This document shows positions 1 through 40,445 of a DNA stretch of 40,445 nucleotides, one piece after another. Both the position numbers and the translations under genes were made by a program. The stretch's first letter is position 1. The number at the start of each line of letters is the position of its first letter. Source of the stretch: a virus (Duplodnaviria > Caudoviricetes); IMG/VR virus record IMGVR_UViG_3300045738_000688, positions 1 through 40,445 of that record. One strand, 5' to 3'. The notes beneath the pieces are model-generated. The model did not search any database. It saw only the letters and a program-made list of their open reading frames with translations, and was not told the origin of the DNA.

Positions 1-1
1 C

Positions 2-3000
2 CAAGAGAACGAGCGAGACGCAGCATTCTACTCGCAGCTCGAACGGACACTCAGCAGCAAGCTACAGGGCAAGGCTGCATCAATCCAGCAGGTGAAGGGA
101 CTGCTCTCACCGAAGCACGGTGTCAAAGCCGAGGAAGTGAAGTGGAGCGGCATCGAGCAGTGGCTGGATGACAACGCCGATGCGAAGGGGAAGGTGAAGA
201 CTGCCGACCTGATGGAGTATGTGCGAAACGCTGGGCAGGTGAAGTTCGAGGAGGTGACTCGTGGTCAGGCGGTGAGCGGTTTCATCTTGTCTGACATCAA
301 TGGGAATCAGATACACGACGAAGTGTTTAAAACCGAGGCCGAAGCGACTACGGCAGCACTGGCCTTTACGGGTCAAAAGGCTTACGTCAGGGACTTAAAT
401 AAGTCGGCAGAGAACGAAACCCAATACAGCAGCTACGTGCTGCCGAACGGCGAGAACTACCGCGAGGTCGTGCTGACCATGCCCGTAGGATTTAGTGTAA
501 GCGCGAAAGACCTTACTGGAGAATCTGCAATAAATTTTGGATACCCAGATAAGTGGATTGTTTACGATAAAAATGGAAAACAAATACGACCACCCAATGC
601 TCGATTCTGGAGTGGCGATACTAAAGAAGAAGCTATAAGGAAAGCGTCTTATGAGATGGAGGCTAGGGAGGCTGAGTCTGGGAAATTCTACACATCCCCT
701 CACTTCTGGAACATCCCGAACTACGTAGCCCACATGCGCCTGAACGAGCGCGAAGACTCCGAAGGCAACGACGGTCTGTTCATCGAGGAGATCCAGTCTG
801 ACCGTCACCAGAAGGCGCGGGACAAGGGCTACAGTGGCGAAGATAAGACGGGTCTGAAGATCGTCGAGCGTGAGGATGGAATGTTCGGCATTCAAGGGGA
901 GGATGGAAAGAATGTGAATATCCGAATCCCTTCAGTTGGAGGATGGGAGCAGACAGTCACTTGGGCTAAAGATCGTTTAATCGTCGAGGCCGACCTTGCA
1001 AGACGGCAGAAAAAAGACTTAGAGCGTGGCATAGCCGACGCACCGTTCCGCAAGGACTGGAACATCCAGATGTTCAAACGCGCATTACGAGACGCAGTCG
1101 CCTCCGGCAAGGACTGGATCGGCTGGACTACGGGGCAGACACAGGCAGACCGCTACGACCTCTCGCAGAAGGTTGACTACATCGACTACGGCAAACGTGG
1201 CGACGACCTCACAGTCAGCGTGCATGCCTTCAACGGCAGTGAGCTATACCGCAACGACAACGCATCCGAGCAGGAGCTGTCCGACACTATCGGCAAAGAC
1301 CTCACGAAGAAGATCATCGAAGGTGCTGAAGCAGGCGTATCGAAGCGACTCACAGGTGCTGACCTGAAGCTCGGCGGCGAAGGCATGAAGGGCTTCTACG
1401 ACAAGATGCTGCCGTCAGCCGTGAACAAATACGTCAAGAAGTTCGGCGCGAAGGTTGAGGTCGGTGGGATTGATCAGCATATCCCCGATCACCTATCTTT
1501 TGACAAATGGCACATGGAAGAATACGGGGAAGAGTTCAACGCTCTGACGAAGGATAGTGAAATGCTCGGGAAGCGTTACGATGAGTATTCCAAAAAATGG
1601 GAGGTTGATCACAAATCGCAACCCATCCACAAGGTCGAGATCACCGATGCAATGCGCGAGTCAGTGCAGCAGGGGCAGGTGTCCTATCAGGTTGTGCAGA
1701 CGGACACCGCAGCCTTCAAGTCGTGGTTCAAGGACTCGAAGGTCGTCGATGCTGATGGGAAGCCACTGATCGTGTATCATGGAGGAGACATGATGGGGTT
1801 CGACGAGTTCGAAACCGAAGGGAAGGGCAAGACCGAAGGGACGGGTGCTTTCTTCACGAACGATTTCACAATGGCAAAGACCTACTCCAGCCACAAGGGG
1901 ACGGTATCCCCGAAGCCATCGCTTGAGCAGGTCATCAAAGATCCTGCCGCTTACGACTTCGAGGTTTCCTACAATGAGGAGTATGAGCAATGGGAGGCTG
2001 AATCACCAGTCGGACATCACGAAGGTGATACCGAAGAGGAAGCTATCGAGATGGCTTTCGATGAATGGACTGGCGAAGCGGAGAGCGGCATCTACGACGT
2101 CTATCTGAGCATGAAAGATCCTATGATCGTGGATGCCGCAGGGCAGAACTGGGACGACATCTCGGAGGGCTGGGATATGCTCAATGAAGACGGAGATGCC
2201 GAAGACACGGTTTACACTGAAGAGGAGGCAGACAAGCTCGTCGCGGACGGGAAGTTTGACTCTCACCGGAGGTCATACGGAAGGTCTACCGACGACATCA
2301 TCCGAGAAGCACACGACATGGGTGACGGCATTGACGGTGTGATTATCCGCAACGTATCCGACTCCGGCGCGAGCGGGTTCGGTGGAGAGAGCGGAGACAT
2401 CTACGTCGTATTCAAGCCCAATCAGATCAAGTCGGCCACCGATAACGTCGGCACGTTCGACCCTGCCGACCCTCGGATCACCTATCAGGTGACTGAGACC
2501 TCAGAGTTTAAGTCGTGGTTTAAGGATTCAAAGGTGCTAGACGAGAACGGCAATCCGCAGATCCTAATGCACGGCACCGCATCGGATTGGGACACGTTCG
2601 AAAAGGGTGCTGCTGTTGGTGGTATGCATCCAACGAAATCCCTTGGGTTCTTCGCCACTCCACTTGAGGAGACTGCAGCTTGGTATGCTGCCAACGCAGA
2701 GAAGCGTGGTTGGGGTGCAGGCAACAAGGCACGAGTCCTCAAGCTGTATGCTGCGATCACTAACCCATACGACATCAGTCGCGAGGACTTCTACGAACTC
2801 CAGATGCCACAGCAGATTTCTGAATTCAAGAAGAAGCTATTGGACGCAGGTCACGACGGTATCAAGGTGATCGACGACGACGGGACTGTGATTGAATACG
2901 TAGCCTTCAAGCCTGAGCAGTTCAAATCAGCAACAGACAACCGTGGCACGTTCGATCCGAACGATGCACGCATCACTTACCAAGTCGAGGCCACAATGGA

Positions 3001-6000
3001 TGACTTCACTAAGGAGAACGTAAGCGACATCGCAAATAAGACAGGCTGGATGATCTTCACTGCCGAGAACCCGAATGCCGTGCAGGTCTCCGATGGAGAG
3101 AACGTCACTCGCAATGAGGAGCTTCGCACTCACCTCGAAGCTCAGGGACTGGAACACCGACAGGTCGTCGGACGCTACGAGGGACTCGAGAATCCATTCC
3201 TCATCGTCGGCACCGATGACAGTCGACGCAATGCAGCCGCACTCGCACGAGAATACGACCAGCAGTCCGTCCTGACGCACGAAGGTCTGGTTTATCAGGA
3301 TGGCTCACTGCACGCTGCTACGGGCAAGACAGAGGTGTTCAAGTCGGCACCGAAGGATTACTACACGACGATGCCAGACGGCACGATGTTCGGCATGGAA
3401 CTCGACTTCAGCACGAAGATCGAGCCCGAGCCACCAATCAAGGAGACTGGCGAATCCGGCGAACTGGTCGACGGTGAGATCGATGGCGACACACTCGCTG
3501 ATCTGATCGACAAGCCATCCTTCCAAATCGAGGAAGACGGCTGGAAGACTCTCACAGCAAAAGACCTTCGCGGCAAGAAGCTGTTCGGTTTCTACGCAGA
3601 CCGCATGAGTGTCGGCACCTACACCGGACTCGACCCAGCGTCAGGGATCAACATTAAGATGCAGGGTGGAATCGACTATCCAATCCACCATAAGGGTGCA
3701 GCTTGGGTAGTCAGCAGTGATTCGATGCACTCCTCTCTGGCTAATGCTGCAGACTCTAGGGATGGCATCGCAGTCGTCATTGCATATGCCAGTGGCAACA
3801 TAACTGGCAACCCGACCTTCGCAGATGCTTATATCGCAGAGCTTAAGTGGGCTATTGAGTCGGGGAAGATTTCAAAGACAGCAGCCTTGAAGATATTGAA
3901 CAAGGTTCGCAAAGAGTCTGTCTCGAACTACAAGACGAAGCAACGAAACGACCAGCGCAAGGCCGACGAAGGTGGTGGAGCACAGGGGTTGATCGACAAG
4001 TTTCGAAAGGCAGCACTATCGAAGAATGGTAAGCTTACTGACAACCAGAATGAAGCCCTACTCGAATACTATGGCAGTGAATCTAAAGTGAATCGTCTCA
4101 TCTCCGAATTGAAGAAAGCCGAGGTCACTAAGTTTGTGAAGGACTTCGCTGCTGACTTCAGTAAGAAGCGATTGGCACCTTGGGCAATCCAGAACAAGAC
4201 GAACTGGAAAACGGTTGAAGAGTTCTTCGACTCGCTCACAGGACGTGGTGCCACATTCGATAGTCGTGGTGCTAAGATGTTTAAGACGGGAAAGAATGTG
4301 GAGGGCAACGTAACGGCTCAGAAGCTCGGAGCTAACCAATATTTAAAAGAAGGGATGCCAGATATTGAGCGCATGATTCACTTGATGGAAGTCGAAGGGT
4401 CACAGGACATTAACACCGGTGACATCCTCGGCCTAGTTCAGATCGACAAGGGTCAAGCTGGGCAAGCGGCATCTGCTTCGGACATCGGTGTGGACGAGCA
4501 CAAATCCTATTCGAAGATCCTGAAAGGCAAACCATACGGAAAACTTCCCAAGACAGTAAACATCCTCGACATCTTCAACCCTCGTGGTGGCTACTTGCCG
4601 CTGGCGGGTGAAGTGCTGAAATTCAAGGACGAAGGTCGTGTCGGTGAGTTGGATGAAGTTGCCTTTCAAATCGGACTCGACCCAGAGGCAGACTACCAAC
4701 GAGACCTCGATGCCATCGCGCAGAAGCTCTCGAAGGAAGAGGCGAAGCGACTCGCACAGATCCGTAAGCTGCACGACGCAGGCGAGGACGTGACCGACAA
4801 GCTCGAGCAACTCGACAACCTCCGCAAGTCAATGCCTACAGCCATCCGTCACCGTCTGGGTGGAGACGTTCAGATCAGTCGCCGGAAGACCGAGAAGGGA
4901 CGTCAGAGCGAGCTGAACCGACGCACGCAGAAGGCAGTCGAACTGGAGCAGTCACACGAGGCAATGAAGCGCAAGTCATGGCTTCGCCGGACGCTGAACC
5001 GATTCGGGGCAAGTCGTGGTGCCAAGCTACAAGGGCAATCGAAGGAGATGACGCAGAAGGTTCGCGACACTCTGAAGGTTGCAGCCTATGCAGCCAACTC
5101 GGATAGCTGGGAGGATGTCGTCAAGCGCAGCACGAAACCACAGTCACTCACTCAGGTCGAGTTCGAGCAGATTGCAGCCGACTTCGCTGGACTCTTGCAG
5201 CCGACCAATAAGAACGCAGCCAAGATCGAGGCTGCATACTATGCCGTCCAAGACCTCATGCGAGAGGGCAAATATACGATGAACAAGATCCGTGCTGATC
5301 GTCTCGCGATGTTCGAGAAGGCAACCGACGAGATCAAGGAAGGTGTCCTCGCCGGAGAGCGTGCGAACAACGACGCAGAGCAGAAGACTGCCGACGCCAA
5401 GAAGGGACTCGACGAGCGACTCACCGCTTGGGTCGACTCTGGCATGACAGGCATGACCGCAGGGTTCGAAAACATCGTCCGACGAATCGACGGTGAGCAA
5501 GGTGGTGCTCTATGGGAGTTCCTCTACGCTGACGAGGTCGACGGTGTGAATGCCTCCGTGGATCGCAAGAACAGCTACATGATGGAGCAGGGCGAGTTCA
5601 TAACCACGGGGCTGGCGAAGGCCTTCCCTGACCTCGTCGACAAGAACGGCGATCCAGACGTCACTGCCATCGTGCGCGAGCTGGCAAAGCTTGATGCTCG
5701 CCCAGCCAAGGCAACCGACACAGGCATTCGATTTGCCGACAATGAAAAGAGTGAGGTTCAAGCGCAGCCAGTCAGTAAGTCGGAAGCGATGTCCATCTGG
5801 CTCGTATTGCGTCAGGAAGGGTCTCGCTCTACCTTCAGGGATCAACACGCCATCACTGACTTCGAAGGCTTCCAGCGTGCTCTGGAGGAATACATCGGTA
5901 TCGATGGCATGGCCGTCATCGACAATGTAATCACACCATTCTACGAGGATGCCTTCTACGACCTGAACGAAGTCTTCAAGCGAGTCGAAGGATACGACAT

Positions 6001-7507
6001 GGACAAGGTGGAAAATTACTTCCGCTTCATGCGCGAGTCCGGCTTCGCAGGTAAGGACATCGAGGATGCCATCAACCCATTCGCCGGATTCACCGAAGAG
6101 AACTCGAACTCCATCGACAAGGGTGCGACGATGACTCGAACAGAGAATGCGACATCACCGTTCAAGTTCATCTCGGCACTGGAAGTCCTGACTCAGTCTG
6201 CAGGGTTCAATGCCAACTACATCGGCATGGCCGGACTCGAGAAGCGACTTCGCTACCTCCATACGAACGACGAATTTAAGCGTGCCGTGCGTCAGAAATA
6301 CGGCACCTCTGGGGTGCAGCAACTCCGCAAGGCTGCAGAGTCCGTGATTGCTGGACGCATCAAAGTCGAAGGATGGGGTGGCAGACTCCTCGAGGGCATC
6401 CGTTCCGTAGGCATAACTTCGGTTCTGGCACTCAAGCCGAAGATTGCACTCACACAGCTCACCTCTGGCATCGCTGGTATCGTCGAGATGCCTGCGCAGG
6501 AGTGGGTGAGTTGGGTCAGTAAGATTGTCGAGAACCCAACCAAGCACTGGAACATCATAAAAGGAACTCCAGCTATGAAGGATCGCATGAGTCGCGGACA
6601 GTCACAGGAGGTGCTCATGGAGCTCAACAAGATCGGGAGGCTCAGCCTTCAGTCTGGAGTGCTGGCTAAGCTGGAGACGGCTACACGCTACAGCATGGCA
6701 CTCATCAAGATGGGCGACATCGTAGGGGCAACCGTATCGGCTGCGCCAGTCTACTTCCACACATACGAAACAGTCCTCGCAGAGACAGGCGACGTCGGCA
6801 CTGCCAAGCGCAAGGCCGAGCAAGCTTTCAGCCGTTCGGTTAATCGCTCGCAGCAGTCACCGCACCTGTATGCACGGCCACAGGCTTATCAGAACAACGC
6901 ATTCATGCGGGTGCTCTATCAGTTCCGTTCAAGCCCGATTCAATACCTTAGTGAGACCCACATGGCTGTTCGTGAGTATGTCGCATCCCAGCGACGTCTC
7001 GACTGGTCACCTGAGAAGCGTGCTCGGGTGGCTAAGCAGTCTCTCAAGGCTATGTTCATTTACCACATTGCGATGCCTCAGTTCTTCTTTGCGGTGAACA
7101 ACGCGATGATCGGCCTATGGCTGGACGACGATGAGCGTCGGATTGGATACTGGCAGGGCATGCTCTGGACTCTCGTCTTCGGCAACTTCGGTGCCTTGCC
7201 TGTTTACGGGGACGCAATCGTGGCAACCTTGGCTGGACTGATGGACGTCGATCATTTCCCAGTCACCGTGGCACCGTCAGGATTGCAGAACGTGCAGCAT
7301 ATTGAGAAGCACGCAAAGCACCTCCTGAAGCCCGAGAGCATGGATGAGTTCCTTGACGGTGCGGCACACCTCCTCGACTTCTCGGGACTGGGAGCCAGCA
7401 CCCTAAAGGACGGAGTTCAGTCGACCTTCGATATGATCGATGAGGGTGACCCAACAGAGATGCTTGAAATCTTAGGGTGGTCAGATCACCTGTTCGGAGA
7501 CGAGTAA
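2..7507 (+). CDS. Giant polyvalent internal virion (ejection) protein, C-terminal part, 5'-truncated; two ART-like domains, DUF3293-like domain, helical C-terminus
   Basis: Frame is open from base 2 (QENERDAAFYSQLERTL...), so the GTG at 92 is probably not the true start. Motifs: YVLPNGENYREVVL...LFIEEIQSDRHQ; two FKSWF..SKV.D..G.P....HG...QIKSATDN.GTFDP modules (~1690-2488, ~2489-2985); WMIFTAENP (~3045). Sits before the tail fibre, like T7 gp16. Confidence 0.85.
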   Translation, partial: QENERDAAFYSQLERTLSSKLQGKAASIQQVKGLLSPKHGVKAEEVKWSGIEQWLDDNADAKGKVKTADLMEYVRNAGQVKFEEVTRGQAVSGFILSDINGNQIHDEVFKTEAEATTAALAFTGQKAYVRDLNKSAENETQYSSYVLPNGENYREVVLTMPVGFSVSAKDLTGESAINFGYPDKWIVYDKNGKQIRPPNARFWSGDTKEEAIRKASYEMEAREAESGKFYTSPHFWNIPNYVAHMRLNEREDSEGNDGLFIEEIQSDRHQKARDKGYSGEDKTGLKIVEREDGMFGIQGEDGKNVNIRIPSVGGWEQTVTWAKDRLIVEADLARRQKKDLERGIADAPFRKDWNIQMFKRALRDAVASGKDWIGWTTGQTQADRYDLSQKVDYIDYGKRGDDLTVSVHAFNGSELYRNDNASEQELSDTIGKDLTKKIIEGAEAGVSKRLTGADLKLGGEGMKGFYDKMLPSAVNKYVKKFGAKVEVGGIDQHIPDHLSFDKWHMEEYGEEFNALTKDSEMLGKRYDEYSKKWEVDHKSQPIHKVEITDAMRESVQQGQVSYQVVQTDTAAFKSWFKDSKVVDADGKPLIVYHGGDMMGFDEFETEGKGKTEGTGAFFTNDFTMAKTYSSHKGTVSPKPSLEQVIKDPAAYDFEVSYNEEYEQWEAESPVGHHEGDTEEEAIEMAFDEWTGEAESGIYDVYLSMKDPMIVDAAGQNWDDISEGWDMLNEDGDAEDTVYTEEEADKLVADGKFDSHRRSYGRSTDDIIREAHDMGDGIDGVIIRNVSDSGASGFGGESGDIYVVFKPNQIKSATDNVGTFDPADPRITYQVTETSEFKSWFKDSKVLDENGNPQILMHGTASDWDTFEKGAAVGGMHPTKSLGFFATPLEETAAWYAANAEKRGWGAGNKARVLKLYAAITNPYDISREDFYELQMPQQISEFKKKLLDAGHDGIKVIDDDGTVIEYVAFKPEQFKSATDNRGTFDPNDARITYQVEATMDDFTKENVSDIANKTGWMIFTAENPNAVQVSDGENVTRNEELRTHLEAQGLEHRQVVGRYEGLENPFLIVGTDDSRRNAAALAREYDQQSVLTHEGLVYQDGSLHAATGKTEVFKSAPKDYYTTMPDGTMFGMELDFSTKIEPEPPIKETGESGELVDGEIDGDTLADLIDKPSFQIEEDGWKTLTAKDLRGKKLFGFYADRMSVGTYTGLDPASGINIKMQGGIDYPIHHKGAAWVVSSDSMHSSLANAADSRDGIAVVIAYASGNITGNPTFADAYIAELKWAIESGKISKTAALKILNKVRKESVSNYKTKQRNDQRKADEGGGAQGLIDKFRKAALSKNGKLTDNQNEALLEYYGSESKVNRLISELKKAEVTKFVKDFAADFSKKRLAPWAIQNKTNWKTVEEFFDSLTGRGATFDSRGAKMFKTGKNVEGNVTAQKLGANQYLKEGMPDIERMIHLMEVEGSQDINTGDILGLVQIDKGQAGQAASASDIGVDEHKSYSKILKGKPYGKLPKTVNILDIFNPRGGYLPLAGEVLKFKDEGRVGELDEVAFQIGLDPEADYQRDLDAIAQKLSKEEAKRLAQIRKLHDAGEDVTDKLEQLDNLRKSMPTAIRHRLGGDVQISRRKTEKGRQSELNRRTQKAVELEQSHEAMKRKSWLRRTLNRFGASRGAKLQGQSKEMTQKVRDTLKVAAYAANSDSWEDVVKRSTKPQSLTQVEFEQIAADFAGLLQPTNKNAAKIEAAYYAVQDLMREGKYTMNKIRADRLAMFEKATDEIKEGVLAGERANNDAEQKTADAKKGLDERLTAWVDSGMTGMTAGFENIVRRIDGEQGGALWEFLYADEVDGVNASVDRKNSYMMEQGEFITTGLAKAFPDLVDKNGDPDVTAIVRELAKLDARPAKATDTGIRFADNEKSEVQAQPVSKSEAMSIWLVLRQEGSRSTFRDQHAITDFEGFQRALEEYIGIDGMAVIDNVITPFYEDAFYDLNEVFKRVEGYDMDKVENYFRFMRESGFAGKDIEDAINPFAGFTEENSNSIDKGATMTRTENATSPFKFISALEVLTQSAGFNANYIGMAGLEKRLRYLHTNDEFKRAVRQKYGTSGVQQLRKAAESVIAGRIKVEGWGGRLLEGIRSVGITSVLALKPKIALTQLTSGIAGIVEMPAQEWVSWVSKIVENPTKHWNIIKGTPAMKDRMSRGQSQEVLMELNKIGRLSLQSGVLAKLETATRYSMALIKMGDIVGATVSAAPVYFHTYETVLAETGDVGTAKRKAEQAFSRSVNRSQQSPHLYARPQAYQNNAFMRVLYQFRSSPIQYLSETHMAVREYVASQRRLDWSPEKRARVAKQSLKAMFIYHIAMPQFFFAVNNAMIGLWLDDDERRIGYWQGMLWTLVFGNFGALPVYGDAIVATLAGLMDVDHFPVTVAPSGLQNVQHIEKHAKHLLKPESMDEFLDGAAHLLDFSGLGASTLKDGVQSTFDMIDEGDPTEMLEILGWSDHLFGDE

Positions 7508-7554
7508 AGCCCTTAACCATAGACACTAACAATCAAGAAAAGGTAAAAAAGATC

Positions 7555-10044
7555 ATGAGCTTAACGGAACAAACACCACGGACAGACGTAATCCTGTCCA
7601 CCGCAACGGACGTAATCCCGTTCACGTATCAATTCGATGCCGACACAGAACTGCTGGTCGTCAGCGATGGTCGTGGCACGCTAATCCTGACCACTGACTA
7701 CACGGTCACTGGTGCAGGCACAGACATCGGTGGCGACGTGACGATGGTTACGGGCATCGAAGCCGAGAAGATCACCGTCCTGCGGAACACACCGCTCAGT
7801 CAGACTCTCGTGCTTCGCGTCAATGGACGGTTCTTCGTGACGGACATCGGGGAGTCTCTGGACAAGCTGACGAAGATCGTGCAGGAGGTTGATGAAGAGC
7901 TGGCACGCTGCCTGAAGACCAGCGTGTCCGATGGCACCGCACTTGACCTGCCGGACGCAGCCGAACGACTGGGTGGGCTGATCCGGTTCGATGAGAACGG
8001 AGACCTGCAAGTCGCAACCGAGCTGGGTGACTGGGAAGGTGAATGGGTCACAGCAACGGCATACGATCAGTTCGATATGTTCCGAGTGTCAGCAACGGCC
8101 TCTGTCTATCATGCACTCGTGGCACACACTTCAACGAATATCGTGGCTGATCTTGTAGCAGAACGCATTGCAGTGCTTATTGATGGTAGTGCTATTTTGG
8201 ATGCTGTCGCACTTGCTGAAGCTGCGGCTGCTAACGCGGCAGCGAGTGAGCTTGCAGCATCTTTCTACGAGGCGGATGCACAGGACGCAGCAACAGCGGC
8301 ATCACTGAGCGCGGTTAACGCGGTAGCAGCAGAGGAAAACGCGGAGGATTGGGCGACCGCCCCAGAAGACACCCTTGTCCCAGCAGCGGCAGGAGGCAAT
8401 GGGGTTGATGACTTTTCATCTTTGCACCATGCAGCGAAAGCAGACCAAAGCGCAACGGACTCAGCCAACAGCGCAGCAGCAGCGGCAGCAGTTCCAGCCG
8501 CACAACTCAACCCCAAAGCGTTTGCGGGGGGTGTGGAGTTAGATGGTGGCACTGGAATGGTGGTTGTTTCAAATTTCCCCGCTCCGACCGCTCATGGGTT
8601 TTCGGGGGGGTGTCGGGTTAAACCGAAAGTCTTGGCGGTCGGAGCGCTGATCGCGCAAGATAACACAAGCGGACAGAGGCACTTCATTTTTAGAATCAAG
8701 GACACCAACGGTGGGCTACAAGTGCTCTTATTTGACTCTGGTGCTGCCACGAATTTCACCGCGTTCTCAACCGCTGCGGGTTTGGTGTCGGCAGGGCAAG
8801 ATCACCGCCTTGCGTTCAGCTACAACGGCACAGACGTGACCGTCTTTGTTGATGGAGTCTCAAACACTACAACGGGGGCTGATACTGGCACTGGATTTTC
8901 CGCGTTTGGCACTACGGCAGAAGACTTAACCTTCGGCACGAATGCGACAGGTGCTTTAGATATTCAAGGGACGATTTCCAATGGGTTCATTAACACCACC
9001 ACCTTGACAGCCGCACAAGCCGCAGAGATTCAAATTCAGGGAATCAGCGGGTGGCTTGCGGCAAATCCTGCTTATCAGTGGGCAAGCCCCGATATTGGTG
9101 GGTGGTTTACGGCTGATTGGTCAGTTGGTCTTGATAGTTTTCGCAACACAAATTGGGGAGGCACTAACGGGATGTCTGGCAACAATGACAGTGTTGGTGC
9201 AGCAGGTGATTTGCGTGATGATTGTATTGTTTTCGCAGAGAACGGTGTGGAAGATCGCTTGGCTATCGGGCGCAGTAGTGTGCTCACAATAGGTAAAGCA
9301 TACACCGTAACCTTTGAGGCTTACCAAAGCGCAGGAAATGGCTTGAGCTACTTCGGATTGCGCGGGATGGGTTTAGACGTAGGCAAAGTTTATTCCGTCC
9401 CCTTCCCATCTGATGAGTGGATGGACGTAACAATAACAGCAATTTCCACGAGCACTGGTTTTTTGTTTTATGGTTCCCTTACTGAAGGGAATAACCAGTC
9501 AGCACACTCTCACACTGTTCCAGTAGGCGAGTTTGTAGCTGTGCGGAACGTTAAGGTGACTGAAGCGGGTTGCCTAGCATCCCTTCCAATGGATGAGGGT
9601 GTTGGCTTCCAGCTTCGAGACCAGTCACCCAACCACTTTGATGCCTTGCTTTCTGAGACAGGCACAACGCACTTGATCCCCAAGCGCGAGGGGTTCATCC
9701 GTGACTTCAATGTTGATGCTTACAATGCAGCGGCAGGGGTGGTTGAGATTGTCAGCTCATCCCGCGACATCCTCCCAGCTGGTGCAATTGTTACAGATGC
9801 GCAGATTCGCAATAATGCAGCGGGTTGGGTGTCGGCAGGGTTGCTTGATCTGGAACGCTCCAACCGCACCCTTCAGGAAACTATTGGTGACAATGCCGTT
9901 GGTGTGGCAACCACACAACTCGGGCAGCTATCCACTGATGAGCGCGACCAGACTGAATCTTACAAAAACATTGTGCTGGATGCTTCGGGTGACACTGATG
10001 CAACTGACGTTGATGTCCGTGTTGACTACAAACTCATAGATTAA
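7555..10044 (+). CDS. Tail fibre / receptor-binding protein with T7 gp17-like N-terminal anchor and LamG/concanavalin-like lectin domain
   Basis: N-terminus IPFTYQF...LILTTDYTVTGAG..GGDVT...ITVLRNTPLSQ...LDKLTKIVQE, then an Ala-rich coiled coil, then HRLAFSYNGTDVTVFVDG (LamG-like). ATG at 7555 is preferred over the track start at 7477. Confidence 0.85.
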   Translation: MSLTEQTPRTDVILSTATDVIPFTYQFDADTELLVVSDGRGTLILTTDYTVTGAGTDIGGDVTMVTGIEAEKITVLRNTPLSQTLVLRVNGRFFVTDIGESLDKLTKIVQEVDEELARCLKTSVSDGTALDLPDAAERLGGLIRFDENGDLQVATELGDWEGEWVTATAYDQFDMFRVSATASVYHALVAHTSTNIVADLVAERIAVLIDGSAILDAVALAEAAAANAAASELAASFYEADAQDAATAASLSAVNAVAAEENAEDWATAPEDTLVPAAAGGNGVDDFSSLHHAAKADQSATDSANSAAAAAAVPAAQLNPKAFAGGVELDGGTGMVVVSNFPAPTAHGFSGGCRVKPKVLAVGALIAQDNTSGQRHFIFRIKDTNGGLQVLLFDSGAATNFTAFSTAAGLVSAGQDHRLAFSYNGTDVTVFVDGVSNTTTGADTGTGFSAFGTTAEDLTFGTNATGALDIQGTISNGFINTTTLTAAQAAEIQIQGISGWLAANPAYQWASPDIGGWFTADWSVGLDSFRNTNWGGTNGMSGNNDSVGAAGDLRDDCIVFAENGVEDRLAIGRSSVLTIGKAYTVTFEAYQSAGNGLSYFGLRGMGLDVGKVYSVPFPSDEWMDVTITAISTSTGFLFYGSLTEGNNQSAHSHTVPVGEFVAVRNVKVTEAGCLASLPMDEGVGFQLRDQSPNHFDALLSETGTTHLIPKREGFIRDFNVDAYNAAAGVVEIVSSSRDILPAGAIVTDAQIRNNAAGWVSAGLLDLERSNRTLQETIGDNAVGVATTQLGQLSTDERDQTESYKNIVLDASGDTDATDVDVRVDYKLID

Positions 10045-10048
10045 AATT

Positions 10049-10573
10049 ATGAATGAATTATACTTACATGCCGTGACCCTTGGGGGTCTGCACTACAAAC
10101 GCACTGGCAAGGGTGGCGGCTATTCCGCTCCGTTGCCTTTCCCTCCTGAAGCCGACGCATACAGGGCAACCTTTGACAAGGAGACGCTGACGCTGACTTG
10201 GCTGATCCCGAACCCACCTATTGACGAAGTGGCACAAGAGCCCACCGAGGGGAGCTACACCTTCACCCCCGAAGAGATTGAAGCGGGCAAGGTCTTTGTG
10301 ACCACACCGAAACCCGCACACGTTCCGGCGAGGGTGTCCAAGCTTTCTATGGCTCAAGCGATCACGGCAACAAACGGCAGGCGACTGATGACCCTGCCTT
10401 CCCTCGTCCCTGCTGAGTCTAAGGAGGACGTGGAAGAGTTCCTTTCCCTCTCCGCTTACATCGTCCGCTCTCACCCGATGATCCCCACGGTCGCAGCCCT
10501 ACTCGGGTTCGCTACTGATGAGGATATTGATGCGGTATTCGTGCTGGCTGAGAAACTGGCATACAAGGCATAA
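10049..10573 (+). CDS. Tail fibre-associated protein
   Basis: Directly follows the fibre gene; C-terminal VSKLSMAQA...IVRSHPMI..VAALLG...IDAVF pattern is of the type seen in fibre-adjacent phage proteins. Confidence 0.6.
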   Translation: MNELYLHAVTLGGLHYKRTGKGGGYSAPLPFPPEADAYRATFDKETLTLTWLIPNPPIDEVAQEPTEGSYTFTPEEIEAGKVFVTTPKPAHVPARVSKLSMAQAITATNGRRLMTLPSLVPAESKEDVEEFLSLSAYIVRSHPMIPTVAALLGFATDEDIDAVFVLAEKLAYKA

Positions 10574-10692
10574 CACCAGAACCTACGAGCAGCTTGACGC
10601 TGCTGGATGGTTCCCAACCGAAGAAATTTAATGACACAAGGAATGGTAAGCTCAAACGGAAATAGTCGTGCGCGGACAGTTCGCAAATTAAA

Positions 10693-10971
10693 ATGAAAAT
10701 GAACAATACAAACAAAGCGATTTGGCTATCTGGCATCTTTTCGGCGGTGCTTACTGCGTTTATCATTTCGGTCGTCGTGGACGCGAAGGGCAAGCTGTTA
10801 CAGGCTGTTATTGATAATGTTCGGCAAGATGCGCAAATCTCGCACAACTCGCAAAAATTCGATTCCTTGGAATCTCAAATGAGCGAGATGATGAGCCTAG
10901 CAATCGGCACAAATAATGTCGTCATTCGCGTAGAGGAACGGTTAAAATTTTTTGAACGCACGGCGCGATGA
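10693..10971 (+). CDS. Membrane protein with one TM helix and a coiled coil (holin or i-spanin-like)
   Basis: Hydrophobic AIWLSGIFSAVLTAFIISVVV followed by a coiled-coil-like tail; lysis-cassette position. Confidence 0.55.
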   Translation: MKMNNTNKAIWLSGIFSAVLTAFIISVVVDAKGKLLQAVIDNVRQDAQISHNSQKFDSLESQMSEMMSLAIGTNNVVIRVEERLKFFERTAR

Positions 10972-11105
10972 AAACACTATTAATACTCTGCCTCCTGCTA
11001 TCCGGCTGCGCGTATAAGGGCGACGTGCTCATATACTCCCCGAGGGGCAGCAGCAACGCCATCGAGAAGACCGTGGACGCTGACTCAAACGTCGGCCTGA
11101 AATAA
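10968..11105 (+). CDS. Small lipoprotein, 45 aa (o-spanin-like)
   Basis: Not in the ORF track. MKTLLILCLLLSGCAYKGD... has a lipobox LSG-C; ATGA overlap with the upstream gene and TAATG overlap with the downstream gene. Confidence 0.7.
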   Translation: MKTLLILCLLLSGCAYKGDVLIYSPRGSSNAIEKTVDADSNVGLK

Positions 11106-11701
11106 TGAAGACAGCACACCTCGTCCACGGATTCAACGTCACCGACGGTGGTGCCAACACAACCGACAAGCTCCGTCCTCACTTCGAGGCACGGGGCTTT
11201 CGTGTGGTTGAGCACGACACCGCATGGGGTCATTCGCTGATCCGCAACCTGCTGAGCGTCCGGTTCGGCAATGCCAAGCGTTCCGAGGCACTGGCACAGA
11301 AGATCAAGTCCGGCGACCTGCTGGTAGGCCACAGCAACGGGTGCCTCCTGATCTCGATGGCTTGCTGGCTGCTGGCACAGCTTGAGGAGACTGCCGGAGT
11401 TCGTGTGGTTCTGTTCAATCCAGCAATGGATGTGGACACACCACTGTCACCCGTGATCTCGAATGCACTGGTGTTCCATACGAAGAGCGACAGGACTGTG
11501 TGGTCAGCAAAGCTCCTGAGAGGACACAGGTGGGGCGAGGCTGGTCGAGTGGGACTAGGAGGCGTATCATCTGCTCGCGTCCATAACTGCAGCTACGAGA
11601 CGCTTGGGTTCGAGGATCTGAAGCACTCGGGAATCTTCGAGAGGCAGGGCAGGATTGAGAAAGCGATGGCAGCTGTCGACGATTGGCTCGAGGAGTCCTG
11701 A
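11105..11701 (+). CDS. Alpha/beta hydrolase (esterase/lipase-like)
   Basis: LVHGFN oxyanion motif, GHSNG nucleophile elbow, candidate Asp (KSDRTV) and His (LKHSG). Confidence 0.8.
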   Translation: MKTAHLVHGFNVTDGGANTTDKLRPHFEARGFRVVEHDTAWGHSLIRNLLSVRFGNAKRSEALAQKIKSGDLLVGHSNGCLLISMACWLLAQLEETAGVRVVLFNPAMDVDTPLSPVISNALVFHTKSDRTVWSAKLLRGHRWGEAGRVGLGGVSSARVHNCSYETLGFEDLKHSGIFERQGRIEKAMAAVDDWLEES

Positions 11702-11707
11702 CACAAT

Positions 11708-11746
11708 GAAGCCCGACTCACACCGTTTAAGTGTTCGTCGGGCTTC
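11708..11746. terminator. Hairpin between convergent transcription units
   Basis: GAAGCCCGAC (11708-17) pairs with GTCGGGCTTC (11737-46). Confidence 0.6.
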
Positions 11747-11829
11747 TACTCTACTCTACTCTTACAAGGCTTACCCAGCGTTCCTGTAAGAATCTGCAGG
11801 CTCGTGTGCTGGGAGGCTCTGGTCAAGCG

Positions 11830-11994
11830 TTAACTCAGTTCGATTCGAACGAGTGTTCCATCCTCCATCTGCAGTATGGCATTGCCCCCACGGATGTATG
11901 TCCGGTTGACGATGGACAGGGCGAAGATGAAGTCGGGATCTTTGGCACGGATCTCCTCGAGCGTCTTTGATTTGGCTACGATGTCGTCGATCAT
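11830..11994 (-). CDS. Hypothetical protein, 54 aa
   Basis: Not in the track. MIDDIVAKSKTLEEIRAKDPDF...; preceded by the genome's CACACATC-ATG leader motif. Confidence 0.6.
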   Translation of the reverse strand: MIDDIVAKSKTLEEIRAKDPDFIFALSIVNRTYIRGGNAILQMEDGTLVRIELS

Positions 11995-12003
11995 GATGTG
12001 TGT

Positions 12004-12246
12004 TTACTTTGCGGTTACGCCATCGCGGAGGACGGCAGGGATTTTGAATTTGACTGGCAATCCGGTCACCTCGTCGGTGCCTTTGATTCTCCATGTGAGG
12101 GTGACCTTGTGATTGGCGCGGTTCCTCCAGAAGTAGACCTTCTCGATACGCATGGATCTTCCAGTGCGTGGGTGTCCGATTAGGTCTCCGGCGCGGTAGT
12201 AAGGGACTTGGCAGTCGGCTGCTGTTGTGCGGTCTGTGCGGCTCAT
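12004..12246 (-). CDS. Hypothetical protein
   Basis: 80 aa; ATGA-type overlap with the upstream gene in the leftward operon. Confidence 0.6.
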   Translation of the reverse strand: MSRTDRTTAADCQVPYYRAGDLIGHPRTGRSMRIEKVYFWRNRANHKVTLTWRIKGTDEVTGLPVKFKIPAVLRDGVTAK

Positions 12247-12461
12247 GCTTCGTCCTCCAATTCTGATAGTGCTACGGTGTCCACGAGGATCTCTCCTGTG
12301 CGACTGAGGAAGCCCATGCTGATGAGGTCTCGAGCAGTCCGTCCGTAGCAGCCCTGAAGCTGCCAGACGGAACCGTCCTTGATGCCTGCAGAGAACATTT
12401 CGAGGACTCCCTGAGAGTCCAGTTCACCTGATTCGAATGATATGATGTCGTTGATATTCAT
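12243..12461 (-). CDS. Conserved small phage early protein
   Basis: IISFESGEL...F...I.DG.VWQLQGCYGRTA..LI..G pattern, recurrent in phage early regions; function unknown. Confidence 0.7.
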   Translation of the reverse strand: MNINDIISFESGELDSQGVLEMFSAGIKDGSVWQLQGCYGRTARDLISMGFLSRTGEILVDTVALSELEDEA

Positions 12462-12466
12462 GATGA

Positions 12467-12661
12467 TTATGCGTTGATGTCTTGGATGTAGTATTGGACG
12501 GTGCCGGATACGAAGTTGCAGATCGCTACGAGATTGCAGCCGTGTGCGTGGTAGAAGGTGGACTCAGCGAGCTCAGTCTTCTTGTAGTCGCGCCATGATC
12601 GCTCGTCGTTTCCGATGAGGAGGAGGGCTGCTTCTTTGGTGATTTCGATTGAATGTTCCAT
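12467..12661 (-). CDS. Hypothetical protein, first gene of the leftward operon
   Basis: 64 aa; preceded by a CACACACATCACATC leader and promoter P1. Confidence 0.65.
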   Translation of the reverse strand: MEHSIEITKEAALLLIGNDERSWRDYKKTELAESTFYHAHGCNLVAICNFVSGTVQYYIQDINA

Positions 12662-12700
12662 GATGATTTTGGTTGATGTGATGTGTGTGATTCGACCAAC

Positions 12701-12748
12701 ATAATGGGCATAGTTTAGTAGGCGTCAAGCCCCGACCTACTAAAGTTT
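12701..12748 (-). promoter_or_regulatory. Leftward promoter/operator P1
   Basis: Minus strand: AAACTTTAGTAGGTC-GGGGC-TTGACG-16 nt-CATTAT; inverted repeat TTTAGTAGG/CCTACTAAA flanks the -35 box. Confidence 0.7.
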
Positions 12749-12759
12749 AATCCTTATTT

Positions 12760-13300
12760 GAAATGACTGCTGTGGTGGCTACGGCACAGTTTCCCCCTAC
12801 CCATAGAGCAGAGAGAAACAGTGACCGTAATAATACATCCTTGAAATAACAGGGGATGACTTTTCGCTACCCTCTCCGATGCTGGCTTCAGTTTCCGATG
12901 AATGGGCATGATAGCAAGAGGGGTCACACGTCCGGTATGTTGGACGATCCGTATTAAGTATCCTCCGTTTTGCATGGAAGGATACACCGTGCAGACTTGG
13001 GCTTAAACGCTCGCTCCGCTGGACTGAGACCGAAAAAGACCTCAGTGCTTGGCGGCAAAACTGAGGTCTTCTAAAGTGCTCTGGGAGCTGTAAAGTGTAT
13101 CCATGCCGCCAAGCTTGGTGTATCTTTCGATGCCCCCACAAATGCAGCTCAAGGGGATCAGGTCAAGCCTATATGCTAAGAAGTCACCATCGGGATCTCC
13201 CAACAGTGACTTCAAACGAAACCTGCCACTCGGATCTCCAAGGGGCAGGCCACACATCATACTTTTTATTATGAATCAGGTATCATCACAAACCTGATGC
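12760..13300 (-). ncRNA. Candidate structured non-coding RNA or replication-origin region
   Basis: No convincing ORF; several hairpins, with G-U pairs favouring the minus strand, plus long-range complementarities (see findings). Confidence 0.45.
13033..13070 (-). terminator. Rho-independent terminator/attenuator with a pairing-competent loop
   Basis: Stem AAGACCTCAG/CTGAGGTCTT with a U-run on the minus strand; loop 13047-13057 is the exact complement of 13104-13114. Confidence 0.65.
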
Positions 13301-13355
13301 TGCTATCAATGCGGTGCCGGATGCGGGTTTCAAGGGTGAAGCGAATTATTTTGAG

Positions 13356-13402
13356 AAACTTTAGTAAGTCTATTGACAACCTACTAAACTTCTGATCTAA
13401 CT
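13356..13402 (+). promoter_or_regulatory. Rightward promoter/operator P2
   Basis: AAACTTTAGTAAGTC-TA-TTGACA-A-CCTACTAAAC; perfect -35 box, unclear -10 box. Confidence 0.6.
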
Positions 13403-13450
13403 CTTCTCATCGGCAGCAATGCCACGTTCTTTCAAATCAATTATGCTTGG

Positions 13451-13640
13451 GGCTACAGGCAACCGAGGTTCGACTCCTCGGGTGTAACTGGCAAATGCTA
13501 TTTACATCTGTATACTGAGCACCAATCTCCCTCCAGACGACTAGGGGTAGTCGCCTTAAACCGGATCAGTAGTCCGGTGTCGTGTGAATCGACGGAGGAC
13601 TCTTTCAAGTTCGGTTCCGCTAGGAGGTGCTCTAGTCGGA
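13451..13640 (+). ncRNA. tRNA-like structured leader (T-arm hairpin plus cloverleaf)
   Basis: CCGAGG-TTCGACT-CCTCGG (13463-81); four-way junction at 13530-13598; not a canonical tRNA. Confidence 0.5.
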
Positions 13641-13707
13641 CAAAGAAGCGACGCACGTTAATCTGCCTTGCCGAACAACATTTCACCACACACATCACAT
13701 CATCATC

Positions 13708-14112
13708 ATGAATCTCAGACCAATACATCTACGCAGCGACCTTGAGCAGCACTTCCGCAACAATGCGGCCTTGGCACTTCTGGAGCACCACCGTCTCTTC
13801 CACAGCGAAGGCTGGAGCGGCAACACGCACCTCGAAGGCATCAAGTGGGGTCTCTACATCGGATACAAGCAAGCAGCCGAACAGCTATCTCTGGGCATCA
13901 CCAGTGCAGTCCCGAAGGGGGACATCGAATACGACGCACTGAACCGTGTCGTCCGTGTCCACGCTAAGAAGCACGGTTACGCACATCTCTCCGGCGACCA
14001 GCCTTACGGCACGCCAGTCCACCTCAAGCAACTGATTGACACAGCTTCAGCAGATCACGAAGCTGGCAATCGTCCAAAGCTCACACCAGACCGTGCAAAT
14101 CCGCACGACTAA
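13708..14112 (+). CDS. Hypothetical protein
   Basis: 134 aa; CACACATCACATCATCATC-ATG leader. Confidence 0.7.
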   Translation: MNLRPIHLRSDLEQHFRNNAALALLEHHRLFHSEGWSGNTHLEGIKWGLYIGYKQAAEQLSLGITSAVPKGDIEYDALNRVVRVHAKKHGYAHLSGDQPYGTPVHLKQLIDTASADHEAGNRPKLTPDRANPHD

Positions 14113-14137
14113 TCAATAACCGAAAGGAACACATAAT

Positions 14138-14479
14138 ATGTATAGCAAATCAGTAATCGACCGTATCAACGGCACCGCAGCTCCAAAAGAGCCAATCCAA
14201 CTCTCAGCATACGACGTCAGCAGTGGCATCGGGCTTACGAGTCGCAATGAGCACGACCTGCCTCGCGTGGGTCTCGCAGTCCCAGAGGGCTTCGTAACAG
14301 AAGGAGATCCGGTGAAAATCCAGCTCCACACGAACGTCGAAGGGACTAGCGAGTTGACGCTCGCAGCAGTCCGTGAGCACGTTCTCGGGGCATACTCGGA
14401 GAATCCATCGCTATACTTCGGTATCGCCAACCACGGGCAAGACTGGGGCAACCTTCAGGCGTATCGCAAGGTCGCATAA
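14138..14479 (+). CDS. Hypothetical protein
   Basis: 113 aa; AAAGGA and ACACATAAT upstream. Confidence 0.7.
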   Translation: MYSKSVIDRINGTAAPKEPIQLSAYDVSSGIGLTSRNEHDLPRVGLAVPEGFVTEGDPVKIQLHTNVEGTSELTLAAVREHVLGAYSENPSLYFGIANHGQDWGNLQAYRKVA

Positions 14480-14548
14480 TTCCTACCCTAACCCACAACC
14501 AACCTCGCGTGGCCGTCTCGCGAATCACAAATCAGGCGGCAAACAACC

Positions 14549-14719
14549 ATGCCAGAATCTAATCCAGAAAAGCGCGTCCGTCTCGGGTGCATGATTAAGC
14601 CGGAGAACCTCGCTGCCGTTAAGCGCATCAAGGATGACACCAGAGCACGATCCGAGGGCGTTGTCCTCGACGATGCAATCGAACGCCACGAAAAGGCACT
14701 CACCAGCAAGCGCAAGTAG
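14549..14719 (+). CDS. Putative ribbon-helix-helix DNA-binding protein, 56 aa
   Basis: Not in the track. MPESNPEKRVRLGCMIKPENLAAVKRIKDDTRARSEGVVLDDAIERHEK shows a beta-alpha-alpha pattern and fills the gap before erf. Confidence 0.55.
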   Translation: MPESNPEKRVRLGCMIKPENLAAVKRIKDDTRARSEGVVLDDAIERHEKALTSKRK

Positions 14720-14745
14720 CTCGCACAACCACACACATCATCACT

Positions 14746-15459
14746 ATGAAACTGAATCTCATTCAGAACGAATTAAAGGCTCCCAAGGGGCAGTATAACA
14801 ATTTCGGCAAATACAAATACCGGAACTGCGAAGACATCCTCGAAGCACTCAAGCCACTACTGCTGAAGCATGAATGCGCTCTTATCGTATCAGACGAACT
14901 CGTCATGATCGGAGAGCGATACTACGTGAAGGCAACAGCTACCCTGACGGTATGCGAGAACGGTGCTCTTTACACTGTCACTGCATACGCTCGTGAAGAG
15001 GAGAACAAGAAGGGCATGGACGGAGCACAAGTCACCGGAGCTGCGTCATCCTATGCACGTAAGTATGCCTTAAACGGTCTCTTCGCTATCGATGATACCA
15101 AGGATGCCGATACGCAGGACAACACCTCAGCAGAGAAAGCAGCTCCAGCCCCAGTGCCACCACAGCAGAAGCTCGTGCAACTACTCGCTGCCAAAAAGGA
15201 AGCGAAGTGGTTCGAGGTTAAGCCGTTTACGAGGGGTGCCTTCAAGGGCAAGGAGCTGGCAGAGGTTGTCGTTCTTGCCGGAGCCGAGGTTGCACTTATC
15301 GCGATGGGGAAATACGTGGAGTCATACTACCCGCAATACCCACTAGCCAAAGAGCGGCTCAAGTCCGCTATCGCAGAGGCTAGATCCAACTCAGAAAAGG
15401 CCGAACTCGAAGGACTCGAGCAAGGCATCCAACACGAATCAGCAGGAGACCGAGACTAG
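14746..15459 (+). CDS. erf: ERF-family single-strand annealing protein
   Basis: [28 protein letters not shown]...[28 protein letters not shown] signature. Confidence 0.92.
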
Positions 15460-15463
15460 AATT

Positions 15464-15820
15464 ATGAGCAACGAATTAACAGGAACAGTAAAAGCAATCT
15501 TCGACGAGCAGACGTTCGCATCGGGATTCAATAAGCGCGAGATCGTCGTCACAGACAGCTCGGATAAATACCCACAGGACATCAAGTTCGAGTGCATGAA
15601 GGACAAGGTCGCACAGATCTCCGGCCTCATTGTAGGGGATCAGGTAACCGTGACCTACGACCTCCGTGGCAATGAGTATAACGAAAAATACTACGTGACA
15701 CTCGCAGCATGGAAGATCGAGCGTCTCGGTGAGAAGCGCAAAGCACCAGTCGCAGCAGATCCAGCGCAGCCATCACTACCTACGGTGGATGATCCTCTCG
15801 ACGAGGAACCACCCTTCTAG
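15464..15820 (+). CDS. DUF3127-family OB-fold ssDNA-binding protein
   Basis: FNKREIVVT...KYPQDIKFE...[19 protein letters not shown] with acidic tail [10 protein letters not shown]; follows erf. Confidence 0.85.
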
Positions 15821-15844
15821 CCAACCATAGTCACCCCACCCACT

Positions 15845-15875
15845 GCCTGTCCTCTCTTCGGAGTTGACGGGCTTT
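15845..15875 (+). terminator. UUCG-capped hairpin (terminator or processing site)
   Basis: GCCTGTC..CTC-TTCG-GAG..GACGGGC-TTT; the U-tail is short. Confidence 0.4.
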
Positions 15876-15934
15876 GAGGTGTCCACGTTGGACATCAATC
15901 ACACATCAATCACACATCAAAGGAAATCATCATT

Positions 15935-16210
15935 ATGAAAGGTATTGAACGCACATTAGTCATTCAGCACATGGTCGAAAATGCCCACGGGCTCCGTCAG
16001 GAGAAGATGGTAGAGCTAGATCGAGCTATCAGGGAAGCCACAGGCATCGTCACACCATACAGCACGCTCGGGAAACTCCGTCGAGACCTTGGGTGGCCTA
16101 GCTTGTCGGTGAAGCTAGTAAAGGTTGGAACTCGGGTTGAGAAGCTCGAGGAAACCGTCTCCTATCTCTTCACACAGCTCAACATCGACCTGCCAGAACG
16201 TCTCAAGTAA
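15935..16210 (+). CDS. Hypothetical protein
   Basis: 91 aa; tandem CACACATCAA leader plus AAGGA. Confidence 0.7.
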   Translation: MKGIERTLVIQHMVENAHGLRQEKMVELDRAIREATGIVTPYSTLGKLRRDLGWPSLSVKLVKVGTRVEKLEETVSYLFTQLNIDLPERLK

Positions 16211-16220
16211 TTCACATCGA

Positions 16221-16258
16221 ACGGGGAGCGGCATCCTACACTGCACACACATCATGAA
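16221..16258 (+). repeat. 38-bp leader repeat, copy 1
   Basis: ACGGGGAGCGGCATCCTACACTGCACACACATCATGAA; 37/38 identical to 21912-21949. Confidence 0.9.
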
Positions 16259-17108
16259 ATCACACGAATTAGCAATACCATCAGTTGACGAATCTAAAGC
16301 CCAAGAGCTGTTTAACGGGGACGGTCTGAAGCTGACTGTAGACTCAATCGAGAAGCAGATCAAACAGCTCTCCCTCGATCCAGCCAACCCGAGCGACTAC
16401 AAGAAGTTCGGTTCCATCAAACTCCAGATCGGGAAGTTCTTCTCTGCCGTAGACCGTGCAGGCAAGAGCATCGTCGATCCGATGAACGCAATCATCAAGG
16501 AGACCAACTCCCAGCGCAAGGTCATCAAGGATCGCGGCATCGACATCAAGGCAGACTTCATGCTGGTGCGCGACCAATACGACGAGGAGGTCGCAGCCTA
16601 CACCAAGGCGATCAACGACCTCGGGGAACTGCTCCAATACGGACACATCAAGCTCGCTGAGTTCCGCAAGCCAACCGAGGCTGAGTGGCGAACGTTCCTC
16701 ACGGACGTCTCTGCCGCTGAAGTGTCGATGTCATTGCAAGGTGATCGCTACGATGAGTTCGTTAAGCTCAAGGCCGAGTCCATCGACCTTAACCAGCGTC
16801 GATACGATGAGTTCATCGAAACCGAGAAGGCACTGGAGGCCGGACGAATCGCTCTAGCCCGTGAGGATGACGCAGAGGCTGCTGGACGCCATGCGGCACG
16901 TCAGAAGGCAGTGACACCTACTGCGGCACCGAAGCCAGACGGCAAGGCACCTGCTGTCACTGAGCCGACTGACGCTGAGATCCTGAGTGCCTGCAAGAAC
17001 ACCATCTTCAAGGATCTGGTTGATTTCGGTCTGGAGAAGACAGCAGCGAAGCAACTCGTAATCGCCATCGCGGAAGGTCGCATTCCAAACCTCCAAATCG
17101 TCGTCTAA
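16254..17108 (+). CDS. Conserved coiled-coil phage protein
   Basis: ATG at 16254 lies inside the leader repeat; C-terminal AKQLVIAIAEGRIPNLQI resembles a family found in phage recombination regions. Confidence 0.7.
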   Translation: MKSHELAIPSVDESKAQELFNGDGLKLTVDSIEKQIKQLSLDPANPSDYKKFGSIKLQIGKFFSAVDRAGKSIVDPMNAIIKETNSQRKVIKDRGIDIKADFMLVRDQYDEEVAAYTKAINDLGELLQYGHIKLAEFRKPTEAEWRTFLTDVSAAEVSMSLQGDRYDEFVKLKAESIDLNQRRYDEFIETEKALEAGRIALAREDDAEAAGRHAARQKAVTPTAAPKPDGKAPAVTEPTDAEILSACKNTIFKDLVDFGLEKTAAKQLVIAIAEGRIPNLQIVV

Positions 17109-17305
17109 TGAAAGACCTATTCGACCAAGCCGAGGAGGAGCGGCAGCGGATTGCCCGTGAACTGCGCGGCGGTGCTCCAGTCCCTTCGGCCTTTCTGCCG
17201 TTACCAGTCCACACCGGACTGCCTATCGAAAACTCGCGGAACTGCCGTGGCCGGAAGCACAAGTTTCCACGCTTCAGCCGTTCCAAATACTCTCCGGCCA
17301 TCTAA
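17108..17305 (+). CDS. Hypothetical protein
   Basis: 65 aa; TAATG coupling to the upstream gene. Confidence 0.45.
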   Translation: MKDLFDQAEEERQRIARELRGGAPVPSAFLPLPVHTGLPIENSRNCRGRKHKFPRFSRSKYSPAI

Positions 17306-17338
17306 GGCCACAGCACAACGTAAACCAATAATATCGAA

Positions 17339-17866
17339 ATGAGCATCAGGCTTAAAAAATACACACGGAAACCGTCCTTCATCGAATGCGTCTGGGAAGA
17401 GCGCAACTCACAGGGCGAATACGAGGAGAAATCCTGCAAGTTCAAAGAGGCACCACACCCTATCCTCGCCACAGCAGTCCTCGACCTGAAGAACTCCATC
17501 AAGGTCGTCCTCGAAGTCCCTGTGAAGTGGATGGAGAGCGTCGCGGCAGTCGGTGGGTTCAGCGTCCACCGCACTGAGGCCGGAGTCCGGTCACTCGAAG
17601 TGAAGTTCACGAAGGGATTCAAGATCGGCAACACGAAGGAATACACGACACCGCAGTTCCGCATCGACCCAGCGGACGAAGCCGAGGACAACCAGAGCGT
17701 GCTGTGGATCGACGATGCCCTGCTCTGCGTCACTGCAATCGATGCCGTGGAAGCCTACATCCAAGGCGACCGACAGCAGATGACCCTCGACGGTATCGAG
17801 AAAACGGTAGTCGGTGCCAACGAAGCCGAGGGCAAAGAACTCGACCTCGAAGCAGAGGAAGAGTAG
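17339..17866 (+). CDS. Hypothetical protein
   Basis: 175 aa; genome-typical codon usage; acidic C-terminus. Confidence 0.75.
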   Translation: MSIRLKKYTRKPSFIECVWEERNSQGEYEEKSCKFKEAPHPILATAVLDLKNSIKVVLEVPVKWMESVAAVGGFSVHRTEAGVRSLEVKFTKGFKIGNTKEYTTPQFRIDPADEAEDNQSVLWIDDALLCVTAIDAVEAYIQGDRQQMTLDGIEKTVVGANEAEGKELDLEAEEE

Positions 17867-17889
17867 CACCGAGCACCATGAAGAATCTG

Positions 17890-17928
17890 AGGCCACCCAC
17901 CGCAATGCATGGGTGGCCTTTTTCTTTT
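17890..17928 (+). terminator. Rho-independent terminator
   Basis: AGGCCACCCA/TGGGTGGCCT stem followed by TTTTCTTTT. Confidence 0.85.
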
Positions 17929-17929
17929 C

Positions 17930-17977
17930 AAACTTTAGTAGGTCTGAGCTTGACCTGCACCTGCAAGTCCCTACCGT
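17930..17977 (+). promoter_or_regulatory. Promoter/operator P3 (left arm only)
   Basis: AAACTTTAGTAGGTC-TGAGC-TTGACC-16 nt-TACCGT, immediately after the terminator. Confidence 0.6.
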
Positions 17978-18004
17978 TGCCAGTGAATCATCACACACAT
18001 CATC

Positions 18005-18886
18005 ATGAAACCAAGACTAGCAATATCATTTTCAGGGGGCAGGACTTCAGCCGTAATGACGAAACTTTGCGTCGATCAGTTTGCGAGCACTCACGACATC
18101 TCTGTAACCTTCGCAAACACTGGAGCAGAGCACGAGAATACGCTTAAATTCGTAGACCAGTGTGATAGACATTTCGGTTGGAACGTCGCATGGATTGAGG
18201 CCGTAGTGAATCCAGATAAGGGAAAAGGCATTCGCCACAGGGTTGTAACCTTCGAGAACGCATCCCGAAATGGGGAGCCATTCGAGGCATACATTGAGAA
18301 ATATGGGATGCCCGACATGAACCATAATCATTGCACCTCCCGACTGAAAGAGGATGTGATGTATGCCTATCGACGCGACGTTCTGGGATGGGGCAGATCA
18401 ACCTACTGGACTGCCATAGGCATTCGTTCCGATGAAGTTGATCGCGTATCATCGAAGCGTATCGAAAATAAGCTACTCTACCCACTCGTTGAAGCTGGCT
18501 GGACTAAAGAGGACGTGAAGGAAGAATGCAAAAAATGGCCTTTCGATCTCGACCTGAAAGGTGAGCACTACGGCAACTGTGTATGGTGCTGGAAGAAGAG
18601 CTTCCGCAAGTTGCTGACCTTAGCTAAAGAGGATGAGAGTGTCTTCGACTTCCCTATCAGGATGGAGGCCAAGCACGCATGGACGAATAATACAGGAGAC
18701 AGTGATCGCGTAATGTTCCGATCCCGACGCAAGGCGATTGACATCATCGAGCTGGCAAGGACGCTAGATTTCGAGCCTTACAGTGACATTGACCAAGCTC
18801 AAATGTTCAGCAGCGCATCCTACGACCTTTTCCTAGACACCGGATCTGCCTGCGGGGAATCCTGCGAGATCGGTGCCGACGACTAA
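18005..18886 (+). CDS. PAPS reductase-like (PP-loop adenine nucleotide alpha hydrolase) protein
   Basis: SFSGGRTS PP-loop, FANTG.E, CTSRLK, IGIRSDE, YPL, GNCVWCWKKS and C-terminal CGESCE. Confidence 0.85.
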   Translation: MKPRLAISFSGGRTSAVMTKLCVDQFASTHDISVTFANTGAEHENTLKFVDQCDRHFGWNVAWIEAVVNPDKGKGIRHRVVTFENASRNGEPFEAYIEKYGMPDMNHNHCTSRLKEDVMYAYRRDVLGWGRSTYWTAIGIRSDEVDRVSSKRIENKLLYPLVEAGWTKEDVKEECKKWPFDLDLKGEHYGNCVWCWKKSFRKLLTLAKEDESVFDFPIRMEAKHAWTNNTGDSDRVMFRSRRKAIDIIELARTLDFEPYSDIDQAQMFSSASYDLFLDTGSACGESCEIGADD

Positions 18887-18907
18887 CCACCAACACACAT
18901 CATCATC

Positions 18908-19657
18908 ATGAGCCACGAATATCAAACAGAACCGCAGCACGTAGGATCAGCGTTCTCCAGCCTTGACTTAGAAACTATGGTCGAGGGCAAATGTAACCGC
19001 TGTCAGGAACCACTGGGGCTAGTCCTCAAAGCATTCGAGGGTGGCACTGCCTGTGACCCGTGCGTCGAGAAGTGGGAGCAGAGCCGACGCATCGAAGCAT
19101 GCCGTGGGTTCTGGAAGGACTTCTGCCCGAAGCTCTACGCGAACACCGATACCAATCACGCAGACTTTCAGCGCATCTGGCCTCTGGTGGCTGCTTACCA
19201 AGATCCGAAGCAGAACCTGATCCTCTGTGGTGCCTCGGGGTCATGCAAGACGAGGGCAATGATGCATCGCCTGAAGATATGCCTACTCAAAGGTCGATCA
19301 GTAGGCGTCCTGTGGGCTGACGCACTCGACGATGCCATAGAGTCGCGCAAGATGGCGAAATTCCGTGAAGCTATGCTGGAGCCGTCTGTGCTGGGCATTG
19401 ATGACTTCCTCACCTCCGGCAGTGCGTTCGAGAACGTCACCAAGTTCCTGAAGGGGTTGTTAGACGTTCGCCTTCGCGATGGCAAGACCACGATCATCAC
19501 GACGAACCTTAATGCACGAGACATCGAGAGCGACTCAGGCAAGTTCAACAACCGCACGAAGGCAGATCAGCAGCGTGTGAGCGCGATCATCCGTCGCCTG
19601 CGTGGGCAGTTCAAGACCATCGACTTCGATGCGGGCGTGGGGGACGCAAAATGGTAA
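18908..19657 (+). CDS. DnaC/IstB-like AAA+ ATPase (helicase loader) with N-terminal Zn finger
   Basis: CNRC...CDPC; Walker A GASGSCKT; Walker B LGIDDF; TIITTN; IRRL. Confidence 0.8.
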   Translation: MSHEYQTEPQHVGSAFSSLDLETMVEGKCNRCQEPLGLVLKAFEGGTACDPCVEKWEQSRRIEACRGFWKDFCPKLYANTDTNHADFQRIWPLVAAYQDPKQNLILCGASGSCKTRAMMHRLKICLLKGRSVGVLWADALDDAIESRKMAKFREAMLEPSVLGIDDFLTSGSAFENVTKFLKGLLDVRLRDGKTTIITTNLNARDIESDSGKFNNRTKADQQRVSAIIRRLRGQFKTIDFDAGVGDAKW

Positions 19658-20154
19658 TGAGCGACAAACCCATCAGAGACTACCGTATCGTGTGCTACGA
19701 TCAGGAGCGCGTGAACCAAGCAATCCGCATCCTTACCAACTACACTGGGGTGGACGAGAAGCACCAGATCGTCGTCACCATCGAGCCATACAAGCGAAGC
19801 ACCTCGAAAGAGCAGCAGCGCACCATCCGGTGGTGGTATAAGATTTGGAGCGATTCAGATCCAGCCTGCCGGACTCCTGCCGAGCTGCACGAGCACTGCA
19901 AGAAGAAGTTCCTCATGCCTCTGCTCGAAACCAAGGACGAAGCCTACCGTGACAAGATGGCCGATCTTCGTGGGCTATGGGAGGCAGGCGAAACCAAGTC
20001 GGCAGAGCGCGAGTTCGCTACACTGCTCTGGTTGTCCTCCACGACCAAGCTGAACGTCACCGAGATGAAGGGCTTCATGGAGTCAGTATTCAACGAGGCC
20101 GAGTCAGTTGGCATCACACTTCCAATCCCAGACAAATCGAAACGTGGCTCGTAA
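19657..20154 (+). CDS. ninB: NinB-like recombination protein
   Basis: VTIEPYKRSTSKEQQRTIRWW...LHEHCKKKFL...STTKLNVTEM..FME.V..A...GITLP.P; TAATG coupling to the ATPase gene. Confidence 0.75.
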   Translation: MSDKPIRDYRIVCYDQERVNQAIRILTNYTGVDEKHQIVVTIEPYKRSTSKEQQRTIRWWYKIWSDSDPACRTPAELHEHCKKKFLMPLLETKDEAYRDKMADLRGLWEAGETKSAEREFATLLWLSSTTKLNVTEMKGFMESVFNEAESVGITLPIPDKSKRGS

Positions 20155-20488
20155 ACATAAGGCCACGAAGCCACTGGAACCCGTGGAGCTTCCCATGTCC
20201 GTCAACCCGTATCACAGGGCAGTAGCACTGGCCAAGCAGACGGATGATGTGGACATGCCAATCGCTTTCAATCACCCCACACAGATCCGTGCAGCAGGCA
20301 GCATTCGAAAGATGGTGCCGCTGGGAAAGGACTGCCGTGGCATCGAAGGCTTCGACATAACCGTGCAGAGTCGCAGGGGTGCCACCATGCAGATCAAGCT
20401 GCTCGAAGCACACGGGCAGATATACCATTCCTTTACCGAGGCAGACGAAGATGTCGCCAAATACAAACAAGCAAGAGGACACACATAA
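20144..20488 (+). CDS. Hypothetical protein
   Basis: Start uncertain (GTG 20144 or ATG 20195); fills the operon. Confidence 0.6.
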   Translation: MARKHKATKPLEPVELPMSVNPYHRAVALAKQTDDVDMPIAFNHPTQIRAAGSIRKMVPLGKDCRGIEGFDITVQSRRGATMQIKLLEAHGQIYHSFTEADEDVAKYKQARGHT

Positions 20489-20784
20489 TGAGAATAATGA
20501 ACTGGACAAGAGCTATGGCTCAATTCGAAGCGCAAGGATTTGACTGTCGCCGGATGAATGAGGAGGAGGAGGCAGAGCACAACCGTCTCGTGCCCGATCC
20601 TGAACCCGTGGTGTATGAGCAGCTATCACTGGCAAAGCGCATACAGCAGATGAAGCGTGTAAGGCATCTCGTCTACGTCAAAAAGATCGCAGTCCGTGCT
20701 GCCTGTCAGAAGGTTGGCATCGGATACGAGAACTATAAATCTGTCCGATGTGCGCACCGCAAAGGATTAACCAAAAGGCCGTAA
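20488..20784 (+). CDS. Hypothetical protein, possible C-terminal HTH
   Basis: TAATG coupling; IAVRAACQKVGIGYENYK is HTH-like. Confidence 0.6.
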   Translation: MRIMNWTRAMAQFEAQGFDCRRMNEEEEAEHNRLVPDPEPVVYEQLSLAKRIQQMKRVRHLVYVKKIAVRAACQKVGIGYENYKSVRCAHRKGLTKRP

Positions 20785-20788
20785 CATC

Positions 20789-21313
20789 ATGGATTCAATT
20801 CACACATCATTCCCGAAGCACCACCGAGTCCTCGCACTCGATCTCGCTACCAAGACAGGCTGGGCAACACTGGAGGACGGCATCCTCAAGTGTGGCACCG
20901 AGCACTTCATACGTCGCAAAGGCCGCAGAACCAAGGAGGATGAGCACGAGGGCATCCAATACAGCCGCATGGAAATCTGGCTCTGGAAGTTCCTCGGGGA
21001 GCTACAGCCGGACATGGTTGTCTTCGAGGAGACCGCAGGTCACTTCAAGACCGTCTCAGCGTCTCGCACTGCATTCGGGTGGCGTTCTCTCATGATGGCA
21101 TGCTGCGCACGTAAGAGCATCCCCGCCGTGTCCGTAGCAGCCGGAACCGTAAAGAAGTATGCCACAGGATCGGGTCGTGCTGAGAAGGCAGAAATGATCC
21201 ACGCAGCAAAGCAGAAGTTCGTCGGTCTCGACATCGCGGACGACAACGCAGCAGATGCTGTCCACATCTTGTGCTACGGCATGAGCACGAAATACCAACT
21301 AGAGAGTTTTTAA
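20789..21313 (+). CDS. RuvC-like Holliday junction resolvase
   Basis: VLALDLATKTGWA...VVFEE...TVKKYATGSGRAEKAEM...DDNAADA. Confidence 0.88.
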   Translation: MDSIHTSFPKHHRVLALDLATKTGWATLEDGILKCGTEHFIRRKGRRTKEDEHEGIQYSRMEIWLWKFLGELQPDMVVFEETAGHFKTVSASRTAFGWRSLMMACCARKSIPAVSVAAGTVKKYATGSGRAEKAEMIHAAKQKFVGLDIADDNAADAVHILCYGMSTKYQLESF

Positions 21314-21314
21314 T

Positions 21315-21596
21315 ATGAGTTCAGTAAGACAACGCAGGAAGAAATTACGAGTAGACGGCATCTGGCATGATGCGCAGGACAACAAGGTCGAGATCATCAA
21401 GATTAAATACGGCAAGGTCACGTTTCGGATTCTAGAGCTGACCGAGCACATCCCAACGAAGCAGCCGGACGGCAGGGTGCAGCTAATGCCGATGGAGGAT
21501 CGCACGGACACGCTGCCTGTCGAGACGTTCATTGCATCGCCCACAGGTTTTGACTGCATGTCAGAGACTGGCAGGGTGAGGAACAAACTTTGGTAG
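21315..21596 (+). CDS. Hypothetical protein
   Basis: 93 aa, directly after the resolvase. Confidence 0.65.
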   Translation: MSSVRQRRKKLRVDGIWHDAQDNKVEIIKIKYGKVTFRILELTEHIPTKQPDGRVQLMPMEDRTDTLPVETFIASPTGFDCMSETGRVRNKLW

Positions 21597-21632
21597 GTCG
21601 GAGCTTGACACCTACTAAGGTTTGAGCATTGT
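21585..21632 (+). promoter_or_regulatory. Promoter/operator P4
   Basis: AAACTTTGGTAGGTC-GGAGC-TTGACA-CCTACTAAG...(16 nt)-CATTGT. Confidence 0.7.
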
Positions 21633-21685
21633 AGTGGGTAGATCAGCGCGATTGCTGACGCTCACACATAACTCAAATCATCATT

Positions 21686-21904
21686 ATGACCAACGAACGC
21701 TTCAACTTCCTTCTCTCATTTCCTAAGTTCACACTGGCTATTGCAAATCGTCGCGAAGACGAGGCCGAGGAAATCCTCAAGCAGAATTGCACAGTTGCTC
21801 CTGCCTGCCATGCGAACGAATACGCCATTACAGTGCAGGCTACATTTGGGGTCGATAGCGACCAAGCTGATCGGGCATGGGAACTCGTGTCTAACTTCGC
21901 TTAA
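21686..21904 (+). CDS. Hypothetical protein
   Basis: 72 aa; first gene after P4. Confidence 0.65.
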   Translation: MTNERFNFLLSFPKFTLAIANRREDEAEEILKQNCTVAPACHANEYAITVQATFGVDSDQADRAWELVSNFA

Positions 21905-21911
21905 CTAACCC

Positions 21912-21949
21912 ACGGGGAGCAGCATCCTACACTGCACACACATCATGAA
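21912..21949 (+). repeat. 38-bp leader repeat, copy 2
   Basis: ACGGGGAGCAGCATCCTACACTGCACACACATCATGAA. Confidence 0.9.
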
Positions 21950-22055
21950 CTCAGCATCATCATCACTACTCATCGCAGCAGCACTCCTCCTCGTAGCTTA
22001 CGGGGTCGCCTGCCTACTCAACCGCTTCGGCTTTTTCGGGAGGGACGCATCATGA
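21945..22055 (+). CDS. Small membrane peptide, 36 aa
   Basis: Not in the track. MNSASSSLLIAAALLLVAYGVACLLNRFGFFGRDAS; ATG lies inside the leader repeat. Confidence 0.6.
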   Translation: MNSASSSLLIAAALLLVAYGVACLLNRFGFFGRDAS

Positions 22056-22231
22056 ACACAGTAGACCTCACTAGGCTCGCGGACTCAATCGACGAGGCTC
22101 CACCGGAGGATCTAGAATTCAAGCGGTTCGTCTCGCAGGTGAAGTCCAATGGCAAGCGCAAGCGGGATGTCCGCAAGAAGGTGCTGGCGGGGGTTCTCAA
22201 GCTTCGCGAGAACAGGGAGAACACGCACTAG
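22052..22231 (+). CDS. Hypothetical basic protein, 59 aa
   Basis: Not in the track. ATGA overlap; MNTVDLTRLADSIDEAPP... Confidence 0.55.
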   Translation: MNTVDLTRLADSIDEAPPEDLEFKRFVSQVKSNGKRKRDVRKKVLAGVLKLRENRENTH

Positions 22232-22348
22232 GAGCGGCAGCGAGTCGTTGCCGTGCTTCGGGAGGTTCTGATTTCCCTTTTCTTTTACACTCAACCGTAG
22301 TAGGGATCAACCAACCCAATTAATTATGTTTAATCGAATCCAACAGCC

Positions 22349-22759
22349 ATGAGCAACGCAACAGACGACGCACGCATAGCTGAGCTACGCGACCAACTGA
22401 CGCCGAAGCGATTCGCTCTGGCTACTGCCATACTCGATGGAAAGAACCCCAGCGAGGCTGGTAAGATCGCCAAATTCGCTTCCATGACCACCACGTCCGA
22501 AGCATTACATCATCCGAAGGTTTCCGAATACATCAGCCTGTGCAGGAAGAAAGCTGCCACAACCGCCGTCATGACTCGTGAGGTTGCCAACCAGAAGCTC
22601 GCTGACGTCGTGAATGGTAGTGGTCGCTTCGAACGCTCAAGCGCGTCAGAGGCCACTGGAGCCGTTCGTGAGCTTGCCAAGATCAACGGGTGGTATGAGC
22701 CGGAGAGGCAGGAGATCACCGGATCACTCGTGGATCGCATTCGAAAGGGACGCAAATGA
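22349..22759 (+). CDS. terS: Terminase small subunit
   Basis: LTPKRFALA..ILDGKNPSEAGKIAKF...L.HPKVSEYI...MTRE...A..ELAKINGWY; HTH-type TerS upstream of TerL. Confidence 0.8.
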   Translation: MSNATDDARIAELRDQLTPKRFALATAILDGKNPSEAGKIAKFASMTTTSEALHHPKVSEYISLCRKKAATTAVMTREVANQKLADVVNGSGRFERSSASEATGAVRELAKINGWYEPERQEITGSLVDRIRKGRK

Positions 22760-22929
22760 GCGTGCTGGAATACCACCGTCAGATGTGCGCTCTGGTCACG
22801 TTCATCGCGAAGCATCAGGTTCTGCTCTCGTCGCCTTCGTTGCACTCGGATGATACACGTCCCCAGAATCCGTCAAGCTAATTCACAGCGCACTCAGCGC
22901 AACACACACAACATCAACCACATCCAATC

Positions 22930-23280
22930 ATGAACACACCACCGCCTCAATACTTATTAGATCAAGCCGAGGACATCCTCTCTGACTTCGATTACCTTTC
23001 CATTCACGTCGCTGTAACCGCACTGGATGATGTCAGTGTATTCACGGGTTTACCTCCGACCATTAAAGCACTAAAGGATCGAGCAAGGAAATTGGTGATG
23101 GATACTGTATATGATTGGCCTAACTCCCCGACTGGATATGTGCGGAATGAGATTTTAAACTGGAAGTGTGTCATTCTAGAGCGAGATCCTCTTGCCGAAG
23201 ATGATATGTGTGAGGACGACTCGCACATCGTAGCCTTAAGCTACGTCCTCGCTGAATCAGATGGGAGCAATTTCGCATGA
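22930..23280 (+). CDS. Hypothetical protein
   Basis: 116 aa; CA-rich leader. Confidence 0.65.
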   Translation: MNTPPPQYLLDQAEDILSDFDYLSIHVAVTALDDVSVFTGLPPTIKALKDRARKLVMDTVYDWPNSPTGYVRNEILNWKCVILERDPLAEDDMCEDDSHIVALSYVLAESDGSNFA

Positions 23281-23585
23281 GCACCAACACCATCCTGCTC
23301 GGCATCATCGCCACCTGCGCTGTCATCACCGCAGCAGCACCGTGGATCTTCCGCTGGTTCACGCTTCGAAAGCAGGCAGCGTTCCAGAGGGCAGAGCAAG
23401 AGACCGAGGCATGGCTGGAGCGTGAGGCCGAGATCATCGAGATCGACCAAGCCTGCCCGAGCTGCGGTTCCCGTCACGTCATCCAGTGCTACCGTTCAGC
23501 ATTCCCATTCGAATGCACCTGCAAGGTCTGCGAGAACGAGGTCACTTACTCCGAGGGGGGCGTGCAGTCATGGAAGAACCGATGA
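23277..23585 (+). CDS. Membrane-anchored Zn-ribbon protein
   Basis: N-terminal TM helix; CPSC...CKVC; ATGA overlaps at both ends. Confidence 0.65.
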   Translation: MSTNTILLGIIATCAVITAAAPWIFRWFTLRKQAAFQRAEQETEAWLEREAEIIEIDQACPSCGSRHVIQCYRSAFPFECTCKVCENEVTYSEGGVQSWKNR

Positions 23586-25186
23586 GCAGCGTGATCGATA
23601 AATACCCCAGCATCAACCTCTCTGACTACCTCGCGCCGGAAGGCATGACTCTCGACGAGTTCGAGGGTCGACTGCATGAGCCGCTGTTCAGGCTCTGCAA
23701 CCTCTACAGCATCACGGACAAGGAAGCCGCGACAGTGAAGTTCACTCCTACATGGCCTCAGTGCGTTGTGCTCCACAGTGTGTTCGTTGAGGGCAGGCAG
23801 CGTATCGCGATCCCAAAGGCACGACAGCTCGGGTTCAGCACGCTTATTGCCATCATCGCATTCGACAAGGCATACTTTGGTGATGGTCAGCAGTGCTCCA
23901 TCGTCGACAGGACTCGTGATGATGCCGAAGCCAAGCTCGACAAGGTGGCATTCGCATTTAAGCACCTCGACCCAGAGCTACGTGAGGGTGCCGGACTGAT
24001 CGTCGAGAAGAACTCGCAGATGGCATGGTCGAATGGTGGATCAGTAGCAGCAGGTAAGAACGCTCGTGGCGGCACCAATCAGTTGCTGCACATCTCCGAG
24101 TGGGGTGTCATCGCCTACGAAGACCCGAAGCGTTCAGCCGAGATCGTGTCCGGTGCCATCCCATCGTGCTCAGGGCTAAACTCGATCATCTTCGGTGAGA
24201 GCACCTACAAGGGTGGCCGAGGTGGTGACTGGTATCAGGTGCTTCGCTCGGGCATGGAGTGCTCAGACGAGGACAGGACGGTGCTCGACTGGACTGTGCT
24301 GTTCTTTGAGTGGTTCCTCGAACCAGCCTACACGCTCGAAGGTAGCCTGAACCGACTCACCCCGCAGGATCACAAGTATTTCGCGGAGATGGAGAAGGAG
24401 ACCGGATACACGTTCACCGATGGACAGAAGCTCTGGTATGTGGTCACGCGAGACATAGTGCAGGGTCGCTGGATGCCTCGTGAGTATCCCACAGTCATGT
24501 CCGAGATGTGGTCAGTGCGCGAGGAGGGGCAGATTTACGCATCGATGCTGGACAAGGCACGAGTAGACGGACGCATCAGCAATGACGTCCGCTACTATGA
24601 GCAGCTCCCCGTGTATGCTGCACTGGACATCGGAGCACCGGAGAACACGAAGTGCGTGATCTTTCAGGTGGTGGCTGACCGCATTGTCTACCTCGAAGCC
24701 AAGTCCGGTGGTGACGACATCATCACACCGCTCGACTGGATCAAGTGGATGACGGGCAAGACCTACCGCTTTGGATCTATCTTCATGCCGCACGATGCCG
24801 AGGCAGTGTGGTTGCCGCTCTTCAAGCAGATGGGAGTGACCACGGCAGTGTGCCTCAAGCGTCCCATGAGTGTGTGGGATAACATTATCTATGCGCAGAC
24901 CCAGTTCAGTCGGTGCGAGTTCCACAAGGACGGGTGCCATGTCAGCGATGGCAAGGACGATGTCGGTCTCGTGGGATCACTCGAGTCATTCCACTGTGTG
25001 ATGGAGAAGGACGGACAGACAGTCAAAGAGGTGCCACTGCACGACTGGAGTTCTCACTTCTCAACGTGCTTCGGATACAGTCATCAGGCAATGAAGGACG
25101 GCATGCTGGTTGACCGTAGCGCGATACCAGTGATGCAGGGGACACCACGGAAACCACGGGTCAGCATGGGGAGACGGAGACGATAA
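23582..25186 (+). CDS. terL: Terminase large subunit
   Basis: IPKARQLGFST (Walker A), LHISEWG (Walker B), ESTYKG, nuclease motifs ALDIG, PHDA and HDWSSH. ATG at 23582 preferred. Confidence 0.93.
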   Translation: MSSVIDKYPSINLSDYLAPEGMTLDEFEGRLHEPLFRLCNLYSITDKEAATVKFTPTWPQCVVLHSVFVEGRQRIAIPKARQLGFSTLIAIIAFDKAYFGDGQQCSIVDRTRDDAEAKLDKVAFAFKHLDPELREGAGLIVEKNSQMAWSNGGSVAAGKNARGGTNQLLHISEWGVIAYEDPKRSAEIVSGAIPSCSGLNSIIFGESTYKGGRGGDWYQVLRSGMECSDEDRTVLDWTVLFFEWFLEPAYTLEGSLNRLTPQDHKYFAEMEKETGYTFTDGQKLWYVVTRDIVQGRWMPREYPTVMSEMWSVREEGQIYASMLDKARVDGRISNDVRYYEQLPVYAALDIGAPENTKCVIFQVVADRIVYLEAKSGGDDIITPLDWIKWMTGKTYRFGSIFMPHDAEAVWLPLFKQMGVTTAVCLKRPMSVWDNIIYAQTQFSRCEFHKDGCHVSDGKDDVGLVGSLESFHCVMEKDGQTVKEVPLHDWSSHFSTCFGYSHQAMKDGMLVDRSAIPVMQGTPRKPRVSMGRRRR

Positions 25187-25188
25187 TT

Positions 25189-25434
25189 ATGAAGACTATA
25201 TACGGTATGTTTGAATCGAAATCAACAGGGTCTATGGGGCATGGCATGGGGATGGGATCTGTCGAGGTGCTGGGAGCGGAGGAGTTCGGCTGGACTCGTC
25301 GTGAGCAGTTCCCGTTGTTTGACAGCTCCAAGAAGGATCGCAACGAGAATCTACCCACTACCTCGGAGAAAGGTGAAAGTTCCGAGAAGGTGGGCAACAA
25401 TCACCCAACAGTGAAGCCACTGAAGCTCGCGTAA
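25189..25434 (+). CDS. Hypothetical protein
   Basis: 81 aa; fills the gap exactly. Confidence 0.5.
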   Translation: MKTIYGMFESKSTGSMGHGMGMGSVEVLGAEEFGWTRREQFPLFDSSKKDRNENLPTTSEKGESSEKVGNNHPTVKPLKLA

Positions 25435-25436
25435 CG

Positions 25437-25832
25437 ATGAGAGCACCGATCTGGATTGCCAAGGAGGCATACGAGGCAGGGGAGTGCGAGTTCTCGTGGC
25501 GGGAGTCGCTGAATGCACACATGGCACAGGGCTACTGCATCAGCAGGCCGGACTACTTCATCATGGCTCGTCCGGTGGTGAAGGATGCACCGGAGCAGCT
25601 CATCCTCGACTGCAACCATGTGTTCGACGTGCAACGTTGCAACTGCTGGCATGTGTGGATGGCTGCGGGCGATGCACTCCCTTCACTCTGGACTCAAACA
25701 CCTCATGAATTTGAATGGACATCCTACCAGTCCTTGAAGTCCAAGGGCTACGCAATCAAATACCGCTCACTTGAAAGGCTCAGATCATGGGAAAAGGGAA
25801 AATCAAACCAACGCCAAAAGCAGCACCACTAG
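25437..25832 (+). CDS. Hypothetical protein (possibly GNAT-fold)
   Basis: GYCISRPDYFIMARPV...CWHVWMAAGD; position between TerL and portal. Confidence 0.6.
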   Translation: MRAPIWIAKEAYEAGECEFSWRESLNAHMAQGYCISRPDYFIMARPVVKDAPEQLILDCNHVFDVQRCNCWHVWMAAGDALPSLWTQTPHEFEWTSYQSLKSKGYAIKYRSLERLRSWEKGKSNQRQKQHH

Positions 25833-25963
25833 CAACACCGTCCGAGGCAGACACAGCGCAGGTCAAGCGTTCAAGCCAGCAGGAAGCAGCACGCCGTAAG
25901 AAGCGACAGCAGACCGTGTTCGGTGGCTCGTCATCCCTCGGAGCCAACAACGTCCTCGGATAA
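25787..25963 (+). CDS. Small virion assembly protein (T7 gp7.3-like), 58 aa
   Basis: Not in the track. MGKGKIKPTPKAAP...RRKKRQQTVFGG..LG; TAATG coupling to the portal gene. Confidence 0.65.
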   Translation: MGKGKIKPTPKAAPLATPSEADTAQVKRSSQQEAARRKKRQQTVFGGSSSLGANNVLG

Positions 25964-27642
25964 TGCGCAACGTAACCAAAGCAGATGCAGGTGCTCTGAT
26001 CCTCGAAGGCAAGGCAGCGAAGTCTCACTACGATGGACTGTGGGCAACGATTCACCGTGCCATTGGTGACTACTACATCCCGCAGAACAGTGCGATCAAC
26101 GCGCTGAAGACACCGAGCACTGAGGAGTGGACGGAAGGGCTTTACGACACCACAGCGGTTCACGCAGCACAGACATTCACAGCAGGTTGCTACGACTACA
26201 TGGTGTCCGGCGAGTTCTTCGACTTCGACGCACCAAAGAAGAACGGTGTGGCACATCCAATCGCGAAGGACTGGTATCACCAGTGTGCCGAGATCGTGCT
26301 GGAACTAATCAACGAGTCCAACTGGGCATTGAAGATTCAGGATCACCTGCAAGACCGGAACACCTTTGGGACAGCTTGCATAGATCTGGAGAAGGGGAAG
26401 CGCACGCTCTACTCCTTCGGCACCACACGAGTCGGTCGCTTCTACCCACAGTCAGATGATGACGGCTACATCGATGTGATGTTCTACGAGCACAAGTGGA
26501 CTGCGAAGAAGATCGTGGACAAGTTCGGCATCGACAACGTGTCCAGCGAGGTTGCCACAGCTTACGGGGATGACAGTCGCAAGGCATTGACGAAATACAC
26601 CATTTGGCGAAAGACAGGCACACGCAATGCAGGTAGCCGAGAGCACGGCAAGATCGATGCACTCAACAAGGAATTTGAATCCGTATGGTGTGAAGAGGAA
26701 GCCCGTCACGTCCTCTACGAGTCCGGCTACGATGAGCAGCCATTCGTGGGGTCACGCTTCGCACAGTGGGGTGATGACGATTTCGGTTGGAGTCCAGCAG
26801 TGCTGATCCTTCCTACCGTCCGCACGCTGAATGACGTGATGAAGTCGCTGGTGGCACTAGGAGAGATTCAGGTGTGGCCGCGCACAATGGTTCCAGACAA
26901 TTTGAAGGACGTCATCGCTTGGGAAGCTGGTGGCGTCACCGTGTATCCAGCAGGCGTTGACAATGCCCCTGCCGTATGGGGTGACAACAACGGTGGATTC
27001 GCAGAAGGCGAGAAGCTGGTGCAGCAGTTCCGTGAGCAGATCAAGGATGCCTACCACGTCGATCTGTTCAGGGCACTCGCAGAGCGCACGAAGACGATGA
27101 CAGCAACCGAGGTGCTTGAGCTGGTGCAGGAGAAGTTAGTGAACTTCCGGCCTACCTTCGCACGGTTCACATCCGAGACACTTGATCCACTACTTCAGCG
27201 CATGTTCGCGATGGCCTTCCGTGATGGGAGATTCCCTCCGGTGCCTCCTGAAGTGGTCGCGTGGGAGAACGGGGAGATGAGTGTCCCTGCGCCACGTCCG
27301 GCCTACGTGAGCAAGATCGCACGGGCTATGCGTGCTCTGGAGAACAAGAGCACACTGGACTTCTTCCAGCAGGCAGCATTCCTGCTCGACCTCGATCCGA
27401 TGCTACTGGCCGACAACTACAATCTCGATGAGATGATGCGTGGACTCGGGGACAACAACTCGTTGCCAACCGAATACAAGCGTCCAGCCAAGGATCGTGA
27501 CGAGATCCGTCAGGCACGTCAGGAGCAGGAGCAGGCAGCACAGGCCGCAGAGCTTGCGAAGACAGGTAGCGAGGCAGCACGCAACATCGGATCAATACCG
27601 GAGGCTGCACGTCAGGACTTCGCAGATGCCATCGACATCTAA
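25963..27642 (+). CDS. Portal (head-tail connector) protein
   Basis: LYDTTAVHA...FGTACI...PFVGSRF...FGWSPA...MTATEV; podovirus portal signature, 559 aa. Confidence 0.93.
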   Translation: MRNVTKADAGALILEGKAAKSHYDGLWATIHRAIGDYYIPQNSAINALKTPSTEEWTEGLYDTTAVHAAQTFTAGCYDYMVSGEFFDFDAPKKNGVAHPIAKDWYHQCAEIVLELINESNWALKIQDHLQDRNTFGTACIDLEKGKRTLYSFGTTRVGRFYPQSDDDGYIDVMFYEHKWTAKKIVDKFGIDNVSSEVATAYGDDSRKALTKYTIWRKTGTRNAGSREHGKIDALNKEFESVWCEEEARHVLYESGYDEQPFVGSRFAQWGDDDFGWSPAVLILPTVRTLNDVMKSLVALGEIQVWPRTMVPDNLKDVIAWEAGGVTVYPAGVDNAPAVWGDNNGGFAEGEKLVQQFREQIKDAYHVDLFRALAERTKTMTATEVLELVQEKLVNFRPTFARFTSETLDPLLQRMFAMAFRDGRFPPVPPEVVAWENGEMSVPAPRPAYVSKIARAMRALENKSTLDFFQQAAFLLDLDPMLLADNYNLDEMMRGLGDNNSLPTEYKRPAKDRDEIRQARQEQEQAAQAAELAKTGSEAARNIGSIPEAARQDFADAIDI

Positions 27643-27645
27643 TTT

Positions 27646-27957
27646 ATGTCAACGAAACCAACCCAACCAAACGAACCACGTCAGCCCTCGCAGGCTGAGA
27701 TCGAAGCAGACAAGATAGCACAGCATTTCCACCGAGTATTCGGTAAGGATGCAGCCCACCGGAGCAAGAGCCAGAAGTATATCATCGAGTGGCTCGAAGC
27801 AACGGTGGGCATGCCTTGCTTCACGAAAGTGCCTACGGGCTTCTGTGCAACCGCTGCCGCCTTGAATGACGGTCAGCGTATCATAGCAAATCACATCCTG
27901 AAGCAGCTCAAGTCTGAGCCTGTGACAGTCACAACCAAACCAACCGTAACCAAATAA
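27646..27957 (+). CDS. Bbp19-like protein
   Basis: FHRVFG...IIEWL...AALNDGQRII..HI, directly after the portal gene. Confidence 0.7.
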   Translation: MSTKPTQPNEPRQPSQAEIEADKIAQHFHRVFGKDAAHRSKSQKYIIEWLEATVGMPCFTKVPTGFCATAAALNDGQRIIANHILKQLKSEPVTVTTKPTVTK

Positions 27958-27961
27958 CACC

Positions 27962-28111
27962 ATGAGTAGTTCACGCAGAAAACAGATCGTAGCCACCACC
28001 AAGGCACCTACAAACAAGGAAGAAGCGAAGGCAGCAAAGGCCGCAGCTAAAGCCTCCAAAGCAGCAGCCAAGAAAGCGGCAGCAGCAGCAAAGAAGGGAG
28101 CTAAGCAATGA
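27962..28111 (+). CDS. Ala/Lys-rich basic peptide, 49 aa
   Basis: Not in the track. MSSSRRKQ...AKAAKAAAKASKAAAKKAAAAAKKGAKQ; ATGA overlap with the scaffold gene. Confidence 0.6.
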   Translation: MSSSRRKQIVATTKAPTNKEEAKAAKAAAKASKAAAKKAAAAAKKGAKQ

Positions 28112-29061
28112 GATCCTTCATGAAACAGTTCACCCGTCTCCAAGACGTCCTCGACGACGGTGCCGCAGGTGGTGGAGCAGCAGGCACAGTCGATGGCGAC
28201 GCAGCCGCAGCCAGTGCAGCACCATCCACACCGTTCGGTTCCTACTACAACGAGAACGGACTGAACCGCGAAGCGATGGAGGCACTGCCCGAGTCGGCAG
28301 CACCCATGCGCTCGATGCTTGAGAAGTATGGCACTGAGGAAGCACTCTACGGGGGCATCAAGAACCTCCAATACCTTGCGAGCCAGAAGAGCCTGCAACC
28401 GCTGTCAGCGGACGCTACGGACGAGCAGAAGCACCACCACGACACGATGGCCAAGGAATACTTCCGCGTCCCTGACCACGCCAAGGACTACGGTGTCGTG
28501 AAGCCTGAGAACATCCCTGACGAGATGTGGGACGCTGAAGGCACGGACGCGCTGCTCGGCATCCTGCACAAGCACAACGCATCGCCGGAGCTGGTTCAGG
28601 CACTGGCTGCACATCAGGTCGAAGGCTTCGAGGCAGAGATTGCCAAGGCACCGGAGGCAGAGGCAGCACGCATCGCTGAGATCAACACAGAGCTGCAAGG
28701 TTCCTTCGGGAATGAGCTACCTGCTGTGAGTGCTGACGCGATGAGGGGACTGGCCTCACTGGGGATTGAAGTCCCTGAGTCCGGCAACCTCTCGGACATG
28801 AAGATCAGCTACACTGACATCGTTAAGGCTGGGCAGCGCATGACGCAGCTCATCGGTGAGGATGCAGTCAGCCGAGGCATGTCACGCGACTCGTCGCAGA
28901 ACAGTGCAGGCTCGTATCGCGATCAGGCGAATGCGATCAAGACCGATCCGTCGAACTCGCACTACAAGGACTTCACCAGTGAAGATCCAGCACGCCAGAA
29001 GGTCGCACAGGCTGAATGGTATCGCTTGATGAATATGGCAGAAACCTTGGAGAAGAAATAG
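28108..29061 (+). CDS. Capsid scaffolding protein
   Basis: Acidic/helical, with VPDHAKDY; lies between portal and capsid genes. Confidence 0.75.
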   Translation: MRSFMKQFTRLQDVLDDGAAGGGAAGTVDGDAAAASAAPSTPFGSYYNENGLNREAMEALPESAAPMRSMLEKYGTEEALYGGIKNLQYLASQKSLQPLSADATDEQKHHHDTMAKEYFRVPDHAKDYGVVKPENIPDEMWDAEGTDALLGILHKHNASPELVQALAAHQVEGFEAEIAKAPEAEAARIAEINTELQGSFGNELPAVSADAMRGLASLGIEVPESGNLSDMKISYTDIVKAGQRMTQLIGEDAVSRGMSRDSSQNSAGSYRDQANAIKTDPSNSHYKDFTSEDPARQKVAQAEWYRLMNMAETLEKK

Positions 29062-29063
29062 CC

Positions 29064-29543
29064 ATGACTACTGCAATTAAGAAACCAACCCTCGCGGACG
29101 TAGCAGAGCTGTCAGGCTCCCACCGCAACACCGTCAGTAAGATCCTGAAGGGTGAATACGAAGGTGATGTTGAGACCATCAGTAAGGTTCTATCCGCTGC
29201 CTCTATCCTAAACTACACGATCCCTGCAACCCGCAAGGCACCAGTCAAGGCACCCATCAACGGTGCTCCAGTGGATGACGACAACCTGCCGGAAGGTGCT
29301 TCGCTGGAAGTCCCCGAGGAGAAGTGCTCCGCTCACCACAACCTGACATTGCGTTACGCTATCAAGGTCGCGTGTGAGTGGGAATACGACAAGGACAAGG
29401 ACGGCAACAGGATCGACGACACCGAGAAGGCAATCGGGTTCGAAGAGCGGACGTTCCATCACTGTCTCTCGGAGCGACCAACCCTGAAGGAAGTGCAGCG
29501 CATCATTGCAGCGAAGCATGCTAGGTTGCCTGACGCCGTTTAA
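29064..29543 (+). CDS. LacI-type HTH DNA-binding protein
   Basis: KPTLADVAELSGSHRNTVSKILKG...V..AA..LNY; no sugar-binding domain. ATG at 29064 preferred. Confidence 0.8.
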   Translation: MTTAIKKPTLADVAELSGSHRNTVSKILKGEYEGDVETISKVLSAASILNYTIPATRKAPVKAPINGAPVDDDNLPEGASLEVPEEKCSAHHNLTLRYAIKVACEWEYDKDKDGNRIDDTEKAIGFEERTFHHCLSERPTLKEVQRIIAAKHARLPDAV

Positions 29544-29607
29544 GGTTGCATCACGCATCCTGACAGTGCATTCATACAACTAAGCGCGTAACGCAAAGGC
29601 ATTGCCT

Positions 29608-29648
29608 AAGCCCTTCTGTGGTAAAGTTCACCCACAGCAGGGCTTTTT
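29608..29648 (+). terminator. Rho-independent terminator
   Basis: AAGCCCT-T-CTGTGG...CCACAG-C-AGGGCTT-TTT. Confidence 0.7.
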
Positions 29649-29854
29649 AGTGCCTGCACCCTTAACCCTTGCACGAATGCAACGTGGCACGCACGGTGAA
29701 ATCCAGAGAGCAGCTAAGAGATACCTGTATTACAGCCTTGAAGCCTTTCGTCCTGCTGGGGGAACTTTCCCAGTATGTCGTAGGCCGGAGCGATCCGATA
29801 CCCGATGACGATTCAACTCGTTAATCTAATAATTCAAATAGGAGATATAATACT

Positions 29855-30763
29855 ATGGCTTATGAACAGCTACCCGCGCACTTTCGCACGGACTTTGACA
29901 CCACTTGGGAGGCTCGCATCCAAAGACGCGAATCTGACTTCTACTCGCTGGTGAAGATGGTCAACCTGCAAGGTGAAAAGAAACGCTACAACCAGTCCGA
30001 CATCGTGGACATGCAACGTAAGACAGGACGCGCACAGAAGACTCGCATCTCTGAGCGTGAGACCTTCTTCCGCTGGCTCGTCACTCACGAAGTTGACCTT
30101 GCAGAGACTCTTGATGAGTTCGATGCAGACAACCTCGGTGACATCGCCCTCCCTGATTCCGACATCATGACGCAGCAAGTCGATGCTTACAACCGCGAGG
30201 TTGACCGCACTATCGTCGAAGCTATCGAAGGTGACGCAATCGTCGGTGAGGCCGGAACCAACACTCAAGCACTTACACAGATCGTCGATAGCGACTTTGA
30301 TGACGGTGCTACAGACACTGGCTTGTCCTTGAAAAAGGTCATCCGTGTGAACCGCTACTTCAAGGACAACGATCTCAAGCGTGCAGCTCGCTGCTTCGCC
30401 TTCGATCCTGAAGCTGAAGACAACCTTCTCCTGACTGCCGAAGAAGTGAAGTCCAGTGATTATGTTATCGCTGGTGCTATCGCTGCCGGAACGATGGAAG
30501 GCATCGGTCTCTGGATGGGATTCAACTGGGTTCTTCACACCGGACTTACTGAAGTCGTCGGTGGTGGTGGCCAAGGTGGAAACATCGTCCGCAACCTTGC
30601 ATGGGCTAAAGACCAGATCCGCTTCGGTGATGGCCAACGTCGTGCATACGCTGACATCCTTCCGCAACAGAGCCACGCTCTTCAGATCCGCACTGCTGCC
30701 CGTATGGGTGCATACCGGAATGAGGAAAAGGGTGTCGTCGCCTGCAACTCACTCATCGTCTAA
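29855..30763 (+). CDS. Major capsid protein
   Basis: 302 aa with a strong AGGAG RBS; AYNREVDRTIV...GLSLKKV...WMGFNWV...MGAYRNEEKGVV podovirus capsid pattern. Confidence 0.9.
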   Translation: MAYEQLPAHFRTDFDTTWEARIQRRESDFYSLVKMVNLQGEKKRYNQSDIVDMQRKTGRAQKTRISERETFFRWLVTHEVDLAETLDEFDADNLGDIALPDSDIMTQQVDAYNREVDRTIVEAIEGDAIVGEAGTNTQALTQIVDSDFDDGATDTGLSLKKVIRVNRYFKDNDLKRAARCFAFDPEAEDNLLLTAEEVKSSDYVIAGAIAAGTMEGIGLWMGFNWVLHTGLTEVVGGGGQGGNIVRNLAWAKDQIRFGDGQRRAYADILPQQSHALQIRTAARMGAYRNEEKGVVACNSLIV

Positions 30764-30790
30764 TAGACACAACCAAGGAGAAAACATATA

Positions 30791-31267
30791 ATGGCTGCTG
30801 ATATTACACTCACAACCGCAACTGCCTCTGTGCAGGATGCACCAACCGCGAAGACCAAGCTGTCCCCTGTAGAGGGAACACCAGATCATCGCGTGCTGCC
30901 CGACGTTTACACCGTCGCGGACGCATTAGAAGTCGGAGACAAGATTCGTGTCCGCATCGTTCAAGGAGGGTCTAAGATCCTCCCTCGCTTCGGTGATGTC
31001 GTGGAAGCAACAACCGCCTCATTCCTGCAACTCGACGTTGGCATCTACAAAGTAGCTGCTGACCGTGGTATCGGTGCTGTCGTAACCGAAGATGCCCTCG
31101 CTGATGGCGTGGACTTCGCTGGTTCCGGCGTTTACATCGCCCGTCCTTATGACGTTCCTACAACGGAAAACGAATACTGGATCGTGGCTAAAGTGGTAGG
31201 CGTCACAGGCACAACCGTAGCAGGCGAGACAATCGACTTCTACACTGCAATCAACTCTGCGAACTAA
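30791..31267 (+). CDS. Putative capsid decoration/cement protein
   Basis: Beta-rich, AAGGAG RBS, between the capsid gene and its terminator. Confidence 0.6.
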   Translation: MAADITLTTATASVQDAPTAKTKLSPVEGTPDHRVLPDVYTVADALEVGDKIRVRIVQGGSKILPRFGDVVEATTASFLQLDVGIYKVAADRGIGAVVTEDALADGVDFAGSGVYIARPYDVPTTENEYWIVAKVVGVTGTTVAGETIDFYTAINSAN

Positions 31268-31291
31268 GTTCGTTTAATCATGGGTTAGGTT

Positions 31292-31324
31292 AAGGCCACC
31301 ACTGGAAACGGTGGTGGCCTTTTT
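31292..31324 (+). terminator. Rho-independent terminator after the capsid genes
   Basis: GGCCACCAC/GTGGTGGCC followed by TTTTT. Confidence 0.88.
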
Positions 31325-31346
31325 ACTTTCAAAATAAGGAGACACG

Positions 31347-31994
31347 ATGACAAAGACTGAGATTTCAAATCTAGCACTATCCCACGCACGCGAGCAGTTG
31401 CTCAGTGGCAACGTGGAGACGACCACCGAACTGATCGCAGAGACCGTGCTGCTGCACTACGACCAGACCCTTAAGCAGACGCTCGGGCGTGTTCGTCCAT
31501 CCTTCGCACAGAAGCGAGCGACCCTGACCCTGAACGCGACGGCACCGGACTTCGGCTGGGACAATGCGTATGTGCTGCCTACTGACTACGTGGAGCTGGT
31601 TCGCTTCAACGGGGACGACGAGGAACCGATCAACAACTCCCTGTTCGAAATCGAGGGACGCAACTTGCTCACCGACGAGGGTGAAGCATTTATCATTTAC
31701 ACACGCTTCGAGGAGGACTCATCGCTTTACGACGCAGAGTTCATCGAAGCATTCGCCTTGCTGCTGGCAGCGAAGATCATCAATGCCCGTCGTGGCGACA
31801 GAGAGCGTGCTGAAGCCCTCACAGTGCAGGGTGAACTCATGGCATCCGAATCGAGTGCGAAGAGTGCTCAGGCAAGACGCAGGTTCAACTCACGCGACAA
31901 GATCCTACGCAGCTCACGCTGGACAGGCGTGAAGCGTCGTATCTCCACCAATGATTCACTCACAGGCGACTCAGCCGTAATCTACGATAACTAA
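31347..31994 (+). CDS. Tail tubular protein A (adaptor, T7 gp11-like)
   Basis: TEISNLAL...FAQKRATL...FGWDNAYVLPTDY...FEIEGRNLLTD...F.EAFALLLA. Confidence 0.85.
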   Translation: MTKTEISNLALSHAREQLLSGNVETTTELIAETVLLHYDQTLKQTLGRVRPSFAQKRATLTLNATAPDFGWDNAYVLPTDYVELVRFNGDDEEPINNSLFEIEGRNLLTDEGEAFIIYTRFEEDSSLYDAEFIEAFALLLAAKIINARRGDRERAEALTVQGELMASESSAKSAQARRRFNSRDKILRSSRWTGVKRRISTNDSLTGDSAVIYDN

Positions 31995-34900
31995 TGGCTA
32001 AAACACGAAAAGACATCTTCCACCTGAATGCAGGTGAGTGGGGACGTAAGGTCTACAATCGAGTTGACCACGAGAAGCACGCCAGTGCCTGTCGTCAGGC
32101 TCGGAACGTCATCAGCACGGCACAGGGGACAGTCATCAAGCGCAAGGGGTTCGAGCTGGTAGCCCCAGTGAAGTTCGACAGCAAGAAGGTGAACCTCGTG
32201 CGGTTCCGCTTCAGCAAGTCCGATACGGTGTGCATCGAGTTGGGCGACCTTTACGTGCGCTTCCACACGAACGGCCAGCAGGTTCGCGAGACCGCTACGA
32301 CCATCGACAGTGTGACTGCGGCAAATCCTGCTGTCGTATCGAGCACAGCGCATGGCTACTCGGACGGGGATGAGATTTACGTGTCTAGCCTGTCCGAGAT
32401 GGTCGAGATGAACGGACGCTGGCTACTCGTGTCCGCCAGCACTGCGAATGCCTACGAGGTCACGGATCGAGACGGTAATGCCATCGATTCATCCACATGG
32501 ACGGCAGAGACCACAGGAGGCAGTGCTGAGAAGGTCTACGAGATCGCATCGGTCTACACCGAGTCCGACCTGCCGAACCTCGACTACGCACAGAAGAACG
32601 ACGTGATGTGGTTCTGCGATGGCGCGAATCCGGTGCAGCAGTTGATTCGCTTTGCCTCTACGACATGGACATTCGGGGAATACGAGCTCTCATTCCCACC
32701 TGCCCTTGATCCTAATGTCGAGGCCGGAGACTTCCTTAACGTGAGCAGCACGACAGGCACGGGTCTCACCATGACGGCAACTGGTCATGCCCCGTTTGTA
32801 GCTGCTCACTTAGGTAGCTACTGGGTGCTGCGGCACTTGCGACCATCGCAACAGATCACCGCTGCTGGGGTTGGCAACGCCATTGATGTCCTCGGGAACG
32901 TGACCCTTGAGACTGGAGGCACTTGGAATGGGACTATCAACGTCCGCAAGGAGACGTTCACGGGCAGTGGCACCTACACGACTGTAGGCACCTATACGTC
33001 GGTCAGCAGTAAGGAGAAGAATTTCAATGTCCGGTTCACGGAGGCTGGGGAGTCCCGAAAGTATTACCTAAGCGGTGATGTCACGACAGCAGCAGCCACC
33101 TTGCGATCCGAAGCGGCAGTGGTAGAGGGGGCAGTCAAGGTTACTGCATTCACCAGTTCAACCGTGGTGACAGTCGATGTCGTCAAAGAGCTTTCGGCCA
33201 CCACTCAGGTCGAGGATTGGTCTGAGGGTGCATGGAGTGGGGTTCAGGGCTACCCATCTGTGGTGTGCCTGTTCGAGAAAGCGATCTGGTTTGCACGGAC
33301 GAACGCATTCCCACAGGGGATCTGGAAATCAGAGGTTGACCTGTTCGATAGCTTCGCACTTGGCACTGACGACACGTCTGGCCTGTTCATCGAGTTGGAC
33401 TCGAAGGAGCGTAACGACATCCTGTGGATTGTGGATCAGGACAAGCTCATGATCGGCACGTCCGGCAGTGAGTGGACTCTATCCGGCACCGACCTTAACT
33501 CGATCATCTCGCCTACGAATGTCGTGGCACGACGTCAGGAGAACAAGGGCAGTAAGGATGTCCGGCCAGAGACCGTGGACGACGTAATCATGTATATGCA
33601 GCGTGGTAGCTCTGAGAGTCTCCGTGCGATGTCCTTCAGCATTGAGCGTGACAAGTTTCACGCAAACAACATGCAGGAGTTCAGCGAGCACCTGACGACA
33701 TCTGGCATCGTATCTATGGCATATCAGGGATCACCTGATCCTGTCCTGTGGTGCTGCACTGGAGATGGGCAGTTGCTATCCTTCACTTATGAGCGCGACC
33801 AGAAGGTGTTCGCGTGGAATCCACACGACACAGCTGGACTGTTCGAGGACGTCGAGACCATCTACGGCTCCGAGGATGACGAGGTGTGGGTCGCAGTGAA
33901 CCGAACCATCGACGGGGTGACTCGACGATTCGTGGAGCGACTGACAGGCTACTACAACTCCGGTGCTGACTCGGGGTTCGGACTGGTGGCATTCATCATC
34001 GATCTGTCCGGTTCGATGCAGGGCATCATCGACGAGGCACTGGAGGAGGCAATCGTGCTGGCAACCAGTATGGCAACGCGCTACTCGTCCTCCCGTTTCG
34101 CTCTCTACACGATTGCCGACACAGGGAACACCGTGGTTCAGCGATCAGCGTTCACTTCGTCATCCGAGGTCATTGACATCATCGCCACGCTGACCCAGCA
34201 GGGCACGGGGACGGAGGATGGCTTCGAAGCGATCATCCGTGCAGCCCATGAACTCGACTGGGATGGGTTCGGAGATGCGGACAAGCACATGATCCTAATC
34301 ACCGACGAGGACTCCGATAATAGCGCAACTCAAGCTGATGCAATCACAGCAGCACTTTCTGTTGGGGCTAAGGTAAGCTTCGGGACATACAGCACAGGCA
34401 CGGGCATTCAGGGCTATGAGCCAGTCCGCTCTGCAACTGGTGGTGCTCACTTCTCTACGATTTCCGCGATGGTGACTGAGGTTGAGGCTATACTTGCCGA
34501 GGTGGGCAGTTCCAGCAGCCAGAAGGTATTCGTGGATAGTTCACTCCAGCTGGACGCTGGCAACACCACAACGATTCGCGGACTGTGGCACCTCGAAGGA
34601 GCGACAGTCGATGCACTCGTGGATGGATACGTATACGAGGGTCTTGTCGTAGCTGAAGGTGCCATCACGCTGCCTGACGCTGCCATATCTGCTTTCGTGG
34701 GGCTGAAGTATAGCGCAGTCGTCCAACCGATGCAGCTCAACGCTGACGGCAACCTCGGGGCAGCAGTCGGATACACGAAGGTGGTGAGTCACATCTACGC
34801 CACCTTGATCGACACCATCGGACTTTCATACAACGACGGTGCCGAGGATCGAGAGGTCACATTCCGGTCAGGCAACCAAGACCAGTCACTGCCACCGCAG

Positions 34901-35035
34901 CCACTGAACGAGGAGATCGAACTGCACCTTGCAACGGGGCATGAGAAAGACCCCATCGTCATCTTCAAGCACGACAAACCACTACCCTTCACTCTTGCTG
35001 GTCTCGTGGTGCATTCTGATGTTACAGGCACATAA
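31994..35035 (+). CDS. Tail tubular protein B (nozzle, T7 gp12-like) with FCCH-like and vWA inserts
   Basis: LNAGEW...G.VIKRKGF, GYPSVVCLFEKAIWF, QKVFAWNPH, GLWHLEG.TV; inserts VTAANPAVV...HGYSDGD and FIIDLSGSM. Confidence 0.88.
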   Translation: MAKTRKDIFHLNAGEWGRKVYNRVDHEKHASACRQARNVISTAQGTVIKRKGFELVAPVKFDSKKVNLVRFRFSKSDTVCIELGDLYVRFHTNGQQVRETATTIDSVTAANPAVVSSTAHGYSDGDEIYVSSLSEMVEMNGRWLLVSASTANAYEVTDRDGNAIDSSTWTAETTGGSAEKVYEIASVYTESDLPNLDYAQKNDVMWFCDGANPVQQLIRFASTTWTFGEYELSFPPALDPNVEAGDFLNVSSTTGTGLTMTATGHAPFVAAHLGSYWVLRHLRPSQQITAAGVGNAIDVLGNVTLETGGTWNGTINVRKETFTGSGTYTTVGTYTSVSSKEKNFNVRFTEAGESRKYYLSGDVTTAAATLRSEAAVVEGAVKVTAFTSSTVVTVDVVKELSATTQVEDWSEGAWSGVQGYPSVVCLFEKAIWFARTNAFPQGIWKSEVDLFDSFALGTDDTSGLFIELDSKERNDILWIVDQDKLMIGTSGSEWTLSGTDLNSIISPTNVVARRQENKGSKDVRPETVDDVIMYMQRGSSESLRAMSFSIERDKFHANNMQEFSEHLTTSGIVSMAYQGSPDPVLWCCTGDGQLLSFTYERDQKVFAWNPHDTAGLFEDVETIYGSEDDEVWVAVNRTIDGVTRRFVERLTGYYNSGADSGFGLVAFIIDLSGSMQGIIDEALEEAIVLATSMATRYSSSRFALYTIADTGNTVVQRSAFTSSSEVIDIIATLTQQGTGTEDGFEAIIRAAHELDWDGFGDADKHMILITDEDSDNSATQADAITAALSVGAKVSFGTYSTGTGIQGYEPVRSATGGAHFSTISAMVTEVEAILAEVGSSSSQKVFVDSSLQLDAGNTTTIRGLWHLEGATVDALVDGYVYEGLVVAEGAITLPDAAISAFVGLKYSAVVQPMQLNADGNLGAAVGYTKVVSHIYATLIDTIGLSYNDGAEDREVTFRSGNQDQSLPPQPLNEEIELHLATGHEKDPIVIFKHDKPLPFTLAGLVVHSDVTGT

Positions 35036-35036
35036 G

Positions 35037-35435
35037 ATGATGCAACTAAAGCCATACGAAGAATGCAACCATGCAACCATTGCAGAGTGGTGGGAAGCCC
35101 ACGGTGCCGCAGTAATGCCGCATGCAGCATTGCCCAAGACAGGTTGCATTGCATTCAACGATGAGGGAGTGCCGTGTGCAGCGGCATTCCTTTACCTCGA
35201 CAACAGTGTTGCAGTCGGCCTGCTTGCGTGGCCTGTCGTGAATCCACACGTCAGGGCGCAGGAGAAGTTCGACGGGTTGAACCACATCGTCAAGTGGATC
35301 ACCGAGCACGCACACAACCTCGGCTATGACAACATCATCACGATGTCAGCCGTCCACTCTATGAGCCGACTGATTGAACAGCACGGCTACCATCTCGTGA
35401 CCTCGAAGGTCGAAGTCTTACTGAAAGGAAAATAA
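35037..35435 (+). CDS. GNAT-like protein (T7 gp13 position)
   Basis: IAEWW...LPKTG...AAAFLYLDNS...W.VVNP; lies between the nozzle and ejection proteins. Confidence 0.65.
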   Translation: MMQLKPYEECNHATIAEWWEAHGAAVMPHAALPKTGCIAFNDEGVPCAAAFLYLDNSVAVGLLAWPVVNPHVRAQEKFDGLNHIVKWITEHAHNLGYDNIITMSAVHSMSRLIEQHGYHLVTSKVEVLLKGK

Positions 35436-35436
35436 T

Positions 35437-35895
35437 ATGGCATTTATAGCACTAGTCGCCCCAGTCCTCGGGCTCATCGGAACAGGTATCTCAGCCTACG
35501 GGCAATACCAAGCAATGTCCCAAGAGGAGGACATGCAGAACTACAATGCCTCCTTGCAGGAAGCTGAAGCCAAGCAGAAGCAGCTTGAGACTCGTGAGAG
35601 TGCGAAGCGTCAACGCACCGAGAATGACCGCTTCAAGTCCACCCAGCGTGCAGCATTCGCGAAGGCAGGCATCACCTCCACAGGGACACCGCTCGAAGTG
35701 ATGAGCCAAACCGCAGCCGACCTCGAACTTGCAGTGCTGGATACGGCATACGCAGGCGAGTCTCAGCGTCTTTCCCTCATGCAGAAAGCAGCCGTGAACC
35801 GCTTCGGGGCAGACGCAACAGGTAGAGCGAAATATCTCGCAGTAGGTTCCACCATCCTTGGTGGTGCCAATCAACTCGCACGAAAGAAATTATAA
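35437..35895 (+). CDS. Internal virion protein (gp14-like)
   Basis: Hydrophobic Gly/Ala N-terminus; QRAAFAKAGI...GTPL. Confidence 0.75.
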   Translation: MAFIALVAPVLGLIGTGISAYGQYQAMSQEEDMQNYNASLQEAEAKQKQLETRESAKRQRTENDRFKSTQRAAFAKAGITSTGTPLEVMSQTAADLELAVLDTAYAGESQRLSLMQKAAVNRFGADATGRAKYLAVGSTILGGANQLARKKL

Positions 35896-35897
35896 TC

Positions 35898-37589
35898 ATG
35901 GCCGGAAACATACCACTCCCCAAGACGCCGGACGTTAAGAGCGCAACCGGATTCTCACAAGTAGACCCACGCACCGGAACCGCTCCGGCCAGAGCACTCG
36001 TAGGCTTAGGCAATGCCATCGCGCAGACAGGCAAGACATTCGATATGTTTGCCGAAAAGAAGCAGAAGGTGCTGAATAGCGGGGCTGAATCCGCACAGGA
36101 TCTTGCAGTCCTACAGGCGAAAGGTAAGATCGCAAACTTCACCGAGGAGAATCAGGACGACCCTGACGCGATCACGCAGTTCTCCTCTGACACGATGTCC
36201 GGTGTCCTCGACAACCCTAAATACCTCAAGGCAGTAGCCAAGGCAGACGAGGAGACTCAGGGCAAGCTACTCGACAAGTTCCGCTACCAATCTGAGCGAG
36301 GACGACTTGAGACCCAAGGGGTGACGATCAAGATCGAGGTGGCTAACGCGAACACGGAGATCATGAACGCGGCTCAAATGATGATCGACCAAGGAGACAT
36401 CCAAGGTGGGATCACTAAGAGTGGTGAAGCGAGCATGTCGGATGGCAAGCGCGAAGACTGGATCGTAGCCCGAGTCAGGGAGAACCTATACAGCAAACTC
36501 GACATGCACCTCACTGGGCTCGAAACGCCTGACGAGTTTCGCGAGTTCCAAGAAGGGATACTGAATAAAGACACCAACGGGCTCTACGACAAATACGTGA
36601 CCAACTACGACATCACTAGGCAGGGTAAGGAGGAGGAGGTTATGGAGATTTCGGGACTGTCCTCACCGCAGCGTGAGCACCTAGCTTCCTTGGCCTACAA
36701 GAAGGAGAGGAGGGTTCTGAGTCAGCAGTCGTCCAACCTCAAAGCGGACTTGAAGCTCGCAGCCCGAGGAGACCCCGAAGCACTGGCCAACATGGAGGTG
36801 AGGATTCTCGAGGAGGGGAAGCTCGGCTACCCAGAGTCGTCTCGGGATGGGATCGAGGACAAAATCGCTAAGTCTATGAGGAAGCACCGTGAAGGTGAGT
36901 CATTGAAGACGATGGTAGCTGCCGCAAAAACTGGAAAGTCGAAGAAGAAATACAGGCAAATGGAAGTGGATCTGGCAGCAGCCCTGTTCGACCCGACTGG
37001 CTTCGACGTCAAGCAAATGGGGGAAGACATCGACGACTTGGACATCGCTCCTCCGGTGAAGTTGCAGTTGTTAGGATCAGCACTATCAATCGCATCTGAG
37101 CAATACGAAGAGGAACCTCCGGAGGATCGAGTCAGACCAGCAGCTCCACGAGCGTTCATGATCTCTCCTGTGTCGGTTGCCTTCATTTGGGCTTATCGCA
37201 ACACATTCGGCAAGCAGAAGCTCACACCAGCCGAAGCAAAGACATTGTCTCGAAGTTATTCCGTCATGTCTAAGGCAGTAAAAACAATGGGTAAATGGGA
37301 CGGACTGCCCGATGAGTTAGATCGAGTGCAGCAGGGCATCTACGACTTTTATGAAGACAACGAGAACCCGTCGAATAAAGAGATCCTCGAGTTCGAGAAG
37401 TCACTATTTGCCCCGCTCGAAGAGAAGGAGGTCACGCACGTCATGCGTGGCTACGTGCTGCCGAACGGCGAGAAGGCAGCGGCACCTACCCCTAAGCAGC
37501 AAGAAGCATTAGACTGGCTGAAGGAGAACCCAGACGACCCATCAGCGGCAGCACTCTACTCACACCTCAGAAAACTAGGACTAATATAA
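35898..37589 (+). CDS. Internal virion protein (gp15-like)
   Basis: 563 aa, helical; synteny. Confidence 0.65.
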   Translation: MAGNIPLPKTPDVKSATGFSQVDPRTGTAPARALVGLGNAIAQTGKTFDMFAEKKQKVLNSGAESAQDLAVLQAKGKIANFTEENQDDPDAITQFSSDTMSGVLDNPKYLKAVAKADEETQGKLLDKFRYQSERGRLETQGVTIKIEVANANTEIMNAAQMMIDQGDIQGGITKSGEASMSDGKREDWIVARVRENLYSKLDMHLTGLETPDEFREFQEGILNKDTNGLYDKYVTNYDITRQGKEEEVMEISGLSSPQREHLASLAYKKERRVLSQQSSNLKADLKLAARGDPEALANMEVRILEEGKLGYPESSRDGIEDKIAKSMRKHREGESLKTMVAAAKTGKSKKKYRQMEVDLAAALFDPTGFDVKQMGEDIDDLDIAPPVKLQLLGSALSIASEQYEEEPPEDRVRPAAPRAFMISPVSVAFIWAYRNTFGKQKLTPAEAKTLSRSYSVMSKAVKTMGKWDGLPDELDRVQQGIYDFYEDNENPSNKEILEFEKSLFAPLEEKEVTHVMRGYVLPNGEKAAAPTPKQQEALDWLKENPDDPSAAALYSHLRKLGLI

Positions 37590-40445
37590 TGGCATTTAAT
37601 GTAAACGAATTCTTGAGCGACAACTCGGCATCAACTGGAGGGGAATTCGATGTAAACGAATTCCTAGCTGAAGGAGCCAGAGAACCGAATAGGCAGGCTA
37701 GACTGCTTAACCCATCTGCTAGTCAGGCTGCTGACAAGGGGTTTGACATTGGGGTCGCACAGAAGGCGGCAGTGGACGATTGGGTCGCCAATCAGCACGG
37801 AGCCAACATCGATGATGTCTCAGGTGCCAAGCATGACGCCTATGCACGAGCTGCGGGGCTGAGTGGCAATGCGGATACTGACTTTGAGACGATCAAGCAG
37901 CGTCAACTTGAGATCGATGAGCGTAAAAATAAGGTGATCCGAGATAGCGGGTTCACGGTTACTGCTTCCGGGACTATCGTGGCAAATGTGCAGCCGGGGG
38001 ATCAGTCTCCTGCGACTCCTGCGACGAAGTTCAATGCAGCCAAATCCAAGGAGGCGTATGACTATTTGCTCGAAGCGGCTAAATCTGAGGAGATTCAGCA
38101 GATCGCGAAGGATGCGAAAAGCGTAAAGGGATTCATGGAGGTGCTGAAAGAGAACAGGCACGATTTGATCCCTGTGCCGATTGCTGGCGCGATGGATGAC
38201 ATTCAAGAAGCCTTCAATGCAATGGATATGATTCGAGGCGTTGAGGATGGAACTGCCTCTGATGTGGATATGATTGAAATGTATCGCTACATCACTGAGC
38301 AGCAGCGTGAGCGCTCTATCGGTGGCGGTGTGGCTGAGATCGTTACTGGATTGCCTCAATTTATGGCTGATATTGGTATTGGCTTCGGGATGTATGGCGC
38401 TGGTCGTGCGCTCGTGACGTCCGGCGCTAAAAAGATCCTGTCTAAGAAGTTCATGGATAAGGTGGAGGGTAGCCTGATTAAACGTGGTATCTTCAAGGCG
38501 GCTCAAGTGACTGTGGGCGTGACTGCATCTGCTCCGGTGTCCGGCGCTGGTATGGCTGCGACTGAGTTCTATACTGGAAAACTGCCTGAGCTTGGTATCG
38601 GTGAGACTAAGGAGGGTCTGTCTCTGCTCGTGGGTGAGGCTCGTGAGGATAATTTGTATCGCTCGGTAGGCACTGCGTATATCGAGCTGCTGTCTGAGCG
38701 CACTGGTGGAGCAATCGGGCATTTAGCTGCTCCGATTAAGGCTAAGCTGGTCAAGACTTCGCTGGTGAAACTGATCGCGTCAAAGAATCCCGGTATCTCA
38801 TTCGACAAGCTCAAGGGGTTTGTCGATTCGGTGGGATACAATGGGATTTTGGGAGAAATGTTTGAGGAGCGGGTTGGTGAGGTCGCTCGGTTCGGTGCTG
38901 GGATCGATGAGGAGTATCACCTGCCTACGGGCAAGCAGTTGGTGACTGAGCTGCTTGCGTTCTCAATCCCTACTGGTGGAGTCGCTTCGATGCAGGGACT
39001 AGGGATTGCGGCTGATCGTATCCAAAACGGGAAATATGGAAATATCGGTAAGGCGATGGAGCGGCAAATGCCTTTCAATAGCGATGGCTCCTACAATCCG
39101 AACTACCGACCAATGCCGATCTTCGATAAGGACGGCAATGTGGACGACGAGATCCAGAACCTGATGATGGGGTATCAGGATCTAAAGGCAGAGCGCGATG
39201 AGCTGGAGAAGGAAGCGAAGCCTGCGAGTGGAGACACTGACGGCAAGGAAGCCGAGGAGCAGGCCAAGAAGAAAGCGGACATGGACGAGAAGCTCGAAGG
39301 GATGGAGCGTGCGTTCAGCGACTTGATCGATTCTAGGTCAGAGAAATACGGGCTGACAGACACTCTAGGCCAAGATGCTGCTGGCATCCGAGCCTTCAAC
39401 TTGAAGCTGGCAGTCGGTCTCGACCCGATGGAGGGTGCGACTGCAACAGACTGGAAGTTCATCGATCAGAACTATTCAGACTCAGAGACTGCTGACCACG
39501 TCCTTCAATCTACCTCTAACCCTGACATGGTTCCGATTGCATTGGCAGCGAAGCATGGTGACACGGAAGCTCAGGAGACCTACGCAGACCAATTCTTTTT
39601 CGCAGACGATGCGTTGGGCGATGCTGAAGGCATCCTTGACCCTGAAGAGCGCGAGAAAGTCCTCGCAGAGTTTACCCGAGAGGAGCGTGAGAAACTGCAG
39701 GCCGACATCGAACTCCGAGTTCACGAAAAGAACGAGAAGATTCGCCGCGAAGCAAACGATGCTGTCCTGTCCATCGTGGACGAACTCGCACGAGGTGACG
39801 TTGAGATCGATGCAGACGACTCTCGCGTCGTGACCTTCCTGTCCGCTATGGAGGAGCAGGCCAAGGCCAAGGGCTGGGATCAGGACACCAAGGAGGCTCG
39901 TATCACCGAGGAGCTCATCAAGGCAGCAGAGAATCAAGGCATCAGTCTAGAGGAGATCCGTGCCAAGGTGAAGAATCTGAAGATCACCGGAGAGACCAGC
40001 ACCGAGTTCATCGAGGACGTGCTGACCTACAAGATCAAGCTGAACCAAGGCCAGACACCGGATACAATTTACGAAGAAATGGGACACGTTGAGTTCCGTC
40101 GCCTCAAGGCCGCAGTCGGCACTAAGGAGGCAGTCGCTCAAGTGCTCAAATGGAAGAAGGGCATCGAAGCCGAGACAGGTGAGGTGACCCACGGAGACAC
40201 CGAAGGTCAGCTCGACGAGTGGCTGGCACGTAAGGGTGTCGCATGGGCAATCAAGAACCACCAAGACCAGCAGAAGATGAACACCATCCCCGAGGCAATC
40301 GCAGCGTGGATGAAGCGGTTCGTCGCGAAGTTGAAGAGCGTGTTCGCAGATGCTGACCTGCTGCGACGTCTGGACGCTGAAGGCAAGCTCGACCCAGAGC
40401 TGAAGGCATTCATGCAGCGTGCTATCGGTGAGACCGAAGGCAAGC
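37589..40445 (+). CDS. Giant internal virion protein, N-terminal part, runs off the window end
   Basis: TAATG coupling at 37589 (MAFNVNEFLSD...FDVNEFL). The track lists no closed ORF in this frame, consistent with it staying open to ...RAIGETEGK. Zincin-like DTIYEEMGH...LDEWLA near 40060-40230. Confidence 0.85.
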   Translation, partial: MAFNVNEFLSDNSASTGGEFDVNEFLAEGAREPNRQARLLNPSASQAADKGFDIGVAQKAAVDDWVANQHGANIDDVSGAKHDAYARAAGLSGNADTDFETIKQRQLEIDERKNKVIRDSGFTVTASGTIVANVQPGDQSPATPATKFNAAKSKEAYDYLLEAAKSEEIQQIAKDAKSVKGFMEVLKENRHDLIPVPIAGAMDDIQEAFNAMDMIRGVEDGTASDVDMIEMYRYITEQQRERSIGGGVAEIVTGLPQFMADIGIGFGMYGAGRALVTSGAKKILSKKFMDKVEGSLIKRGIFKAAQVTVGVTASAPVSGAGMAATEFYTGKLPELGIGETKEGLSLLVGEAREDNLYRSVGTAYIELLSERTGGAIGHLAAPIKAKLVKTSLVKLIASKNPGISFDKLKGFVDSVGYNGILGEMFEERVGEVARFGAGIDEEYHLPTGKQLVTELLAFSIPTGGVASMQGLGIAADRIQNGKYGNIGKAMERQMPFNSDGSYNPNYRPMPIFDKDGNVDDEIQNLMMGYQDLKAERDELEKEAKPASGDTDGKEAEEQAKKKADMDEKLEGMERAFSDLIDSRSEKYGLTDTLGQDAAGIRAFNLKLAVGLDPMEGATATDWKFIDQNYSDSETADHVLQSTSNPDMVPIALAAKHGDTEAQETYADQFFFADDALGDAEGILDPEEREKVLAEFTREEREKLQADIELRVHEKNEKIRREANDAVLSIVDELARGDVEIDADDSRVVTFLSAMEEQAKAKGWDQDTKEARITEELIKAAENQGISLEEIRAKVKNLKITGETSTEFIEDVLTYKIKLNQGQTPDTIYEEMGHVEFRRLKAAVGTKEAVAQVLKWKKGIEAETGEVTHGDTEGQLDEWLARKGVAWAIKNHQDQQKMNTIPEAIAAWMKRFVAKLKSVFADADLLRRLDAEGKLDPELKAFMQRAIGETEGK

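Follow-up and report, generated by a model that had tools for sequence, protein, structure and literature searches.

Several described systems, from plasmids as well as phages, provide a measure for the locus considered here. ColE1 RNA II/RNA I (PMC5043065; NC_001371) shares with this locus a long structured non-coding transcript, predicted here, and, possibly, feedback at the RNA level; no encoded initiator was found here either, about 20 small ORFs being unassigned. In the P4 CI/seqA-seqC, Gifsy-1 IsrK and P1/P7 c4 RNA systems (PMC4825925, PMC2864571), a prematurely terminated phage RNA is complementary to an upstream segment of its own transcript and the pairing decides termination, an arrangement which the locus resembles. 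The attenuation systems of pT181 and pIP501 (Inc18) are alike in that RNA pairing sets the choice between terminator and antiterminator (PMC5703833, PMC5415839), and by analogy with them the sequence variants of the locus would confer an incompatibility-like specificity. Finally, the ssoA origins (PMC6395029, PMC8860593) have in common with it the TAGCGA hexamer, partial RSB-like letters and a long imperfect hairpin.

When compared with its relatives, the locus appears from its sequence to be a real, uncatalogued RNA of minus-strand sense, organised as a cassette of three modules: a candidate short 5' RNA, a predicted switch and a conserved core. The reading preferred here, to which a probability of roughly 0.35 is given, is that of an attenuator-gated cassette whose read-through RNA would prime the replication of phage DNA.

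The gap, its boundaries and its relatives

The window, that is, the whole stretch of DNA analysed, is an entire virus record of 40,445 bases (97% complete according to CheckV) that was detected in seawater DNA runs. Its virion genes are of podophage type, and a profile search places ERF, SSB, a DnaC-like ATPase, NinB and RuvC in the early region; a giant virion protein (92-7507) carries polyvalent-protein ADP-ribosyltransferase domains (PF18760). No integrase, partition gene or other sign of a plasmid state was found among the 47 window ORFs scanned against PHROGs and Pfam. The gene-free gap sits between two back-to-back early promoters, each with a TTGAC box and the same inverted repeat, which form the boundaries of the cassette: a leftward one on the minus strand (TTGACG-16-CATTAT, 12701-12747), flanked by an operator-like inverted repeat at 12712-12747, and a rightward one on the plus strand (TTGACA, 13356-13400), with its repeat at 13356-13391. 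This operator-like element recurs around TTGAC boxes at 17941 and 21590-21620, giving four copies in the window, and there are three in the relative G001 introduced below. Candidate binders are a conserved 56-aa protein encoded at 14549, which may be a ribbon-helix-helix repressor and whose predicted fold is uninformative (pLDDT 64), and an HTH protein at 29064, whose gene is oddly placed between the scaffold and capsid genes. On either side of the gap, the leader of the rightward operon (13430-13700, plus strand) is long and structured (z -2.2), with a tRNA T-arm-like hairpin at 13463-13481, and is not conserved in G001, while the leftward operon (11637-12660) varies as a cassette: other sequence takes its place in a close strain (joint 11637-12457) and in the contig L262, and G001 has a pentapeptide-repeat gene there.

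From a structural point of view, the gap is unusual on both strands: for 12750-13340 the fold z is -4.88 as minus strand and -3.18 as plus strand, and in neither orientation did any of 100 dinucleotide shuffles fold as well; the signal is spread over about 12700-13300 when followed in 150-nt windows. An earlier note on this DNA had proposed here a structured minus-strand non-coding RNA with an attenuator, and this proposal is supported, the minus strand folding better and the helices being kept through compensating and G-U changes. The elements that it listed are likewise in place, namely a weak promoter candidate, TTGAAA-16-CATTGA (13333-13306), and hairpins at 13298-13275, 13249-13222, 13213-13180, 13071-13035, 12985-12958 and 12858-12836. 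The non-coding status was borne out too, as a conserved protein was sought in the gap and none was found. The Rfam search returned no family match: there were no window matches at the gathering threshold, four chance matches (E 1.6-7.8) over 12400-13900 and, in the variant L266, two sub-threshold matches of terminator type only. A scan for tRNA and tmRNA found none. No description of the cassette was found in the literature, and an entry for it among the anonymous candidate RNAs of PMC10690425, whose supplements were covered in part, is possible.

Relatives of the cassette were gathered by protein and by pattern. A search with the capsid protein yielded 12 related records, and of the five of these that were searched two, G001 and G002, carry the spacer; G001, with 38,527 bases and terminal repeats, is a complete circular relative. 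When metagenomes were scanned with a 19-nt pattern, 11 loci came up, and inspection showed 7 to be true homologues. The cassettes fall into four sequence types: that of the window (with L262), that of G001 (with G002, L259, L263 and L265), that of L266 (with L256) and that of L260. The last is a contig of 1,337 bases from another phage, where the neighbour of the cassette, placed back to back with it, is a major-head-like gene from a different PHROG family. Pattern scans of viral loci gave 0 of 14, 2 of 2, 2 of 31 and 2 of 74 true homologues by inspection, and loci from genome collections 0 of 16; none of 80 loci from ERF relatives has the cassette, cultured phages gave a single chance match (E 0.3), and eight DNA sequencing runs yielded near-identical strains only. 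The RNA model R1, built on the core, gave one weak match (9 bits, E 0.096) on 50 of the 92 ERF- and capsid-linked records and no second copy of the cassette in the window or G001. Since the genes downstream of the cassette differ between phages, those of the window and G001 not being shared, and since the context in L260 is yet another gene, the cassette itself seems to carry the function.

The proposed terminator-loop switch and the candidate short 5' RNA

The switch occupies 13166-13031 on the minus strand, and its centre is T2 (13031-13071), an intrinsic-terminator-like hairpin (13071-13035) followed by a U run, with a stem of 11-13 bp in all four variants and a loop that holds a code segment, a. 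T2 lies 77-120 nt before the TTAATA of the core in all four types and is directly preceded by a small hairpin, H1 (13078-13088), present in every variant with a different sequence each time. The complement of its loop, a' (13104-13114), is the predicted antiterminator; it is located 32-53 nt upstream, and its letters differ in each of the four variants. A terminator scan, which accepts loops of 3-8 nt only, listed neither T2 nor T1, the hairpin that ends the short 5' RNA. The complement between loop and a' measures 11, 7, 7 and 10 bp in the four variants and was matched by 0, 19, 16 and 0 of 2000 shuffles, respectively; in a cross matrix of a' segments against loops, the cognate pair is the strongest in every row. 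One close strain has a non-compensated change at 13111, in the outer part of a', with the inner 7 bp intact. The 10-11-nt complementary pair of the window also occurs, in two or three copies and with terminator-like U runs, in the unrelated viral contigs L084, L086 and L092 (around 3001); the c4/CI-like look of these contigs is unsupported, there being no Rfam match.

The paired segment of the loop ends 0 nt from the 3' arm of T2 in all four variants, and because it abuts that arm, a'/loop pairing and T2 are mutually exclusive; in such a pseudoknot geometry the a'/loop helix and the full terminator hairpin cannot coexist. Folds of truncated transcripts predict that a and a' are paired (P 0.97-1.00, in each variant) before the 3' arm of T2 exists, whereas in full-length folds the terminator wins in two of the four types and the antiterminator in the other two. 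The GATACAC(C) copies pointed out by the earlier note are present (13124-13117 and 13101-13095 against 12988-12981), but the alternative pairings that it built on them are private to the window type, the other three variants reaching 4 nt at best, with 937-946 of 1000 shuffles as good.

A second line of evidence comes from the comparison of G001 with L266, which are identical over 319 of 322 nt on the upstream side of the switch module and over 450 of 452 nt on its downstream side, while within the module itself (a', terminator and linker; 194-199 nt) identity is 68%, against 58% for shuffles. Alignment shows the switch module to have been swapped wholesale between these two otherwise 99% identical phage records, and such a difference amid 99% identical flanks is as expected of a specificity determinant. 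The loop/a' code may be read as one that selection diversifies, in the manner of immunity or incompatibility groups.

The predicted a'/loop pairing probably acts as an antitermination switch that gates transcription into the core. As soon as the loop exits the polymerase, and before the 3' arm of the terminator is made, a' would pair with it and allow read-through; terminated RNAs, with their loop exposed, would bind the a' segment of new transcripts with the same code and force their termination. The result would be a self-specific negative feedback exerted by the terminated RNA, amounting to copy control or superinfection exclusion. That this feedback may act in trans is suggested by analogy with P4 CI and IsrK (PMC4825925) and with pT181 and pIP501 (PMC5703833, PMC5415839). 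If the switch works, it would be a compact, naturally orthogonal RNA attenuator, with its specificity in 7-11 loop bases and with four natural codes.

Each of the two candidates for the leftward promoter of the cassette has a poor -10 box, and neither is seen in L260. The first, weak and predicted (TTGAAA-16-CAT, 13306-13333), has the same box and spacing in G001; the second is internal to the switch (13139-13166), with a TTGACC -35 box kept in the window, G001 and L266. The first would give rise to a predicted short 5' RNA of about 13299-13214, whose promoter box and hairpin-plus-U end are kept in G001. This RNA begins with a hairpin (13275-13298) that G001 keeps with other letters, and ends with T1, a hairpin with a U-rich tail (13214-13249) that has a run of 6-9 U in G001 and L266; the second of these twin hairpins (13180-13213) is found in the window type only.

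Shortly ahead of its U-rich end, the short RNA has a segment, 13249-13280, that is complementary to the CACATCAT...ATG leader that precedes many early genes and no structural genes. A leader of the form ACACATCAT...ATG, shared by early genes, occurs on the plus strand at 13252, 13690, 14733, 15912, 16247, 17995, 18895, 20784 and 21938 and on the minus strand at 12686 and 12001; structural genes such as that of the capsid have an AGGAG box instead, and the early leader of G001 is its own version. When the segment was paired with gene starts, the best eight of 45 in the window were all early-region genes (best -19.7), and the best among 40 in G001 reached -29.7, -24.6 and -24.1, the best partner in each genome being the first gene of an early operon. 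The window segment pairs with the ten early leaders of the window at -17.0 and with those of G001 at -12.3, while the G001 segment pairs with both sets, at -21.1 and -19.6. On the plus strand this segment can also be read as a leader with an ORF of 8 codons (16 in G001), and part of the segment is predicted inside a weak hairpin, so the anti-leader role is a lead only; the odds that the short 5' RNA acts on early-gene leaders are about even.

The conserved core and its candidate roles

Behind the switch lies the folded core of 220 nt (12992-12770, minus strand), with helices P1-P5 and no Rfam match, whose identity between the window and G001, from TTAATA to its end, is 85%, compared with 78% for the capsid, 71% for ERF and 69% for the DnaC-like protein. 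P1 (12958-12985) carries a conserved TGCAA loop motif, with 3 of its 6 pairs changed on both sides and 100% of cells paired. It is followed, over 12929-12957, by a conserved junction, TTAATAYGGAT, and the hairpin P2, which covaries in the four-type alignment, and then by P3 (12870-12922), a covarying stem (2 of 7 pairs double-changed, 100% of cells paired) that encloses 28 nt without any difference between the four variants. The short stem P4 (12836-12858), with a 13-nt loop, is identical in the window, G001 and L266 and absent in L260. Over the core as a whole, 9 of 30 pairs are changed on both sides and 95% of the 120 cells of the four-row alignment are paired, a score that 0 of 500 shuffles attain and that slid controls miss at 36-43%; these figures are not probabilities, the four rows being related and the structure being drawn from the same sequences, and the covariation rests on about three lineages, because there are only four types and two of them share most of the core. 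Folded alone, the core has z values of -2.80, -1.29 (G001, weak), -2.01 and +1.05 (L260, no better than shuffles) in the four types. Gathering homologous spacers and examining covariation, as the earlier note had advised, found both the core helices and the switch pairing kept.

The last helix, P5 (12780-12829), is a 22-bp imperfect hairpin of -30.6 kcal/mol as minus-strand RNA and of about half that stability on the plus strand. Its 3' arm is the same in the window, G001 and L266, and the differing 5' arm keeps 22 pairs, with 4 G-U in each; with DNA parameters the hairpin is far weaker (-13.1, -11.1 and -2.2 kcal/mol). The pattern of the arms, together with the difference in stability between strands and between RNA and DNA, points to a nucleic acid that is single-stranded and has minus-strand sense, for which RNA is the simplest candidate. 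It might instead be supposed that the core works as folded single-stranded DNA, a priming signal of sso/ssi type exposed by transcription, since TAGCGA, the CS-6 hexamer, occurs in it together with a TRTGCCG stretch resembling a portion of the RSB (PMC6395029), and DNA hairpins tolerate G-T pairs. Yet the weakness of P5 as DNA speaks against this, the motif order is reversed relative to ssoA, where the RSB comes before CS-6, the hexamer sits in a junction and not in a loop (PMC6395029), and motifs so short arise by chance, which makes this reading improbable.

Coding was considered as well, and the core has no long reading frame common to the variants. An ATG-led frame of 37-56 codons is nevertheless open in all four, starting with MPIHRKLKPAS, and its 11 identical residues come with one silent change, so a short leader peptide whose translation controls the structure can be envisaged. 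Nine consecutive codons without a silent change, in a region whose neighbouring stems have diverged, argue otherwise, as do C-terminal frames and lengths that vary (51, 56, 56 and 37 aa), the lack of a homologue for the longer frame and an ATG located inside a predicted helix; this reading is very improbable.

No U-run terminator is found behind the core, and this bears on how its transcript would be used. One reading makes the whole cassette a long 5' leader, whose switch and core would regulate read-through towards the leftward genes as a put-like or translational element; besides the missing terminator, it is favoured by a broken ORF that begins about 25 nt behind the core in G001 and L266. 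In the window, by contrast, the next feature is a separate operator-promoter and no gene, and the genes downstream are not common to G001 even though the core is 85% identical, so that this reading is regarded as unlikely. In G001 and L266 the broken ORF (L110:1749-1980) separates the core from the leftward promoter. In G001 it may be of GIY-YIG/T5orf172 nuclease type, an assignment that neither Pfam nor PHROGs supports.

Another reading keeps the same switch and makes the core a regulatory RNA that would act in trans once processing at the long hairpin has freed it, within an all-RNA lysis/immunity region that takes the usual place of the repressor gene between divergent early promoters. The position of the cassette between PL and PR fits this, as do the preference of the short 5' RNA for the first genes of both early operons and the precedents of P4 CI and IsrK, terminated short RNAs that act on their own read-through transcript (PMC4825925). 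Set against it are a core without a terminator and without a complement of more than 11 nt elsewhere in the window, a cassette in L260 that is not between early promoters, and anti-leader letters that are equally readable as a sense leader with a mini-ORF; on balance it is considered unlikely.

Replication priming by the read-through RNA is preferred to these readings because the core has no terminator, its downstream neighbours are not conserved, two genomes encode a helicase loader for which the usual partner was not found, and copy control relies on RNA feedback of this self-specific kind. The DnaC-like gene of the window belongs to PHROG 50 (E 2.5e-12), and Walker A and B-like motifs are retained across 14 aligned members of its family. 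The earlier note had seen a DnaC-like loader without a recognisable initiator, primase or polymerase, and the analysis agrees, for the window as for G001: in the former, no initiator, primase or polymerase match was obtained (47 ORFs against PHROGs and Pfam, 26 against NCBIfam), about 20 small ORFs being unassigned and one of these having a good fold model, and in the latter, which has the same gene set here, no initiator was found and the DnaC-like gene has no additional large ORF next to it. Longer fused forms of the DnaC-like protein were sought in a weak test and none was found. The protein encoded directly upstream of the DnaC-like gene in G001 has a window homologue at 17339-17866, a conserved 175-aa early protein with 65 relatives at E 0.001; its model is confident, with a beta-rich domain (pLDDT 90.6), and has no Foldseek match in the PDB at E 0.001. 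Family look-ups for ORFs 20144 and 20488 gave nothing above the level of a lead. In the window, a PAPS-reductase-family gene (18005-18886), absent from G001, is inserted before the DnaC-like gene, with the operator copy of 17941.

Given the switch, a priming role of the core falls a little short of even odds. The most weakly inferred steps are that the read-through RNA would trade the wobble-rich G-tract hairpin for a perfectly matching template strand and form an R-loop, and that the DnaC-like protein would load the host helicase there. The G-tract pointed out by the earlier note is indeed at 12802-12791, but it is not single-stranded in the predicted fold: it is paired (P 0.89-1.00) within P5, the 22-bp hairpin at 12829-12780 that had not been listed, and this pairing counts against priming. 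Nor does the sequence give a direct sign of an origin: the window has no match to a DnaA box and no stretch above 77% A+T, and strand skew is uninformative, as the skew at four-fold sites follows the coding strand without a switch. If the gated RNA does prime, a tailed phage would possess an origin that needs no initiator, is metered by RNA and arose apart from ColE1, and the presence of a helicase-loader gene without an initiator would be explained. A wider version, quite unlikely, is that this phage lineage has replaced both initiator and repressor gene by RNA, with a portable, self-specific origin unrelated to ColE1, whose primer would be metered by a swappable code, beside a small RNA that silences early genes through their common leader.

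Comparison with described systems

The earlier note had compared the whole stretch with ColE1, as a single 550-nt primer like RNA II, and this did not survive the analysis. Two predicted terminator-like hairpins with U tails interrupt the 550-nt stretch, and the G-tract is paired. The G6 runs of ColE1 have a role in origin function. In NC_001371 there are two of them about 250 nt apart (928, 1175), ahead of an A5 site, whereas the cassette lacks such a pair, a single G4-5 run being common to all variants, with no A5 after it. No sequence likeness to ColE1 was found: over the four variants and both strands, between 5 and 63 of 100 shuffles reached the same score, and among 72,556 plasmids only chance matches of 25-33 nt at E 9 were obtained. 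For RNA I there was neither an Rfam match nor a plus-strand promoter of the phage's own type facing the cassette. The overall length is similar and no initiator was found, which is what a true ColE1-type replicon with RNA II and RNA I has in its favour, but every sequence feature tested (likeness, RNA I, G6 runs, uninterrupted transcript) fails, and its probability is negligible.

The phage systems are closer. The upstream complementary segment that corresponds to seqA or a1b1 is present in all four cassette variants, while a counterpart of seqC or a2b2 is absent, a' having a single partner among the inverted repeats of 12600-13800 in the window type; the c4 covariance models gave no Rfam match in the window, L260 or L266. 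In contrast to P4 CI and c4, the code of the cassette sits in the terminator loop itself, and what it would gate is a non-coding core, instead of kil, icd, ant or replication genes. With pT181 and pIP501 the cassette shares an intrinsic terminator and an alternative antiterminator pairing, predicted in all four variants; those systems belong to plasmids and this one to a phage, in which no plus-strand counter-transcript promoter was found and no rep gene follows. The ssoA origins differ from the cassette in the order of their elements, which is reversed here, in the CS-6-like hexamer, which here lies in a junction, and in the rolling-circle Rep, for which the cassette has no equivalent. By analogy with these systems, the cassette is best regarded as an antisense-attenuation control of known logic, new in form, which would gate a non-coding core of candidate function.
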